Numbered from the stretch's first letter, positions 1 through 64,000 are shown. The stretch: 64,000 nt of DNA from Candidatus Aenigmatarchaeota archaeon (GCA_032249395.1 JAVVFY010000002.1:4239-68238); one strand, 5' to 3'. A program made the numbers and translations. The notes: generated by a model from the sequence alone, not told the origin.

Positions 1-488
1 TTGTCGCTAGATTTCTGATATTTGCTCCAAAAGAAAGCGAAAGGAGAAATGTTGGTGCAGCAATCTTAGTTGGTATAATAGCATACATAATTTATTTCTT
101 ATCAAACTTGCTTGTTCTTTATCTTTCTAGATTAAGAGAATTTTACGCTGATAGATTTTCTGGAGAGCATACAAATCCTCGAGCATTGGCAAGAGCTTTA
201 GCAAAAATAACTTATGGGTTATCAACTAGTGAAGATAGGATTGAAAATTCTGCAGTAAGATCGTTCTTTATTGCAGACCCAATAACGGCAACAAAAGAGA
301 TTTCAACATTCAGAAACGAATATGATGACTTAGAAATCGATGAAACTGAATTGAAAAAAGCAATGGAATGGGAGAAAAAGAATATATTCGCTCGGGTAGC
401 TGAAATATTTTCGACCCACCCACTGACTTTTAAAAGGATAAAGGCGCTTAAAGAACTGGAAGTAGAATTAAAGTCAAAAAATAAATAA
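1..488 (+). CDS. M48/HtpX-like zinc metalloprotease, C-terminal fragment (5' end outside window)
   Basis: Frame open from window start (frame 3, no stop before 488). C-terminal pattern SRxREFYADRFSGE...ALAKI...THPLTFKRI resembles the HtpX/M48 C-terminus. Confidence 0.5.
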   Translation, partial: VARFLIFAPKESERRNVGAAILVGIIAYIIYFLSNLLVLYLSRLREFYADRFSGEHTNPRALARALAKITYGLSTSEDRIENSAVRSFFIADPITATKEISTFRNEYDDLEIDETELKKAMEWEKKNIFARVAEIFSTHPLTFKRIKALKELEVELKSKNK

Positions 489-492
489 TTTT

Positions 493-1212
493 ATGAAATA
501 CTTGTTGCTCTCAAAAGATTTTAAAATTGTAGTAGAAGAGGGAAAAAGTAAAATATCGACTCATCTTGGAAATATTGATTTGAAGAACCTGAAAAAGAGA
601 AAGAAAATAAAATCGCATTTGGGAAAAGAATTTTTTGTAGTTAAACCAAACATTCTTGATTTAATAGAAGAAATGAAAAGAGGCGCACAAGTTATATTGC
701 CTAAAGATGTTGCAATTATAATTGCTTATACTGGTTTAATGCCTTACTGGAAAGTTTTAGATGTTGGAACTGGAAGTGCTTTCTCTTCAATATTTCTTGC
801 AAATTATTTGACTAAAGGAAAAGTTGTTACCTATGAAAAGGATGAAAGATTCTATAAAATTGCAAAAGAAAACATTGAGTTTTCGGAGTTGAAAAACATC
901 AAGATCGTAAAAAAAGATTTTCTTAAAGGAATTAAAGAAAAAGATTTTGACCTAATACTTCTTGATTTAGAAGAAGCAAACAAAGCGATAAAGATTGCTT
1001 ATAAATCTCTTAAAGTTGGTGGATATCTTGTTGTTTATTCACCGACCGTAAATCATTTGATGAAAGTTTGCAAAGAGATGAAAAAGTTTGATTTTACAGA
1101 GATGAAAATAGTTGAGAATATTGTTAGAGAGTGGCAATTTGAAAAAACTCTTAGACCAAAAACAAAAGGAATAATGCACACTGGCTTTATAACAATAGCA
1201 AGAAAGATTTAA
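493..1212 (+). CDS. trmI: tRNA (adenine-N1)-methyltransferase TrmI (GCD14 family)
   Basis: PKDVAIIIAYTGLMPYWKVLDVGTGSAFSSIFLA...KVVTYEKDERFYKIAKENI matches the TrmI N-terminal beta domain plus the class I SAM-binding motif. Confidence 0.7.
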   Translation: MKYLLLSKDFKIVVEEGKSKISTHLGNIDLKNLKKRKKIKSHLGKEFFVVKPNILDLIEEMKRGAQVILPKDVAIIIAYTGLMPYWKVLDVGTGSAFSSIFLANYLTKGKVVTYEKDERFYKIAKENIEFSELKNIKIVKKDFLKGIKEKDFDLILLDLEEANKAIKIAYKSLKVGGYLVVYSPTVNHLMKVCKEMKKFDFTEMKIVENIVREWQFEKTLRPKTKGIMHTGFITIARKI

Positions 1213-1710
1213 AAAATCATACAAACAAAACCTTTGCTCAAAAATGGAATTAAAGCACAAATTATTGCTAGGATATACCAACTTTTAATATTAATTGCTC
1301 CTTTAGTTGACTCTCCGTCTTCTCCCTATTCCTTCCAATTCTTTATTTCATTTACAAAAATACGTGGGATTGGAATAACGAATCAGCATCATAACCATCT
1401 TTACCATTTTTATCCAAAATGTAAATTACATCAAAACAAACCAATTATCGAAATGTTAATTATTATACCTTTTCTATTCCTACATAAAATCTGTTTCAGA
1501 CTTTTTCAATTCCTCTATCCTATTCTTAGCGCAACAAAACTCTCCGAACCAATTGGCTGTCTTGAAACCTTTGAATCAACCTCAATTCCAACTATTTCAA
1601 TATCATAAGAATATTTCTTACATTCTTCTTTAGTATCCTCGATTTCTACTGGATTTTTGAGCTTACTAAAACTTTCATTAATAGATTTGATAAAGAAATT
1701 AAAAATTGGT

Positions 1711-1785
1711 GGGGCCGTGGTGTAGCTTGGTTAGCACGCGAGCCTCGGGCGCTCGAAGTCCTGGGTTCAAATCCCAGCGGCCCCA
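1711..1785 (+). tRNA. tRNA-Pro (anticodon CGG)
   Basis: Manual fold: acceptor GGGGCCG/CGGCCCC, D-stem GTGT/GCAC, anticodon stem CGAGC/GCTCG with loop CUCGGGC, T-arm CTGGG-TTCAAAT-CCCAG, discriminator A. No encoded CCA. Confidence 0.85.
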
Positions 1786-1818
1786 ACTAGTTTATGAATT
1801 GATAAGAAAATTCATTTT

Positions 1819-2130
1819 ATGAGAAGAGGCAAAAAACCTGAGTGGCAAAGAAAGATTGCAAAAGAGAGAATAGAGATTCTTTTGAATCTAGCAAAAATCG
1901 AAGTAAAAAAGAATTTGGAAAGAGCAAGAAGATATGTAGAGTTAGCGAGAACGATTGGAAAGAGATACAATGTTAGACTAACAAGAGAACAAAAAGATTC
2001 TTTTTGTAAAAAATGTAATACTCCTTTAATTCCAAGCTTTACAATGAAGACTTGGCTGGATCCTCAAACTAAAACAAAAATTATTAAATGTCTAAAATGC
2101 AATTATATTTATAGAAAACCATATAAGTGA
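1819..2130 (+). CDS. rnp4: RNase P protein component 4 (Rpp21/Rpr2)
   Basis: RIAKERIEILLNLA...RARRYVELARTIGKRYNVRLTREQKDSFCKKC...CLKC: Rpr2 family with the C-terminal Zn ribbon. Confidence 0.75.
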   Translation: MRRGKKPEWQRKIAKERIEILLNLAKIEVKKNLERARRYVELARTIGKRYNVRLTREQKDSFCKKCNTPLIPSFTMKTWLDPQTKTKIIKCLKCNYIYRKPYK

Positions 2131-2134
2131 TAAT

Positions 2135-2365
2135 ATGAGAATGATAACCATATTGGCATTTTTGGTGATGTTTTTTTCTGCATTTGGTATTTTATTTATA
2201 TTTGACAATATAAATAAAATAGCAGAAGAATGTCAAAAAGGTCTGCTTAATCCAACTGTTTGTAGAAACTTCACCGGTTTTGGTATGAATGTGATAATGA
2301 TTCTTCTGATAATTGCAGGCTTCGTTTTAGTAATTTCCTCTACATTCTTTATAATAATTAGATGA
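2135..2365 (+). CDS. small two-TM membrane protein, hypothetical
   Basis: 76-aa ORF with two hydrophobic helices. No recognisable family. Confidence 0.25.
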   Translation: MRMITILAFLVMFFSAFGILFIFDNINKIAEECQKGLLNPTVCRNFTGFGMNVIMILLIIAGFVLVISSTFFIIIR

Positions 2366-2412
2366 CTACTTGCTAAAAGTAATATTTATAAGCTTTATTT
2401 ATAAGTGATATT

Positions 2413-3228
2413 ATGATTTCGGTATCCCAAAAAACGATGGATGCATTAAAATCGATAGGCTTAAACTTGTATGAAAGAAAATTGTGGGTAGCTCTTTTGG
2501 CTAGGGGTTCGTCTTCGGTAGGAGAGTTAGCCGATGCTGCAAATGTTCCAAGAAGTAGAGCTTATGACGTACTACAGAGTTTAGCAAATAAAGGTTTTGT
2601 TGTTCTACAGCCATCAAAACCATTAAAAGCTGTAGCTTTGCCTCCAGAAGAGGCTTTAGAAAGAGTAAAGAAAAGATTGGAAGAAGAATACAGAGAAGCT
2701 GTAGCGAGAATTGAAGAACTAAAAGCTAGTCCAGTAATTAGAGAACTAAAAGAAATATATCAAAAGGGAATCAAATCAATTTCTCCAGAAGAAATAACTA
2801 GCGCATTAAAGGGAAGAACTCTAGTATTCCAAAGATTGGAATCTATGTTTAAAGTAGCTTCAAAAAATATAAGCATAATTACAACTAATGAAGGATTGAA
2901 AGAATTAGTAGCTAATCATCTAGAACACTTAAAGCAAGCAAAAGAAAGAGGAGTAGAAATAAAAATTGTTGTCACACCAACAGAAGAAGCAAAAGAAGAG
3001 ATAAAAGCATTGAAAGATGTAGGAGATATCAGATTTATAAATGAAAAAGAAATTCCAATAAAAGGTAATATTGCAATAGTAGATAATAAGGAAGTCATTA
3101 TGGGATTGGTAAATCCTGAAGAAGAAAAAAGCGAAGAAATAGCAATTTGGACAAAAAGCCCGCACGCGGCAAGCAACGTATTAGCTCCTATTTTCAACCT
3201 AATATGGCAAAAGTCTAGATCAATTTAA
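2413..3228 (+). CDS. TrmB-family transcriptional regulator
   Basis: N-terminal wHTH LYERKLWVALLARGSSSVGELADAANVPRSRAYDVLQSLANKGFV is typical of TrmB. A C-terminal effector domain follows. Confidence 0.6.
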   Translation: MISVSQKTMDALKSIGLNLYERKLWVALLARGSSSVGELADAANVPRSRAYDVLQSLANKGFVVLQPSKPLKAVALPPEEALERVKKRLEEEYREAVARIEELKASPVIRELKEIYQKGIKSISPEEITSALKGRTLVFQRLESMFKVASKNISIITTNEGLKELVANHLEHLKQAKERGVEIKIVVTPTEEAKEEIKALKDVGDIRFINEKEIPIKGNIAIVDNKEVIMGLVNPEEEKSEEIAIWTKSPHAASNVLAPIFNLIWQKSRSI

Positions 3229-5039
3229 AAACCAGGTCTCTTAGAAACTTCAATCGGCAAATTAATCATCTTCTTTGGAAATTCTTTAGTCTCTTCTTCT
3301 ATTTCTTTTATTAGATCTTCCTCTATCATTTCCCTTATTTGACCTCTTTTTCTATCTCTAACCATTAATTTTTTACTTGCAATCTCCTTCTCCCCAAAAA
3401 CTATTATATAATTTATCCAAGAAGTTTCGGCGTCCCTCACTTTCTTCTCCACAGTCTCTTCCCTATCGTCTAAGTCGGCTCTAATCATCCTTTCTCTCAA
3501 CCTAACTACCAGTTTCTTTGCCTCTTCTATGTACTTACTTGAAACTGGTATTATTCTTACCTGAATAGGAGAGAGCCATAAAGGTAATGTTGGATTTTCC
3601 TCCTTTACTAAATTGTCGAAGATCGTGTACATAAATCTCTCCAAACTTCCTAAAATTGCAGTATGTAAAATTATTGGATGTCTTTTCTTCCCGTTGTTGT
3701 CAACATAAGTTATACCGAATCTCTCAGCATTACCTAAATCTATTTGAACTGTACCTATCTCTCTTGCTCTACCCAACTCATCTATAATATGATATTCTAT
3801 ATTCAAAACCCAATAGTAGTTTATTCCTGGAGGATAAACACAAATTAAAACCGGATAGTGTTCTCTTTCAAGCAACTTCATGAAAAATTCTCTATTTTTC
3901 TCCAAAAATTCTAAAGAAGTTAGGTTGTATAATGAAACATACTTTCTGCCTAGCTTTTCCATTTCTGAATGAATTGTTTTGTGTAAAATTAAAAACTGTT
4001 CTTTAGCTTCTTCCAAATCTTTACAAAAAACGTGAAGATCTGGCATCATAAGTCTCCTAACTCTGAATCCAAGTAAAAGCTCACCAGATTGCTCGAATCT
4101 ATAACTATCTGCAATCTCAAAAGCTCCAAAAGGCAAACTACTATAACTCAATTGCCAATGTTTTATCATAGCAAACTGTTGAAAGCATGCTGCATATCTT
4201 AGAACTAAATGTCTATCTTCTGACTTTGATACATACATTCTCTGACCAAATAAGGAAGCGTGTTCTGCGATAGCTTTCTCTTTTAAATTGAACATATTAG
4301 TTCCTCTCACAAAGTATACTGGAAATGGTAACTTAGAAACAACACTAGAAACATACTCCCCTAGCATATCCAAAATAAAAGCACCTAGAGGTCCATACCT
4401 CATATGACCCAAATCTGACATTTCTTCCCATTCAATTCCAAATTTCTTCATGAATTTTATATAAGAGGGTTCTGGATTTTCTCTTCCTTTAGCACCAAAA
4501 GCTTCCTGTTCCACTAAAATCTTAAAATCTTCTTCTCCTTCTTTAAACTTATATCTATCTACTTCAATTAAACTTCCATCTTTAGTTAAAACAAAGTACT
4601 TCTTCTCTATTTTTCTCTCTAAGGGTTTTCCTTTTATTATATCTTTTAACTGCTCCGCCAAAGGGTGTCCTTTAACTGAAAAACTTAATCTCTTTATCCA
4701 ACCGAAAGGTGCCCTATAGACTTCTATTCCCTTCTCTTTTGCCAACCTCTCCATTTCTATTAGTATTGAAAGAGATGTTGAAGGATCTGCAAGCCTATTA
4801 GAAAGATGAGCATATGGATAGATTAATATTTTATTAACTTTTAAGACTTTTAAAGACTTCTCTATTTCTTCTATGGCCATGTTAGCAAAGCTTTTATCAT
4901 CATCTTCTTCAATTGTGATTAGTAAAAGAAGGCATTCATCTATTCTTATTCTTCTTTTTTCTACTTCTTCTGCTGCACTCATTTCTTTTTGAATTGGTTC
5001 ATACTCAACAAAGTCTACATGAAGTTGCAATATCTTCAT
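3225..5039 (-). CDS. thrS: threonyl-tRNA synthetase, archaeal type with N-terminal DTD-like editing domain
   Basis: N-terminus MKILQLHVDFVEYEP is the archaeal ThrRS editing domain. Class II motif FRVRRLMMPDLHVFC corresponds to ThrRS MRVRGFTQDDAHIFC. A C-terminal anticodon-binding domain is present. Confidence 0.85.
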   Translation of the reverse strand: MKILQLHVDFVEYEPIQKEMSAAEEVEKRRIRIDECLLLLITIEEDDDKSFANMAIEEIEKSLKVLKVNKILIYPYAHLSNRLADPSTSLSILIEMERLAKEKGIEVYRAPFGWIKRLSFSVKGHPLAEQLKDIIKGKPLERKIEKKYFVLTKDGSLIEVDRYKFKEGEEDFKILVEQEAFGAKGRENPEPSYIKFMKKFGIEWEEMSDLGHMRYGPLGAFILDMLGEYVSSVVSKLPFPVYFVRGTNMFNLKEKAIAEHASLFGQRMYVSKSEDRHLVLRYAACFQQFAMIKHWQLSYSSLPFGAFEIADSYRFEQSGELLLGFRVRRLMMPDLHVFCKDLEEAKEQFLILHKTIHSEMEKLGRKYVSLYNLTSLEFLEKNREFFMKLLEREHYPVLICVYPPGINYYWVLNIEYHIIDELGRAREIGTVQIDLGNAERFGITYVDNNGKKRHPIILHTAILGSLERFMYTIFDNLVKEENPTLPLWLSPIQVRIIPVSSKYIEEAKKLVVRLRERMIRADLDDREETVEKKVRDAETSWINYIIVFGEKEIASKKLMVRDRKRGQIREMIEEDLIKEIEEETKEFPKKMINLPIEVSKRPGF

Positions 5040-5130
5040 TTATCTCCACCTCTTGTCAAAATTAAAGAAACACTAAATAATTTAACTATTAAAGAATAAA
5101 AGAAATCTAAACTAAAAAAGTGTTTGGTGT

Positions 5131-5319
5131 TCACCTTGCATAATTTTGTTTTACTTTTTTTATATTTAAGCTTTTCTTTTTAAGTAGTGAACTTAAGTAA
5201 GCTATCTTTTCCTGCCAAAATTTTGCCTCTTTTAGAGTTCTAGCTTGAAATAGGCATTCTTTTGCTATTTCCAGTTGCTCCATTATGTAATTTTTTTCTA
5301 AGTCAGCTTTACCTCTCAT
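5131..5319 (-). CDS. hypothetical small protein
   Basis: 62-aa ORF with predicted coiled-coil character. No family recognised. Confidence 0.15.
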   Translation of the reverse strand: MRGKADLEKNYIMEQLEIAKECLFQARTLKEAKFWQEKIAYLSSLLKKKSLNIKKVKQNYAR

Positions 5320-5410
5320 ATCACTATTTAGTAGTTAAATATTTAAGTTTTACTATTAAACAGTAATAATGATATTTTGTTTATATTTCTAACCTTATAA
5401 AAATAAAAAA

Positions 5411-6829
5411 ATGGATGCTAAATCGTTTCTTAAGAAAGTTCTTAAACAAATACTACCCGATAGAAAAACAGAGAGAGAGTTAAAAATCTTAGCCAAAAAA
5501 GTTTTATCTTTGGCAAAAAAGAAAGCAAAAAAATATAAAGCTGAAGCCATGATTGTTGGGAGCATAACCCGAGATACTTGGCTCCCCGATAAGAAAGAGT
5601 TTGACATCTTTATTCTTTTTCCACCCAATTTAACTATTCAAGAATTGGAAAAGTATGGTTTGGATATTGGCAAGCAAATCGTTAAAGAAATGAAAGGAAG
5701 TTTTACTTTAAAATATGCGCAACATCCGTATTTATCTGCAAAAATAAACGACGTAGAAGTAGATATTGTACCTTCATATAAAATAAGAGACGTATCAGAA
5801 ATGAAAAGTGCTGTAGATAGAACTCCATTTCATGTTAAGTACTTAGAAAAACATTTGAAGAAAAATCAAAGTAATGAAGTTAGACTCCTAAAAAAGTTTT
5901 TAAAATCTCACAACTTATACGGAGCTGATGCAAAGACGGAAGGGTTTTCTGGCTATTTGTGTGAGCTTTTGATAATAAAATATAAGACATTTTTAAACTT
6001 GTTAAAATCTGCTACAAAATGGAAGCTTCAGGAAATAATTGACATAGAAAATTTTTATAAAAAGGAAGAATACGAAGCAGTCAGAAGAATATTCAAAGAT
6101 CAGCCTTTAATAGTAATAGATCCTACGGACAAGAATAGAAATGTTGCTGCAGCTTTAAGCGTAGAAAATTTTTATAAATTCAAAAAAGTATCGGAAGAAT
6201 TTCTTATCAATCCTTGCGAGGAAACATTTTTTGGAAAAACGAATTATATTACTGATTTGGAGTTTTCTAGAATAATTTTGAAGAGAAACACAGAAATCCT
6301 TTTAATAAAATTTAAGCCACCAAAAGTTTCTCCAGACATACTTTGGCCTCAGCTAAGAAAATTTGCAAACCGTATTGAGAATATACTAGAAGAAAGAAAG
6401 TACGAGTTTAAAGTTTATGGAAAAGGTGTATACACTGACGAAAATGAATTAGCACTAGTTTTATTAGAAATGGAAGTAAATTCTTTACCGAATGTCCAAA
6501 AAATTATTGGACCTATTGTGTTTGACGAAAAAAACTCTAAATCATTTCTCGAAGCTCACAAAAATCCATTAGTTGGCCCTTATATTGAAGACAAAAGATG
6601 GGTAGTCGAGGTGGAGAGAAAATTCAAAACTGCTAAGGAAAAAATTGTTGACACCCTTAATAAGCCTTTAGATATACTTAAAGCTAAAGGGATACCAAAC
6701 TATATCGCTGAAGCTATATCAAAAGGTTTTGAAGTTATTAGCGGCGAAGAAATTGAAAAGCTATTAAGAGAAAGGAGAGATGTTGGAGTATTCTTTTATA
6801 ATTATTTCTACAAGAAAAAACTAATTTAA
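5411..6829 (+). CDS. cca: CCA-adding enzyme (class I archaeal tRNA nucleotidyltransferase)
   Basis: MIVGSITRDTWLPDKKEFDIFILFP carries the GS...D.D nucleotidyltransferase motifs. Length 472 aa fits the archaeal CCA enzyme. Confidence 0.8.
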   Translation: MDAKSFLKKVLKQILPDRKTERELKILAKKVLSLAKKKAKKYKAEAMIVGSITRDTWLPDKKEFDIFILFPPNLTIQELEKYGLDIGKQIVKEMKGSFTLKYAQHPYLSAKINDVEVDIVPSYKIRDVSEMKSAVDRTPFHVKYLEKHLKKNQSNEVRLLKKFLKSHNLYGADAKTEGFSGYLCELLIIKYKTFLNLLKSATKWKLQEIIDIENFYKKEEYEAVRRIFKDQPLIVIDPTDKNRNVAAALSVENFYKFKKVSEEFLINPCEETFFGKTNYITDLEFSRIILKRNTEILLIKFKPPKVSPDILWPQLRKFANRIENILEERKYEFKVYGKGVYTDENELALVLLEMEVNSLPNVQKIIGPIVFDEKNSKSFLEAHKNPLVGPYIEDKRWVVEVERKFKTAKEKIVDTLNKPLDILKAKGIPNYIAEAISKGFEVISGEEIEKLLRERRDVGVFFYNYFYKKKLI

Positions 6830-6831
6830 TA

Positions 6832-7755
6832 ATGATAGTTTTAACATTTTTGGGCACAGTATCAGGAATACCTAGCAAAGAAAGAAATCATCCAGCAATA
6901 GTTTTAGAGTATTTTTATTACAAAAAAGATACTTTGCTTTTTGATTGTGGTGAAGGAACACAAAAACAACTTATGAATGCTGGAATAAGCTTTATGGACA
7001 TAAGTAAGATTTTTATAACTCATTGGCATGCAGACCACTTTGGAGGATTAATACCATTACTACAAACTATGAACCTAGAAAAAAGGAGAAGCGAACTAAC
7101 AATATTCGGACCTGAAGCAAGTAGATTTGTTCAAACCATATTAAATTTAGGATATTTTGGATTGAGATTTCCTGTGAAAGCGGTAGACGTACCTTATGAG
7201 GGAAAACAAATTGTTAAAGTATATGAACACAAGTTATACGAAATACTTTCCATTCCGGTATTGCATACAATACCATCTGTTGCTTTCGCCTTTAAGGAAA
7301 AGGATGTGTGGAGGATCGATGAGAGAAGGCTAAAGGAATTGGGCTTGAAAAAAGGGAAGTGGCTAAAAGAATTGAAAGAAAAGGGAGAAGTTGTTTATAA
7401 CGGGAAAAAAATTAGGATAGAAGAAGTAGCAAAGCTTCAAAAGGGTTTAAAAGTTGTATATAGTGGAGATACAAAACCTTGCGATAACATTATAGAATTA
7501 TCAAAAGATGCTGATGTATTAATTCATGATGCAACCTTTTTGGAAGAAGATGAAGATACGCAAAAATATCATTCAAGTGTTAAAGATGCAGCAATAGTAG
7601 CAAAAAAGGCAAATGTCAAAAAACTGATTTTAACTCATATTAGTAGAAGATACAGAAATGATGATATAGAAAGAATTATAAATGAAGCTAAACAAGTCTT
7701 CGACAATGTTGAAGTTGCATATGATTTAATGAAAGTTGTTTTAAAAAGAGAATAA
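6832..7755 (+). CDS. rnz: ribonuclease Z (tRNA 3' endonuclease, metallo-beta-lactamase fold)
   Basis: HWHADHFGG matches the HxHxDH motif. Length 307 aa with the ...ILTHISRRY C-terminal region. Confidence 0.8.
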   Translation: MIVLTFLGTVSGIPSKERNHPAIVLEYFYYKKDTLLFDCGEGTQKQLMNAGISFMDISKIFITHWHADHFGGLIPLLQTMNLEKRRSELTIFGPEASRFVQTILNLGYFGLRFPVKAVDVPYEGKQIVKVYEHKLYEILSIPVLHTIPSVAFAFKEKDVWRIDERRLKELGLKKGKWLKELKEKGEVVYNGKKIRIEEVAKLQKGLKVVYSGDTKPCDNIIELSKDADVLIHDATFLEEDEDTQKYHSSVKDAAIVAKKANVKKLILTHISRRYRNDDIERIINEAKQVFDNVEVAYDLMKVVLKRE

Positions 7756-7886
7756 AAGAGCAAAATTATGAAGCATAAAAGCTAGTCTCTAGAGATAATT
7801 ATATTTATCTCTAGCCAAAAATGTCATTTTTTTGAACTTTATTTATAGTTTTTGTATTCTACAGAATATATTTCAGTGTGAATGAA

Positions 7887-8093
7887 TCATTCATAAATCA
7901 CATTAGCCTCCAGAACAATTGCTTTTCCTCCCCTCGCCCTTATAAAAGAAGCTATTTCTATTAATTTTTGAGTGCTTTCATGGGTCCAAACAGACTTCTG
8001 GATCATTCTTGCACCAATTTTGTTCAATTTTCTGTTTATCTTCAGTTTCAAAGCTGAAGAACCACTTCCAAGTTGAAAAATAATCAAATACAT
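7887..8093 (-). CDS. Cas2-like small protein, probably catalytically inactive, solo
   Basis: 68 aa. KINRKLNKIGARMIQKSVWTHE aligns to the Cas2 core RRRKVAKLLEGYGRRVQYSVFE. The conserved Asp of beta-1 (YDV) is replaced (IIFQL). No cas1 or array nearby. Confidence 0.3.
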   Translation of the reverse strand: MYLIIFQLGSGSSALKLKINRKLNKIGARMIQKSVWTHESTQKLIEIASFIRARGGKAIVLEANVIYE

Positions 8094-8617
8094 TATGATA
8101 CTTTAGTATCAAAAATATAAATACATTTATATACCGAAAAATATATATTAGTGTGAAGTAACGAAAAAGAATGAATCAAAAAATATATAATATAAAATAA
8201 ATTTTAAAAAAACAATATTATAAAATATAGTATGGTGTGAATATAAACTAAAGATAAAATAAGCTAAAGATAAAATTCGAAAAAGTGAAGATTTTGATAA
8301 CGTGAGATGAGTTAAAAATAAAATCTGGCGTTGAAAGGTATCAAAAAAATTTAATAAGATAAATTAAAAGTGATGAAAACCGTAGGTAAAATTCGAATCA
8401 AAAATATTGAAAATAAATAAAAAGAAAAGAAACAGAGATGTGAGAATTATTAAACATAAAAAATATAAAATCACAAAGTGATGAAATTAGGAAAAGCAAC
8501 TAACATCAGAAATAAAAATGAAAATTTAGAAAGCGTGATATAAACAATAGATAAATTCAAACAATATGAAGGTGAGAGTTCTGAACAAAAATTTAAATAC
8601 AAAAACTAATTACTTAG
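8094..8617. other. 524-bp extremely A-rich, C-depleted intergenic tract with recurrent GTGA(T/A)GA-like words
   Basis: Read directly from sequence. Strong purine-strand asymmetry with almost no C on the + strand. AAAGTGA(A/T)GA-like words recur at roughly 40-70 bp intervals. Confidence 0.5.
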
Positions 8618-9469
8618 ATGGGCGTGATATCTTTTATAAAGAAAATATTATTTGGAGAAAAACAACCTGAACGATTCAGCGATTCACAGCGATTTGAATC
8701 GATGAATCAATTGATTCGTATCGATTTGAATCGAGCTGAATCGGAAAGAATCGAGCTGAATCGAGCTGAATCGATGAATCAATCGATTGAATCGCCCAAA
8801 TCAACAATTATCTCTAGCGAAAAGGAGGAAAAACCAACAATTTCTATCGATAAAGAATCTCTTAAGGTTGGCATGGCAGCTGGCTATATCTCACGCTCCC
8901 TAATAAGTATAGAAGATGGAATAGAAAGGATAGAAATTTCAATGCCATCCAAAGAATGGATAACCATGAACATTCTTCCAAAAATAGAGCAAGTACAACA
9001 AGCAATATACAACATAAGGGAAATCCTAATGGATCATGAAAGAAACGAGGAAAAAAGATTTGAAGTATTATTAGAAGCAATAAACAAACTAAAAACTATG
9101 GCACCCTCACTACCAGAACCGATAAAAACTGAAATTTTATCTACAGTTGCGTCATTGAAATCTGCTACCCTAACTCCCAAAATGCAACAAATTCTCGACA
9201 TTCTCAAAGAAAGAAGAGAAATTAGTTACCAAGAACTTGCTGAAAAACTTGGAATAACAACAGATGGTCTAAGAGGTATACTCTCCAGAATGGTAAAAGT
9301 ATGTGACGAAATCGAGCGATTTGAAAAAGATGGTAAGGGATGGATAAGAATTAAATCGATTCAAAGCGATTTGAATCGATCAGAATCGCTAGATCAAAGC
9401 AGTAGACTAGAAATAAAAGAACAAAAAGAGGAAAATAAGGAAAATAAAGACCTTTCAGATATGCCATAA
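8618..9469 (+). CDS. winged-helix DNA-binding protein whose coding sequence carries GAATCGA motif clusters
   Basis: C-terminal wHTH ISYQELAEKLGITTDGLRGILSRM. The nucleotide motif clusters encode repeated RAES/NRAE peptide units. Confidence 0.5.
   Translation: MGVISFIKKILFGEKQPERFSDSQRFESMNQLIRIDLNRAESERIELNRAESMNQSIESPKSTIISSEKEEKPTISIDKESLKVGMAAGYISRSLISIEDGIERIEISMPSKEWITMNILPKIEQVQQAIYNIREILMDHERNEEKRFEVLLEAINKLKTMAPSLPEPIKTEILSTVASLKSATLTPKMQQILDILKERREISYQELAEKLGITTDGLRGILSRMVKVCDEIERFEKDGKGWIRIKSIQSDLNRSESLDQSSRLEIKEQKEENKENKDLSDMP
8672..8794. repeat. cluster of GAATCG(A)/CGATTC motifs including six phased 10-bp units (8721-8780)
   Basis: At least 12 copies of the hexamer/octamer in both orientations. 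8721-8780 reads as six units of pattern TCGAnnnGAA, for example TCGAGCTGAA. Confidence 0.75.
9308..9392. repeat. second cluster of the same GAATCGA/TCGATTC motif at the 3' end of the gene
   Basis: Contains AATCGAGCGATTTGA and AAATCGATTCAAAGCGATTTGAATCGATCAGAATCGC. Confidence 0.7.
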
Positions 9470-9667
9470 ATTCACACTCTCAATAATTTCGATTCAATAA
9501 GAGATAAAATGAAAAAGAAAAAATATTGAAAAACAGAAGAAAATAAGAAAAAATATAAAGGTTTAAAGAGTATGATTTTACCTTTTAGTCTCACTCACGA
9601 TCTATAGAATTGTAAAAAACGCGTTTCACAAACAATAACTTTTAAACACAAAAATACAAATTTGTGA

Positions 9668-10507
9668 ATGGAGGGAATCGAAAACATAGCAAAGATTCTT
9701 TGGAATTTGGGAATAACAATAACGAAAATAGAGAAAAATCGAATTTATGCAAAAGACTCTAACGGAGAGTTATTGATAAGAATTAGCAATGTCGGACCAA
9801 AAATCAAAACCTACGATAAGAGGATTATAGTTATTTCGCCGTACGCTGCAAAAAGAATTGAGGAGGAAAGAATGAAGAAAATAATAGAAGGATACTCACA
9901 ACCAGTATTCGTAAACAAGAAAAATCTCGAAGAGCTAGCCCCATCAACTCTATTCAAGATAGTAAATTATCTCAAGGAAAATCCTAATACTTACATAAAG
10001 AAGATCTCAGAAGACTTGAAAATTCACCCAGAGATAGTTAGAAGAAATTTGATAAAGATAAAAGATTACCTAGAAATAAAAGAATTTGAAAGTGGAATGA
10101 GTTTGCCAAAATTACCAAAGCTAATTTCTTTAAAAGAAGAAATACCTCCTGAAAAACTAACTGAACTCTCTAAAAATAAAATATCAATTTTACCAACTAG
10201 AAATAAAAGAAAAAGAAGAATTAGATACGAAAAAACAAGTAAATCTGAGGCCTTGTTTAAAGTACTGAAGTTTATAGAGGAAAACCCGGGAACTTACCTA
10301 AGAGAAATCTCACGAGAATTGAAAATATCTCCTTCTTTAGTTTACTCTTGTTTAAAAGAGGTAAACGAATTTCTAGAGCTCTCATCTCCCATAGGAAAAG
10401 AAGATATCGAACTACCAAATTTGCCGATTTCCATAAAGCTAAAACAAGGTTATACAGCTGAGGGAATTATAAGATACTTAAGATTCAGAAGAATGCTAAA
10501 GTTTTGA
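9668..10507 (+). CDS. protein with two winged-helix HTH domains, hypothetical regulator
   Basis: Two internal repeats: ENPNTYIKKISEDLKIHPEIVRRNL and ENPGTYLREISRELKISPSLVYSCL. Confidence 0.45.
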   Translation: MEGIENIAKILWNLGITITKIEKNRIYAKDSNGELLIRISNVGPKIKTYDKRIIVISPYAAKRIEEERMKKIIEGYSQPVFVNKKNLEELAPSTLFKIVNYLKENPNTYIKKISEDLKIHPEIVRRNLIKIKDYLEIKEFESGMSLPKLPKLISLKEEIPPEKLTELSKNKISILPTRNKRKRRIRYEKTSKSEALFKVLKFIEENPGTYLREISRELKISPSLVYSCLKEVNEFLELSSPIGKEDIELPNLPISIKLKQGYTAEGIIRYLRFRRMLKF

Positions 10508-11350
10508 ATTTTTTGTTTTTCCAGTAAGTCTACAAAAAGCACAAATTTCAGTATTAGTTGGTTCTCCACATATTTTACAAAACTTGAGTTGATCTTCATT
10601 TTCGAAATAGGCACTCATTTTTATTACAGAGTTCAAAAGTCTTTCCTTAAAGCCTGGAACTTCTGACTCAAGTTTATCTATAATATCATACCACTTGCTT
10701 GTTTTTTCATACAACTTTATCTTTTCCTTAAAGTATATGCAAAGACTTTCTTGAACGTACGGTACTCCAAGATTTTTTACAAATTCCTCATTTTCTTTTC
10801 TGCCAACAAAGAAAAGCGGTCTTATTTTTGTTAACAATTTTGGATTGTTGCTTTCCACTTTGGGCCTAAACTTACCTATCCAAGAATAGTTCATTCCAAG
10901 AATATTTTTGATGAAAAACACAAGAATATCATCTCCATGATGCCCAGTTGCTATCTTAGTTGCTCCAAGTTCTCTGGGAATTTTATTCATCAGATATCTT
11001 TTTATAACCCCACAATCGCTACAAACTGGTCTCCTATTCTTTTTTGCTATTTCGCGAAGATTGATACCTTCTTTCTTCAAATCGAATACAATAAGTTTTA
11101 CTCCAGCTAATTCGCATTGTTTTTCAACAATCTCCTGAATTTTTTCTGAACCAATAGTTCCAAGGTTTATGTGAAATCCTATTATTTCAAAATCCGAATT
11201 TCTCTCCTCCTTAAATTTTTTTAACACAAACAAAACCGCCGCACTATCCTTACCTCCGCTCAAGGCTACAAAAATCTTATCGCCTCTCTCAACAAGCCTG
11301 TACTTTTCAATCGTTCTAAAAATTTTATTTAAGTATTCGCTCTGATTCAT
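10496..11350 (-). CDS. PP-loop ATPase of TtcA/NcsA family (tRNA thiolation)
   Basis: SGGKDS PP-loop motif, CSDCG and a C-terminal CKICGE...CAFC zinc ribbon. Confidence 0.65.
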   Translation of the reverse strand: MNQSEYLNKIFRTIEKYRLVERGDKIFVALSGGKDSAAVLFVLKKFKEERNSDFEIIGFHINLGTIGSEKIQEIVEKQCELAGVKLIVFDLKKEGINLREIAKKNRRPVCSDCGVIKRYLMNKIPRELGATKIATGHHGDDILVFFIKNILGMNYSWIGKFRPKVESNNPKLLTKIRPLFFVGRKENEEFVKNLGVPYVQESLCIYFKEKIKLYEKTSKWYDIIDKLESEVPGFKERLLNSVIKMSAYFENEDQLKFCKICGEPTNTEICAFCRLTGKTKNSKL

Positions 11351-11585
11351 AAAAGAAATAGTAAATAAGTAAAATAATTAGTTAATGAAAGCTTTGATTG
11401 CAAACTTGGGCTTAATATTTCAAATTGCTGGTTTGCTCATGCTTCTTCCAATTATAACAGCCTATTATTATAGTGAGGCTGAACCAATGGTAGCTTTTCT
11501 GATTACTTCTATATCATTCTTTTCAAAGGCTTTATGATGAATACATTATCAGAAAGAAAAGAGTTAGATTATAAAACTTGAAGAA

Positions 11586-12224
11586 ATGGAAAAATATTTT
11601 GGGGAATTTAAAAATTTTCTAGGAAGAAGAATTCTTGATGTAGCCTGTGGTGTTGGATTATTTTCATTTTGGTTAGAGCAAAAAGGTTATGAAGTGGTCG
11701 GAGTTGATATAAACAAAAAAATGATAGAACTGGTGCTAAAAACAAAAAAGAAATATAAATTTAAATCTCAGTTTTTGTTAAGCGATGCGACAAATGTAAA
11801 ACTAGAAGGAGAATTTGATAGTGCAGTCATTTTTGGAAATACTCTTTTCGTTCTTTCACCAAAAACTTTTGTCAACATAATCAAAAACGTTAAGAAGCAT
11901 TTTAAGGAAAATGGCTATGTAATTATAAACTATAGAAGTTTGTTGGAGAAATTGGTAAATAAAGAATGGAAAGATGTATACTTTGATTCAGAGAGAATAG
12001 CTAGCTTTAATTTAAAGTATGATGACTCCAATGCTGGAATAACTAAGCTATATGTAGATCTGAATGGGGAGAAACTACCAATCAAAGAAACATTTTATGT
12101 ATGGTCAAGTGGATTTTTAGAGGCAATAATGGAAGCTTTAGGTTTTGTTTTAGTAAAAAGAATTAAAACTGAAGTTAGCATGTGCGAAGTTATGGATATT
12201 TATCAACTAAAATCAAAAGAGTGA
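11586..12224 (+). CDS. class I SAM-dependent methyltransferase
   Basis: ILDVACGVGLFSFWLEQKGYEVVGVDIN is motif I of the Rossmann-fold methyltransferases. Confidence 0.6.
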   Translation: MEKYFGEFKNFLGRRILDVACGVGLFSFWLEQKGYEVVGVDINKKMIELVLKTKKKYKFKSQFLLSDATNVKLEGEFDSAVIFGNTLFVLSPKTFVNIIKNVKKHFKENGYVIINYRSLLEKLVNKEWKDVYFDSERIASFNLKYDDSNAGITKLYVDLNGEKLPIKETFYVWSSGFLEAIMEALGFVLVKRIKTEVSMCEVMDIYQLKSKE

Positions 12225-12402
12225 AATTACAGAATTCTAGCAATAACAGAAGTTGATATATAAGTTTTGCTATAAGATTATTCTAATTTGATTTCAACTT
12301 TCTTCATAAGCTAAAGATAAATCGCATACAGTCCCAAGTACTCTCCCCAGAAAGGATTTTTATATGGCACTTACAATTTAACATTAGTAAATATAAATTA
12401 AG

Positions 12403-14424
12403 GTGGTAATAATGAAAGATAGAGATAAATTAAATGAATGTAATTTGATTACAAAAGCAAGAGACATAAGAAGATTAAGCGAAGAGGAATTTTTGTCTTT
12501 AACTAATCAAATAAAAGAACTAACAAAGAATTTTACTGAATTTAAGCAACTAATCAAAGAGAATAGTCAGATTTTGTTGATAATTAGATGTCTCACCGGA
12601 ATGAAAAGAAAAGATTTTGCTAGTGCTATAGGAATTAACGAAGAAATTTTAAGACAAATAGAAGTTGGTAGAAGGAAAATTAAAAATGAGAGTAAAATCG
12701 ATAAGATAAGCAAGAATTTGGAAGAAATTTTCTCTAAAATTTCTGAAATAAGCGTTGAAAATGCATTAGAGCTTTTCAAAGAAGTAGCAATCCCAACCGA
12801 TAATGAAAAAGTAGAGAAGATTAGAAGCGAGTTGGAAGAAATAAGCCTGCCCGAAGACCTTAGAAAAATGGATGAAGAACAATTTTTGAAAGTTTTTGAA
12901 TGGTTGAAAGAAAAAACAAATAACTTTAAGATTTTCCCAGAAGAGGTCTTTTTAGCAAAAAATCAGCTTATCCTAATTTTGAGGTGCGCTTTGGGAATGA
13001 CTAGACCTAGTTTTGCAAGAAAAGTTGGAATATTTCAAGAAACGTTAAGACATGTAGAAGCTGGGAGAAAAGGTCTACAGTTTTCACAAAAAACAGTCGA
13101 AGATTGGTGTAGAAAAATAAATGAATTTTTAAAAACCCAAGAAATCTCTCCGAATATCGAAAAATCGTTATCTATTTGGAAAGAAATAAGCATTCACCAA
13201 ACAGAAGAAAACATAACAGAAATAGAAAAAATAAAAAGCGAGATGAATAAGCTTGGATTGATTGACTGGGATAAAAAAGATTCAAAAATTTTACCTGAAT
13301 TTTTCAATTTCTTTAGAGAAAAAACAAATAACTTTACTATATTCCCAATTTCTCTTTTTCTAGCGGATAGTAGTCTATCGATATTTTTCATTAGATGTTG
13401 CAACGGAATGACGCAAAAGGAATTGGCAGAAAAAATTGGATGTACAAAAGATCTTATTAGACATCTAGAGAACAAACACGGAAGAATTGTGCATGCAGGA
13501 CCAGCACTAAGATGGATAAATAAATTACAAGCATTGCTGCCAAAAAACATAAATTTCGAAAAATTCGAACAAAATTGGAAGAAAATAATTTTTTCGAAGA
13601 TTGAAAATATAGAGAAAAAAGAATCTTTCAAAAGTTTATCTACAGAAGCAATTATTAGCAAAATAGAAGAATTGAAATCAAGAACAAACAATTTTAATGA
13701 GATAAGGGAAGTTTTAGAGAATGATGCTAGGAATATTTTCTTATTTAGAGTAATATGCAGAAAAAGAACAAAAGAACTGGCAAGAATATTAAAAATTGAA
13801 CCAAGCGAATTAAGGAGCTGGGAAGATGGGAAAAGAAGAATAAGTCCAGAAACGTTAGAAAAAATCGCTCCAATTCTGAAAGAAATGCTTAGAGATATTA
13901 AGATAGAGAAGGAGACAATATTAAGGAATTTAAAAGATATAAAAAAAGGTAAGATTTGTTTTAATAAAGATATACAAGTAAAAAATGGTATCAAGTTAGT
14001 TGAAAAACTTCCACCGACCGAATTAGAAAATAAAGTAATAAAAGTTCTGTCATCCAATAATATTCCATTCGAACTTCACGCTACAATAGATTTCAATGGT
14101 AAGTTCTTTAACGTAGATTTTGCTATTCCAAATTCACAGAAACCAAAAATAATAATTGAAGTTTTTGAGTCAAAAAGTAGTAATAGAAATTTAAAGACTA
14201 AATTAATAGTTACTGACCATAGATTTGTGGTTTTAAAAAGCAATAAACCGGATTTGAAAACTGCTATGATAGGTGAAACTAAATCTTTACTAACGGAAGA
14301 GTGGAGAGAACATATGCTTAAAGAAATTATAGCAACTGATTTTATAGTTTTAGGAGATAATGAGGATGTAGAATCCTCAATAAAAGATACTTTACTTAGT
14401 TTCATAAAAACCAACTTACAATGA
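12403..14424 (+). CDS. tetra-HTH (XRE-like) repeat protein with C-terminal PD-(D/E)xK nuclease-like domain
   Basis: Four modules, each beginning xxxKTNNF and followed by an HTH (LRCALGMTRPSFARKVGIFQETLRHVEAGRKG; CCNGMTQKELAEKIGCTKDLIRHLE and similar). The C-terminal VDFAIPNSQKPKIIIEVFESK resembles the Hjc/restriction-enzyme D...ExK core. Confidence 0.45.
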   Translation: MVIMKDRDKLNECNLITKARDIRRLSEEEFLSLTNQIKELTKNFTEFKQLIKENSQILLIIRCLTGMKRKDFASAIGINEEILRQIEVGRRKIKNESKIDKISKNLEEIFSKISEISVENALELFKEVAIPTDNEKVEKIRSELEEISLPEDLRKMDEEQFLKVFEWLKEKTNNFKIFPEEVFLAKNQLILILRCALGMTRPSFARKVGIFQETLRHVEAGRKGLQFSQKTVEDWCRKINEFLKTQEISPNIEKSLSIWKEISIHQTEENITEIEKIKSEMNKLGLIDWDKKDSKILPEFFNFFREKTNNFTIFPISLFLADSSLSIFFIRCCNGMTQKELAEKIGCTKDLIRHLENKHGRIVHAGPALRWINKLQALLPKNINFEKFEQNWKKIIFSKIENIEKKESFKSLSTEAIISKIEELKSRTNNFNEIREVLENDARNIFLFRVICRKRTKELARILKIEPSELRSWEDGKRRISPETLEKIAPILKEMLRDIKIEKETILRNLKDIKKGKICFNKDIQVKNGIKLVEKLPPTELENKVIKVLSSNNIPFELHATIDFNGKFFNVDFAIPNSQKPKIIIEVFESKSSNRNLKTKLIVTDHRFVVLKSNKPDLKTAMIGETKSLLTEEWREHMLKEIIATDFIVLGDNEDVESSIKDTLLSFIKTNLQ

Positions 14425-14446
14425 AAGATTGGATGTATTGAAGATT

Positions 14447-14842
14447 TTACACTCGACGACCCCTACGCCCGCCTTTCCTACGCATATATCCATGAACTAT
14501 TGGTGTAACATCTTCAATTAAACCTATTTTTAATCCAGCTTTTGCAAGAGCTCTTATAGCAGCTTGTGCTCCAGGTCCAGGAATTTTTGTCTTTATGCCT
14601 CCTGGAGCTCTAACTCTTATGTGCACCCCAGTAATTCCTTTAGCTAAAGCTTCTTCAGCGGCTTTCTTAGCAGCTAGCATAGCAGGGAAAGGCATCCCTC
14701 CCTCTCTATCCTTATCTGTCATCATTCCGCTAGAATACCTTGCTATTGTTTCAGCTCCACTCAAGTCTGTAATGTGAACTATTGTAGAATTAGGACTACT
14801 AAAAATGTGAGCTACCCCCCATCTCTCTTTCTTTTCACTCAT
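14447..14842 (-). CDS. rps11: 30S ribosomal protein S11 (uS11)
   Basis: [24 protein letters not shown]...SSGMM matches uS11. Confidence 0.85.
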
Positions 14843-15385
14843 CTAACCACCCTCTTTAACCTCAACGCTAACTTCAGCTTTGGGCTGTTGTGTTGGTTGT
14901 TCTTGTACTGTTGCTTTTGATGTATTTGGTTTTATGTCGCATGTTATTTTATCTTCTTCATCTCTACTAACCAAATAGCTTGGATATACAATCCTTCTTC
15001 CGTTAATTCTTACATGCCCATGGACGATAAACTGTCTTGCCTGCTTTATTGTATTTGCCAAACCCTTTTTATAAACAATAGTTTGTAATCTTCTATTCAA
15101 CAAGTCTTTAACAGTTAGGCTCAAAACATCATCTAGAGTGGCGCTTGGAGACGGTAATAAACCAAGCCTATACAACTTTTGAATCAAAACTTTCTCTTTT
15201 TCCTTATCTCTTCTTGCGTTTAACTCTCTAGCCATCCTTCTATACTTTCTTAACTCTTCCTTAGCTCTCCATAGTTCCTTTTTCCTTCTCAATCCAAATT
15301 CTATCATTATTCTTCTCTCTTCTTCCAATAGCTTCTTATCCCAAAGTTTCCTCGGCTTTTTATACTTTTTTCTAAATCTCTTCAT
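14843..15385 (-). CDS. rps4: 30S ribosomal protein S4 (uS4)
   Basis: RLQTIVYKKGLANTIKQARQFIVHGHVRINGRRIV is the uS4 S4 domain. Confidence 0.85.
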   Translation of the reverse strand: MKRFRKKYKKPRKLWDKKLLEEERRIMIEFGLRRKKELWRAKEELRKYRRMARELNARRDKEKEKVLIQKLYRLGLLPSPSATLDDVLSLTVKDLLNRRLQTIVYKKGLANTIKQARQFIVHGHVRINGRRIVYPSYLVSRDEEDKITCDIKPNTSKATVQEQPTQQPKAEVSVEVKEGG

Positions 15386-15391
15386 CGCTCA

Positions 15392-15994
15392 TCACTTCTT
15401 TTCTTCTTTCTTTTCTTTGGATTGCTGTTGAGCCAATTGTTTCATCTTTCCCCTCAAAACACCAACAGTCCTTCCATGTCTAAAATGACTTCTAGTCCTT
15501 TGACCCCTCACAGGCTGGCCATACATATGTCTAAAACCTTTGTAAGTTTTAAGCTCAATTTCTCTTTTTATATCCATACTTCTGAAAATATCAACATCAG
15601 GTCCGACCAAATGCATATCTAGCCCTGTTTCTGGATCTTTTCTTCTGTTAAATAAAAATGAAGGAATGTTATATTTTGCTGGATTTTTCAAACAATCTTC
15701 AATTTTTTCTATCTCCTCCGGGGTTAAAGTTCCTAACTTTCTATAAGCATCCAAACCAAGAGCAGCTATCACAGCCTTAGAAAAAGTGTAACTTACGCCT
15801 TTAATTCCGGTTAACCCGTAAAGAATATTTTTGTTAGCATCTAAGTCTGTATTTAAAATTCTAATTATTCCCTCTATTCTTTTTTCGGCTTTCTTTGGTT
15901 TTTTAATTTCTTCTTTGGGTTTTTCTTTTTTCTTTTTTTCCTCTTCAGCTTTTTCTTTTTCTTTTTCTATGTCTTTAACTCTAGATACTCCCAT
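15392..15994 (-). CDS. rps13: 30S ribosomal protein S13 (uS13) with K/E-rich N-terminal extension
   Basis: ILNTDLDANKNILYGLTGIKGVSYTFSKAVI matches uS13. Confidence 0.85.
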   Translation of the reverse strand: MGVSRVKDIEKEKEKAEEEKKKKEKPKEEIKKPKKAEKRIEGIIRILNTDLDANKNILYGLTGIKGVSYTFSKAVIAALGLDAYRKLGTLTPEEIEKIEDCLKNPAKYNIPSFLFNRRKDPETGLDMHLVGPDVDIFRSMDIKREIELKTYKGFRHMYGQPVRGQRTRSHFRHGRTVGVLRGKMKQLAQQQSKEKKEEKK

Positions 15995-16031
15995 ACTGTT
16001 GGAATTATCACTTAAGTTTAAAAATATTCGC

Positions 16032-16640
16032 TCATCTTTTTTTCTTAATGAAATTAATAATAGTTGTTTTACTTAGCCTATCAGCAATCTTTAAAGCTTT
16101 AGGATAATTGAAGTTTACCATTTTAAGAAAAACCTCCAAGCTTTCCATATCTATGTTAGAACCTATGCTTGCATAATATCTACCAAATTTTATACCAACT
16201 TTTTGCTGATCAACAAAAATGTAACTATCTTTTATTTCTCCGTAAAGAAAACTTTTTGCTATTCCAATTGTTGGTTTTCCAGTTAATATTCCTATTATAG
16301 TTGCTAAGCCCGCTTTTCTAGGATGAGCTAATCCATGGCCATCAACGAGGATTAAATCATAATCTTTATCTATTTTTTCAACAGCTTCTAACATTATTGG
16401 CGCTTCTCTAAGAAAAAGCAAACCAGGAATGTAAGGAAATTTAACTCTCTCTTTAACTAACAGCTCCTTCAAAACTTTTTCTTGTTTTAAATCATAAAGA
16501 ACGGCTGCACAAAAAGCTAAATCATCTTTATAAGAAATATCTAAAGCCAAAACCTTTTCAATGTTTTTTACTTTTTTGAATTCAACTAGCTTGCTTAAAA
16601 CTTTCTGAAGCTTAAAATAAAACTTTGTATTAACATTCAT
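16032..16640 (-). CDS. nfi: endonuclease V
   Basis: YIPGLLFLREAP...ILVDGHGLAHPRKAGLATIIGILTGKPTIGIAKS contains the conserved Nfi motifs. Confidence 0.8.
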   Translation of the reverse strand: MNVNTKFYFKLQKVLSKLVEFKKVKNIEKVLALDISYKDDLAFCAAVLYDLKQEKVLKELLVKERVKFPYIPGLLFLREAPIMLEAVEKIDKDYDLILVDGHGLAHPRKAGLATIIGILTGKPTIGIAKSFLYGEIKDSYIFVDQQKVGIKFGRYYASIGSNIDMESLEVFLKMVNFNYPKALKIADRLSKTTIINFIKKKR

Positions 16641-16771
16641 ACTAAAAATTGTCTTTCAAAAATTAACCTAACTACAAATTCCTACCATCTTCGGTATAGC
16701 TCATATACTGTTATAAGAATGAGCCCTCCTGTTATTACGAATGCTATTGTTAATTTGTCTCCGTAATGATA

Positions 16772-16969
16772 CTATAACCAATCGTCTAAATGATCTGCCA
16801 AAAATGCTTCCCACCAACTAACATTTGCAAGCTCTGGCCTTACTTTTACATTCACTGTTGCGCTTGCTTTTGCATAAAGTGAATAAACATAACCTGCAAA
16901 ACCACTAACTCCTCCTGCAGCTATATAGGATGTAATTGTTTTCACGCCTTCTTTAAATTTTCTCTTCAT
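16772..16969 (-). CDS. hypothetical small protein
   Basis: 65-aa ORF with no recognisable family. Confidence 0.15.
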   Translation of the reverse strand: MKRKFKEGVKTITSYIAAGGVSGFAGYVYSLYAKASATVNVKVRPELANVSWWEAFLADHLDDWL

Positions 16970-17007
16970 ATTAAAAGATAAATAAGGAAAAAATACTTTT
17001 TTATTCT

Positions 17008-17241
17008 CTATACTACTTTTACTGTAGCCTTGCTTGCTTTAAAACCTATTTTTGCATGCGTTCCGTCGCAATAAGGCTTGTTTTTAGATGCTCCACATCT
17101 ACAAAGAGCTGTAAGTATTTCTTTATCAACTTTTAATAGGTAAGGGTCATTTTCTACTGCCTCAATAACAACCCCTTTTCCTTTTTCTGCCATGATAACT
17201 ATAGGAGAATATTTTTTTGTATTTAAAAATGCTTTCTGCAA
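17008..17241 (-). CDS. CDGSH-type iron-sulfur domain protein
   Basis: CRCGASKNKPYCDGTH is the CDGSH motif. Confidence 0.7.
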   Translation of the reverse strand: MQKAFLNTKKYSPIVIMAEKGKGVVIEAVENDPYLLKVDKEILTALCRCGASKNKPYCDGTHAKIGFKASKATVKVV

Positions 17242-17348
17242 TATTCATTATAAACGAATTCGTTTAATTTAGTAAGTTAAAAAAATTAAATTATACCAAT
17301 AAAAATGAAAATGCAAAATTCAAACATATAAATAGTTTTTATCTGGGT

Positions 17349-18242
17349 TTGTATAACATGAGAATAAAGATTAAAGAAAAAGACTTAAAAATTGCAATTT
17401 ATGTAACATCTATCTTTCTCTTCGTAGAAATTTTTGGTGGATACCTTTTTGGAAGCGTTAGCCCAATAAGCGATGCTATTCATATGAGTAGGGATGTTTT
17501 TTCACTATACATTTCCTGGTTTGCGATAAATTTGGCTAAAAAATTGCCTACCAACAAAATGACTTTTGGTTATCATAGAGCCGAAGTCTTTGCGACTTTT
17601 ATTAATGGCTTAATTCTGATTGGAGTGTGCATTGTAATTCTATATAGTTCCTATTTAAGAATAGTTAATCCAAACGAAGTTAAAAGTATTGGAATGCTTT
17701 TTGTAGCATCTTTAGGATTTTTAGCAAACCTTTACGTCCTTAGAAAATTAAAGAAGTATGAAGATGACATAAATATAAAATCTGCATATCTACATGTATT
17801 AACTGATGCAATTTCTTCTATTTCCATTATAATTGGTGCTATAATAATATTTTTAACAGGATTTTATATCATAGACCCTTTACTAAGCATGGGCATAATT
17901 TTATTAGTGTTAATTAGTACGATAAAAATTGTAAAGGAATCAATAAACATACTTATGGAGGGGGTAGCAGGGAACGTCAATATAAGTAAAATTATTGAAG
18001 AGATGAAAAAAGTAGAAGGAGTTGTTAGTGTACATGATGTACATATATGGTCGCTATGTCCTAATGTCAACGTTTTAACTGCTCACATTTATACTTATAA
18101 TAAAAGCCTGTCCAACACTAAAAAGATAACTAAAATACTAAACAAAAAACTAAGAAAATTTAAAATATTCCATACAACTTTCCAATTTGAATGTGAAAAA
18201 TGCAAAAACAGTAGAAACATTGAAAGAATAGAACATCTATAA
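17349..18242 (+). CDS. cation diffusion facilitator (CDF) family metal efflux transporter
   Basis: Six TM helices. TFGYHRAEVFATFINGL and the HMSRD/H...D motifs are present, plus a C-terminal cytoplasmic domain. Confidence 0.75.
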   Translation: MYNMRIKIKEKDLKIAIYVTSIFLFVEIFGGYLFGSVSPISDAIHMSRDVFSLYISWFAINLAKKLPTNKMTFGYHRAEVFATFINGLILIGVCIVILYSSYLRIVNPNEVKSIGMLFVASLGFLANLYVLRKLKKYEDDINIKSAYLHVLTDAISSISIIIGAIIIFLTGFYIIDPLLSMGIILLVLISTIKIVKESINILMEGVAGNVNISKIIEEMKKVEGVVSVHDVHIWSLCPNVNVLTAHIYTYNKSLSNTKKITKILNKKLRKFKIFHTTFQFECEKCKNSRNIERIEHL

Positions 18243-18926
18243 ATGTAAAATTGGTAGTAGTAGATTTAAAATTTAAAAATAACATGCTCCTTCAGCGTAA
18301 TAAGCGACTTAATGTTAGAATGATTATAATAATTCTAATCCTTAATCTTTATTTTCAAATAGAGTTACTTTTTAAATTAATATACAATCTTTTTGCAAAT
18401 AAAACATTAGCAATTTTAGGTTACGCAGTATTTAAATATGTATTTAATTTAAAAATTTAAAAATTGAATACTTTTTGGTGAGCTTATGACGACAACGATA
18501 TTTGGACAATACATAGGATTTTGGTTTGGTACTTTAAGTGCAATATTCTTTTTACTTATTTTCTTAACTTGTAGAATTATGCCATTAAAGTTAATTAAAC
18601 TATGGGGAAGATTGTTCAACGTGGTGCATAAATGGGCATGGATTCTTGGCATTATTTCAGTTTTCTCTCATATAACTCTAATAACTTTAGCTTATGTTTT
18701 TGGAATTCGGCTATGAAAAGCAAATAAGCATGGTAATCAAAGTTAATAGTTATTGGATGTGTTAAGAATGTGGATTAAAATATGAAGATAAAAATTGGGC
18801 TGAAAAATGCGAAGCTTGGTGCAAAAAACATAAAAGTTGTAATTTAGAAATAACAAAACATGCCGTAAAAGTATAGAATAAAGTAAAAAAATTATTGTTA
18901 TATTTAAATTTAGCATAAAATAAAAT

Positions 18927-19283
18927 ATGAAAGTTTTTTGTGAAGTTATGTTGAAGCAAATATTCCCATCATTAAGAGCTAGTTTAGCTAGAGAGATGAT
19001 TAAAAGGTTTAAGATGAATCAAAAAGAAGTAGCAAAATATCTTGGAGTCTCTCAACCTGCAATATCTTATTATAAAAACAATTTAAGAGGAAAGTCTATG
19101 CTTTTTATTTCAAAAGAAAAAGCAATATCTATTGGAAAGAAGTTTTTAGAAAAAGCTATTAAAGAAAACACGAACATATATTTTAATATTTGCAATATTT
19201 GCAAAGAAGTTAGAAGAGAGGCATTTGGTAAAAAGATGCCAAAAGACTTTTTATGTCTAATTGAGATAAACAAGAAGATATAA
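18927..19283 (+). CDS. HTH domain protein, putative transcriptional regulator
   Basis: NQKEVAKYLGVSQPAISYY resembles a sigma-70 region-4/Tfx-like HTH. C-terminal CNICKEV cysteines are present. Confidence 0.35.
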   Translation: MKVFCEVMLKQIFPSLRASLAREMIKRFKMNQKEVAKYLGVSQPAISYYKNNLRGKSMLFISKEKAISIGKKFLEKAIKENTNIYFNICNICKEVRREAFGKKMPKDFLCLIEINKKI

Positions 19284-19338
19284 ATGAATAATTAATATAA
19301 AGGCAATGGAAAAGGATTTAAATACTAACAAAAATTAA

Positions 19339-19770
19339 TTGAAGATGAATCGACAAACTACAATCTTGATAATTGGAATATTAGTTATAATTGGCTTTAT
19401 AGCAATATTATCAAGTAGATATATTCTGGAAGCATTTCAAAACCAGAACGTTCAAACTACTATTAATGCAGTAACTCGACCTCCAGAAACACTATCGCAA
19501 CCAATTCAACAATCCCAACCTAGAATAATTGATGTGGAAATAAAAAATTTTGCTTTCAATCCAGAAACTATAAAAATAAAAGTCGGTGATACTGTAAGAT
19601 GGACTAACAAAGATTCTGTTCCCCATACTGCCACAGCTGACGATGGTAGCTTTGATACAGGTTATTTATCGTATGGGAAATCTAAAAGTATAACTTTTAG
19701 CAAATCGGGAACCTACGATTATTATTGTATACCACATCCTTGGATGAAAGGTAAAGTTATAGTAGAATAA
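19339..19770 (+). CDS. plastocyanin/azurin-like blue copper protein (cupredoxin) with N-terminal TM anchor
   Basis: Cu ligands in ...VPHTATADDGSFDTG...YDYYCIPHPWMKGKV (H...C..H..M). Confidence 0.7.
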   Translation: MKMNRQTTILIIGILVIIGFIAILSSRYILEAFQNQNVQTTINAVTRPPETLSQPIQQSQPRIIDVEIKNFAFNPETIKIKVGDTVRWTNKDSVPHTATADDGSFDTGYLSYGKSKSITFSKSGTYDYYCIPHPWMKGKVIVE

Positions 19771-19792
19771 AAAAAGTTATAGTAGAATAAAA
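19753..19792. repeat. perfect 20-bp tandem duplication (x2) spanning the cupredoxin stop codon
   Basis: AAAGTTATAGTAGAATAAAA is repeated twice with no mismatch. Confidence 0.9.
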
Positions 19793-20072
19793 TGGTAAAA
19801 CAAGCTATGCAATTAAAATTTAAAAATAGTTATTAAAAGAAATAGATTATCACAGAGATAAGCAAGAAACTCAAATTAAATCAAAGTTAAGCTTCCCATA
19901 ATTTAAAATGAATTAAATGTTGCGAATTCCATAGAAACAATACTATTATAAAGGTGAATGCGGAATAAGGGGTAATAAAAGGAGCGAATTTTAATTTAAT
20001 ATTCATACAGGCGTCGTTTTTCTTGTTAAGGCCTTATTTAATAGTTTTGTAATAAATATATGAGGTTAGACC

Positions 20073-20333
20073 ATGAGGAAAAAATACAAAATAATCTACT
20101 ATAGGGATGTGTGTATAGGCGCTGCTGGATGTGTAGCTGCGGCACCACAAATATGGGAACTTGATAAAGAGCGTAAAGCAGTTCTGAAAGGTGGTATTGA
20201 GACTGATGATCCGGATATTTTTGAGAAAGAAATAGATGAAGAAGAATTGCAAATTAATTTAGAAGCAGCCCAAGCTTGCCCAGTAAATGCAATTCATATA
20301 ATCGAAAAAGAAACAGGAAAGAAAATTATTTGA
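20073..20333 (+). CDS. small ferredoxin-like iron-sulfur protein
   Basis: CIGAAGCVAAAP...CPVNAI follows a mono-cluster ferredoxin pattern. Confidence 0.45.
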   Translation: MRKKYKIIYYRDVCIGAAGCVAAAPQIWELDKERKAVLKGGIETDDPDIFEKEIDEEELQINLEAAQACPVNAIHIIEKETGKKII

Positions 20334-20406
20334 TTACAAGTTTGATATCTTTTAATACTACTTGTGTGTTGTATCAATGTTTTTGAATCAAAAAACAAGA
20401 AATCTT

Positions 20407-21118
20407 ATGACGGCCAAAAGCGAAAATAAAGTTGCAATCGTTACAGGAGGCTCTAGAGGGATAGGAAAAAGCAATAGCTATTGCTTTAGCTAAAAAAGGT
20501 TATAATGTTGTCATTTGTTCTAGGAATAAAGACGAATTAAATAAAGCAAAAGAAGAATTAGAGAAATTTAATGTAAAGGTTCTTGCAGTCAAATGCGATG
20601 TTAGACATTATAAGCAAGTTAAGAATTTAGTAAAGAAAACAATAAAGGAATTTGGAAGAATTGACATTCTTATTAACAATGCTGGAATAGCTTTAAAGAA
20701 AAATGTTGTAGATACGAGCGAAGAGGAATGGGATAATATCATTGATACTAATTTAAAAGGACCTTTTCTATTTACAAAAGAAGTTCTACCTTTTATGATT
20801 AAACAAAAATCTGGTTGTATAGTTAACATAAGCTCTGGAGCTGGTAAAACTGGTTTTGCCGAATTTTCTGCATATTGTGCTAGTAAATTCGGTTTAATAG
20901 GATTTACAGAAAGTTTGGCAAAAGAAGTGAAAGATTATGGAATTAGAGTTTATGCAATTTGTCCTGGGCCGGTAGCCACAAAAATGCAAGAAGAAATAGT
21001 TGGAAAAATGTATCCTTTGATCAAACCTTTCATTCAAAAGCCAGAAGATGTAGCAAAGTTTGTTATAGAAGCAATAGAAGGAAAGTATGAAACTGGAAGT
21101 ATCATAGACACTTATTGA
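20407..21118 (+). pseudogene. short-chain dehydrogenase/reductase (SDR) disrupted by +1 frameshift in an A5 run
   Basis: MTAKSENKVAIVTGGSRGIGK then a frame loss at 20466-20470. Removing one A restores ...GKAIALALAKKGYNVVICSRN... through NAG and S...YxxxK to the C-terminus at 21118. Confidence 0.6.
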
Positions 21119-21167
21119 GATAACCTTGATAAAATGTTTCTCAACACAATCGCTTATAATAATAAAG

Positions 21168-21239
21168 TGGACCGGCCGGGATTCGAACCCGGAGCCTCCG
21201 CTTTGCAAGAGCGGCGATCTACCATTGATCTACCGGCCC
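21168..21239 (-). tRNA. tRNA-Ala (anticodon TGC)
   Basis: Reverse complement folds with acceptor GGGCCGG/CCGGTCC, including the G3:U70 Ala identity pair. Anticodon loop is CUUGCAA; T-arm CCGGG-TTCGAAT-CCCGG. Confidence 0.9.
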
Positions 21240-21278
21240 TTCTATAAAATATTGATTTAAAACGATAAATTAGTATAA

Positions 21279-22307
21279 TTAAATTTTTCTTCTAATTCTC
21301 CTCAAAAGCTCTATGTTATCGCAAGCCCTCTTAACGTGACAACCTTTGCAAACTCTTTCTACGTAATTTGGTAGCTTACTTTTTGGGGGAATTTTTCCAG
21401 TAGAATAAAAAATTTCTATTTTTCTCTTTAATTTAAAGAATTCTCTTTTTAATTTCTCATTTATTTCTACTCTAACTAGAGAATTCGTCTGAAAGTAGAC
21501 TATGTAAGAATATTTAACCTCCTTTCTAAAATAATTACTTAATAATATACTTTCTCCTATTGCTTGAAGTAAATGCTCTTTTTTAATTCTACCTTTAAAC
21601 TCAGCATATTTAATTTCGATTGGAACTAAATCATCATTTTTAAACCCTATAACGTCTATAGAACCAATGACACCATCTTTTATTGATTCTATAGTTTTTT
21701 CTGAATATATTTTAATGAAGTTCTCCTCTTTTATCAGTTCTAAAAATCTCTTAAGAAATTCCTCTAATGTCTTTTTTTCAATTTGTATTAAGCCTTCATA
21801 CTTTTTTAAAACTTGTTCTACAGATTTTGATATCAAAAAATTTTCGTCTTTTTCTACACTCATGTTATCTAACATTAATTTCAATGCAAAATGAACGGCT
21901 TCTCCATCCCAAACTTTCCCTATTTTCTCTTTTTCCTGTCTTGAGAGAACAATCTTCTCTAACCATAATCTTCTTGGACACTGATAAAACTTAGCAACTT
22001 CTAGTGGAGTAATAAAAACCTTTTTAATTCTTCTTATTCTACCTATAAATCTATTCTTTAAATCTGAAATGATATCATCTGGAATTTTACCAATTTTAAC
22101 AATTCCTTTCCTGCTTTCTATTAGTTTTCTAGAAGAAAGTTCTTGCAAAATCAAAAATAGATAGTCAGAGGATACTATACTGTTTTCAAAACAAATCATT
22201 ATAATATCATCTATCTTCAACTCTTTTCCTTCATTTCTTCTTAATATATCAATTATTTTATCGAATACATTCTCTTCAATCACTAATTCTAACCTAATAA
22301 AAATCAC
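21279..22307 (-). CDS. Cas4-family (DUF83) PD-(D/E)xK nuclease with ~100-aa N-terminal extension
   Basis: FYQCPRRLWL N-terminal Cys motif, a RecB-like core (DVIG...VPIEIKYAE) and a C-terminal Cys triad (CKGCHVKRAC). Confidence 0.55.
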   Translation of the reverse strand: MIFIRLELVIEENVFDKIIDILRRNEGKELKIDDIIMICFENSIVSSDYLFLILQELSSRKLIESRKGIVKIGKIPDDIISDLKNRFIGRIRRIKKVFITPLEVAKFYQCPRRLWLEKIVLSRQEKEKIGKVWDGEAVHFALKLMLDNMSVEKDENFLISKSVEQVLKKYEGLIQIEKKTLEEFLKRFLELIKEENFIKIYSEKTIESIKDGVIGSIDVIGFKNDDLVPIEIKYAEFKGRIKKEHLLQAIGESILLSNYFRKEVKYSYIVYFQTNSLVRVEINEKLKREFFKLKRKIEIFYSTGKIPPKSKLPNYVERVCKGCHVKRACDNIELLRRIRRKI

Positions 22308-22315
22308 CGCTTAGA

Positions 22316-22477
22316 TTATTGCATCTTTTTTATCCACTTTAACTTTTCTTTTTTCCTTCCCATAAGATAGTATCTTTCGCACTTTCGGGAACAAAAGTAT
22401 AGTATCTCTCCTTTAGTTCTTACAAAAATTTTCCCTGTACCTGGTCTTATTTCTGAATTACAAAAACTACATATCAT
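22316..22477 (-). CDS. rpl24e: 50S ribosomal protein L24e
   Basis: Translated by hand; the ORF is below the track threshold. [37 protein letters not shown] is the L24e zinc-ribbon signature. Confidence 0.75.
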
Positions 22478-22481
22478 AAGA

Positions 22482-22688
22482 TTACCTTTGTTCCAACTTT
22501 AAAGCTACCTCCATTTCTATTTCTCTTAACATTAATATATCTCCAACTCTAACTGGACCAACAACATTTCTTATCAAAATCTTCCCGACTTCAGGACCTT
22601 CTATCAATCTACATCTAACTTGTTTAACACCTTTTACTCCTGAAGCTTCCAGAACTTCTATCACTTCGGCTGCGTAAGCATCTTTCAT
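22482..22688 (-). CDS. rps28e: 30S ribosomal protein S28e
   Basis: AEVIEVLE...[33 protein letters not shown] matches S28e. Confidence 0.8.
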
Positions 22689-22701
22689 TCAAATCACTTC
22701 T

Positions 22702-23124
22702 TTATTTCCTTATTTCCTTTATTTCTCTTATAATATCTTCCAATAATTTAGAATATTCTCCTGCATCTATTATAGCAACAGTAGCTGCAGATACTTCAAT
22801 CCCTGATGCTTTTCCAAGTTCAAGTTTAGATGGAACATATGTATAAGGAACCCCCTTTTCTTCGCATAAAGGAGGCAGATGCATAACTATTTCCTCTGGC
22901 TCAACATCCATAGCGATAACAACAAGCTTCGCTTTTCCCCTATCTACTGCTTTAGTAACTTCATTAGTACCTCTTCTAATCATTTTTTCCTCCAACGTCT
23001 TTCCCTCTTTTTTTAATGCCTCCTCTTTATTTTTTTGTAACGCAGCAACAGATTCTACCAACTTCAAAGTTTTCTTAATTAATTCTTCTGTTGGCTCAAA
23101 CTTCACATATGCTTTCTTCTCCAT
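22702..23124 (-). CDS. rpl7ae: 50S ribosomal protein L7Ae
   Basis: [46 protein letters not shown] matches L7Ae. Confidence 0.85.
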
Positions 23125-23434
23125 TCACATCGCCCCCTCTTTATTAATTTTTTAAATACCTTTAAATTTAAAGCCCAATCTAACTTCAGTTTTTTTAAAT
23201 ATAAATAATTTCATGGTATTAAAACATATAAATATCTAAAAAGGCGAAAAAGTATTAATCCAAAAAGAAAAGAATATTACAACCAGTACAACTTTAAGTT
23301 CTCTTTAAATTAACTTTGTCTTTTTATTTTGGATAATGAAGCAGACATCGTACTCAATGGGTATAAACCAAGAATACATAGAAAGGAAGATTTATTAAAA
23401 AACTAAACATAGCGAAATGCGTCCACAAAGTAAA

Positions 23435-25096
23435 TTATTTATGTGCAAAGTAAAAAGTAAAAGTCTTTTTATCGTCTAGTCTACAAAAGCCAATCCTATA
23501 AAATTGAACTATATCTCCCTCTTTTAATTCCTTAATTCCTCCTTCAGCTATAGCTTCTTTCTCTTTTCCATTTGGCATAACTATTATTATATTGACATTT
23601 GGTGACGATACCCAATGTATTTTTGGTATTTCTTGAGTTACTTCTTCGCTAATAAACTTAGATACCTCCTCTAATTTTATAGTACACATTCCTATTAAAC
23701 CAACAATGCTTCCTTTCAATTTTTCAAAATCCTCTTTTTCTACGTATATTTCTTTTGGGTTGACTAATATTTCTCTTACTCCTCTGTCCAAAAAGTCTGG
23801 ATGACGTCTAATAGAAATTTTTTCTATAGGATAATCAAGTTCTATTCTGAAAGGATTCAAAACTGCGAAGTATCTGTTGGCAATTTTATCAACAATTTTT
23901 CTATTTTCAGAGTATAGTATTTCTATTGGCATTGTGATATCGGCTTCGCTCAATCCTAACTTTAAAATAAAATTCCTTATAGCCTCCGGTTGGAATCCTC
24001 TCTTTCTTAAGGATTGTAAACTCCATGTTCTAGGATCGTCCCACCCTTTTATTTCTCCTTTCTCGATCATTTTCCTAGTTTTTGATTTACTAAGCTTAGC
24101 ACCCTCCTCCTTAAGTTTTAATAAACCATAGTGAATAAATTTTGCTTTTCTCCAACCAAAAATGTTCCAAATGTATTCTTGCATCATATCCTCTATTACG
24201 AGCTCCTTTCCTCTCAATATATGAGTAGTTCCAATAAGATAATCATCTATTGCCCAAGAAAATTCCAACATAGGCCAAACTCTATATTTTCTCCCAACTC
24301 TTGGATGTTCCCTCTCGCTAATTCTAAGCAAAACTCTATCCCTAAATGCTGGATTAGGATGCTTCATATCAGTTTTTAATCTAACCACCGCTTTTCCTTC
24401 TTCTATCTTTCCTTCTAACATTTGTTTAAATAATTCTAAGTTTTCTTCTACGGTTCTTTTTCTACATAAACATTCAATACCTAATCTTCTATTCTTTTTT
24501 ATTTCATCTTTACTGCAAGTACAAACATAGGCTTTTCCAATTTTTATTAACTCCTCCGCATATTTATAGTAAATCTCAAGTCTGTCAGATTTATACATAA
24601 CTTCATGATATTCTACACCAAGCCAATCTAAACCATCTTTTATAAGTTCATACGCTTCCTTATCTATAGGCTTCTCTTCGCTTCCAATAGTATCGTCATA
24701 AAATAAAATGAGCTTCCCACCATATCTTTTAACATAATAGTCGTTAAGTATTGCCATTCTTGCGTTTCCTATATGAAGAGGTCCGGAAGGAAAAGGAGCC
24801 AACCTCATTATAACCTTTCCGTATTCTGCTGACTCTAATTCTGGCAAAATTTCCTTCTTTTCTTCTTTTTTAACTTCATGAATACCTAATTCAAAAATCT
24901 TCTTTTCTATTTCGCTAGTAGACATAGAATTTACTTCAGTAACAACATCCTTAACAATCTCTATTAAATCCTTAATTTTTCCCTTAGCATCCGGCACCTC
25001 TGCCAAAATCTTTTTTATTACTGCATCCTGACTAGCTTTCCCATATTTTTTTGCATTTAGCAAAGAATATTTTAGTGCTATCTCCCTCAAATCCAT
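23435..25096 (-). CDS. gltX: glutamyl-tRNA synthetase (archaeal type)
   Basis: Class I HIGH-type motif (PSGPLHIGNARMAILN) and a KMSKS-type motif (AKLSKSK). Confidence 0.85.
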   Translation of the reverse strand: MDLREIALKYSLLNAKKYGKASQDAVIKKILAEVPDAKGKIKDLIEIVKDVVTEVNSMSTSEIEKKIFELGIHEVKKEEKKEILPELESAEYGKVIMRLAPFPSGPLHIGNARMAILNDYYVKRYGGKLILFYDDTIGSEEKPIDKEAYELIKDGLDWLGVEYHEVMYKSDRLEIYYKYAEELIKIGKAYVCTCSKDEIKKNRRLGIECLCRKRTVEENLELFKQMLEGKIEEGKAVVRLKTDMKHPNPAFRDRVLLRISEREHPRVGRKYRVWPMLEFSWAIDDYLIGTTHILRGKELVIEDMMQEYIWNIFGWRKAKFIHYGLLKLKEEGAKLSKSKTRKMIEKGEIKGWDDPRTWSLQSLRKRGFQPEAIRNFILKLGLSEADITMPIEILYSENRKIVDKIANRYFAVLNPFRIELDYPIEKISIRRHPDFLDRGVREILVNPKEIYVEKEDFEKLKGSIVGLIGMCTIKLEEVSKFISEEVTQEIPKIHWVSSPNVNIIIVMPNGKEKEAIAEGGIKELKEGDIVQFYRIGFCRLDDKKTFTFYFAHK

Positions 25097-25146
25097 AAAA
25101 ATCTTAAAATTGAATAATATTTAAATAACAATACATAAAGTCCTAT

Positions 25147-25428
25147 ATGGGAAGCGATAAACCATTAACTTATTTTCTGCATGTGAAACCAATCAAAATT
25201 CTACTTGCCTTAAGAAATGGACCAAAATATGTAGCAAGAATAGCAAAAGAGGCAGATATAACTTATTCTCATGCAATAAAGTTATTAGACATTTTTAATG
25301 AGTTAGGTCTAGTAGAATTCGAAGAAAAAGGAAGAATAAAAATGGTTAAACTAACACTTTCAGGAGAAGAAATTGCAAGAGCTTGTGAGAATTTGGTTTC
25401 AAAGCTTTCTAAGTTGAAAAAATCTTAA
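25147..25428 (+). CDS. small winged-helix protein, putative transcriptional regulator
   Basis: 93-aa ORF with KYVARIAKEADITYSHAIKLLDIFNELGLVEF, a wHTH-like segment. Confidence 0.35.
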   Translation: MGSDKPLTYFLHVKPIKILLALRNGPKYVARIAKEADITYSHAIKLLDIFNELGLVEFEEKGRIKMVKLTLSGEEIARACENLVSKLSKLKKS

Positions 25429-25430
25429 AA

Positions 25431-26354
25431 TTATTCTAAAATAGTTACGTGTTTCATTCCCTTAGAATACCATTCTCTAAGCTGATCTTCCGTATAAAGC
25501 TCGTATTCATTAGCTAAATATCTTGAATGACCTGTTAATCTATCAACTATCGGTGCTGGTACACCACCTGAAATTAATTGAGTTTTGAACCATTTTCTTA
25601 AACAATGAGCATGCAACGAATATCTTTTACCAATTTTTTTAGAATATTTTCTAAAAACTCTCTCTAATAAATAGTGAATATTTTGATAGCTCATAGGCTT
25701 ACCATCTTCTCTGGCTATAACCGGAGAGTTTTCATTCAATTCTTCACCCAAACTTCTTCTTTGATTCAAATATTCTTGCAGAAAATTCTTCGCCTCTATG
25801 CTAATAAAAGTTATTCTAGACTTTCTCTCCTTAGCTCCAATACCTTTTATTTTAACAGATGGTATTTCTTTAGACAAGTCAATATCCCCAAGCCTCAAAT
25901 TATGAAGCTCCCCAATTCTAATTCCTGAAGAAGCAAGAATTGTTATAATGACCTTCATTCTTAAATCTACTTCCAACAATATTTTCTTTAAATCCTCCTT
26001 ATTCGGTAAAACATCTTCATGTACATTAAATATTTTTAGTGGAATGTCAACATTAACCGCCAATCCATTTGCACTAAAGAATTTCTTTAAAGACGATAAC
26101 CAAGCTGCTACAGTCTTTGGAGCTAAATTTTTCCCAGCCAAGTAAACACCAAAATCTTTTACTATCTCATTTTGATTTTGATTTTTTCTAACTTCTTCAA
26201 TAAAAGAATCCAAATCTTGGATCTGCTTATAAACAACAAACTTAAGTAGACCTTTTAAATAAGTTTTTTTAGTGTTCTCACTTCTCGTTAATAAGTTAAG
26301 CTCTCCAAGCATTTTTTTAACGCTTTCGAAATTCTCTATATCTTTAATCTTCAT
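25431..26354 (-). CDS. tyrosine recombinase, XerA/XerC-like (phage integrase family)
   Basis: Box I SSGIRIGEL. Box II HCLRKWF...LTGHS...YLANEY carries the R...HxxR...H...Y catalytic pattern. Confidence 0.7.
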   Translation of the reverse strand: MKIKDIENFESVKKMLGELNLLTRSENTKKTYLKGLLKFVVYKQIQDLDSFIEEVRKNQNQNEIVKDFGVYLAGKNLAPKTVAAWLSSLKKFFSANGLAVNVDIPLKIFNVHEDVLPNKEDLKKILLEVDLRMKVIITILASSGIRIGELHNLRLGDIDLSKEIPSVKIKGIGAKERKSRITFISIEAKNFLQEYLNQRRSLGEELNENSPVIAREDGKPMSYQNIHYLLERVFRKYSKKIGKRYSLHAHCLRKWFKTQLISGGVPAPIVDRLTGHSRYLANEYELYTEDQLREWYSKGMKHVTILE

Positions 26355-26372
26355 TAAAATTATAAAAATTTT

Positions 26373-26561
26373 CTATTTTTTAACTTTGATTGCATTAACT
26401 GGACACATATTTGCAACTTCTTTTATTTTCTCCAAATGAGCTCCATCTTCATTTCTTACTATTGCTTTACCATCGTCTTCCATCTCAAAAACTTCTGGCA
26501 ACATAGATGCACACAAACCACAACCTATGCAAATATCTTTATCTACCCACACTTTTGGCAT
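26373..26561 (-). CDS. 4Fe-4S ferredoxin, small
   Basis: CIGCGLCASMLPEVF...CPVNAI. Confidence 0.55.
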   Translation of the reverse strand: MPKVWVDKDICIGCGLCASMLPEVFEMEDDGKAIVRNEDGAHLEKIKEVANMCPVNAIKVKK

Positions 26562-26604
26562 AAATATCCCCTTATTAAGATTATTTGCTAAATATTTAAG
26601 GCAA

Positions 26605-27459
26605 TCAATATCTTATTACTTTCTTTATAACTTCTGGAATAAATTCAATCAAATCTGTTGGCAGAATTCCTTCGCTTAACTTTTTAGAAGCTAGCTCACC
26701 GGCTTTACCATTAACAAAAGCTGCAGCACATGCAGCAGTAAAATTATCTACTTTTCTAGCTAAATAAGCAGCAAGAATTCCAGCCAAAGTATTACCAAAA
26801 CCAGCCTTTGTCATTGTTGTTGAACCAGAAGTATTTATAGCAACTCTAGTACCATCAGAAATAACATCAAAATGACCCTTTAATAAAACTGTTACTGAAT
26901 ATTCTTTTGCAAAATTTTTGACAGCATTTATTCTTTCATTCAAATCATTACTAACTTTTATCCCACTTAAAACAAAAAATTCGTAAGAATGTGGAGTCAA
27001 AACAAAATTTTTTCCTCTTAACTCATTTTTGTATTTCGCAAAAGCATATATTGCGTCATCGTCTATAACTACCGGCTTATCTATTCTCTTTAAGTACTCG
27101 AAAATTGCCTCCATAACTTTTTCGTCTCTTGTTAAACCACCACCTACTTCAATAGCATCTCTTTTATAAGAAATTTTAACAAGCTCTTCTATAACTTCAT
27201 TCGAAAGAAAATCTCCTTTAAAAGGATGAACCATTAAGTTTGGAGAATAACTTGCTATTATTTTAGAAGCTTCCTCAGGAGCAGCAATTGTAACCCAATC
27301 CACCCCAGCTCTATAAGCAGACAAAGCTACTAAAATTGGTGTTGTTGGATAAAGTTTACTTCCTCCTATAACCAACAAATTTCCAAAATCATGCTTGCGA
27401 GCCCAATCGTCTCTTTTTTTATAAATTTTTTTCAATATACTCCAATCAACTTTTTCCAT
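26605..27459 (-). CDS. nnrD: ADP-dependent NAD(P)H-hydrate dehydratase (YjeF C-terminal domain family)
   Basis: LVIGGSKLYPTTPILVALSAYRAGVD...GSTTMTKAGFGNTLAGILAAYLA shows ribokinase-like-fold YjeF-C motifs. Confidence 0.6.
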   Translation of the reverse strand: MEKVDWSILKKIYKKRDDWARKHDFGNLLVIGGSKLYPTTPILVALSAYRAGVDWVTIAAPEEASKIIASYSPNLMVHPFKGDFLSNEVIEELVKISYKRDAIEVGGGLTRDEKVMEAIFEYLKRIDKPVVIDDDAIYAFAKYKNELRGKNFVLTPHSYEFFVLSGIKVSNDLNERINAVKNFAKEYSVTVLLKGHFDVISDGTRVAINTSGSTTMTKAGFGNTLAGILAAYLARKVDNFTAACAAAFVNGKAGELASKKLSEGILPTDLIEFIPEVIKKVIRY

Positions 27460-27526
27460 AAAAATCTTTTTATTAATTTCTAAAAAAGCTTAAAAACTTT
27501 TCTTTTAGTTTTCAAAATAAATAAAA

Positions 27527-28564
27527 GTGGTGTTTATGGTAAACGTTGCTGTTCATGGAATAGGAACAATCGGAAAAAGAATTGCTCATGCAGTAAAATT
27601 GCAGAAGGACATGAAGTTGAAAGCAATAGTTGGATATTCTCCAGATGCAACAATAAAAACACTTTTGGAACCGCATGGCCCACTATATGGCACAGATCTT
27701 TATGCAACAAATGAAGAGTCGCTAAAGAAATTCAGAGACGCTAAAATGATTGTCAATGGAACTTTAGAAGACCTTTTGAAAAAGGGAGAAATTGATGTAA
27801 TAATTGATGCAACACCAGAAGGTTTAGGAAAAGAATACAGAGACAAATACTACTCCAAGTACAACGTTAAAGCAATATTTCAAGGTGGAGAAGATGCAGA
27901 TGTTGCAGAGATGACTTTTAATGCAATAGTAAATTATGAAAAAGCTTTTGGAAAAAAATTCATTAGAGTTCCCAGTTGCAATACAACAGGTTTAATAAGA
28001 ACTTTAAGCGCAATCGAAAAGTTTGGAATTGCTTATGTTTTCGTTGCTATTGCGAGAAGAGCAGCAGATCCTCATGAATATAAAAAAGGTCCAATAAATG
28101 CAGTTGAATTTGAGGAGGTACCATCTCATCATGGAGAAGATGTTAGAACAGTTTTAACAAACTTAAACATCTTCACAATGGCCATAAAAGTTCCAACTAC
28201 TCTGGCTCATACTCATATGGTAGAAGCAACACTTATGAAAAAAGTTAGCAAAGAAGATATAATAAAAGCATTTGAAGATCAAACAAGAGTTGTTTTGTTA
28301 GACATGAAAGAGTATCCAGCTACATCTAAAATTATAGAAAAGTTCAGAGATTATTGCAGGCCTAGAAATGATATGTATGAAATTGTTGTATTAAGAGATA
28401 GCATAAGCGTAGAAGGAAATAAAGTAAGATGGATGCAAGTTGTTCATCAGGAAGCTGATGTTATTCCAGAAAACATTGATGCTATAAGAGCTATAACTGG
28501 AATAGAAAATGACAAGTGGAAAAGCATAAAAATGACGAATGAAAGTTTAGGAATTCTGAAATAA
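27527..28564 (+). CDS. gap: glyceraldehyde-3-phosphate dehydrogenase, archaeal type II
   Basis: VAVHGIGTIGKRIA N-terminal Rossmann segment and the active-site VPSCNTTGL. Confidence 0.85.
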   Translation: MVFMVNVAVHGIGTIGKRIAHAVKLQKDMKLKAIVGYSPDATIKTLLEPHGPLYGTDLYATNEESLKKFRDAKMIVNGTLEDLLKKGEIDVIIDATPEGLGKEYRDKYYSKYNVKAIFQGGEDADVAEMTFNAIVNYEKAFGKKFIRVPSCNTTGLIRTLSAIEKFGIAYVFVAIARRAADPHEYKKGPINAVEFEEVPSHHGEDVRTVLTNLNIFTMAIKVPTTLAHTHMVEATLMKKVSKEDIIKAFEDQTRVVLLDMKEYPATSKIIEKFRDYCRPRNDMYEIVVLRDSISVEGNKVRWMQVVHQEADVIPENIDAIRAITGIENDKWKSIKMTNESLGILK

Positions 28565-28606
28565 ACTCTTTTCTTCTTTTCTTTTTAATTTTTCTACTTC
28601 TTATAT

Positions 28607-28692
28607 GGGCCCGTAGCCTAGCAAGGATAAGGCGCCGGGCTTCGGAATTAGAGGATACCCGGAGATCGTGGGTTCAAATCCCACCGGGCCCA
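28607..28692 (+). tRNA. tRNA-Arg (anticodon TCG) with an 11-nt intron (28646-28656) at canonical position 37/38
   Basis: Acceptor GGGCCCG/CGGGCCC. Anticodon stem CCGGG/CCCGG encloses 18 nt, read as CUUCGG + intron AATTAGAGGAT + A. T-arm GTGGG-TTCAAAT-CCCAC. Confidence 0.7.
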
Positions 28693-28908
28693 AAATGAGT
28701 GCTTATTATTCACCTCTTCTTTTTTAACCTAATTTATAATAGTTTTTCAACTAAAGAGTTTAAACCAATAGTCTTTTTACAATAGTTATTATTAGATTGG
28801 TATTCGTAGCAACAGGATAAACTGCAAAAATACGAAGAAGGTTTGGGAGTTAGAGAAAATTTCATCCTCTGGAACTAGAACCCTAACGGGCTCAAAATTA
28901 AGTTTCTA

Positions 28909-29292
28909 TTATTTCTTCGCTTCCTCTTTTTTCTTTGCTTTTTTCTTTTCTTTCTTTTCTACTTTTTCTTCGCTCTCTACTTTTTCTTCCTTAGCCTGCG
29001 CTTGTTTCTTTAATTCAGCTGCTGAAGGCAATTTCAATCCAAATTTTTCGACTAAACCGCTATTCTTCCATGCTTCTAATAGTTCTTCGTCGCTCACATC
29101 TTCTTTTATTTCTAGCTTATATTGCAAAGGTTGTAAATGAATGACGTTTGCTCTTCTTCTTTTAACTCCAGTTAAAGCCTTTGGTCCGCTTACGATAACA
29201 AAATTCTTATCAACTTTTTTAACGACCACGCAATATTTCCCTTTTTCTTTCCCGACAGTTTTAACACAAACTTGTCCTATCTCCATTTTCAT
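28909..29292 (-). CDS. rpl14e: 50S ribosomal protein L14e with K/E-rich C-terminal tail
   Basis: GQVCVKTVGKEKGKYCVVVKKVDKNFVIVSGPKALTGVKRRRANVIHLQP is the KOW domain of L14e. Confidence 0.7.
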   Translation of the reverse strand: MKMEIGQVCVKTVGKEKGKYCVVVKKVDKNFVIVSGPKALTGVKRRRANVIHLQPLQYKLEIKEDVSDEELLEAWKNSGLVEKFGLKLPSAAELKKQAQAKEEKVESEEKVEKKEKKKAKKKEEAKK

Positions 29293-29750
29293 CTAACCCC
29301 CAACATTTTATCAATAATAAAAGTTAATACTAAACATAAAATAGCATATACATATATTAAACTAACTTTATTTGGAAAAGAAAAAGGTAGATAGACGTAA
29401 TAGCCAGAATAATTAAACGACACCCAAGAAAAAAATAAAATTCCTATTAATAGCGAAAAGATAGCTACTTTAATATTTTCTTTAATTAACTTTATGTTGG
29501 CATCTGCAAGTTCTCCCATTAATCTATTAAATTCTTTTTTGTTTTTGTCCTTTAATATATTAATTTTCCTACTAATAGCATCTATTTTTTCTTTTATTTC
29601 GACAAAGTTTCTATTACTAAAAACTTTTTTCTTGTAAAAAGATGTAATGATGGAAAAAGCAAGAGAAAGTATTAAAATTTGTATTAAAGGAGGAAATATA
29701 GTAATAGGAAATAAAAATATATCTGCTATTTTTGAGATGTAAACTATCAT
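29289..29750 (-). CDS. DUF106-family membrane protein (archaeal YidC/Oxa1-like insertase homolog)
   Basis: TM-coiled coil-TM architecture. Positioned immediately downstream of secY, as in conserved archaeal clusters. Confidence 0.45.
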   Translation of the reverse strand: MIVYISKIADIFLFPITIFPPLIQILILSLAFSIITSFYKKKVFSNRNFVEIKEKIDAISRKINILKDKNKKEFNRLMGELADANIKLIKENIKVAIFSLLIGILFFSWVSFNYSGYYVYLPFSFPNKVSLIYVYAILCLVLTFIIDKMLGVR

Positions 29751-31193
29751 TCAACCACCAAACAACTTCTTAACGATTTCAGGCATCCCTTCAATATCCT
29801 CATTTCTAATAATTTCATAGTAATTATAAATAATCATCACGCTTAACAATAAACCAACCCCACCCCCAATAACTCCAAACAAATCACCAATCACAGCTAA
29901 ACACCCGACAAAAAATCCACCTAAAACTGATAAAGGTGGTATGTACTTGTTTAAAACGTGTTCTATAACCCTTTGGTCTCTTCTATATCCAGGTATTTGC
30001 ATACCTATTATTGTCAATTGTTCGGCAACAGATTTGGCATTCATACCACTGGTCTCAACCCAAATTACAGAAAATATTGTAGTAAGGATAATCATTATAG
30101 TTGAATAAATTATAATCCTCATTATTTCTTTACTCGTTATACCTTCTACCATCAAATTAAAAATACTTGTTGGAGTGGAAATATAATATGCAAAGCCACT
30201 TATAGCATTTCCGTTTTCGTCAAAACATCCTAGTAAGCCACACATTCTGCCATCAATATTAGTTAACCCAACTCTAGACATTAATTGCAAATTAGCTAGA
30301 AAAGCAAAAGCAAAAATAACAGGGATGTTGCTAGTATAAAGGAGTTTTAAACTCCACGTTCTTCCGAATCCTCTAAATGCGGAAAAAGCCAACGGTATAT
30401 CAACGCTTATGCCTTGAATAAAAACAACTATTAAAAATAATATGCCGGTAGAAATTATTGGAAATAGAGCCAGTAATGCATTTTTTGGATTATTGCTATA
30501 GAAGTTTATTAACATATCCCAAAATAGTCCTACAGGCAAGTTGGTTGAAGATGGAATGCACATAGATATACTACGAATTGAGCATTCAGGTGGGAAAGGC
30601 GAAAATATTCTAACGAATATTTGTGTAGATATACCGGCAACTATGAAAAGGCTTATTCCAGATCCAAGACCCCATTTGCTTACTAGATCATCCATCAAAA
30701 TTACTAAAAATCCTCCTAGAGCAATTTGAAAAACAACAAAAGGTAAAAGAAGTGTCGTTGTAGTTAAAGGACCGAATATTACGTATGCAAATGCCTCTAT
30801 TACACAGAAGATAAGAGCTAATAACTTCATCCAACTCTGAAACTTTTTTCTTCCTTCGGGCTTAGTAGTGTCTAAAGGTAGTATTTTTGAGCCAACTAAC
30901 AACTGAAGAATTATTCCAGCTGTAACTATAGGACCTATTCCCAAAGTCAATAAACTTCCGAATCTCGCACCAAGTAAATGCTGGATTGTTAGAAAAAATT
31001 GAGCTTGGGGGGTTAGTGCTAGTCCTATAACTGGAACGTATGATAAAAAGATGTATATAAATAATGTCACCAATGTCCACTTTAGTTTTTCTTTAAAGCT
31101 TAATCTATATAAAGGTGGCGAAACTATAGGAAAATATTTTACTAGTTTTTCAATAGTATTACCAATCTGCATAAATATTCTTCTACTTTGCAT
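29751..31193 (-). CDS. secY: preprotein translocase subunit SecY
   Basis: GIGPIVTAGIILQLLVGSKI with 10 TM helices; 480 aa. Confidence 0.9.
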   Translation of the reverse strand: MQSRRIFMQIGNTIEKLVKYFPIVSPPLYRLSFKEKLKWTLVTLFIYIFLSYVPVIGLALTPQAQFFLTIQHLLGARFGSLLTLGIGPIVTAGIILQLLVGSKILPLDTTKPEGRKKFQSWMKLLALIFCVIEAFAYVIFGPLTTTTLLLPFVVFQIALGGFLVILMDDLVSKWGLGSGISLFIVAGISTQIFVRIFSPFPPECSIRSISMCIPSSTNLPVGLFWDMLINFYSNNPKNALLALFPIISTGILFLIVVFIQGISVDIPLAFSAFRGFGRTWSLKLLYTSNIPVIFAFAFLANLQLMSRVGLTNIDGRMCGLLGCFDENGNAISGFAYYISTPTSIFNLMVEGITSKEIMRIIIYSTIMIILTTIFSVIWVETSGMNAKSVAEQLTIIGMQIPGYRRDQRVIEHVLNKYIPPLSVLGGFFVGCLAVIGDLFGVIGGGVGLLLSVMIIYNYYEIIRNEDIEGMPEIVKKLFGG

Positions 31194-31596
31194 TAAAATG
31201 AGTTATTATAACGTTTCCACCTTTTTCCTTTAGTTTTTCTATGGCCTTTTTAGAAGCTTCTTTAACTTCTACAATAATAGGATACTCGACGTTTCCTCTC
31301 CCCAATAATTTATCATATCCTAATTCATTCAGATTTATCTTCAAGTTTTCTGAGCTTATATTCTTTTCTTCAATCATTTTTTTTACTAAATCGTTAAGTT
31401 CGTCTAAGTTTATTACGGATTTTTCTTTCCTAAGAGGATACTTGAAACCTTTCTCACGCTCCTTCCATTTCATTTTGTGCTTATGTAAACTAACATTTCC
31501 TCTACCACCCCTCGAGCCTCCACCCCTCCACTTAGCATGTCTACCATGGTAAGTTCTTTCGCCTCTTCTCCTCTTTTTCTCTCTTCTAACTACCAT
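31183..31596 (-). CDS. rpl15: 50S ribosomal protein L15 (uL15)
   Basis: RRGERTYHGRHAKWRGGGSRGGRGN matches uL15. Confidence 0.85.
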   Translation of the reverse strand: MVVRREKKRRRGERTYHGRHAKWRGGGSRGGRGNVSLHKHKMKWKEREKGFKYPLRKEKSVINLDELNDLVKKMIEEKNISSENLKINLNELGYDKLLGRGNVEYPIIVEVKEASKKAIEKLKEKGGNVIITHFNAK

Positions 31597-32061
31597 CTAA
31601 ATCATCCTTCTAAGTAACTCATTAATTTCTTTGCCTCTATAACCCAGATCGCCTTTTGGCCAATGTTCCTTTATACTTTTTAAACCTTTAGAAGGCGGTC
31701 TTAAGCGAAAGAATGGGTGAAATGCCTCAAACTGCTTTAATATTACCCTACCGGATAATAAAGCGTCTGCAAACTCCTCAAAACTGTTAAATCCTGTTAT
31801 TTTTCTCAAATCTTCCTCACTCACTTTCTTGTTCCCTTCTCCTTTCATCCTCAATCTCTTTCTGAGCAATTGTATTAGTGTATCTCTATCTATTTCTCCA
31901 TAAGTGATGAAATCTTTTACCTTTTCAAGCATTCCCCTTATAGAATCTGTTTCTGGTAAAATATTACAGAAATATAGCCTTTTCAATCTCAAGAGCTTCA
32001 ACGTATCTTCTATTTTTCTTGGAACTCCAACAACTCCTCTAATTCTTATAACTGCATACAT
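31597..32061 (-). CDS. rpl30: 50S ribosomal protein L30 (uL30)
   Basis: MYAVIRIRGVVGVPRKIEDTLKLLRLKR matches uL30. Confidence 0.85.
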   Translation of the reverse strand: MYAVIRIRGVVGVPRKIEDTLKLLRLKRLYFCNILPETDSIRGMLEKVKDFITYGEIDRDTLIQLLRKRLRMKGEGNKKVSEEDLRKITGFNSFEEFADALLSGRVILKQFEAFHPFFRLRPPSKGLKSIKEHWPKGDLGYRGKEINELLRRMI

Positions 32062-32067
32062 TAGCTA

Positions 32068-32769
32068 TCACCTTTGGTATATGTACAAATTTTTAAAAGC
32101 TTTGTAAATTGCGGTTATTAAATTTATATGAGTACTAGTTTTTCCAAAAGTTTTTACCCAGATATCTTTAATTCCAGCCAATCTTAAAATTTTCTTGCTC
32201 TCGTCGTCGGCAACTAGCCCAACACCTTTTGGAGCTGGCATTAAAACTACTTTCACGCTTCCGCATTTGCCCTCAGTCTTAAATGGTATTGAATGTGGCG
32301 TTTCACAACCACATTCCCAACTACCACAACCTCTCAAAACTTTTATTATGTTCATTTTTGCTCTTCTTCTAGCTTTTTCGACAGCCCTTCTTGCATCCAC
32401 AGAAACTCCTTTACCAATACCAACATATCCGTCTTCATTTCCGACAACAATAAATGCAGACATTCTAAATCTTCTTCCAGATTTAGTAACCCTTGCAGTG
32501 ATTCTAATTGGAATTCTCTGTGCTCCACCTCCCTTTCCTGTTCTTTTTCCAATAAGTATAAACTCTTCTTTTAATCCGGGTAAAAGATAATCAACAATCT
32601 CTGGTTCTAATATTCTTTTTCCACTTTCCAAAATCTCATCAATACTCTTTATTTTACCTGCTAAAACGTCTCTGCCAAGCTGAGTTTTGGGTTTCCAGGC
32701 CTTTTCCACCCTAGATAAGCTACCTTCTTCCGAAATTTCAGCTTCTCCTTTTTCACTATTTTCCCCCAC
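32068..32769 (-). CDS. rps5: 30S ribosomal protein S5 (uS5)
   Basis: AFIVVGNEDGYVGIGKGVSVDARRAVEKA matches uS5. Confidence 0.9.
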   Translation of the reverse strand: MGENSEKGEAEISEEGSLSRVEKAWKPKTQLGRDVLAGKIKSIDEILESGKRILEPEIVDYLLPGLKEEFILIGKRTGKGGGAQRIPIRITARVTKSGRRFRMSAFIVVGNEDGYVGIGKGVSVDARRAVEKARRRAKMNIIKVLRGCGSWECGCETPHSIPFKTEGKCGSVKVVLMPAPKGVGLVADDESKKILRLAGIKDIWVKTFGKTSTHINLITAIYKAFKNLYIYQR

Positions 32770-33274
32770 TAAACATCACCTCAATATTCCTTTTTACTTC
32801 TTCAAAATTTTTAGCTACTTCCTCGCTTATATGCAAACCTTTTATTCTATCTTCAGTAGGAAACATTTCCTCACTACAAGGAACATTTAAACCTGCATCT
32901 ATTGCTCCCTTGGCAAAAGCATACATCCTTCCTCCTTTAGTAGATGTGTAAAGACCAATATCTAAAACTGCTTCCTTAACTCCTTTTGATAAAGCCATTT
33001 TGCCCAATAAATATCCAGTTAAATAACTTGCTGGCGTATTATCACAAGCAAATTTCCATCCGTATTTTTTCAAAATTTTTGAGGTTATTCCAACTAGCGT
33101 CACATCTCCTTTTTTATCAAAATTGATAATTTGGCCAATTATATACTTTAAAGTCTTCCTATAGACAAGCCTCGGTTTTTCGGATAAAAGCAACTTTAAT
33201 CTTTTCTTATAGTTTGTTTTGCCTTCTCTTCTTCTTCTAAAATGAATTCTGTATGTTGGTGATATCTTTGGCAT
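32756..33274 (-). CDS. rpl18: 50S ribosomal protein L18 (uL18)
   Basis: YRIHFRRRREGKTNYKKRLKLL matches uL18. Confidence 0.85.
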   Translation of the reverse strand: MPKISPTYRIHFRRRREGKTNYKKRLKLLLSEKPRLVYRKTLKYIIGQIINFDKKGDVTLVGITSKILKKYGWKFACDNTPASYLTGYLLGKMALSKGVKEAVLDIGLYTSTKGGRMYAFAKGAIDAGLNVPCSEEMFPTEDRIKGLHISEEVAKNFEEVKRNIEVMFSGGK

Positions 33275-33706
33275 TTACTCACCCTTTATAAGTTTATGCT
33301 GCTCTAAGTATAGCTTCATATGTGCTCTACTCTTAAACATTCCACCTTTTATCCATTTTCTGACAAGCTTATAAGTTTTGTTGTCAATCTTACCTTTTTC
33401 CTTAAGTTCTCTTGCAAATTCTCTCAAACTTCTAACAAGATTTATCCATCTTCTTTTTCTAGGAACAATAGAATATTTCTTACCTTTTTTGCTTCCTTCA
33501 TATCTTCTCTTTTTCTTCTTCTCCTTCGGCTTCTTAAGTTTCTCCTTCCTGGCCTTTATATAACCTCTCTCTATAAGCCTTCTTATATCAGCTTTAGTAA
33601 CGGCTTTCTCAATCTCATCAATTTTAGTAGGATCGAACCAAATTTTACTTTCTCCAACCTTCAATATCTCTGCTGCAAGCCTTCTTTGTGTCTTCATTTC
33701 GATCAC
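33275..33706 (-). CDS. rpl19e: 50S ribosomal protein L19e
   Basis: QRRLAAEILKVGESKIWFDP matches L19e. Confidence 0.85.
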   Translation of the reverse strand: MIEMKTQRRLAAEILKVGESKIWFDPTKIDEIEKAVTKADIRRLIERGYIKARKEKLKKPKEKKKKRRYEGSKKGKKYSIVPRKRRWINLVRSLREFARELKEKGKIDNKTYKLVRKWIKGGMFKSRAHMKLYLEQHKLIKGE

Positions 33707-34053
33707 TCATTCAAGATTTTTATTTTTAGTTCTTTTGCCTTTTTAACTATTTCCTCTCTTTTTTTCTTACCAACTGTAGCTGCTATTCTTATTGCTTCTT
33801 TTGAAGGATCTATTCTCTCTAAATCTTTCAGATTTCTAACAAGAACCTCTTTAAAACCAGATGGATGTAAACCTCTAACTTCTTTTGGCTGTCTATAACC
33901 AATGTCTGGCATTTTAGGTTTGCTTTTCTCTTTCTGTCTAACTTTGCTATGCAATCCTCTAGGCCTTCTCCAACTTTCTTTTATCCTTTTTATAGTTCCG
34001 GCCAAAGGTCTTCTAAATTCTGGAATTTTTCTTTTTTTAATCATATTTACCAC
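33703..34053 (-). CDS. rpl32e: 50S ribosomal protein L32e
   Basis: WRRPRGLHSKVR...GYRQPKEVRGLHPSGF matches L32e. Confidence 0.85.
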   Translation of the reverse strand: MVNMIKKRKIPEFRRPLAGTIKRIKESWRRPRGLHSKVRQKEKSKPKMPDIGYRQPKEVRGLHPSGFKEVLVRNLKDLERIDPSKEAIRIAATVGKKKREEIVKKAKELKIKILNE

Positions 34054-34477
34054 TCCAGTATGTTCCTCCTTTCTTCTTCCACTTCAAATAATCTTGAAGT
34101 ATTTTCGCATGATCAAAAGCAAAATCAATACTTTTAGCGTCTTTAATATTAATCCACATTGCTTCAGTTTCAAAAGAATTTTTAGTTTTTGTTGTTTTTG
34201 GTCTGCAAATAAATACTACGCTAATAGTATGACCTCTTGGGTCTCTATCTTTTTTTGAATAAACGCCAAGAATCTCTTTTGGTTCTACCTTAATACCTGT
34301 TTCCTCGAAAGTCTCTCTAACAACACAATCTTCTATAGATTCTCCATATTTCAAATGCCCTCCTGGAAAAGCAAACTTGCCTATAAATGGGGGAATTCTC
34401 CTTTTAACTAGTAAAATCTTTCCCTTTCTCTCAGCTATACAATCCGCTGTAATTCTTGTATAAGGAAATAACATCAC
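34037..34477 (-). CDS. NUDIX hydrolase
   Basis: Nudix box GKFAFPGGHLKYGESIEDCVVRETFEETGIKV (GX5EX7REUXEEXGU). Confidence 0.75.
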   Translation of the reverse strand: MMLFPYTRITADCIAERKGKILLVKRRIPPFIGKFAFPGGHLKYGESIEDCVVRETFEETGIKVEPKEILGVYSKKDRDPRGHTISVVFICRPKTTKTKNSFETEAMWINIKDAKSIDFAFDHAKILQDYLKWKKKGGTYWSGKYD

Positions 34478-35022
34478 TCTTCACCTTTACTAACTATAAA
34501 TATACCATCTTGGAACACTCTCCTATCTTTGCCAACAATTCTTGTTGCTTGTTCTATATTACCAGCGGTTTGACCTACAGCATCAATATCAATACCAGAA
34601 ACTAATATTTCTTGTCCTTTTATTTCAACTTTTGTGTTTCCTATAATTTTTGCCTCTCTGGGCTTTCTTTCTCCCAAGAAATTTTGAATTATAACTCTAT
34701 CTCCTTCAACTTTAACGGTTATTGGAAAGTGTGAATAGATTATCTTTAGCTTATACACATAACCTTTTGTAACACCCTCAATCATATTTCTTATGTGAGC
34801 AGCAATAGTTCCAGCTATGGCTTTTATTTTTCTTCTCTCATTCTCAGTATAAACTCTAACCTTTCCTTCAACAAGCTCAACTTTGACGTCTTTAGGTATT
34901 ATGAAGCTCTTTTCTAATTCTCCCTTTGGTCCAACAACCTTAACACTATTTCCTCTAATTTCAACCTTTACTTCTTGTGGCACTTTAACTTCTTTAACAA
35001 ACATATAAATCACTAATAACAA
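34474..35022 (-). CDS. rpl6: 50S ribosomal protein L6 (uL6)
   Basis: Two-domain uL6 pattern: VKVEIRGNSVKVVGPKGEL ... IEQATRIVGKD. Confidence 0.85.
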   Translation of the reverse strand: MLLVIYMFVKEVKVPQEVKVEIRGNSVKVVGPKGELEKSFIIPKDVKVELVEGKVRVYTENERRKIKAIAGTIAAHIRNMIEGVTKGYVYKLKIIYSHFPITVKVEGDRVIIQNFLGERKPREAKIIGNTKVEIKGQEILVSGIDIDAVGQTAGNIEQATRIVGKDRRVFQDGIFIVSKGEE

Positions 35023-35399
35023 TATGCTAAAAGTTTTCCTCCTAAATGCAGACTTTTAGCAGTCTTATGATCCATAACGCCCTTACTAGTTGTTAAAATT
35101 AAAATTCCAACATCTCTAGCGGGTAAAAATCTTTTTTCCCATTTTTCAAATTCATCAACTCTAACACTAAATCTTGGTTTAATAACGTTTGTATCTATAA
35201 TCTTTCCTTTTAACTCAATTTTAAATATTCCAGATTTTCCGTCGTGTATCAACTCGTAAGCCCCTATGTAATCGTGTTGCTGCAGTACTTTCAAAACCCT
35301 TTCTATCAATTTACTCGCTTTTACAAAGCATTCCTTCTTTCCAATCCTATCAGCATTCTTTATTGCGCTCAATGCGTCAGCAAGCAAATCGTGCCTCAT
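35013..35399 (-). CDS. rps8: 30S ribosomal protein S8 (uS8)
   Basis: DLLADALSAIKNA...ILILTTSKGVMDHKTA...GGKLLAYCY matches uS8. Confidence 0.85.
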   Translation of the reverse strand: MRHDLLADALSAIKNADRIGKKECFVKASKLIERVLKVLQQHDYIGAYELIHDGKSGIFKIELKGKIIDTNVIKPRFSVRVDEFEKWEKRFLPARDVGILILTTSKGVMDHKTAKSLHLGGKLLAYCY

Positions 35400-35439
35400 A
35401 ACTAAACATTTTGGTTTAAAAGTTTAAAACTATTATCCT

Positions 35440-35512
35440 TGCGCCAGCCGGGATTTGAACCCGGGCTCCGAGCTTGGAAGGCTCGTGTCCTACCAGGCTA
35501 GACGACTGGCGC
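35440..35512 (-). tRNA. tRNA-Gly (anticodon TCC)
   Basis: Reverse complement folds with acceptor GCGCCAG/CTGGCGC. Anticodon stem CGAGC/GCTCG, loop CUUCCAA. T-arm CCGGG-TTCAAAT-CCCGG. Confidence 0.85.
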
Positions 35513-35688
35513 ATTATTATTGTTATTTTTTACAATCTAAAAAGATTTATGGAAAGAGAAAGATTTATAAAGAAAAAGATTGAAGAATTGAAAGAAAAAT
35601 TGCCAGGTATTGATGAAAAATCTCTAGAAAAAGATCTAATTCCATTAGAAGGAAACGAAATTGGGATAAAAATAAAAAAGAAAAAGAT

Positions 35689-36177
35689 TTAGAATTTATA
35701 TCCAATTTTCCTCAAAAATTCTTTTCTTTCTTGAATTTCTTTTTCTCCTTCTATTCCCTTTGATTTGAAACCATCAATCACTCCAAGAATTCCCCTTCCT
35801 TGCTCAGTTTCTGCGACTATAACTTGAACTGGGTTTCCAGTCGCACAGTAAATATTCGCCACCTCTGGAACCTCTTTTAATCTAGGAACTACGTTTATAG
35901 GATAGGCATTTCTCATGAAAATTAAGAAAGTATGACCTGCCGCTATTTCAAAAAGTTTTTCTGTTGCTAATTTCTCTAATTCCTCATCATTTCCACTATG
36001 TCTTATTAAACAAGGTCCGGAAGCTTCTGCAAAGGCTAAGCCAAACTTAATATTTGGAACACAATTCACTAGACACTCATGAATATCTTCTACCGTCTTT
36101 ATGAATCCTGCGTGTCCTATTATAACTTGTGTATCCTTTGGAACATCAATATTAATAACTTTTATTTCGACTTCCAT
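35689..36177 (-). CDS. conserved archaeal ~160-aa protein (possibly adenosine-specific kinase / DUF355-like family)
   Basis: GHAGFIKTVEDIHECL...IKFGLAFAEASG...NIYCATGNPVQVIV...GRGILGVIDG is a pattern I recall from that archaeal family. Unverified. Confidence 0.3.
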   Translation of the reverse strand: MEVEIKVINIDVPKDTQVIIGHAGFIKTVEDIHECLVNCVPNIKFGLAFAEASGPCLIRHSGNDEELEKLATEKLFEIAAGHTFLIFMRNAYPINVVPRLKEVPEVANIYCATGNPVQVIVAETEQGRGILGVIDGFKSKGIEGEKEIQERKEFLRKIGYKF

Positions 36178-36227
36178 ATTTTTCGTAAAAGTTACAAGAT
36201 TTAAAATTTTTTAAAAGACCACTAGTT

Positions 36228-37394
36228 TTATCCACTAATCATTGATTCAAAAAACTTTTGGAAATCTTTATCCTTTTCCAAAACTTTAAAGTAAGGTAAA
36301 AATTCGGTTCTTATTTTTTTGGTGGAACAATTTAGAAGTTTTGAAAGCTTCTTCAATTTTTCTTTTTCCTGTTCTCTTTCTTCTTTGCTAGAAGCCAAAT
36401 ATCTTAGTTTTGCTGGAAATTGATATTTTGTAAATTTTCTGTACATCTCATCCTTTGCTAAAGAAACTCCAGCTGTCATTAAGTCATTCATATACCTCAT
36501 GAGCTTCCAATAGTTTCTGCTCATTATTCTAGCTCTAAACAAATCGGCTTTTGCTAAAGCTTCATAAGCTCTTGCAATCTCTTCTGGCTTTTCATATTCA
36601 TTTGGAATATTCTCTTCTATCCACCACATTATAATTTCTGGTTCTAAATCAACATTGGCAATACTTAATTTAGCTCCAATTAAAGAAGTTGTTTTAAACA
36701 AAATTTTCAGTGCTTCAAACATATCTCTTTCTCTTTCTCTATAGCCGAGAACCTCTAAATCTTTCAAAGTTATTTTCTTTTTTCCTCTTGCGATAGTTTC
36801 TAAATCATTTATAGCTGCTCTCAAATCTCCCTCGCTCCTCTTCGCCAATTGGTTTAAAACTTCTTTGTCGTACTCTATGCCTTCTTTTTCACAAATTTCC
36901 TTTAGCTTTTTCTCAATATCCCAAACTGGTATATCTCCAAATGGAATTAACTCACAATACTCTCTCAATACTCTTAATTTCGGATCATACGGATCGTTTG
37001 CAGTTAAAACAACAGGATGTTTACTTTTTTTAATTATTTCAATAATTGCTTGAATTCCTCCAGCATCTTCTTTTCCGGAGATTCCATCAACCTCATCTAT
37101 CAAAAATATTCTTCCTTTTTTGAAAAAACTAGCAACTGCAGAAGCATGACCAAAAACCTCTTCTATTTGTTTCTTACTTCTAACATCACTGGCATTCATT
37201 TGAATTAACTCTAAATTTTTATCATTAGCAAAAGCTTCAACCAGACAAGTTTTTCCTGTACCTGGCTTACCATATAGCAATGCTGCATTGGAACCGGGTT
37301 TCCAATTTCTGTACCATTCTAAAAATTTTGCCAAAGCTTCTTTTTGGTCTACAAAATCCTTCAAACTTTTTGGTCTATATTTTATCGTAAACAT
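36228..37394 (-). CDS. rfcL: replication factor C large subunit
   Basis: KYRPKSLKDFVDQ...LLYGKPGTGKTCLVEAFA...FLIDEVDGI: AAA+ clamp-loader large subunit. Confidence 0.8.
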   Translation of the reverse strand: MFTIKYRPKSLKDFVDQKEALAKFLEWYRNWKPGSNAALLYGKPGTGKTCLVEAFANDKNLELIQMNASDVRSKKQIEEVFGHASAVASFFKKGRIFLIDEVDGISGKEDAGGIQAIIEIIKKSKHPVVLTANDPYDPKLRVLREYCELIPFGDIPVWDIEKKLKEICEKEGIEYDKEVLNQLAKRSEGDLRAAINDLETIARGKKKITLKDLEVLGYRERERDMFEALKILFKTTSLIGAKLSIANVDLEPEIIMWWIEENIPNEYEKPEEIARAYEALAKADLFRARIMSRNYWKLMRYMNDLMTAGVSLAKDEMYRKFTKYQFPAKLRYLASSKEEREQEKEKLKKLSKLLNCSTKKIRTEFLPYFKVLEKDKDFQKFFESMISG

Positions 37395-37396
37395 AC

Positions 37397-39622
37397 TTAC
37401 TTCTTTCCTTTAGATTGAGCATGCAACCAAAAGCTTGCTAGTAGACTTTCTAATTGTATTAACTCATTTGCACCCTCTGAAATTCTAAAATCAACTTCTC
37501 CACATTTTTCTATTAACTCAACTTTTGCTCTATCATCTATATTCAAAGAAGGAATTTGTCTGTGAATTTCTGCAATTATATCACTTCCAGCTAAACCCTT
37601 CTTGATAATCATTTCTCCTAGCATCTTTCTAGCTTCTATGAATTTTCCATTCAAAGCTAAATCAAGCATTTGCCTAACTTCTTGCGGCTTTGCTAAAGAA
37701 GCTGCCTCATAAATAGTATCTTCAGTTATTTTTTCTCCTAGAGCAGAAGCTATTTGCAATATATTAGCTGTTCTCCTTAAATCTCCTTCAACAATTCTAA
37801 CAACAGCCCTTATTCCATCTTCTGTTATTTTTAATTTTTCCCCTTCGACAATTCTTCTAACATACTCTTCAACGTGCTCATCGTCTAAAGCTTTAAATCT
37901 AAAAACGGCACATCTCGATTGAATTGGTTCAATAATTTTGCTAGAATAATTACAAATCAATATAAATCTTGAAATGCTTGCATACATTTCCATCATTCTT
38001 CTTAAAGCTTGTTGAGCGTCACTTGTCATTGCATCGGCTTCATCTAAAATTATTAATTTAAACGGAACGTCTCCTATAGCAACAGTCCTAGCAAATTCTT
38101 TCACCTGACCTCTTATAACATCTATACCTCTTTCATCTGAGTTGTGTAAAAGAACTGGGACATTACCAGCAAAAAACATCTCATTACCTGGAACACTAAC
38201 ATCATAAACGAACCCCTCATAGTCTATAATTTCCAATTTCTTGACTTTCAGTACATGTATATCTGAAGAAACGAGCTTTTCCAAAAATTCTACAGTGAAC
38301 TTCTCTTTTTCATCTAATTTTTCCCTATCAACCATCTCTAAAATCTCTTTTAGAATGTTTTTCGAAACCCTTCTCTTCTTTTCATAAAGTTGATGTCTCA
38401 ATTTATATCTCCAATTTCCTTTTATTTTCCTTTCAATATCCGTTAAAAGCTTTACTACAATTTCGGCTGGCAACAATTCGCTTTTCTTCCATTTCATAGC
38501 TCCTTTCCATATCAGTCTTACCTCTCTTTTGAAAATAGATGACTCAATGCCAGAAGTCCTAGCTAACCAAACAACATCAGTTAACAATTCTCTTGAGACA
38601 GAAGATATTCTAACAACTTTATTCCATTCTCCGCAGCCATCTCCATCTGCCAAACCTTTTAGGTAGTTTATTCTTTCTTTGATTGAAGAATGAAAAACAA
38701 ACGATGGTACCCTCTTGTTATCTGCAATAAAAGGTTTACCATCATAAAAGTTTTCTTTCATAAATTTTGCTAAATTAGTGCTTAAAAGTCTAAGGTGAAT
38801 TGCCGATAGTTTTTTTCTATTAAAACCAGAACCAACTAATCTTTCATAAACACTTATTCCTAAATCATTTGCAAAATTTTTGATTTCATTTATAAGATTC
38901 GTTTCGTGAGCACCAAAGGTATATACTACTTGACCTGACGTGTTTCCTTTAAATCCTACACACCCTTCTGCAGTAAACAATCCAAAAGAATAGAAAAGGT
39001 TGTCTGCTTTAAAAGTAGTTATGTTTGTTGGCAGATTTGCTTCAAGATTAGAGACAAAACTTATAATGTAATCTCCTTCTTTTAACTCACTTGCAGATTT
39101 TGGCTTTAAACCATTTTTGTCTAACACCATCACGGAATGGTTTCCAGTAAGTTTTAGTTCGCCTCCACCCTCAAATCTAATTTTTAATATCTTGTTAACT
39201 TTGTGTCTTATTATTTTTGAAACTTTTTCCCATTTTACCTTTAGATTATTATCCACCGTGAGAACCTCTAAATTGTTAACATCTTTGTAAAATTCGTTTT
39301 CCTTAAAATAGATACTATCAAGCTCCTCAAAATTTGTCCTTTTTATTTTTCCGTTAATTTTTACTAAGATAGGTGTATCTTTTGAAACTGATGCATTGAG
39401 CTGTAATACATTTTGCCTCCATTGTTCGCCATATAATTCTCTAGCTAAAACTAATGCAAGAGTTGTTTTTCCTGTACCTGGTGGCCCTGCGAAAAGCATG
39501 TGCGGTATGTTTTTGCTTTTAGCAAAAGCCTTTACCCTTTCAACAACGTTCTCCTGATTAATTATTTCGTCAAATTTTTTTGGTCTATACTTTTCTGCCC
39601 AAACCTCAAACTCTTTTGCCAT
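37397..39622 (-). CDS. rfcS: replication factor C small subunit containing a 417-aa LAGLIDADG intein
   Basis: Exteins EKYRPKKFDEII...AGPPGTGKTT...LQLNA | SDERGIDVIRGQ...DEADAM...SRC join to give the canonical LNASDERGID. The intein (residues 78-494) starts SVSKDTPILV, ends VLLHN, and has two LAGLIDADG-like blocks (FGLFTAEGCVG, LKGLADGDGCG). Confidence 0.85.
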   Translation of the reverse strand: MAKEFEVWAEKYRPKKFDEIINQENVVERVKAFAKSKNIPHMLFAGPPGTGKTTLALVLARELYGEQWRQNVLQLNASVSKDTPILVKINGKIKRTNFEELDSIYFKENEFYKDVNNLEVLTVDNNLKVKWEKVSKIIRHKVNKILKIRFEGGGELKLTGNHSVMVLDKNGLKPKSASELKEGDYIISFVSNLEANLPTNITTFKADNLFYSFGLFTAEGCVGFKGNTSGQVVYTFGAHETNLINEIKNFANDLGISVYERLVGSGFNRKKLSAIHLRLLSTNLAKFMKENFYDGKPFIADNKRVPSFVFHSSIKERINYLKGLADGDGCGEWNKVVRISSVSRELLTDVVWLARTSGIESSIFKREVRLIWKGAMKWKKSELLPAEIVVKLLTDIERKIKGNWRYKLRHQLYEKKRRVSKNILKEILEMVDREKLDEKEKFTVEFLEKLVSSDIHVLKVKKLEIIDYEGFVYDVSVPGNEMFFAGNVPVLLHNSDERGIDVIRGQVKEFARTVAIGDVPFKLIILDEADAMTSDAQQALRRMMEMYASISRFILICNYSSKIIEPIQSRCAVFRFKALDDEHVEEYVRRIVEGEKLKITEDGIRAVVRIVEGDLRRTANILQIASALGEKITEDTIYEAASLAKPQEVRQMLDLALNGKFIEARKMLGEMIIKKGLAGSDIIAEIHRQIPSLNIDDRAKVELIEKCGEVDFRISEGANELIQLESLLASFWLHAQSKGKK
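38141..39391 (-). mobile_element. intein with LAGLIDADG homing-endonuclease domain inside rfcS
   Basis: Boundaries inferred from extein continuity. C-terminal HN plus a +1 Ser. Confidence 0.7.
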
Positions 39623-39654
39623 AATTCTTTATTTCTTTTTCTTCATTAAAAACT

Positions 39655-42255
39655 TTAAACCAATGCTGCAGTTCCTCCGGAATGCCATGATACTCTCGGT
39701 CTTATAACAACTGTGAAAACTTTCTCTAAGTTATCATCTAAAATCAGAGCTGCACCAGGCCATCTTGGTAGAGAATTCAAGTAAGCTTCTAATTCTTCCT
39801 GCATATAGGTTTGCATAACGGCATGAAGTGCTTGAATATCATCTCTGGATGTAAGTCTAAAGGAAATTACAATATCTGTTTGACTTAAAATCTCCTGATG
39901 TATTTTATTAGGCATTTGTGTTATAACTACTAAACCTACTCCAGGTTCTCTACCTTGTTTTGCAATTATTTTTATTGGTTCACTACTAGCAACTTCTTTA
40001 TCGCTTGGTATAAAGTTATGAGCCTCTTCTAAAATCAACCAAACTATTGGAAATGTGAATTTCGGTTTTTCTCCGGTTATTTTAAACTTTTCTTCTTCTT
40101 TTCTGGCTAAAACTCTTAATCTATAAATTTCTCTTGCTATTAATGCTACTAACAAATTTCTCAATTCTTCTGATCTCATTCTGGAAACATCTATAACAGT
40201 TATCTTTCCTGGCTCGGCTATTTCTTCTATTTTTGTTCCTTCCTTCACAATAAGTTTCCACTCGTTAGCAACAGATAACAAACTTACCAAAGCGTCTCTA
40301 ACTTCTTTTTTCGTTTCTTCATCTTTTCTAATTTCTTCAATCAAGTCAGTCAAATCAAATTTCTCTTTTTCTCTTTGAAGTTTTGTAAAATTTTTTTCAA
40401 GAGCAACTCCTTCTTCACTTAATCTATCCAACCTGAAAGCCAATAATATTTCTTCTGGAGTTAATTCACTTAAACTCAAAGCAATAGTTCCATCAACTGG
40501 AACTCCAGCATTTTTATAGCTCTCTAGCTGACCAATAGGAACTAAAACTTTTAGATTTGTTAAACCTTTCGGCTCCAATTGCCATTCCTTCAATAAATTC
40601 TTTTGTTGTTCATTAGGATATTTCATACTCCAGTAAATTCCAACTGGATCGACAACAATAAAAGACATTTTGTTTCTGTATTCATCTGGCAAAAAAGAAA
40701 ATTCTTCAAGAATTGCTCCTGCAGAGTATGAATTGTGTAAAATTACACCATTACCAACAAAATTGTGCTCATCGTTTACGGTAATGTCAAATACTTTTGT
40801 TCTTTCATTAATTGTAGTCTTCTCAACAACTTTTACCCAAACGATGTCTGGAGAGGAAATTTTAAGTAGATATTCATCATTAAAATATTCTCCGATTTTT
40901 CTGATTGTCGATTTCAAAGGATTATACTTGTATTTTGTAGAAACACCTTTCCAATTCTTATATCCCAGAGCTTTACCTATCTCTTTTTTCGAGTATTTTT
41001 CTTTTATGTATTTCCATATTGATTTTGGCAAATAATCGAAATTTGAATGATATTTTCTATTGTTGGCTAAAATCTCACTTATTAGTTTCTCTTTTCCTGG
41101 AAAACCTATATGAGTTATGAACTTTTTAATAGATTCTTTATCTGTAACAAAAAGAGTATAGTAAGTTTCTCCTTTAACCTTTTTCTCTCTTATGTATGAA
41201 AATATACCAAATCTGAGAAGCAAATAGAAAACTCCTTCTACCATTTTTCTGGATTTAGAAGCATACTCCAAAACATAAACTTGTTTACCTCTACTTTTTT
41301 TCTTGTATAGCGAGCCATCTCCTATAAACAAACATCGAAGGAAAAGGGCAATTTTTTTGTTAGAAAGAGAAAAGATAAACGAAGGTATAAACTTTTCTCC
41401 AGCTTTTTTGTTTTTTAATCCAAGCGATTCTAACCAGTTTAGCAGACTATTTCTCTCAAATATTAATCTAGATCCTTTAGAAAATTTACCATTTGGTAAT
41501 CGTCTAACATTATTCTCTTTAAGTTTTAGTTTAGTACCAACAACACGATATGTCGATGGATTACTCTTCATTCTCACTACTTTGAGACTTTTGTCAAACT
41601 TTTTCACACATTCTATAAAATCGTTAACAACTTCTTTGCTAGAATTTGTAAACCACACAAATGTTTTCCCTATGGTTCCTTCTGATAATATGTATCCTAA
41701 CAATTTTATCTTTTCATCTTCGATGTTATCAGTTCCTTCTACCGGAAAATAAGATGCAACAGCTATAACATCACCTTCTTTAATATCTTCAGCTCTTTTC
41801 CAACCAAAAGGAGTTAAGATCGGGTGTTCTTTTGTGACTTTTATCTCTATTCCATTCCAAAGTTTCATTTTTATTATGCTATCTACTTCTCTCTCAAAAA
41901 AATCGATAGCTTTAGAGGGCTTTATTTTAAAGTTGTCTTGATTTAGTGAAAGCACTCTAGAAATTTCTCTTTTCTTAACTAATTCCTCGATAGGCAAAAG
42001 TCTTCCATCTCCAAGTTGCACTAGAGTATCTCCAGTTACACACTTTCCGCTACCCCTTTTTCCACAAATCAAAATAACGTGAATTTTCAAGAAATCTAGA
42101 TAAACTTTTGTTGTTAAATGAGCATCTTCTCCTTTTCCAACAATGTGTTTACCAATATAACCAGCACCTATATTTCCAAACTTCTCCAAATCTTTTCTTT
42201 CTCTACCAACAACAGTTGGATAAGCTTTAACAATATCCTCATAAAATTCTTCCAT
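39655..42255 (-). CDS. HerA-like (DUF87) P-loop ATPase containing a 437-aa LAGLIDADG intein in the Walker A motif
   Basis: Extein GKRGSGK | SYSAGAILEE restores a GxxGSGKS P-loop. Walker B is LILEEAHNFIP, as in HerA/FtsK-like ATPases. Intein runs CVTGDTLV...VILHN with LAGLIDADG-like blocks (LGYILSEGTIG, FLRCLFIGDGS). Confidence 0.6.
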   Translation of the reverse strand: MEEFYEDIVKAYPTVVGRERKDLEKFGNIGAGYIGKHIVGKGEDAHLTTKVYLDFLKIHVILICGKRGSGKCVTGDTLVQLGDGRLLPIEELVKKREISRVLSLNQDNFKIKPSKAIDFFEREVDSIIKMKLWNGIEIKVTKEHPILTPFGWKRAEDIKEGDVIAVASYFPVEGTDNIEDEKIKLLGYILSEGTIGKTFVWFTNSSKEVVNDFIECVKKFDKSLKVVRMKSNPSTYRVVGTKLKLKENNVRRLPNGKFSKGSRLIFERNSLLNWLESLGLKNKKAGEKFIPSFIFSLSNKKIALFLRCLFIGDGSLYKKKSRGKQVYVLEYASKSRKMVEGVFYLLLRFGIFSYIREKKVKGETYYTLFVTDKESIKKFITHIGFPGKEKLISEILANNRKYHSNFDYLPKSIWKYIKEKYSKKEIGKALGYKNWKGVSTKYKYNPLKSTIRKIGEYFNDEYLLKISSPDIVWVKVVEKTTINERTKVFDITVNDEHNFVGNGVILHNSYSAGAILEEFSFLPDEYRNKMSFIVVDPVGIYWSMKYPNEQQKNLLKEWQLEPKGLTNLKVLVPIGQLESYKNAGVPVDGTIALSLSELTPEEILLAFRLDRLSEEGVALEKNFTKLQREKEKFDLTDLIEEIRKDEETKKEVRDALVSLLSVANEWKLIVKEGTKIEEIAEPGKITVIDVSRMRSEELRNLLVALIAREIYRLRVLARKEEEKFKITGEKPKFTFPIVWLILEEAHNFIPSDKEVASSEPIKIIAKQGREPGVGLVVITQMPNKIHQEILSQTDIVISFRLTSRDDIQALHAVMQTYMQEELEAYLNSLPRWPGAALILDDNLEKVFTVVIRPRVSWHSGGTAALV
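40732..42042 (-). mobile_element. intein with LAGLIDADG homing-endonuclease domain inside the HerA-like ATPase gene
   Basis: Canonical Cys1 ... HN / Ser+1 boundaries, read from the translation. Confidence 0.7.
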
Positions 42256-42287
42256 AAAAATTATTTCTCTGATAAATTATTATTGAT

Positions 42288-42374
42288 GGGGCCGTAGTCT
42301 AGCTTGGTCTAGGACGCCACCTTGGGGAATTATACAAAATGGTGGTAACCCGAGTTCAAATCTCGGCGGCCCCA
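42288..42374 (+). tRNA. tRNA-Pro (anticodon GGG) with a 12-nt intron (42328-42339)
   Basis: Acceptor GGGGCCG/CGGCCCC. Anticodon stem CCACC/GGTGG encloses 19 nt, read as UUGGGG + intron AATTATACAAAA + U. T-arm CCGAG-TTCAAAT-CTCGG. Confidence 0.7.
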
Positions 42375-42412
42375 AAATTGTTTTTTAATTATTCGAAACT
42401 ATTAGTATTGAT

Positions 42413-43417
42413 ATGAAAATTGCTTTCTATGAGGTAAGAGAAGACGAAAAGGAGTATTTTAAAGATAAGTTGAAAAATTTTGAGCTATTATTCTTTTCCG
42501 ATCCTATTAAAGAAGATAATGTTGTTTATGATGCTGATATCATATCTATTTTCGTAGATTCCAAAATAAACAAGAATTTATTAGATAAACTTAAGAACAC
42601 CAAACTCATTTGCACGAGATCTACAGGTTATGATCACATAGACTTAGAAGAGTGTAAAAAAAGAGGAATAGTTGTATCAAATGTTCCCAGCTATGGTATT
42701 GAAACTGTTGCCGAACACACATTTGCTCTCATCTTGGCTGCGTCTAGAAGGCTAATCGAAAGTTTTGAAAGAACTAGAAAAGGAGAATTCTCAAACAAAA
42801 ATTTGACTGGGTTTGAACTAAGGGGAAAAACAATTGGAATAATAGGAGCTGGGAAAATAGGAAGGAGGGTTGCGGAAATAGCAAAAGCTTTTGGAATGAG
42901 AGTTTTAGCATATGATATTTTCCAGAACATAGATGAGGCAAAAAGAATTGGATATGAGTATGTTCCGCTAGATACTTTATTGAAAGAATCAGACATAATA
43001 ACACTTCATGCCAATTTAACAAAAGAAAATTATCACATGATAAACAAAGACGCTTTTGAAAAAATGAAAGATGGTGTAGTAATAGTTAACACTGCTAGGG
43101 GAGCAATAATAGATACTGAGGCTCTTATAAAATATTTGAAATCCGGAAAAGTTTCTTATGCGGCATTAGATGTTTTAGAGGCCGAGCCAGAAATAAAAGA
43201 AGAAATGCAAGTTTTTGAAAAAGAACAAGATATTATTCAAATAAAAAAATTACTTTTCAATCACATTCTATTCGAAATGGAAGACAGATTAGAGAGAGTA
43301 ATAATAACTCCGCATAATGCTTTCAACAGCAAAGAAGCGCTTGAAGAAATAAAGAGAACGACAGTTGATAATATCATCTCATTCATAAATGGCAAACCCA
43401 TTAATGTTGTGGTGTGA
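42413..43417 (+). CDS. D-isomer-specific 2-hydroxyacid dehydrogenase family (e.g. glyoxylate/hydroxypyruvate reductase or PGDH-like)
   Basis: NAD-binding GKTIGIIGAGKIGRRVA, with catalytic R/E/H regions typical of the family. Confidence 0.75.
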   Translation: MKIAFYEVREDEKEYFKDKLKNFELLFFSDPIKEDNVVYDADIISIFVDSKINKNLLDKLKNTKLICTRSTGYDHIDLEECKKRGIVVSNVPSYGIETVAEHTFALILAASRRLIESFERTRKGEFSNKNLTGFELRGKTIGIIGAGKIGRRVAEIAKAFGMRVLAYDIFQNIDEAKRIGYEYVPLDTLLKESDIITLHANLTKENYHMINKDAFEKMKDGVVIVNTARGAIIDTEALIKYLKSGKVSYAALDVLEAEPEIKEEMQVFEKEQDIIQIKKLLFNHILFEMEDRLERVIITPHNAFNSKEALEEIKRTTVDNIISFINGKPINVVV

Positions 43418-43481
43418 TTCTTTAATAGATTAAATAGATTAAGCGGTCAAAAATGTTATTTTAAGCTGTTTAGATTATATT

Positions 43482-44054
43482 ATGGGCAACGAACTAGTAG
43501 AGAAAATTAGAAACATAGTTATAGATGTCTGCAAACAACTGGAAAGACTCGATGATTATAATTATCATATATCTGTTGTAGAAAATCTTGCTGTAGATCT
43601 TGGAAAAAGATTTGGTGCAGACGAAGAAATACTGAGGATTGCGGCTTTATTACATGAGATATGAAGAATTAAATTTGGTTCGGAGAGACATGAAGAAACA
43701 GGAGCAATAGAAGCTGAGAAGATTTTGAAAGAATTGAAGTTAGAAGAAAAGACGATAGAAAAGATTATAGAGTGTATAAAAGAGCATAGACATGAAAAAC
43801 CAACAATTCCTGTTTCTTTAGAAGCCAAAATCTTGAAGATTGCAGATGCATACTCACATTTCAAAAAACCTTTGGAGATTGCTTATATGGCAGTTAAGAT
43901 GGGTTTTGGATTAGAGGAAAGCTTATTGTGGATGAAGAATAAACTAGAAAAAGACTTGAAGTTTTTGAAGGAGATGAGCAACGAATTAGATATAAAAGAT
44001 GTTATAGAAGAATGTGAGAAGAAATATGAATGCTTCTCATGCTTATTAAGTTAG
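43482..44054 (+). pseudogene. HD-domain phosphohydrolase interrupted by an in-frame TGA (43662-43664)
   Basis: ORFs 43482-43664 and 43725-44054 are in the same frame. Read-through gives ...AALLHEI*RIKFGSERHEETG... The stop sits at the Gly position of the HD-family H-D-I-G-K motif. Confidence 0.5.
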
Positions 44055-44144
44055 TTTCTTATGAATTTCTATAGAGGGGACGTAGTCTAACTTGGCTAGG
44101 ACGCCGGCCTTGGGCGCCGGGAATCTGGGTTCAAATCCCAGCGT
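43939..44144. repeat. 206-bp direct repeat, copy A (3' end of HD gene + intergenic + tRNA-Pro-TGG)
   Basis: Identical to 46232-46437 as far as I can read. The copies diverge only in the last 5 nt of the tRNA acceptor arm. Confidence 0.85.
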
Positions 44145-44149
44145 CCCCA
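44076..44149 (+). tRNA. tRNA-Pro (anticodon TGG), copy A
   Basis: Acceptor GGGGACG/CGTCCCC. Anticodon stem CCGGC/GCCGG, loop CUUGGGC. T-arm CTGGG-TTCAAAT-CCCAG. Confidence 0.85.
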
Positions 44150-44196
44150 TTTCACAATTGATAAATATTTATAAAGTAAGGAAAACCGTAAAACAC

Positions 44197-44820
44197 ATGA
44201 AAGAAGATTCTATAAAAAAGTCGATGACAAAAGTTGTCCTTTATATTGTTCTAACAATAATTGTATTGGCTGTAGTTAAATGGGTTTTTAATGATGGTGT
44301 AAAAATTATAGCTAACTTGACACATTATAACGGGATTTATGGCCTAAAAGATTATGAGCTCTATACAAACTTGCTAGTAATTATTGTATTTGGTTGGATG
44401 ATAATTAACTCACTGGCTTCTAAATTTTAACTAATTTTTAATGAGAAATATGGTGAATATACGGCAGCTGCAATAAGAAGCCTTGTAAGAATTTTAGGAG
44501 TTGGTGGATTAATAGCTGGAATTGCAGGTTTAGTTGGTGGTGGAGTCGCCGCTGTTGCACTAGGTGGTTTTATAGGAATGGTAATAGGTTTTGCTACTCA
44601 ACAAGTTTTGGGTCAAGCAATAGCTGGTTTGTTTATAATGATTACAAGACCATTTAAAATTAATGACGTCGTAGATGTGGCTGGAGAAAGTGAAGTTGTG
44701 GTCAAGGATATAACATCATTGTTTACTGTAGTAGAGAGAAAATATGGATTGATAGATTTAGTACCAAGTTCTATGATTATTAGTCAAAAAATTGTATTCA
44801 GAAATACATCTGGTAAATAA
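44197..44820 (+). pseudogene. MscS-like small mechanosensitive channel interrupted by in-frame TAA (44428-44430), also C-terminally short
   Basis: TM1-TM2 ORF (MKEDSIKK...) then TAA, then the same frame continues ...GGFIGMVIGFATQQVLGQAIAGLFIMITRPFKINDVVDVAG (MscS TM3 and beta domain). Confidence 0.45.
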
Positions 44821-44834
44821 AAAATACAATGATA

Positions 44835-45623
44835 TTACTCGTATTTTTTAAAAACAACTTCTTTACCATTTTCTATTAATCTGGCCTCTATTTCCACCAT
44901 ATCATCTATACCAGAGGTTTTTATTTTACTTTTTAGCAACTCATCAACCTGAAATATCCCTGCAGGATTTGACATTACTATAACTATCTTTATTGGTTTT
45001 TTATTTCCCTCTAGAATCTCTACCTTTTCTATTGCTAAGGCAGATACAGAGTGTATGTCGATTTTCCCTAATTTGAATGGTATTCTTGCTCTACCCTTTT
45101 CCATATCTAAAGCATCTGCAATTTTAACTATTCCAGCTTCAATAGTAAATGGTTCTATATCTGCTTCATGAGAAAAAATAGCATGTAAAACTTCAAACTT
45201 TATTATATCTTTTTTTTCATCATCGTAAACTCCAGAAAGAAGCTCATCTAATATCTTATCTGCAATAACTATAGAAAAGAATGGATGATATTTCCTATGA
45301 ACAACATGACCAATATCATGCAACAATGAAGCTAAAGTTACGACGACTTCTGCGTCATCTATTCCCATATTATAGTTCTTAACAATGCTTGGAGTTATTC
45401 CCTTTTTTACCAATATTCTAAGTATTGTTAACGCATGATTGGCAACTATCTTCACATGGACTGGTCCATGATCATTATAACCAAGTCTATCTATTGCGTT
45501 TATATTAGAAGATTTAAGTAGAGTCAATAATCTTGTATTTTTGTTTATATTAGAAACTAGCTTAAGCAATTTTTCATTTCCATTATATGTAACCCCAAAA
45601 AAATTCCCAGATTTGTTTTCCAT
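44835..45623 (-). CDS. HD-domain protein (metal-dependent phosphohydrolase)
   Basis: HGPVHVKIVANHAL ... LLHDIGH ... H...D motifs. Confidence 0.6.
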   Translation of the reverse strand: MENKSGNFFGVTYNGNEKLLKLVSNINKNTRLLTLLKSSNINAIDRLGYNDHGPVHVKIVANHALTILRILVKKGITPSIVKNYNMGIDDAEVVVTLASLLHDIGHVVHRKYHPFFSIVIADKILDELLSGVYDDEKKDIIKFEVLHAIFSHEADIEPFTIEAGIVKIADALDMEKGRARIPFKLGKIDIHSVSALAIEKVEILEGNKKPIKIVIVMSNPAGIFQVDELLKSKIKTSGIDDMVEIEARLIENGKEVVFKKYE

Positions 45624-45683
45624 TTTCCATCACCTCTTTTAAGAGTTTATTTTAAGCTGAAAATTTAAATATTTTAAAAGTTC

Positions 45684-46229
45684 TTAGCTGCTGGAATAGT
45701 AATATATCCTTAATATGTTGTTGCTGAACAAAACATTACCTTCACTTATTAGAGAGACTGAAACATTGTTATTTGGATATAATAAAAGTGGATTACCTGC
45801 TAAGTCTCTGGTTATGTTAATGTGAAAAGTTCTAAACATAGGTTTACCAATGAACACTATTTGGTTGTTAAACTTGATCCGGATTGATGGAAGTTGTTGA
45901 GAATCCGACACTAAGATAGAAGAAAATCCTAATGCATAGAAATTATCGATCTCCCATCTAGAAAGCGGAACCTCAAATATATATGGATAGGACTTATACT
46001 TAACTTTAACTTCTGCTCTCACTACATGGTATGACGTTTTAAATAAAATTCCAAAACCCTCATTCTCTGCCTCAAGTCTAACAAAGTTAATTTCTTTTAA
46101 ATAGCTCAAATTCAAAGATATTTCCTCAAAGTATCCGCCACTTTCAATCTTATTTCTATAAATAACATTGCCGTTAAGTTTGACCACAAAATATCCAGGT
46201 CCGCCTACTTCATCTAAAATTAAATTCAA
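45684..46229 (-). CDS. N-terminally truncated paralog of the secreted protein encoded at 48060-49160
   Basis: GYFVVKLNGNVIYRNK...SYPYIFEVPLSRWEIDNFYALGFSS aligns with residues ~190-366 of the 366-aa protein. The ORF starts exactly at the edge of repeat copy B. Confidence 0.45.
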   Translation of the reverse strand: MNLILDEVGGPGYFVVKLNGNVIYRNKIESGGYFEEISLNLSYLKEINFVRLEAENEGFGILFKTSYHVVRAEVKVKYKSYPYIFEVPLSRWEIDNFYALGFSSILVSDSQQLPSIRIKFNNQIVFIGKPMFRTFHINITRDLAGNPLLLYPNNNVSVSLISEGNVLFSNNILRIYYYSSS

Positions 46230-46231
46230 TT

Positions 46232-46437
46232 ATAAACTAGAAAAAGACTTGAAGTTTTTGAAGGAGATGAGCAACGAATTAGATATAAAAGATGTTATAG
46301 AAGAATGTGAGAAGAAATATGAATGCTTCTCATGCTTATTAAGTTAGTTTCTTATGAATTTCTATAGAGGGGACGTAGTCTAACTTGGCTAGGACGCCGG
46401 CCTTGGGCGCCGGGAATCTGGGTTCAAATCCCAGCGT
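46232..46437. repeat. 206-bp direct repeat, copy B
   Basis: See copy A. Confidence 0.85.
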
Positions 46438-46442
46438 TTCCA
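46369..46442 (+). tRNA. tRNA-Pro (anticodon TGG), copy B with variant 3' acceptor strand (CGTTTCC; two G-U pairs)
   Basis: Identical to copy A through position 68. The 3' end differs, so possibly a relic copy. Confidence 0.55.
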
Positions 46443-46478
46443 CTTGAATTAATTAAGTTTAATATTCAGAATATCTAT

Positions 46479-47357
46479 ATGGATACGCTAGTAATTAGTG
46501 GTATAAACTCTATAAATCTTGCAAAAAGGATTGGAAGAAGAATAAAAGCGAAATTTATAAGTTTAGAATATAAGAAGTTTCCAGATGGTGAACTATACCT
46601 TAGATTGAAAAGCAAAATAAATAAAGGAAACGTAATTTTAGTGGAAACTCTTTACCCTCAAAACGATTCTATAATAGAGCTTCTTTTTTTGCTTGATCTA
46701 ATTAACGAGTTTAAACCAAAGAGTGTTACTCTTGTTTTACCATATTTCGCATACGCCAGACAACACAAAAGATACAGAAATTTTGAAGCAATTTCTGCAA
46801 AAACTCTTGCTAAACTAATCCAGAGCTTTGGAATCAATAAAATAATAGCAGTTAATCTACATTCCGAAGAAGTAATAAAATTTTTTGATATACCTGTTGT
46901 AAATTTAGCTGCAGAGAAATTAATAGCTGAATATTTCTTAAGTAAAAACCTAAAAAATCCTTTTGTTTTAATTCCAGACCAAGAGAGAGAAGAAATGGCA
47001 AAGAACGCAGCAGAAATTTTAAAATGCGAATATTCTTTTCTAAAAAAATATAGAAGCAGAGTTACTGGAGAAATAAAAACTGAAATTTTTAAAGATTTTG
47101 ATTTGAAAGGCAAAGATGTCATTATTCTAGATGACATAATAAGCAGTGGAAAAACAATGTTAAATGCAATTAAGATAGTTAAAAAGAAAAAAGCTAGGAA
47201 AATATTTGTTTCATGTGTTCATTACATCCCTTCGAGTATATACAAGAAATTTTTAAAACTCGGCGTTAAAGAAGTTGTAGCTACAAACACAATTCCTTCG
47301 GAAATAAGCAAAATAGATATCTCTCCATTAATTTCAAAAGAGATTGAAAATTTATAA
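46479..47357 (+). CDS. prs: ribose-phosphate pyrophosphokinase (PRPP synthetase)
   Basis: PRPP-binding loop VIILDDIISSGKTM, plus an N-terminal Prs domain. Confidence 0.8.
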   Translation: MDTLVISGINSINLAKRIGRRIKAKFISLEYKKFPDGELYLRLKSKINKGNVILVETLYPQNDSIIELLFLLDLINEFKPKSVTLVLPYFAYARQHKRYRNFEAISAKTLAKLIQSFGINKIIAVNLHSEEVIKFFDIPVVNLAAEKLIAEYFLSKNLKNPFVLIPDQEREEMAKNAAEILKCEYSFLKKYRSRVTGEIKTEIFKDFDLKGKDVIILDDIISSGKTMLNAIKIVKKKKARKIFVSCVHYIPSSIYKKFLKLGVKEVVATNTIPSEISKIDISPLISKEIENL

Positions 47358-47380
47358 AATAGAAGAATTAAATTAGAGTA

Positions 47381-48058
47381 ATGGAAATAGTTAAAGAAAT
47401 TATAGAAAATCCAACGAAAATTGCAAACTACATTGAACATACTAACGTTAAAGTTGAATCCACAAAGAAAGATATTGAAAATTTGTGTAAAGAGGTTTTA
47501 AAGTATAATTTTTATGGTGCTGTTGTTCTTCCTTACCATGTAAAGCTAGCAAGAAAAATTTTGAAGAATAAAGCTAAAGTTATAACTGTTATTGGATTTC
47601 CCTACGGTATACAAAGCACAAGAGCTAAGGTTGCCGAAGTAGAAGATGTTTTTGAATATGTAGATGAGTTTGATATGGTATTTAATAGAAACGCATTTCT
47701 CAACAAAGATTATAAATTAGTTGTAAAGGATATTAAATCTGTAGTAAATGCAGCAAAACCAAAAGTAGTAAAAGTAATAATAGAAACTCCATCTCTAACA
47801 AAAGAGCAAATAAAAATTGCTTCTAAGCTTGTGATTAGAGGTAATGCTCACTTTGTTAAAACTGCAGTAGGATATAGCGGAGCAGCTAAAGTCGAAGACG
47901 TTAAAATCATAAAAAGAGTAGTGGGTGACAAAATAAAAATTAAAGCGTCTGGGGGGATAAAGGATTTTAATCAGGCACTAGAAATGATAAAAGCTGGTGC
48001 CGATAGAATAGGAAGTTCTCACGGAGTTGATATTATAAAAACTTCACAAAAGATCTAA
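47381..48058 (+). CDS. deoC: deoxyribose-phosphate aldolase
   Basis: VKVIIETPSLT...AHFVKTAVGY (Schiff-base Lys)...KASGGIKD. Confidence 0.8.
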   Translation: MEIVKEIIENPTKIANYIEHTNVKVESTKKDIENLCKEVLKYNFYGAVVLPYHVKLARKILKNKAKVITVIGFPYGIQSTRAKVAEVEDVFEYVDEFDMVFNRNAFLNKDYKLVVKDIKSVVNAAKPKVVKVIIETPSLTKEQIKIASKLVIRGNAHFVKTAVGYSGAAKVEDVKIIKRVVGDKIKIKASGGIKDFNQALEMIKAGADRIGSSHGVDIIKTSQKI

Positions 48059-48059
48059 G

Positions 48060-49160
48060 TTAAGTGGAATATGAGTATATTTTAACTATATTGTTGCTAA
48101 AATAGATTTCTCCTTCTGTAAGCAAAGAAATTGAAACTTTGTTTGAAGGAGATAATAAAAGATTGTTACCCATTAAATCTTTAGTTATATTCAATCTAAA
48201 AGCAGTAATTGGAAGTTTTCCTATAAACACTTTTTGATTATTGACTTTGATTTCAACTGAGGGATAACCTTGTTGTACCAATGTAGAAGAAAACTCCAAA
48301 GCATAGAAATTATCTATTTCGCTTTGAGACAAAGGAACTTCAAAGGAAAAAGGCATAGATTTATACTTAACTATAACTCTAGCATCAAAAATATTGTAAG
48401 ATGTTTTAGATAAAACTCTGAATCCTTCATTTTTTACTTCAATATTTATAAAATTCATTTCTTTTATCTCGCTCACATTTATAGGTATCTCTTCAAATCC
48501 TTGAGTAGCTTTTTTCATAAATATAACATTTCCATTGAATTTGACTACTAAAAGACCGGAACCTTTAACATCTGCTATGGCTATTTTAATTTTAGCTTCC
48601 TCGATCTCCATTCTTTCTGGCTTTAAAATAAGCGTTGCCGACTTCGAGGAGAATAAGGACCTTTCAACTATAAAATCAGACTTACTATCTACTATTTTCT
48701 CATTTCCAAAATTAGAAACTTTAAAATCTTCTATAGAAAATGAGCGAGAGGTTAAAGTTAAAGTTGGTGCAACGTATACTTTAACATAAATTGCGTCTTC
48801 TCCACCTTTACCTCTAGCTATTATATAACCTGAATACGTACCATAACCAGTTGGAGAATTTAGAATTGCTTTTATTTCTTTTTCTCCTATAACATTAAAG
48901 TTGTTCTCGCTAAACGAGATTATTTGTGAAAGAGTTTCGTTAGCGATCAGATTTACGTTTGTCAGGTTTCCTATGACTTTAAACGTTATTGTTTTTTGAG
49001 AGTTTGGTAGCATTCTTATTGAAATGCTTCTTGGTTCCAAAGAAGGAGGCAATTCTTGAGGAGTCGCCCAAAAAATAAGCATAATTCCTATGAAGACTAA
49101 CGCACCTAATAAAATGAAGACAAACTCATCTATTATCATTTGTTTTGCCTGAGATTTCAT
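48060..49160 (-). CDS. secreted/membrane-anchored protein of unknown function (N-terminal TM; paralog of 45684-46229)
   Basis: N-terminal hydrophobic anchor FVFILLGALVFIGIMLIF. The C-terminal domain is shared with the truncated paralog. Confidence 0.4.
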   Translation of the reverse strand: MKSQAKQMIIDEFVFILLGALVFIGIMLIFWATPQELPPSLEPRSISIRMLPNSQKTITFKVIGNLTNVNLIANETLSQIISFSENNFNVIGEKEIKAILNSPTGYGTYSGYIIARGKGGEDAIYVKVYVAPTLTLTSRSFSIEDFKVSNFGNEKIVDSKSDFIVERSLFSSKSATLILKPERMEIEEAKIKIAIADVKGSGLLVVKFNGNVIFMKKATQGFEEIPINVSEIKEMNFINIEVKNEGFRVLSKTSYNIFDARVIVKYKSMPFSFEVPLSQSEIDNFYALEFSSTLVQQGYPSVEIKVNNQKVFIGKLPITAFRLNITKDLMGNNLLLSPSNKVSISLLTEGEIYFSNNIVKIYSYST

Positions 49161-49193
49161 AAATTATGTTGAAAATAAGAAATAAAAATGAAA

Positions 49194-49382
49194 TTAGCCA
49201 TTAATCTTCTTCAATCTAGTTATATAACCGGCAACAACGTTTCTAAGTTTTTTGGAAGGAATGTCTACATATTTTTTAACAATTTCCTTATTTTTCTCAA
49301 AATCTGTAGTAAACTCATCCTTATGTTCTCTATAGAGTTTCTCTCCAATGTTCTTTATCATTGTTGTTTTTATCCTTCCCAC
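49194..49382 (-). CDS. rps17e: 30S ribosomal protein S17e
   Basis: MGRIKTTMIKNIGEKLYREHKDEFTTDFEKNKE matches S17e. Confidence 0.8.
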   Translation of the reverse strand: MGRIKTTMIKNIGEKLYREHKDEFTTDFEKNKEIVKKYVDIPSKKLRNVVAGYITRLKKING

Positions 49383-49390
49383 TATATCAC

Positions 49391-49951
49391 CTATGGTTTC
49401 AATCTTTTTATTTCATAATATGTGACATCATTTTCCTTATCTACTACAGCCCAAACAAAAGTAGCCCTTATGTTATGAGCTAATCTTACTGCTCTTGACA
49501 TTTCTGGTAAAGAGAATGCTGCTTCTTCTGGAACAGCATGAACAATAAACTTAGTATGCTCAAAAGGCGCCTTAGGTCCTCTTTTTATCTTTACCCCTTT
49601 CTCATAAACTCTGAAATGGGCACCAAATTTATAGCCAGTTTTAACCAAATATCCTTTATTTCTTAAATCTGAGTAGACAACATACTGAGCATGGAACTGA
49701 TTTAATCTACTTTCTCCTACTTTCATCATCTCTCTCAAATCTAGCATTCTTTTTTTATTGTTTTCCGTTACATAAATTTTTAACTTTCCTTTCTCGAGCA
49801 AATAAGTAGCTTCTATTAAATCTAACTCCAATCTTTCTGGAGCTTCTAGCGGCATTGGTTTTCCATAGCCGTGCTCATAGTATAAATTCGCCGCTTCCTT
49901 ATCCCATATTATGACTCTTTCTTCTATCAATTCTCCTTCGAAAGCTTTCAT
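49391..49951 (-). CDS. endA: tRNA-splicing endonuclease EndA
   Basis: GYLVKTGYKFGAHFRVY...H...K catalytic triad region. Start moved to the internal Met (MKAFEG) because the longer ORF overlaps tRNA-Arg. Confidence 0.7.
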   Translation of the reverse strand: MKAFEGELIEERVIIWDKEAANLYYEHGYGKPMPLEAPERLELDLIEATYLLEKGKLKIYVTENNKKRMLDLREMMKVGESRLNQFHAQYVVYSDLRNKGYLVKTGYKFGAHFRVYEKGVKIKRGPKAPFEHTKFIVHAVPEEAAFSLPEMSRAVRLAHNIRATFVWAVVDKENDVTYYEIKRLKP

Positions 49952-49992
49952 AATAATATTTAGATCTTGCTTGTTATAGATTTTAACATAAT

Positions 49993-50078
49993 TGCCCCCG
50001 CCGGGATTTGAACCCGGGCCACCGGCTTTTCGCAGAAAACCGCAAGCCGGGGTTCTATCCAATCTAAACTACGGGGGC
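49993..50078 (-). tRNA. tRNA-Arg (anticodon GCG) with a 12-nt intron (50028-50039)
   Basis: Reverse complement folds with acceptor GCCCCCG/CGGGGGC. Anticodon stem CCGGC/GCCGG encloses 19 nt, read as UUGCGG + intron + A. T-arm CCGGG-TTCAAAT-CCCGG. Confidence 0.7.
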
Positions 50079-50117
50079 GTAATACAATTATTTAAAAAAC
50101 GAAACGAATAAAGAAAG

Positions 50118-50276
50118 ATGAGATGCACAAGCTGCAACATAGAAGTTAAGTCAAAAGAGAATTTTGTTATATTTGATTGTCCAAAATGTGGTAAGGTTAA
50201 AATAGTTAGATGTAACTCTTGTAAATCTTTAGGAAGAAAATATAGTTGTAACGAATGTGGTTTTGTTGGACCATAA
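50118..50276 (+). CDS. Zn-ribbon protein (COG2888-like), conserved upstream of aEF-1beta
   Basis: Hand-translated 52 aa: MRCTSCNIEV...CPKCGK...CNSCKS...CNECGF. Four CxxC pairs. Confidence 0.55.
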   Translation: MRCTSCNIEVKSKENFVIFDCPKCGKVKIVRCNSCKSLGRKYSCNECGFVGP

Positions 50277-50307
50277 TAGTTTTATATAAATTTTCCATAT
50301 CTTTAGA

Positions 50308-50562
50308 ATGGCAAAAGTACTAGTAACATTAAGAGTAATGCCTGAGGATGTTAATACAGATTTAGAAAGTATAAAAAACGAAATATCATCTAAAATTGGT
50401 GCTCAAATAAAAGAAGTTCCAATAGCTTTCGGTATCGTTTCTCTTTATGTTTCTACAATTATTGAAGATAAAGAAGGTGAAATAGAAAGAGTAGAAAAAT
50501 TACTTAAAGAAATAAAAGGGGTTGGCGAGATAGAAGTGCTAGAAATAACTAGAACTTTATGA
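50308..50562 (+). CDS. ef1b: elongation factor 1-beta (aEF-1B)
   Basis: MAKVLVTLRVMPEDVNTDLESIK...FGIVSLYV...GVGEIEVLEITR matches aEF-1B. Confidence 0.8.
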   Translation: MAKVLVTLRVMPEDVNTDLESIKNEISSKIGAQIKEVPIAFGIVSLYVSTIIEDKEGEIERVEKLLKEIKGVGEIEVLEITRTL

Positions 50563-50608
50563 GTTTTTATTTTTACAATACAATTGTATTACAGGGCAGA
50601 GATGCCTA

Positions 50609-50636
50609 CCATAGAAAGAATCAACTCTTTCTATGG
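50609..50636 (+). other. perfect 10-bp stem hairpin (CCATAGAAAG ... CTTTCTATGG) downstream of ef1b, after a T-rich tract
   Basis: Inverted repeat read directly from sequence. Preceded by GAGTTTTTATTTTTAC immediately after the stop codon. Confidence 0.4.
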
Positions 50637-50687
50637 TTATTAGCTCGATGATAAGAGGGCTCTGAACTAAAGGGGGTTAAGGTTTAA

Positions 50688-50948
50688 ATGTTGTTTGAAA
50701 AAAGAGGTTTCGTAAGAAGATTTGCAAGAAATAATGCTCCCAAGCCTGTTAAAGTTGGAGAAGAATATGATGTAGAAATAACAGAGACCGGAAGTAAAGG
50801 AGATGGAATTGCTAGGATAAAGAATTTCGTAGTGTTTGTTCCAGGAAGCAAGAAAGGAGAAAAGAAGCACATAAAAATAAAGGAAGTTAGAACCAAGTTC
50901 GCTATAGGAGAAATTATCGAATACACTAAAAATCTTGCAGAAGGTTAA
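50688..50948 (+). CDS. TRAM-domain protein
   Basis: EITETGSKGDGIARIKNFVVFVPGSKKGE is a TRAM OB-fold signature. Confidence 0.6.
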   Translation: MLFEKRGFVRRFARNNAPKPVKVGEEYDVEITETGSKGDGIARIKNFVVFVPGSKKGEKKHIKIKEVRTKFAIGEIIEYTKNLAEG

Positions 50949-51657
50949 TAAAGCGTTTAGAATCGTTTAACATGAAAACATTATTAAAATAAACAAATAT
51001 TTCTTTCGACTTTAATTTTTTTATTTTTTCTTTCATTTCCCTCATTTCATCATCGTTATATTGATGATAATAGTTTATTTTTCCATTTTTGTAAGAACCA
51101 TGAAGTCTGAAGTATGAAATTTTTTTCGTGACAGTAGGCAACCTTTGATTCAAATCGCAAACGTCTATTACCTCAAATTTCTTGCAGAATTTTTTTATAT
51201 CATCTTTGTTCCAGCCTCTTAACTCAACACCAATTTCAAAATCTTCCCTCTCAATATTCCTAAAGAATTTTTCAGCGTTTTCCCAGTTCTCATTATTACT
51301 CTTAAAACTTTCTGGAAGTTGAATAACAATAACTTTTGTTTTTAAAATTTTTGCATACTCTACCATCTTTCTCCAAAATTCAAAAACCTCTCTAGTTGGT
51401 TTTAAATATCCGACTCTCTCCTTGAATTTTGAGACATCGATGTTAGATCTTTTCCAAGTTCTCGATTTATGAGGATGTGTAATTCCTTGGAATGCTTTGA
51501 AATTAAAAATGAAATCTTCCTTAGCCATTTTTCTCCATTTATTCAAAAGCTTCACATCCAATATTTTATAGAATGTTTGTTGAATTTCAACTGTATCGAA
51601 ATCTGAGAAATATTTTTTTATGGATTCAGGAAAACCGCATGTACCAACATATATCAT
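50926..51657 (-). CDS. DUF72 (UPF0759) family protein
   Basis: N-terminal MIYVGTCGF plus TIM-barrel-like spacing typical of DUF72. Confidence 0.6.
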   Translation of the reverse strand: MIYVGTCGFPESIKKYFSDFDTVEIQQTFYKILDVKLLNKWRKMAKEDFIFNFKAFQGITHPHKSRTWKRSNIDVSKFKERVGYLKPTREVFEFWRKMVEYAKILKTKVIVIQLPESFKSNNENWENAEKFFRNIEREDFEIGVELRGWNKDDIKKFCKKFEVIDVCDLNQRLPTVTKKISYFRLHGSYKNGKINYYHQYNDDEMREMKEKIKKLKSKEIFVYFNNVFMLNDSKRFINLLQDF

Positions 51658-51687
51658 AGATTAATTTTACAAAAAACTATAAAATTA

Positions 51688-52149
51688 ATGAAGATCAAAA
51701 GCTCTCTAGTATCGCAACTTTTAGATATAACTATAATATTGCTAACACTTATAACAATAGTGTTTTTAAAGATATACTACGATTTCGAACCGTTCAAACC
51801 TTCAATTCAATTTTTGCTAGTCTTATTACTTTTAGCTGCGGATTTGTATGTACTTAACGACCTAATAATAAGAAGAATATATACATACGAAATAGATGAT
51901 GCTGGAGTAAAAGAAAATTTCACTATCTTTTCAAAAAGAGAAACATTTATACCATATTATAACATAACTAACGTTGAGTTGAAAAAATCGTTCATTGGAA
52001 GAGTGTTAAATTATGGAAACGTAGAAGTAAGCTCTCCTAAAACAAAAATTATACTTATAGGAATTAAGGACCCTGAAAGAATATACAATAAGATTAAAGA
52101 AAAGATTGAAATGTTTAAAACCAAAATAAAAGAAAATGAAGAGCATTAA
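51688..52149 (+). CDS. membrane protein with bacterial-type PH (DUF304-like) domain
   Basis: Two TM helices, then YEIDDAGVKENFTIFSKRETFIPYYNITNVELKKSFIGRVLNYGNVEV. Confidence 0.45.
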   Translation: MKIKSSLVSQLLDITIILLTLITIVFLKIYYDFEPFKPSIQFLLVLLLLAADLYVLNDLIIRRIYTYEIDDAGVKENFTIFSKRETFIPYYNITNVELKKSFIGRVLNYGNVEVSSPKTKIILIGIKDPERIYNKIKEKIEMFKTKIKENEEH

Positions 52150-53428
52150 AGTTTATATTGAAACGTATGGATGTAGCGCAAACAAATCGGATACAGAAAT
52201 AATGATGGGTCTGCTTAAAGGAGCGGGATTTCAAATAGTAGAATCTCCAGATACTTCAGAGATAAACATAATAAATACATGCATTGTTAAAACACCTACA
52301 GCAAAAAGAATGGAAAGAAGAATAAAATTTCTCAGCAATTTGAACAAACCGTTAATAGTTGCTGGATGTATGGCAAAGTCGGAACCTGAAAGAATAGATA
52401 AATTTGCCCCAAAAGCTAGCAAAATAACTCCAAACGCCGTAGCTAATATAGTTGAAGTTGTAGAAAGGACACTAAAAGGAGAGAAAGTATTCTATGATAA
52501 AAGCGATATAGAAAAAGTCTTATTACCAAAGATATCATTCAATAAAATAATATCTATAGTTCAAATAGCCTCTGGTTGTCTATCTGCATGTACATTCTGC
52601 GAAACAAAAATATCGAGAGGTATTCTAAAAAGTTTTAGACCTTCATCTATAATAGAAAGAATAAAAAAAGATTTGAAGGAGGGGTTCAAAGAATTCTGGA
52701 TTACTTCTCAAGATAATGGTTGTTACGGGTTTGATTTGAATGTTAATCTAGCTGAGCTTTTGAAAAAAATTGTAGAGTTAGATGGAGAGTTTATAGTTAG
52801 AGTTGGAATGATGAATCCTTTTCATTTAATTAAAAACAAAGAGTTAGTTAATGGTTTAATTGAAGTTTACAAGTCAGAAAAGATATTTAAGTTCCTACAC
52901 ATTCCTCTACAATCCGGAAGCAATAAAGTTTTGAAAGATATGAGAAGAGGATATACAGTTGAGGAATTTGAAGAAATAGTAAAAGCTTTTAGAAAAGAGA
53001 TTAAAGATGTCACAATTGAAACTGATATAATAGTTGGGTATCCTACAGAAACTGAGGAAGATTTTGAAAAAACAGTAGAAGTTATAAAAAATATTAAACC
53101 TGACGTAGTAAATATTTCTAAATTTTCACCTAGACCAAAAACCCCTGCAGCTAGTTTAGCTACTTTGCCCCCAGAAATTGTAAACAAGAGGAGCAAAATT
53201 TTGTTTAAATTAACTAGAGAGATTTCGATGAATAAAAACAAATCTTTGATTGGGAAAATAACTAAAGTTTTCGTAGATGAAGTAGGAAAAGAAAAAAGCT
53301 ATATAGCGCGCACTTTACAATACAAACCTGTAGTGATAAAAACTGAAGAAAAAATATTTGGAAAATTCGTAGACGTAGAAATTGTTGATGTAAAATCTAA
53401 TTATCTCGAAGGAAAACTTGTTATTTAA
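52136..53428 (+). CDS. mtaB: MiaB-like radical-SAM tRNA methylthiotransferase (archaeal MtaB/CDKAL1-type)
   Basis: N-terminal MTTase domain (ETYGCSANKSD), radical SAM SGCLSACTFC, and a C-terminal TRAM domain. Confidence 0.8.
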   Translation: MKSIKVYIETYGCSANKSDTEIMMGLLKGAGFQIVESPDTSEINIINTCIVKTPTAKRMERRIKFLSNLNKPLIVAGCMAKSEPERIDKFAPKASKITPNAVANIVEVVERTLKGEKVFYDKSDIEKVLLPKISFNKIISIVQIASGCLSACTFCETKISRGILKSFRPSSIIERIKKDLKEGFKEFWITSQDNGCYGFDLNVNLAELLKKIVELDGEFIVRVGMMNPFHLIKNKELVNGLIEVYKSEKIFKFLHIPLQSGSNKVLKDMRRGYTVEEFEEIVKAFRKEIKDVTIETDIIVGYPTETEEDFEKTVEVIKNIKPDVVNISKFSPRPKTPAASLATLPPEIVNKRSKILFKLTREISMNKNKSLIGKITKVFVDEVGKEKSYIARTLQYKPVVIKTEEKIFGKFVDVEIVDVKSNYLEGKLVI

Positions 53429-53603
53429 TCAATGGAATACTTTAAAAACTATTATCCCAAACATCAATATGATAGAGACAAAAATAAAGTTATACTTCAT
53501 TAAAAGAAGTGATTGAATGTCAGCTTTTTTAATAATTGTTTTTAGACAAATAGTATTCATTCATTTAATGCCGACAATAGGGAATATGTAAGGAGGTGAC
53601 TGA

Positions 53604-53765
53604 ATGTCGATCTTTTGGGATGTACTTTTTGCAAACCTGGTTTCTGGAGCACTAAACACGCTATTTTTCTGGACTTTTCCAATAATCCTTTTCTTTGTAT
53701 TAAAGAGGATTCTCGGAAAGCGGTGGAGGAAAATTGAGAAGATAATTAGAAAGGTAGCTAAATGA
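53604..53765 (+). CDS. small membrane protein, hypothetical
   Basis: 53-aa hand-called ORF preceded by an AAGGAGGTGA Shine-Dalgarno-like sequence; one TM helix. Confidence 0.25.
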   Translation: MSIFWDVLFANLVSGALNTLFFWTFPIILFFVLKRILGKRWRKIEKIIRKVAK

Positions 53766-54063
53766 ATTTTCTCATAACTTATGCTAATCCAATGAAAGAT
53801 AACAAATTTAGATACAAGCGAATAGAGAAATTATCGATTGGTTAGGTAAGAAAAACCGCTACGTTACTTTAGTTGCTACAAAAGGTAGCGAGGAGTTTAA
53901 AATTTTTGAAACTCTAAACACTAACTATACAATTCCAGGAATTCTGAGAAAAGAAGAACAAGCAAAGAACACGGTTGCAAAGTTGCTTAAAAATTAAAGT
54001 TTTGAAGTTACTCAATCTTGAGTAAAAATTTGTTATTTAAGCTATATTTTCAAAAAAATTATA

Positions 54064-55539
54064 ATGAGAAAGATCGAAAAAATAGAACAAATAGCAAAAA
54101 AGAGAGGATTCATTTTTGCATCAAGCGAAATTTATGGTGGCTTAAGCGGAACCTATGATTTCGGACCATTAGGCACTCTACTTAAAAACAAAATTATAGA
54201 GTTTTGGAGAGACTTTTTTGTAAAAAGCGAAGACAATATATTTGAAATTGAAACCAGTCTAATTATGCCAGAAAAAGTTTTTGAAGCTTCGGGCCACTTA
54301 AAGGGATTTATTGACCCTATAACTCAATGTAAAAAATGTAAGAGTATATTTAGGGCAGACAACATAATAGAAGAATCTATAAAAATGTTTGTTGAAGGGT
54401 TGAGCAGCGAAGAATTAACAAAAATAATAAGAGAAAAAAACGTTAGATGTCTTAAGTGTGGTGGGGAGTTGGATGACGTAAAAGTTTTTAATTTGATGTT
54501 CTCTATGAATGTCGGTGCTCTAGGAGATACAAAAGGTTATTTAAGACCTGAAACTGCCCAAGGCATATTTGTTAACTTCAAAAACATATTAGTTGCTACT
54601 AGAGCTAAACTTCCATTTGGAGTGGCTCAAATTGGAAAATCTTTTAGAAATGAAATCTCGCCAAGACAATGGCTAATAAGATTGAGAGAATTTACACAAG
54701 CAGAAATAGAATTTTTTATAAATCCTGAAGAGAGAACCTTTGAAAAATTAAAAGATTACGAAAATGTAAAAATAAGAGTTTTAAGTAGAGAAGCACAAAA
54801 ATCTGGAAAACCAGAAGAAGAAATGAGTGTTAGAGAAGCCTTGGAGAAAGGAATTATTCCTTCTGAATATTTGGCCTATTTCATTGCAAAAGAACAAATT
54901 TTCTACGAATCTTTAGGTATACCAAAAGAGGCAATAAGATTTAGACAGTTATTGCAAGAAGAAACTCCACATTATAGTAAAGGGAATGTTGATATGGAAA
55001 TTCTTTTTGATTTTGGTTGGAAAGAAGTTGTTGGGAATGCTTATAGAAGCGATTATGATTTGAAAAAACATTCTGAATATTCAAAAACCGATTTGTCCTA
55101 TGTTTTGGAGAACGGAAAAAAGATTATTCCACACGTTGTTGAGCCTAGCTTCGGAATTGAAAGAACTATTTATGCTATACTTTTATATTCTTTTGTTGAA
55201 GATAAAGAAAGAGGATGGGATTGGTTTAAATTCAATCCAAAAATAGCTCCAATAAGTGTTGCTGTGTTTCCGTTGCTAAATAAAAAAGAAATGGTTGAAA
55301 AATCTATAGAGTTGTTTAAACATATAAAGAAGTATTTTGATGTTATATTTGATAAAAGTGGTTCTATTGGAAAAAGATACGCAAGAAGTGACGAAATTGG
55401 CATACCATATGCTATAACCATAGACCATCAAACTTTCGAAGACAACACTGTAACCATAAGAGATAGAAACACTACGAAGCAAGAAAGGGTTAAAATTGAA
55501 GAACTTATAGACAAACTAACTAATCTTTTGAAGGTCTAA
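54064..55539 (+). CDS. glyS: glycyl-tRNA synthetase (archaeal/eukaryotic alpha2 type)
   Basis: YGGLSGTYDFGPLGTLLKNKI...FRNEISPRQ...GIERTIYAIL class II motifs, plus a C-terminal anticodon-binding domain. Confidence 0.85.
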   Translation: MRKIEKIEQIAKKRGFIFASSEIYGGLSGTYDFGPLGTLLKNKIIEFWRDFFVKSEDNIFEIETSLIMPEKVFEASGHLKGFIDPITQCKKCKSIFRADNIIEESIKMFVEGLSSEELTKIIREKNVRCLKCGGELDDVKVFNLMFSMNVGALGDTKGYLRPETAQGIFVNFKNILVATRAKLPFGVAQIGKSFRNEISPRQWLIRLREFTQAEIEFFINPEERTFEKLKDYENVKIRVLSREAQKSGKPEEEMSVREALEKGIIPSEYLAYFIAKEQIFYESLGIPKEAIRFRQLLQEETPHYSKGNVDMEILFDFGWKEVVGNAYRSDYDLKKHSEYSKTDLSYVLENGKKIIPHVVEPSFGIERTIYAILLYSFVEDKERGWDWFKFNPKIAPISVAVFPLLNKKEMVEKSIELFKHIKKYFDVIFDKSGSIGKRYARSDEIGIPYAITIDHQTFEDNTVTIRDRNTTKQERVKIEELIDKLTNLLKV

Positions 55540-56028
55540 AATTAATGAAGCAAAGACTTCATTCCACCTCTCTCTTTCTAGCCATATAAATTTGCCATAT
55601 TCTTTATATTCATCTACATAATTTCTATGAACAACAGCTATAACAATTTTGTTGCTTTTTAAGATGTCTTTAATTTTATCTTCGAACTTTTTACTAAATA
55701 ACTCCATTTTTCCTATTTCATCTACAACAATAAATCTACACTCTTTTTCTGCAACCTCTAAAGCAGGAATAGCCACGTCTTCAAAAATGCCTACATCTAC
55801 AAAATACTTTCCAACTCTGTAGTTAGTATTATAATAAATGCTAGCAAATACTTTCTCTTTTAGATTTAATAAATCAACAACCTTAAAACCTATTCTAATT
55901 CTTCCTTCTCTTACTTCTGGAGAAATTATGCCTCCAACTTTGATGTTTTTCTTTTTTAAAAATTCTATTAACTTAACAACTAAAGTTGATTTTCCGGAAG
56001 CAGGTGGCCCGCTAATCAAAAACTTCAT
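55516..56028 (-). CDS. THEP1-family nucleoside-triphosphatase
   Basis: MKFLISGPPASGKSTLVVKLIEFL Walker A. About 170 aa, typical of the archaeal NTPase family. Confidence 0.65.
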   Translation of the reverse strand: MKFLISGPPASGKSTLVVKLIEFLKKKNIKVGGIISPEVREGRIRIGFKVVDLLNLKEKVFASIYYNTNYRVGKYFVDVGIFEDVAIPALEVAEKECRFIVVDEIGKMELFSKKFEDKIKDILKSNKIVIAVVHRNYVDEYKEYGKFIWLERERWNEVFASLILDLQKIS

Positions 56029-56055
56029 AAGCTTATTAATTTTTAATAAGATATA

Positions 56056-56616
56056 ATGATAATGAGTCTTGAAAAAATGATCGAACTAGCAAACATTATA
56101 CAAGATGAAGAACTTAAGAAAAAAACTATAGAAATATTGAAAGATATAAAGCTAACTCATCCTACGCTTAAAAATTATGAAAGGGAAGATCCAGAAAAAG
56201 TTAAAACACCTTTTGTCGTAAATGATACCATAGTTATAAGAGAATTGACAAACCATACTGTTAGCGTTACTGAAGCATGTATAAAAATCGCTGAAGTAAT
56301 TGAAAAAAATTACGGGTTTAAAGTTAACAAAGATGCTTTAGTGGCTGGTGCCTTGCTTCACGATATAATGAAAGTTTATGAGTTTAAAGATGGTAGACCA
56401 ACAAAAATTCTATTTGACCATTCAGCTTTAGGTTTTGGAGAACTGTACAAAAGAGGATTTCCAGAAGAAGTTTTACATTTGGTAATATCGCATGCTGCCC
56501 CATCAACAAATCCACCAAGAACACTAGAAGCATTAATATTGCACTACGTTGATACTTTACTAGCTTTGGCAGAATTTGGAATATATTCTCAAATAGTAGA
56601 AAAAGAGGAGAAATAG
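56056..56616 (+). CDS. HD-domain phosphohydrolase
   Basis: H...HD (AGALLHDIMK) ... D motifs. Confidence 0.6.
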   Translation: MIMSLEKMIELANIIQDEELKKKTIEILKDIKLTHPTLKNYEREDPEKVKTPFVVNDTIVIRELTNHTVSVTEACIKIAEVIEKNYGFKVNKDALVAGALLHDIMKVYEFKDGRPTKILFDHSALGFGELYKRGFPEEVLHLVISHAAPSTNPPRTLEALILHYVDTLLALAEFGIYSQIVEKEEK

Positions 56617-57678
56617 ATGAAAAAATTTATAAAACCTGCTATAAGCTTTTTAAAAAAAGTTAAAGGAGATTTAGCTATAGTTTTCGGCCACGATTGCGAT
56701 AGCATTGCTTCTGCTTCAATAATTTATAAGTTGGCAAAAAATTTAGCGCTAAAACCAAAATTGATTGTTTCCACACACAATTTTGAAATTGATGAAAAAA
56801 CGGAGAATCGCATCAAAAAATTTGAAAATATAGCAATACTTGATATTGGAGATACGCCAGAAGAAAGAATAAATAGAATTGCTTCATCCAAAAATCTCTT
56901 AATTATTGACCATCATATTCCGAAAAAATATAATTGCTACTATGTAAATCCAAGACTTTATAACAAGAACGTTTATATACCAACCAGCTATATATCGTGG
57001 TTAATTTACAAAGAGTTTTTTGACGATAAAGATATTTTATGGATTGCTGCATTTGGAACTCTTGGCGACTTCGGTGCAAAATACAACAAAGACTTGTTTA
57101 AAAGGTTAAGAGAGAAAAATCCTGAATTAATTGGAAAAGTTAGAATTGATGATAGAGAACTGTTTGAAAGGAGCACAATAGGAAAAATAGCAAAAATGGT
57201 TGATTCTCATAGAATTTTTGAAGGAATAAAAGGTGTGGAATACGTAACAAAGCTTGTAGCAAACTCTAATTCATATCTAGATTTGTTGAATGACAAAAAA
57301 ACAAATAAAATATATGAAAAACTAGGAAAAGCATTCAAAAATGAACTGAAAAGACTTAAAGAAAGAAAAATAGAAATTGGAGAATATTTAATTTATGAGA
57401 TAAAGAGTAAAATTAACCTTAAATCGTCGCTAGCTAGCTATTTGCCAAAGATTTTTCCAAAAATGATAATATTTGTAGCACAAAAATCTAAAGAAGGATA
57501 CTATGAGGTTAGCGTTAGAAGAGGTATTAAAAGAAAAGTTAACTTAGCTAAACTTGTTAAAGAAATAAGTAAAAATATTAGAGCTAAAGGTGGTGGACAT
57601 CCCAGTGCTGCAGGAATGAGAATAGATGATTTAAAGGAACTAGTTGAATTCTTAAAAAATAAAAAAAGAAAGAAATAG
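56617..57678 (+). CDS. DHH/DHHA1-family phosphoesterase (nanoRNase/pAp-phosphatase-like)
   Basis: DHH motifs (GHDCDSIAS, LLIIDHH) and the DHHA1 GGGHPSAAG. Confidence 0.65.
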   Translation: MKKFIKPAISFLKKVKGDLAIVFGHDCDSIASASIIYKLAKNLALKPKLIVSTHNFEIDEKTENRIKKFENIAILDIGDTPEERINRIASSKNLLIIDHHIPKKYNCYYVNPRLYNKNVYIPTSYISWLIYKEFFDDKDILWIAAFGTLGDFGAKYNKDLFKRLREKNPELIGKVRIDDRELFERSTIGKIAKMVDSHRIFEGIKGVEYVTKLVANSNSYLDLLNDKKTNKIYEKLGKAFKNELKRLKERKIEIGEYLIYEIKSKINLKSSLASYLPKIFPKMIIFVAQKSKEGYYEVSVRRGIKRKVNLAKLVKEISKNIRAKGGGHPSAAGMRIDDLKELVEFLKNKKRKK

Positions 57679-57681
57679 CAA

Positions 57682-57984
57682 TCATTTAGTTAAAACAATA
57701 TCAATTGTTGAAACATTAACTTTTCCTTTTCCTTCTACTTCCCTTTCTTCAGTTCCTAGGTCTATTCTCTTTATTTTAACATCTGGCATAAACCTTCTTT
57801 GAATTACTTGAGCTACGTCTACCGCTCTTGATATGCTTTTTCCTCTTGCTTTAATGTGAACTTCTTTTTGGCCACTTGTGAACTGAGTTATTACTGCTAA
57901 AACGTAGCTCATAGTTGGTTTTTTACCTATGAATACAACGTTATCAGCTTGTTGTTCTTTTGCTTCTTCTGACACTATCAACAC
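57682..57984 (-). CDS. albA: DNA/RNA-binding protein Alba
   Basis: [19 protein letters not shown]...[11 protein letters not shown] matches Alba. Confidence 0.8.
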
Positions 57985-58051
57985 CTCCCTACTTTAAAGA
58001 TATCAATTAAAATATAGTTTTAAAATAATTTAAAATTTCTAAAACATCTCA

Positions 58052-58972
58052 TTACAGTTTGAACTCTTTTACAACCTTTCTCTTATTCTCAACGCCTTTA
58101 GCGTCTAAGACCTGAAATGCTAAATCTTTTAATTTAGGATATAAAGCACCATATTTCTCTGAGAGCCTATTTACTTCTCTTTCTATGTCTTCGGAACTCA
58201 GATTGTCTACCCTCTTCTGAAGTTCATCCAATTTAGATTGTAATTCATTCCAAACATTTTCATAAGTCTTAAATGTCTTAACATATTCTTTTGTTGCGAC
58301 TACAAACCCTCTAAAGAAAACTCCGATCAGAAAAATCGCTGCGAAAACTACGACACTAAATATACCCATAAAGCTAAAGAGTACCCAAACAGTCTTCACA
58401 AACCAACCCATTGGAATTGTCAAAAATGCAATAATAAAAGCCAAAACTCTGTTAACATTGGGAGATACATGAGTAAATACTTCTAACATTTGTAGAAATG
58501 TCCAAACAAGAGTGTAAATAGCAGCAAAGGGTAAAATAAACAAATAAATTATTGCTGGAACGTACATCCATTGCTCGGGTAACCCAAGCATTAGAAAAAC
58601 GTTAGCTGCGAGGGGTGGTAAAGGAGAAACTTTCATATTTTCTGGTACCTCTAATATAGTTGGATAAGGAATAAAGAGTGGTAGCATGAATAGCAAAAAT
58701 AAAACAACTGCGTATAAAATTAAACCAAGATTTATGCCTCCTCCTCCTGGTAAACCTGGTAAACTCGGCATGCCACCTTTAGCTACTATAAAAAGCAAAA
58801 CTATGAAACCTAAAATGAACAAAACAGGTATTAAATCTTTAGCAATGTTAACTAATGTTTCTCTGATTTCATTCATTGTTGTTGTTCCTCCACCAGACTG
58901 AGCTAAAGAAACATTTATAGTTAAAAGTAGGAAAAATAACAGAAAAACTAATACTTCTTTAATTTTCTCCAT
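58052..58972 (-). CDS. polytopic membrane protein with Gly/Pro-rich loop and C-terminal coiled coil, hypothetical
   Basis: Signal/TM N-terminus, then GMPSLPGLPGGGGIN, several TM helices, then ELQSKLDELQKRVDNL. Confidence 0.3.
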   Translation of the reverse strand: MEKIKEVLVFLLFFLLLTINVSLAQSGGGTTTMNEIRETLVNIAKDLIPVLFILGFIVLLFIVAKGGMPSLPGLPGGGGINLGLILYAVVLFLLFMLPLFIPYPTILEVPENMKVSPLPPLAANVFLMLGLPEQWMYVPAIIYLFILPFAAIYTLVWTFLQMLEVFTHVSPNVNRVLAFIIAFLTIPMGWFVKTVWVLFSFMGIFSVVVFAAIFLIGVFFRGFVVATKEYVKTFKTYENVWNELQSKLDELQKRVDNLSSEDIEREVNRLSEKYGALYPKLKDLAFQVLDAKGVENKRKVVKEFKL

Positions 58973-59009
58973 TTTACTTAATTGTTTTAAATATTTAAAA
59001 GCTTTCTTT

Positions 59010-59258
59010 TTATCTTTTTTTCAAAAAGTAAAAAGAAAGAATTATAAAAATTATAAAAATCAAAAGGGCTGAAAATGAAAAGAAAGCTAATATAAAAGTT
59101 TTATAATAGTAAAAAGAACCAATAACAAAAAAAGAGGAAACCAAAGCTATTATTAAATTAATACTCCTTTCAAAAAATCTAATCTTGCTCAAAATACCAT
59201 AAACAATTAGGAATGAGAGGAATGAAAATGATAGAGCCAAAATATCCTCAATCATCAA
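59010..59258 (-). CDS. small membrane protein, hypothetical
   Basis: 82 aa with two TM helices. Confidence 0.2.
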   Translation of the reverse strand: MMIEDILALSFSFLSFLIVYGILSKIRFFERSINLIIALVSSFFVIGSFYYYKTFILAFFSFSALLIFIIFIILSFYFLKKR

Positions 59259-59749
59259 AACACCTTTTCTCTAGCTTTTTTATACCATTCCTCCTCATCA
59301 ATCTTAATTCCACTTATTTTCGCTAAACTTTCCGCCTCAGAAATTTTTTCTCTTATCGCTTTCTTAATTTCTTGTCTTTTCCCCTCGTCTTTCCCCACTT
59401 CAAGCTCTTTAGTTAATCTTTCTACATCTTCCTTTAGTTTCTTTAGCCTCTCCTTCCCTGTTATAACAGAAGTAGAATACTTTAAAATTCCCAACAAATA
59501 AAGAGAAACAAAAACCAAAACAGTTAAAGCAGCTGCTAAATAAGGCAAAACTTTAGTTAAACCAAAAGAATAAAGGGAAAATACAGAAATAGAAGAAATA
59601 GTTAAAGCAGTTAAAGAGTAATATAAATTTCCAACATTTCCAAATATGTTAGAGCGCTTGAGAAAAACGAATAATATCAAGTAGAAAAGAATTAGAGGTA
59701 AAAATATGGAAAATATGAACTCATTTAGTTCTAAGCTAAATATTTCCAT
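59255..59749 (-). CDS. membrane protein with C-terminal coiled coil, hypothetical
   Basis: Four TM helices then KERLKKLKEDVERLTKELE. Confidence 0.3.
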   Translation of the reverse strand: MEIFSLELNEFIFSIFLPLILFYLILFVFLKRSNIFGNVGNLYYSLTALTISSISVFSLYSFGLTKVLPYLAAALTVLVFVSLYLLGILKYSTSVITGKERLKKLKEDVERLTKELEVGKDEGKRQEIKKAIREKISEAESLAKISGIKIDEEEWYKKAREKVF

Positions 59750-59794
59750 AAAATAGTTTTCTTAACAATAAATAAACGTAAAACAAAATAAGAG

Positions 59795-61894
59795 ATGAGT
59801 CTTCTTGACAAGCTAATTAAAGATAGTTGGAAAAACCGGATAAGAGAAAAATTGGAAGATCTTTACAGAATTAAAGACGAGTGGAGAGGCAACATAAGAG
59901 AAAAAATAGATCAGTTATATACTTTGTCAAAATCAGAAACCTTTTTAAGCACTATAAACAGAATAAGCGAGTATTCGCTAAAATCTTCAGCATTCCTATT
60001 AATAACAACATTTGCCTTCTATCCTGGATTTGTTTCTAAAATTTTTTGGGCATTCCTAATATTATTTGTTATATTGGCATTAGCATCTATAGCATTAAAA
60101 ATTTTCTTCCCAACCGCAATAATAAGAGCTACTATTTCAACTTTTCTTGGCGCCGATCCTCTCACTTCTGTTTTAAAATCGATTGGAGCGATCCTCCTAA
60201 TGCTTCTTTTTACTATATTTTTACCCTCCCCAAATTACTTTAAAACGTTCGAACCAATAGGAGAGCTTCCAGTTTATATTTTGTTTTTATTATCAGTTCT
60301 AGCATCATTCTTCCTTGCATCCTTAAGATTTCCGCAAATTTTTGTTTTTGGAGCAGCATACATTATTTTCTTATACTTTGTATTACCAATTTCGATTTTC
60401 GCAGCAACAACAAAAACTTGCATAGAAAGCAAATCTCTATCTTCCATTCAAATACCTTTACTCTCAAGCGCAACAGATAGGTATTCTTGTCAAAGGTTGA
60501 CTAAATCTTCTTTAATGTTAACTGGAAAAGTTGAAACTATACCTTCTACTTCTGGAATTGATGTTAAAATTGGTTTAACACAAATGAATCCGTTGCCTGC
60601 TGGAAAAACTTTTAAAGAAGTTTTCATAATTACTAATAATTATCAAAAAAATGTAACATTAAATAGAATTTACCCGTATTTGAGAAGTTCATATTATAAT
60701 GTGCTATTTGTACCTAAAGACTACCAACAGAAAAAAACAATGCTACTTACTAAAGAAAATTACGGAGAACAAATAGTTTTTGACCCGTTTCAGCTAGATA
60801 TTATAGTGCCTAGTGATAAAAGATGTAAGATAACCCAAGAATGGATGAAAGAACGAGGGTATGTTTCTGAATGTTCTTATGAAAATCCGTGTGAAGAAAA
60901 AAATGGTTTAAAAGCTGCTTGTGTTCAAGTAGGAACGTATTCGTGCAAATGTGTTGATTGGGTAGAAGCTACTTGTAGTGGGGCTCCTTTGAATTTGATA
61001 ATTGATATGAGGCACACCGGATTCCTAAATGGTAGGGGAGCTCTATATTATTTTGAGGATTATAATCCTGCTTCTCTCCCTTCTTATAGATACATCCAAT
61101 ATCCTGCGGAAATTACAATATATTTCACGCCAAACCCTTGGTTTCAAAAAAGATATGCTGAATACATAGATGAAATCTATATGTTCGCCCAGATAAAATT
61201 TTACTCAAAACAACCACGAATAACAAGACTCTCTGTAGAGCCAATAACAACAATAGTAAATATAACAGACGAAATTAACAATGTAGTAATAACAGAATCT
61301 ATAGGAATAAGGAAGAAAGATTGCAATTTGAAGGAAAAAATGGAAGAAATAAACTATGCTTTAAGTAGTAAGGGAGAATGGACTGGAGTTTTGTGCACGT
61401 TTTATCCGCCATCAATAAATGTTGAAGTTAAAAACTTAACTGATGGAAGTACGATCGCTACTACTTCTGTATCGCTCTTGCTAATAAATCAGTACTGCAA
61501 CGCTGAATACATAAACCTATCTTCATACAAAAGTTCTGCAGAAGCATTAGTAAAATACTATGAAAACCTTAGAGTAATAGAATCTTTAAGTAAGGATATA
61601 AGAAGGACTATAGATAAATATGGATTTTGTTCTTATTTGAAAGGAGAAAAAGAAAAGGAAGAAATGAGAAAAAAGAGAATAATAGAAAATAACATAAAAA
61701 GAATATATGTTTATGTTAGTTTTGATTACGTAACTTCGCAATATTTTGTTTCAAGAAATATTTATCCTTATTATACTCCAGCTTGCGAAGGAAAACAAGT
61801 AGCAAAGCAACCTGAAGAAAGTAGAGAAGCTTCTGAAGAAAAGAAAGAAGAACTGCAAACAAGCATTTCTGAAATGTTCCCAGAAATACTATAA
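59795..61894 (+). CDS. large membrane-anchored protein with Cys-containing extracellular domain, hypothetical
   Basis: About 220 aa of TM helices followed by a ~480-aa soluble region with CEEKNGLKAACVQVGTYSCKCVDWVEATCSG. Confidence 0.35.
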   Translation: MSLLDKLIKDSWKNRIREKLEDLYRIKDEWRGNIREKIDQLYTLSKSETFLSTINRISEYSLKSSAFLLITTFAFYPGFVSKIFWAFLILFVILALASIALKIFFPTAIIRATISTFLGADPLTSVLKSIGAILLMLLFTIFLPSPNYFKTFEPIGELPVYILFLLSVLASFFLASLRFPQIFVFGAAYIIFLYFVLPISIFAATTKTCIESKSLSSIQIPLLSSATDRYSCQRLTKSSLMLTGKVETIPSTSGIDVKIGLTQMNPLPAGKTFKEVFIITNNYQKNVTLNRIYPYLRSSYYNVLFVPKDYQQKKTMLLTKENYGEQIVFDPFQLDIIVPSDKRCKITQEWMKERGYVSECSYENPCEEKNGLKAACVQVGTYSCKCVDWVEATCSGAPLNLIIDMRHTGFLNGRGALYYFEDYNPASLPSYRYIQYPAEITIYFTPNPWFQKRYAEYIDEIYMFAQIKFYSKQPRITRLSVEPITTIVNITDEINNVVITESIGIRKKDCNLKEKMEEINYALSSKGEWTGVLCTFYPPSINVEVKNLTDGSTIATTSVSLLLINQYCNAEYINLSSYKSSAEALVKYYENLRVIESLSKDIRRTIDKYGFCSYLKGEKEKEEMRKKRIIENNIKRIYVYVSFDYVTSQYFVSRNIYPYYTPACEGKQVAKQPEESREASEEKKEELQTSISEMFPEIL

Positions 61895-61940
61895 TCTTGA
61901 TCAAAACTTTATATAATATAATAATTGAGAAATTAAAGTT

Positions 61941-62243
61941 ATGAGGGAAATACTTTATATTGTTGCAAGCGCTGCAGTAGTCGTTATATCAATATACATT
62001 CTTATAAAGTTGGGTTTCATTCCTTTTGCTGGCACAGTTAGTAAACAAGATTGCATAAACAATATAATGCTTGCCTGTGATGAATATAGAAGTAAAGGCA
62101 AAGTAGACGCTTTTAACAAAATTAGTAGTGGTTGTGCAGATATTGTAGAATCTGGATCTCTAAAAGAATGTTTAAGAAAGGATATCAAGGAGGAATTAAA
62201 AAGACAATATTGTAGTGAGCTCTGTAAAGAGTTCGGACTATGA
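61941..62243 (+). CDS. small N-terminally anchored Cys-rich protein (paralog of the next gene)
   Basis: Shares six conserved Cys with 62285-62611: QDC...ACDEYR...AF...C.D...C...YC..LC. Confidence 0.35.
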   Translation: MREILYIVASAAVVVISIYILIKLGFIPFAGTVSKQDCINNIMLACDEYRSKGKVDAFNKISSGCADIVESGSLKECLRKDIKEELKRQYCSELCKEFGL

Positions 62244-62284
62244 CCATAAAATAAAGTATTTAAATACGAAAAATAACAGGATTA

Positions 62285-62611
62285 ATGAGGGGGATCACTT
62301 TAGAAACTGGTGTGATATTAGTAGTTTTGCTATTAATTGTGGCACTTCTATTCTACTACCTTTATATTAATTTTGTATCCTCACAAAAAACCCTTACAGG
62401 ACAACAATGCGATGCCCTATTAAACACTGCATGCCAGGCCTACCGACAAGGAACTCCTCCTGGTGCGGCTTTTAAAAATGTGCCAAATGAATGTGTAGAT
62501 GTAGGAAATCGGCAGCATTTGAGTGCGTGTAAGGAAGGCAATAGAGAAGCATGTGAGATTATATGCGAACTATGGATAGTAGGAGAACCAGAAGAATTTG
62601 GAGTAATATAA
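62285..62611 (+). CDS. small Cys-rich protein with pilin-like (class III signal peptide-like) N-terminus
   Basis: MRG|ITLETGVILVVLLLIVALLFYYLY resembles a prepilin-type leader with Glu at +4/+5 and a hydrophobic stretch. The Cys pattern is shared with 61941-62243. Confidence 0.35.
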   Translation: MRGITLETGVILVVLLLIVALLFYYLYINFVSSQKTLTGQQCDALLNTACQAYRQGTPPGAAFKNVPNECVDVGNRQHLSACKEGNREACEIICELWIVGEPEEFGVI

Positions 62612-62634
62612 GAATCTCTTAAGGTGAAACTTCG

Positions 62635-63849
62635 ATGTGGAATAATAAAATTAAGTTTTATTCGTTTACTTTATTTCTTATCTCGCTTTTTTTACTTTTG
62701 TTAGCATCTTCTTTAACACTCGCAACAAACGTTCAAAGTCAATCTCAGAGCCTAGAAACTTTGGAGATAAAGCTTGGGAAAGGATGGAACATGGTATCTT
62801 TTCCATTTGAAAAGGCATATATATTTTTCAACGAAAGTGATTGCTACTTTCTATTCAACTTCGCAGGAAAATTAAAAGACCCAACTAAAAGGGCTTTTAG
62901 AGAAAGATACGAACCATACAACCTAAACCAAGAGAAAGATGAGCTTGGGGGAATACCACTAGTTATTTATTCTTATGAAGAGTGTACTCTAAAAGTTAAA
63001 GGAAGCGGAAGACTTACCGCAAATGAAATAAATAAGAGAGAAAATTTGGTGAATTTAACAAAGGGGTTGAATCACATACCAATTCCTTATGGCGGAATTC
63101 AACTAACTCAACTAAAGGATTGTACAATCAACAGTGTTATGTATTACAATTCCTCAGAAGTATTTTACAAATGGTATAGATGGGAGCCTCTCGGATTCGG
63201 CCAAATAAAATTCTCTAAATCAAACGATACCAAAACATGGAGTGAAATATCAACATTAGATAACTATTATTTGCCACATGGAATAAGCGTATTTATAGAC
63301 GTAAAGGAGAAATGTAAATTAAGGTTTAGTGAAGAATCAACACAAACAGCTGTAACAACAACTACAACTACTCAGCAGACAACAGGTCAAGTAAAAGTAA
63401 TAGAAATAGAGTGTCATAATAGAAATGATTGGGATTCGTGTCCTAATAGAGTATATAATTTTGGAATTAGGGAAAACGAAAAAATTATAATATATAATTG
63501 CAATGCAACACAATTAGCAACTGAGCTTGGTGATTATTATTATACCTCTCGACTTTATTTTAATGTATCAACACAGAAAAACCAGAAATGCAAACTTGAA
63601 TGGAAAGTTGAATCATCCAATGCTGATCAGGGTTATTATCTTCGCATTTACACAAGTTCTACATCCTGTCCTCCTTATCCGTATGATTGTATGAGCTTCG
63701 GAGAAGGGAATAATATTAAAATCGCTAAATGTACAAATGAAAGTTTCTCTGGAACCTCATATTCACTTGTGGCTGTAGACTCTCCAAGAAAACCATCACC
63801 AAAAGATACAATCTTTAACGTATCGGTTTCAATTACCGATTGCAAATAA
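62635..63849 (+). CDS. secreted protein with signal peptide, Thr-rich linker and multiple Cys, hypothetical
   Basis: N-terminal signal (LFLISLFLLLLASSLTLA) and TAVTTTTTTQQTTGQ. Confidence 0.35.
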   Translation: MWNNKIKFYSFTLFLISLFLLLLASSLTLATNVQSQSQSLETLEIKLGKGWNMVSFPFEKAYIFFNESDCYFLFNFAGKLKDPTKRAFRERYEPYNLNQEKDELGGIPLVIYSYEECTLKVKGSGRLTANEINKRENLVNLTKGLNHIPIPYGGIQLTQLKDCTINSVMYYNSSEVFYKWYRWEPLGFGQIKFSKSNDTKTWSEISTLDNYYLPHGISVFIDVKEKCKLRFSEESTQTAVTTTTTTQQTTGQVKVIEIECHNRNDWDSCPNRVYNFGIRENEKIIIYNCNATQLATELGDYYYTSRLYFNVSTQKNQKCKLEWKVESSNADQGYYLRIYTSSTSCPPYPYDCMSFGEGNNIKIAKCTNESFSGTSYSLVAVDSPRKPSPKDTIFNVSVSITDCK

Positions 63850-64000
63850 ATAAAACTATAATGGTCTCCAACTATAATCATTGCTCGTTATAACTTCAAA
63901 AATTAAAGAAATGTTTCTAAACTTAGTAGTTCCTTCTAATTTGTCAAAAACTGGATATTGATCTTTAGTAGTAATATTAACGCTAGCACTAACTGCAGCA

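What the first reader, a model, noticed from the sequence alone, without database searches (positions are those of the whole stretch)
58052..63849. Cluster of seven membrane or secreted proteins of unknown function, including tandem Cys-rich mini-proteins with pilin-like N-termini
Downstream of albA the window ends in a block of genes on both strands. Every product is membrane-embedded or exported. Several carry coiled coils (58052, 59255), Cys-rich ectodomains (59795, 62635), or a Thr-rich linker (62635). Genes 61941 and 62285 are paralogs sharing six Cys. Gene 62285 begins MRG|ITLETGVIL, a class III (type IV pilin-like) signal peptide pattern. In small-genome archaea such clusters are candidates for cell-surface or host-attachment structures. 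I recognise none of these as a described family.
Basis: partly seen in the sequence, partly recalled or inferred. Interest (0 to 1): 0.55.

Follow-up and report, generated by a model that had tools for sequence, protein, structure and literature searches.

The report
Edge of an archaeal pilus locus
The seven genes are real and form the near half of a conserved type IV pilus (surface filament) gene cluster in an uncultured small archaeon (Aenigmarchaeota); the motor genes lie just past the window's end, so this is a fairly ordinary kind of locus built from protein families nobody has described.

Summary
All seven ORFs exist as described. Every product has a signal peptide or transmembrane (TM) segments, and none matches Pfam or NCBIfam. 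The window comes from a Candidatus Aenigmarchaeota MAG. The same contig continues past the window end into a minus-strand operon. That operon encodes a T2SSE secretion ATPase, a T2SSF platform protein and at least seven proteins starting M-[KR]-[GS] plus a hydrophobic helix, the class III (prepilin) pattern. Gene 62285 (MRG|ITLETGV) fits that pattern. Its paralog 61941 starts MRE and belongs to a conserved subfamily with no cleavage site. In some relatives both mini genes are the last genes of the pilin operon. The 699-aa protein and a Cys-rich mini gene stay next to the pilus operon in five distant lineages (ATPase about 57-59% identical where it is on the contig). The 306/82/164-aa trio is a paralogous TM plus coiled-coil module with a looser link. 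The 404-aa protein fills a variable slot. AlphaFold gives the mini-protein a long N-terminal helix and an all-alpha head with six invariant Cys, not a classical pilin head. No prepilin peptidase gene was found in about 74 kb. This is a new member of the known kind "DPANN type IV pilus island with unrecognisable pilins". Interest is moderate.

The parts
58052..58972 (-). g306: 306-aa polytopic membrane protein. It has a Sec-type signal peptide (…VSLAQ|SGGG), Gly/Pro-rich loops, about 5 TM segments and a charged helical C-terminal tail. It is the last gene of the minus-strand trio.
   Evidence: ORF and TM peaks. No family hit. Orthologs are 47-58% identical in close relatives and 38-45% in the distant loci L023, L025 and L028. 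Residues about 141-271 are homologous to g164 (profile E 7e-9).
59010..59258 (-). g82: 82-aa protein with 3 TM segments. Its TTG start overlaps the g164 stop (TTGA) and is preceded by AAGGTG. It is not annotated in the NCBI record.
   Evidence: The exact sequence is absent from the protein collection, and the locus tags 01295 and 01300 on either side are consecutive in NCBI's numbering. It is conserved at 49-77% identity by tblastn in at least 9 loci and detectable in L023, L025 and L028.
59255..59749 (-). g164: 164-aa membrane protein with about 3 TM segments and a charged helical tail. It is the first gene of the minus-strand trio and a paralog of the C-terminal two thirds of g306.
   Evidence: Orthologs are 61-67% identical in close relatives. 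Two g164-like paralogs sit on the other side of the pilus locus in L011.
59750..59794 (.). 45-bp AT-rich divergent intergenic region between g164 and g699, presumably holding a bidirectional promoter.
   Evidence: Sequence. The spacing is similarly short (about 47-64 bp) in L005, L007 and L009. Promoter function is inferred and was not tested.
59795..61894 (+). g699: 699-aa protein. It has a helical N-terminal region, 4-5 TM helices (about residues 77-205) and a large beta-rich domain (about 255-665). All 14 Cys of the protein, 12 of them in that domain, are invariant.
   Evidence: AlphaFold: overall pLDDT 65.9; most 10-residue blocks of the large domain score 76-92, with dips near 430-460 and 560-590. 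An exhaustive profile search finds 34 clusters. It lies next to a type IV pilus (T4P) operon in every context examined. No Pfam, PDB or specific fold match.
61941..62243 (+). g100: Cys6 mini-protein of the MRE subfamily. It has an N-terminal hydrophobic helix but no [KR][GAS] cleavage motif.
   Evidence: A TGA stop lies 4 codons upstream, so no longer reading frame is possible. At least 11 family members share the invariant start MRE(I/D)…IV.
62285..62611 (+). g108: Cys6 mini-protein with a class III (prepilin-type) N-terminus, MRG|ITLETGVILVVLLLIVALLFYY. The predicted structure is a long helix plus an all-alpha head.
   Evidence: All six orthologs of the two mini genes in L005, L007 and L009 start MKG. 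AlphaFold pLDDT is 75 overall and 84-91 over residues 41-90 of the head.
62635..63849 (+). g404: secreted protein with a Sec-type signal (…SLTLA|TNV), a Thr-rich linker and 12 Cys. It occupies a variable slot between the mini genes and the pilin operon. A GGTGA motif 10 nt upstream suggests co-transcription with g108.
   Evidence: Full-length homologs occur only in L003 and L004, with partial ones in L012 and L013. It is absent from L005, L007, L009, L014 and L016. Unrelated secreted proteins fill the same slot in L023, L025 and L028.
63856..64000 (-). 3' end of a 389-aa pilin-like gene (MKG|TFVGVILTIAIL…), the last gene of the minus-strand pilus operon. The operon continues about 8.7 kb past the window to the T2SSF and T2SSE genes.
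   Evidence: L001 is identical to the window over 11,366 nt; window position = L001 position + 52,634. Gene list and translations. Pfam on the ATPase and platform proteins.

Best explanation
The flagged genes are the proximal part of a roughly 14.6-kb type IV pilus (T4P, archaeal/Tad-like) locus. The locus is conserved in Aenigmarchaeota.

**Shown**
- The contig continues into an operon with a FlaI/TadA/CpaF-type ATPase, a TadC/PilC-type platform protein and a series of proteins that start with the three-residue leader M-[KR]-[GS] before a hydrophobic helix.
- g108 has the same N-terminus.
- The g699 gene and the mini genes travel with this operon across distant lineages.

**Inferred mechanism**
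- g108 is inserted into the membrane through Sec. A PibD-type prepilin peptidase, encoded elsewhere in the genome, removes MRG.
- The ATPase and platform protein then extract g108 from the membrane into a filament through its N-terminal helix. Its small head, probably stapled by three disulfides, ends up on the filament surface. g108 would most likely be a minor or tip subunit.
- g100 (MRE start) cannot be cleaved. It probably stays membrane-anchored or acts as a non-polymerising partner.
- g699 is a membrane-anchored, Cys-rich, beta-sandwich ecto-protein specific to this type of pilus system. It could be an anchor, an adhesin or an envelope adaptor.
- g404 is a variable secreted surface or adhesion factor.
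- g164, g82 and g306 form an operon of paralogous TM plus coiled-coil proteins. It is co-regulated with g699 from a 45-bp divergent promoter region, and it may form an inner-membrane scaffold.
- The likely role of the whole system is adhesion to surfaces or to a host cell.
For: **Machine next door**
- The ATPase matches Pfam T2SSE at E 5.5e-14. The platform protein matches T2SSF at E 6.1e-7 in two stretches.
- The closest solved relatives of the ATPase are Archaeoglobus GspE (2oap, 4e-26), CpaF (1e-22) and FlaI (5e-20).

**Class III pattern**
- In the pilin block, 8 of 11 genes pass a relaxed rule, against 3 of 82 other window ORFs (p = 2e-7). Six of 11 against 0 of 82 pass the strict M[KR]G rule (p = 6e-7).
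- The published rule requires G/A/S at -1 and a charged residue at -2, and KG|Q is a known processing site (PMC4371748).
- PibD cleaves leaders as short as 3 residues (PMC4187195).

**Mini genes**
- All six orthologs of the two mini genes in L005, L007 and L009 start MKG.
- In L005 and L009 they are co-directional with the pilin operon and 31-47 bp downstream of it.

**Linkage of g699**
- A g699 homolog, a Cys-rich mini gene, pilin genes and the T2SSF gene occur together in L023, L025, L026, L027 and L028. The ATPase is 57-59% identical to the window's where it is on the contig, and the housekeeping flank differs.
- In L027 pilin genes lie on both sides of g699.

**Evolutionary rates typical of surface proteins**
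- Mini-proteins are 25-37% identical and g699 about 50%, against 83-87% for GlyRS in the same loci.

**Structure**
- In the model of g108 a helix spans residues 5-35 and is followed by a compact head.

**Precedent**
- DPANN T4P islands with unrecognisable pilins have been described (PMC6393860).
Against: - No prepilin peptidase gene was found in the 64-kb window or the 10-kb extension. The multi-TM ORFs in the window are a cation efflux protein, an EMC3/YidC-like protein and SecY.
- The predicted mini-protein head is all-alpha, with no beta-sheet. No pilin appears in the fold or PDB searches: the best Foldseek E is 3, and a PilE1 sequence hit has E 0.68.
- g100 lacks the cleavage motif.
- The alba gene is also next to the block in every locus. 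Part of the synteny may therefore be inherited gene order rather than functional linkage.
- The g306/g82/g164 trio is separated from g699 by five or more other genes in L023, L025 and L028. It is missing from the L026 and L027 loci.
- The topology of g699 is ambiguous. With 4 TM segments the Cys-rich domain would be cytoplasmic; with 5 it would be outside.
- There are no expression, proteomic or imaging data.
- FlaFind, SignalP and TMHMM could not be run.
Confidence: 0.7

Rival explanations
1. Neighbours by descent only. The minus-strand trio (g306, g82, g164), and possibly g699, are membrane proteins with a function unrelated to pili, such as envelope biogenesis or transport. They sit beside the pilus operon because gene order is conserved in this clade.
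For: Housekeeping genes (GlyRS, NTPase, HD, DHH, Alba) are syntenic with the block in all close relatives. Alba stays adjacent even in distant loci. The trio is separated from g699 by inserted genes in L023, L025 and L028, and is absent from the L026 and L027 loci. No trio member has a class III motif.
Against: g699 stays next to the mini and pilin genes when the housekeeping flank is replaced, and it is embedded among pilin genes in L027. g164-like paralogs turn up on the opposite side of the pilus locus in L011, an independent arrangement. g164 and g699 share a 45-bp divergent intergenic region.
Confidence: 0.15
2. A pilus-like machine that is not an adhesive pilus. The ATPase, platform protein and prepilin-like proteins form a short pseudopilus, a bindosome-like assembly or a DNA-uptake apparatus. 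In this reading g108 and g100 are pseudopilins, and g404 (or the other proteins of the variable slot) are cargo or substrate-binding proteins.
For: There are many different prepilin-like genes and no obvious abundant major pilin. A variable slot holds secreted Cys-rich proteins of 292-1207 aa next to the machine. NCBIfam gives a weak hit to the bindosome ATPase BasE (50 bits) among others. PibD substrates are known to include bindosome subunits (PMC4371748).
Against: The BasE hit is far below its cut-off of 1000 bits, and hits to FlaI and TadA are stronger. None of the proteins matches a substrate-binding-protein family. g404 has a Sec-type signal, not a class III signal.
Confidence: 0.1
3. 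The mini-proteins are not filament subunits. They are small membrane-anchored or released Cys-rich effectors (toxin-, bacteriocin- or signal-like). Their M[KR]G start is a coincidental short charged N-terminus before a signal anchor.
For: The head is an all-alpha domain with six invariant Cys and no resemblance to known pilins. The MRE subfamily shows the fold is kept without a cleavage site. The genes evolve fast and are duplicated in tandem.
Against: The same M[KR]G start is shared by most genes of the adjacent pilin operon and is otherwise absent from the window. In some genomes the mini genes are the terminal genes of that operon. The family is found only in these loci. No immunity-like or processing-peptidase partner gene is evident in the locus.
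Confidence: 0.05

Closest known systems
Archaeal adhesive type IV pili (Sulfolobus Aap and Ups, Methanococcus maripaludis Epd, Haloferax PilA systems)
   Same: Both have a FlaI/TadA-type ATPase, a TadC/PilC-type polytopic platform protein and several prepilin-like proteins with a charged residue at -2 and G/A/S at -1 before the hydrophobic domain. The KG| site matches the Epd pilins (KG|Q).
   Different: - Nearly all leaders in the window's locus are only three residues (M-K/R-G/S), against the usual 6-12 (PMC4187195).
- No pilin family model matches.
- The mini-protein head is predicted all-alpha with six Cys.
- The locus has additional conserved components, g699 and the g306/g82/g164 module, with no counterpart in those systems.
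- The prepilin peptidase was not located.
DPANN 'dark matter' type IV pilus islands (Makarova, Wolf & Koonin 2019, PMC6393860, Fig. 2A)
   Same: It is the same situation. The ATPase and TadC-like genes are recognisable, and they are surrounded by signal-peptide proteins with no detectable similarity to known pilins. Those proteins are interpreted as divergent pilins.
   Different: I could not check whether this Aenigmarchaeota locus or its protein clusters are among the published examples, because figures and the FTP tables are not held. Traced here, and not taken from that paper: the g699 family, the Cys6 mini family with its MKG and MRE subfamilies, and the trio.
Thermoproteales type IV pilus loci (Makarova, Koonin & Albers 2016, PMC4858521)
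   Same: Almost all components carry multiple conserved Cys that are expected to form disulfides. The loci include extra lineage-specific membrane proteins, a large signal-peptide protein that may be an adhesin, and fast-evolving small minor pilins.
   Different: No sequence relationship to those arCOGs was tested, because the arCOG profiles were not available. The lineage (DPANN) and gene order differ.
Bacterial Tad/Flp pili (CpaF ATPase)
   Same: The ATPase aligns with CpaF over about 335 residues at E 1e-22. NCBIfam TadA scores 121.6 bits. Both systems use very small pilins dominated by one hydrophobic helix.
   Different: The TadA score is below the equivalog cut-off of 373 bits. No TadV, RcpA or TadZ counterparts are present. 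The ATPase has a roughly 250-residue N-terminal extension. This is an archaeal cell envelope.

Membership tests
Archaeal type IV prepilin / class III signal-peptide protein (PibD/FlaK/EppA substrate) | Charged residue at -2 and G/A/S at -1, placed before (not after) the hydrophobic domain, near the N-terminus (rule as stated in PMC4371748) | tested here: met
   g108 (62285) starts M-R-G|ITLETGVILVVLLLIVALLFYY. All six orthologs of the two mini genes in L005, L007 and L009 start MKG. This row applies to g108 only.
Archaeal type IV prepilin / class III signal-peptide protein (PibD/FlaK/EppA substrate) | The same cleavage motif in the paralog g100 (61941) | tested here: not met
   It starts M-R-E-I-L-Y, with E where G/A/S is required. 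An in-frame TGA lies 4 codons upstream, so there is no alternative start. At least 11 family members conserve MRE.
Archaeal type IV prepilin / class III signal-peptide protein (PibD/FlaK/EppA substrate) | Uninterrupted hydrophobic stretch of about 20 residues immediately after the site | tested here: met
   The mean Kyte-Doolittle hydropathy of the best window is 3.0 for g108 (18-residue window; 19-residue window) and 2.8 for g100 (19-residue window).
Archaeal type IV prepilin / class III signal-peptide protein (PibD/FlaK/EppA substrate) | Genomic association with a T2SSE-type ATPase and a T2SSF-type platform protein | tested here: met
   On the same contig the platform gene starts 5.9 kb downstream of g108 and the ATPase gene 7.8 kb downstream. 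The mini gene sits beside the platform gene in five distant loci, and the ATPase gene follows where the contig extends that far.
Archaeal type IV prepilin / class III signal-peptide protein (PibD/FlaK/EppA substrate) | Match to a curated pilin, archaellin or class III signal model | tested here: not met
   No Pfam or NCBIfam pilin or archaellin family at E <= 1 for g100 or g108. The PDB profile search gives only PilE1 at E 0.68.
Archaeal type IV prepilin / class III signal-peptide protein (PibD/FlaK/EppA substrate) | Pilin fold: a long N-terminal alpha-helix carrying a beta-sheet-containing globular head | tested here: inconclusive
   The AlphaFold model (28-sequence alignment, pLDDT 75) has a helix at residues 5-35, but the head is four short helices with no strands. 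Foldseek against the PDB finds nothing with E below 3. This is a prediction only.
Archaeal type IV prepilin / class III signal-peptide protein (PibD/FlaK/EppA substrate) | Cleavage by an A24-family prepilin peptidase and incorporation into a filament | not testable with these tools
   No candidate peptidase in the window, and no Pfam-annotated candidate among the genes called in the 10-kb extension. The rest of the genome could not be read.
Type II/IV secretion-family ATPase (Pfam T2SSE; FlaI/TadA/CpaF/GspE2 group), for the neighbouring gene that defines the system | Pfam T2SSE above the gathering threshold, with a P-loop core alignable to solved members | tested here: met
   52 bits against a cut-off of 24.9, E 5.5e-14. 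PDB matches: 2oap 4e-26, CpaF 1e-22, FlaI 5e-20.
Archaellum (FlaI motor with FlaH, FlaJ and archaellins) | FlaI equivalog score, plus FlaH and archaellin genes in the locus | tested here: not met
   NCBIfam FlaI scores 125 bits against a cut-off of 550. No archaellin or KaiC-like FlaH hit among the locus proteins.
T2SSF platform protein (TadC/PilC/FlaJ) | Polytopic membrane protein with two T2SSF domains | tested here: met
   Pfam T2SSF scores 29.9 bits against a cut-off of 25.2, with two matched stretches, in the 631-aa protein.

The most novel reading that the evidence does not exclude
The most novel reading not excluded is that Aenigmarchaeota use a distinct kind of type IV filament module with four features:
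- The surface-exposed subunit is a roughly 100-residue pilin with a non-canonical all-alpha head, stapled by three disulfides.
- A conserved leaderless sister subfamily (MRE, ME or MVE starts) enters or terminates the filament without any prepilin-peptidase step.
- The filament is coupled to a dedicated polytopic partner with a large Cys-rich ectodomain (the g699 family).
- It is also coupled to a TM plus coiled-coil scaffold (g306, g82, g164).

Together these parts would form the host-attachment organelle of this uncultured DPANN lineage.
Probability: 0.15. Interest if true: 0.6.

Novelty: new member of a known kind. Interest (0 to 1): 0.35.

Why it matters
No Aenigmarchaeota have been cultivated, and how DPANN cells hold on to hosts or surfaces is largely unknown. 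In the analogous bacterial radiation, type IV pili trigger the episymbiotic association of Saccharibacteria with their host (PMC9894109, listed).

This analysis turns six proteins annotated as hypothetical, plus one unannotated gene, into a defined surface-filament locus with named parts:
- a Cys6 mini-pilin family (26 clusters);
- a 34-cluster family of polytopic ecto-proteins that always accompanies the pilus operon;
- a paralogous TM plus coiled-coil module;
- a variable slot for secreted proteins.

These parts give concrete targets for metaproteomics, antibody or FISH-guided imaging, and structure work. The fast-evolving parts are candidates for determinants of host or surface specificity. 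The result does not overturn anything: archaeal pilus loci with lineage-specific, unrecognisable components are expected.

Tried and rejected
**Family and structure searches that found nothing useful**
- Pfam and NCBIfam on all seven proteins gave only sub-threshold noise: MtrG, SLATT, PIP49_N and similar.
- Pfam on ten distant g699 homologs gave nothing.
- PDB sequence searches with g404 and with profiles of g699 and g306 gave nothing.
- The mini-family profile hit yeast PUF4 at E 7e-5. I reject this as a chance helical or compositional match. PUF4 is a cytosolic RNA-binding repeat protein, and Foldseek with the model found no PUF protein.
- Saposin A appeared at Foldseek E 4.3. The parallel (small, helical, six Cys) is tempting, but the hit is not significant and the Cys spacing differs from what I recall of saposins. 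I keep it only as a lead.
- Foldseek with the g699 model gave transglutaminase, protein 4.2, RbmA and arrestin at TM-scores of about 0.1. That says generic beta-sandwiches, not a family.

**Searches for more loci**
- The GTDB genome scan with g699 found nothing. The scan with the platform protein found one locus, L011, whose contig ends too early.

**Ideas tested and dropped**
- Mobile element or provirus: GC content is uniform and the block sits in conserved housekeeping synteny.
- Invertible-switch explanation for the two orientations of the mini-gene pair: no flanking inverted repeats beyond chance.
- The sigma-70 promoter and terminator scan is not applicable to archaea, and its counts are near the shuffled expectation.
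- N-glycosylation sequons as a test of topology: no enrichment.
- A search for a prepilin peptidase by GxGD motif and by Pfam on the window's multi-TM ORFs was negative.

Full report
**1. Checking the observation**

The seven ORFs are present exactly as listed. Hydropathy shows the following:
- g306 (58052-58972, minus strand) has a Sec-type signal and about five TM segments.
- g82 (59010-59258, minus) has three TM segments.
- g164 (59255-59749, minus) has about three TM segments.
- g699 (59795-61894, plus) has four to five TM segments, followed by about 450 residues that hold 12 of its 14 Cys.
- g100 (61941-62243) and g108 (62285-62611) each have a single N-terminal hydrophobic helix and six Cys.
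- g404 (62635-63849) has a Sec-type signal peptide, a Thr-rich linker and 12 Cys.

g100 and g108 are paralogs (BLASTP E 1e-5, six Cys aligned). None of the seven reaches the cut-off of any Pfam or NCBIfam model. GC content is the same as in the rest of the window. The description is therefore confirmed, with two corrections:
- g100 starts MRE, not M[KR]G.
- The cluster does not stop at 63849.

**2. Origin of the sequence and what lies beyond the window**

Exact look-ups place six of the proteins in a Candidatus Aenigmarchaeota MAG (MDT7858666-71), all annotated as hypothetical. g82 is not annotated there.

The same contig (L001) is identical to the window over 11,366 nt and extends 10 kb further. 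A minus-strand operon begins six base pairs after g404. In the order of transcription it contains:
- a 722-aa ATPase (Pfam T2SSE, E 5.5e-14);
- a 631-aa platform protein (T2SSF, E 6.1e-7, two stretches);
- ORFs of 40, 57-60, 383, 85, 160, 265, 172 and 389 aa.

Window 63856-64000 is already the 3' end of the 389-aa gene.

The ATPase is closest to Archaeoglobus GspE (2oap), CpaF and FlaI. It falls well below the archaellum FlaI equivalog cut-off, and there is no archaellin or FlaH gene. This is therefore an archaeal type IV pilus-like system and not an archaellum.

**3. The class III signal**

The published rule for archaeal prepilins is G/A/S at -1 and a charged residue at -2, placed before the hydrophobic domain. 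Known sites include KG|Q (PMC4371748).

In the operon the starts are:
- 389 aa: MKG|TFVGV
- 172 aa: MRG|QIAPF
- 265 aa: MRG|DVTTN
- 383 aa: MRG|AIPIA
- 60 aa: MKG|MAIWV
- 85 aa: MKS|VAWSF
- 160 aa: …KS|QLKIEW

g108 starts MRG|ITLETGV.

A simple rule-based scan finds 8 positives among the 11 genes of this block, against 3 of 82 other window ORFs (p = 2e-7). The strict M[KR]G form gives 6 of 11 against 0 of 82 (p = 6e-7).

Nearly all leaders in the window's locus are only three residues. That is unusually short, since 6-12 is typical, but PibD has been shown to cleave 3-residue leaders (PMC4187195).

**4. The mini-protein family**

A word-index search found only 3 relatives of g108. A profile search found 26 clusters, all 88-123 aa and all from metagenomes.

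The alignment has eight invariant positions: C42, C50, Y53, F63, C70, C82, C90 and C94. It shows two subfamilies:
- MKG/MRG starters, which include g108;
- MRE starters, which include g100, with at least 11 members sharing the invariant start MRE(I/D)…IV.

An in-frame stop four codons upstream of g100 rules out a longer N-terminus. Similar starts without a cleavage motif recur in distant loci: MEKIIYL in L026 and MVETRTIV in L027.

AlphaFold with 28 sequences gives pLDDT 75. The model has:
- a helix at residues 5-35;
- a low-confidence hinge;
- a compact head of four short helices, with pLDDT 84-91 over residues 41-90.

The N-terminal half therefore looks like a pilin and the head does not. 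No solved structure resembles it.

**5. Conservation of the arrangement**

*Close relatives.* These loci have GlyRS 83-87%, ATPase about 76-81% and g699 about 50% identical to the window. They are L003-L010 and L012-L016. They share the order:

alba | g306 | g82 | g164 | g699 | two mini genes | [g404] | pilin operon | T2SSF | T2SSE

.
- In L005 and L009 the mini genes are on the minus strand, 31-47 bp downstream of the last pilin gene. There they are the terminal genes of the pilin operon.
- No inverted repeats flank the pair in the window.
- The housekeeping flank is syntenic as well, so these loci alone cannot separate functional linkage from inherited gene order.

*Distant relatives.* An exhaustive profile search with g699 found 34 clusters at 50% identity. 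The named members come from Aenigmarchaeota bins, apart from one labelled Heimdallarchaeaceae. I read five distant contexts: L023, L025, L026, L027 and L028. In them the ATPase is 57-59% identical where it is on the contig, the platform protein 35-42% and g699 23-29%.
- The housekeeping flank is different there, although alba remains.
- g699, an adjacent Cys-rich mini gene, the pilin genes and T2SSF are always together, and T2SSE follows wherever the contig extends that far.
- In L027 pilin genes lie on both sides of g699.
- The Heimdall-labelled contig (L028) has the same locus, so it is probably mis-binned.

**6. Three modules, not one unit**

*(a) g699 plus the mini gene(s).* This is a constant part of the Aenigmarchaeota pilus locus.

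*(b) g164-g82-g306.* These form an operon: the g164 stop overlaps the g82 start.
- g164 is homologous to residues about 141-271 of g306 (profile E 7e-9).
- The trio is divergent from g699 across 45 bp in the window.
- It is separated from g699 by five or more other genes in L023, L025 and L028.
- It is absent from the L026 and L027 loci.
- Two g164-like paralogs lie on the other side of the pilus locus in L011.
- Its link to the pilus is therefore plausible but weaker.

*(c) g404.* It occupies a variable slot.
- Full-length homologs occur only in L003 and L004, with partial ones in L012 and L013.
- It is absent from five close relatives.
- In L023, L025 and L028 the slot holds unrelated secreted proteins of 300 and 671 aa, 1207 aa, and 292 aa respectively.

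**7. g699 itself**

All 14 Cys are invariant in nine homologs. The AlphaFold model (pLDDT 65.9) has:
- low-confidence N-terminal helices;
- a TM bundle;
- a beta-rich domain in which most 10-residue blocks score 76-92, with two lower stretches.

Foldseek returns only generic beta-sandwich proteins at TM-scores of about 0.1. No Pfam or PDB relative exists, even for distant family members.

The topology is unresolved. A 5-TM reading puts the Cys-rich domain outside, which fits the positive-inside rule and the invariant Cys. A 4-TM reading cannot be excluded.

**8. How it most likely works**

Shown:
- The machine genes are adjacent.
- The class III pattern is present and enriched.
- The g699 and mini genes are conserved next to the operon.

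Inferred:
- A PibD-type peptidase encoded elsewhere removes M[KR]G from g108 and from the operon's prepilins.
- The ATPase and platform protein polymerise them through their N-terminal helices.
- g108's small head, probably disulfide-stapled, is displayed on the filament.
- g100 cannot be cleaved. It stays in the membrane or plays a non-polymerising role.
- g699 and the proteins of the variable slot provide anchoring or adhesion.
- The trio may form a membrane scaffold with cytoplasmic coiled coils.

The mini-proteins and p383 evolve fast (25-37% identity where GlyRS is 83-87%). That fits surface-exposed, specificity-determining proteins.

Main weaknesses:
- No prepilin peptidase was found in about 74 kb.
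- The head is non-canonical.
- There are no experimental data.

**9. Comparison with what is known, and novelty**

The kind is known. Makarova et al. 2019 (PMC6393860) describe DPANN pilus islands in which only the ATPase and TadC are recognisable and the surrounding signal-peptide proteins are inferred to be pilins. Makarova et al. 2016 (PMC4858521) describe Thermoproteales pilus loci that are rich in conserved Cys and carry extra lineage-specific membrane proteins.

I found no paper dealing with Aenigmarchaeota pilus loci or with these families. I rate this a new member of a known kind. The less likely but more interesting reading is given separately under the most novel reading. It combines the all-alpha head with six Cys, the conserved leaderless subfamily and the constant g699 partner.

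**10. Verdict**

Interest is moderate (0.35). A specialist would not be surprised by a divergent pilus locus in a DPANN genome. The locus does give concrete, testable candidates for the attachment apparatus of an uncultured lineage.

Noticed in passing
L001 15802-15924 (-), about 4.4 kb past the window end (would be window 68436-68558): A 40-aa single-TM ORF overlaps the stop codon of the T2SSF platform gene. It is conserved (36-42 aa) in every locus where the region just downstream of the platform gene was read, including the distant L026 and L027. Some copies start MKG or MKA. It may be a micro-protein partner of the platform protein or a helix-only mini-pilin.
   Followed up: partly
window 48060-49160 (-): A 366-aa protein with no Pfam match starts MKS|QAKQMIIDEFVFILLGALVFIG. 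That is a class III-like start followed by a single hydrophobic helix. The rest of the protein has no Cys. It may be a stand-alone pilin-like or surface protein 10 kb from the locus.
   Followed up: partly
window 59010-59258 (-): The 82-aa gene is missing from the NCBI annotation, where the locus tags of the two flanking genes are consecutive in NCBI's numbering. It is nevertheless conserved in at least 10 related loci and is translationally coupled to g164 (TTGA overlap, AAGGTG upstream).
   Followed up: yes
window 59815-59856 and 59869-59910: A 42-nt tandem direct repeat (71% identity) encodes a duplicated helix motif (IKDxWxxxIREKxxxLY) in the N-terminal region of g699. It occurs only in the window and L003 lineage.
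   Followed up: partly
L001 20012-21034 (+), past the window end: Two coiled-coil proteins (129 and 207 aa) are transcribed divergently from the ATPase gene. They are conserved in all loci that reach that far, including L011 and the distant L027. They are probably cytoplasmic partners of the pilus motor.
   Followed up: partly
L011 5626-6752 (-): Two adjacent membrane proteins of 185 and 190 aa have g164-like N-termini (…F(L/F)PFLL…L(K/R)…KIFGE…); the 185-aa one matches the g164 profile (E 1.5e-7). They lie on the opposite side of the pilus locus in a more distant Aenigmatarchaeota MAG. This is an independent arrangement that again places this family near the pilus genes.
   Followed up: partly
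L028 (ENA ERZ2433807 NODE_5043); protein MHA1828271.1: A g699 homolog labelled Candidatus Heimdallarchaeaceae sits in a typical Aenigmarchaeota-type locus (alba, g306, g82, g164, g699, mini gene, pilin genes, T2SSF). The contig is probably mis-binned.
   Followed up: partly
L007 19506-21673 (-): In this relative the ATPase gene is split into ORFs of 626 and 80 aa. This is either a frameshift or an assembly error. The near-identical L008 has the intact 722-aa gene.
   Followed up: no
window 57682-57984 (-) and every related locus: The alba chromatin-protein gene stays within about 10 kb upstream of g699 in all loci that extend that far, even where the rest of the housekeeping flank is replaced. 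It directly abuts the g306 homolog in the close relatives and L023, and g699 itself in L026. I have no explanation; it may simply be inherited gene order.
   Followed up: no
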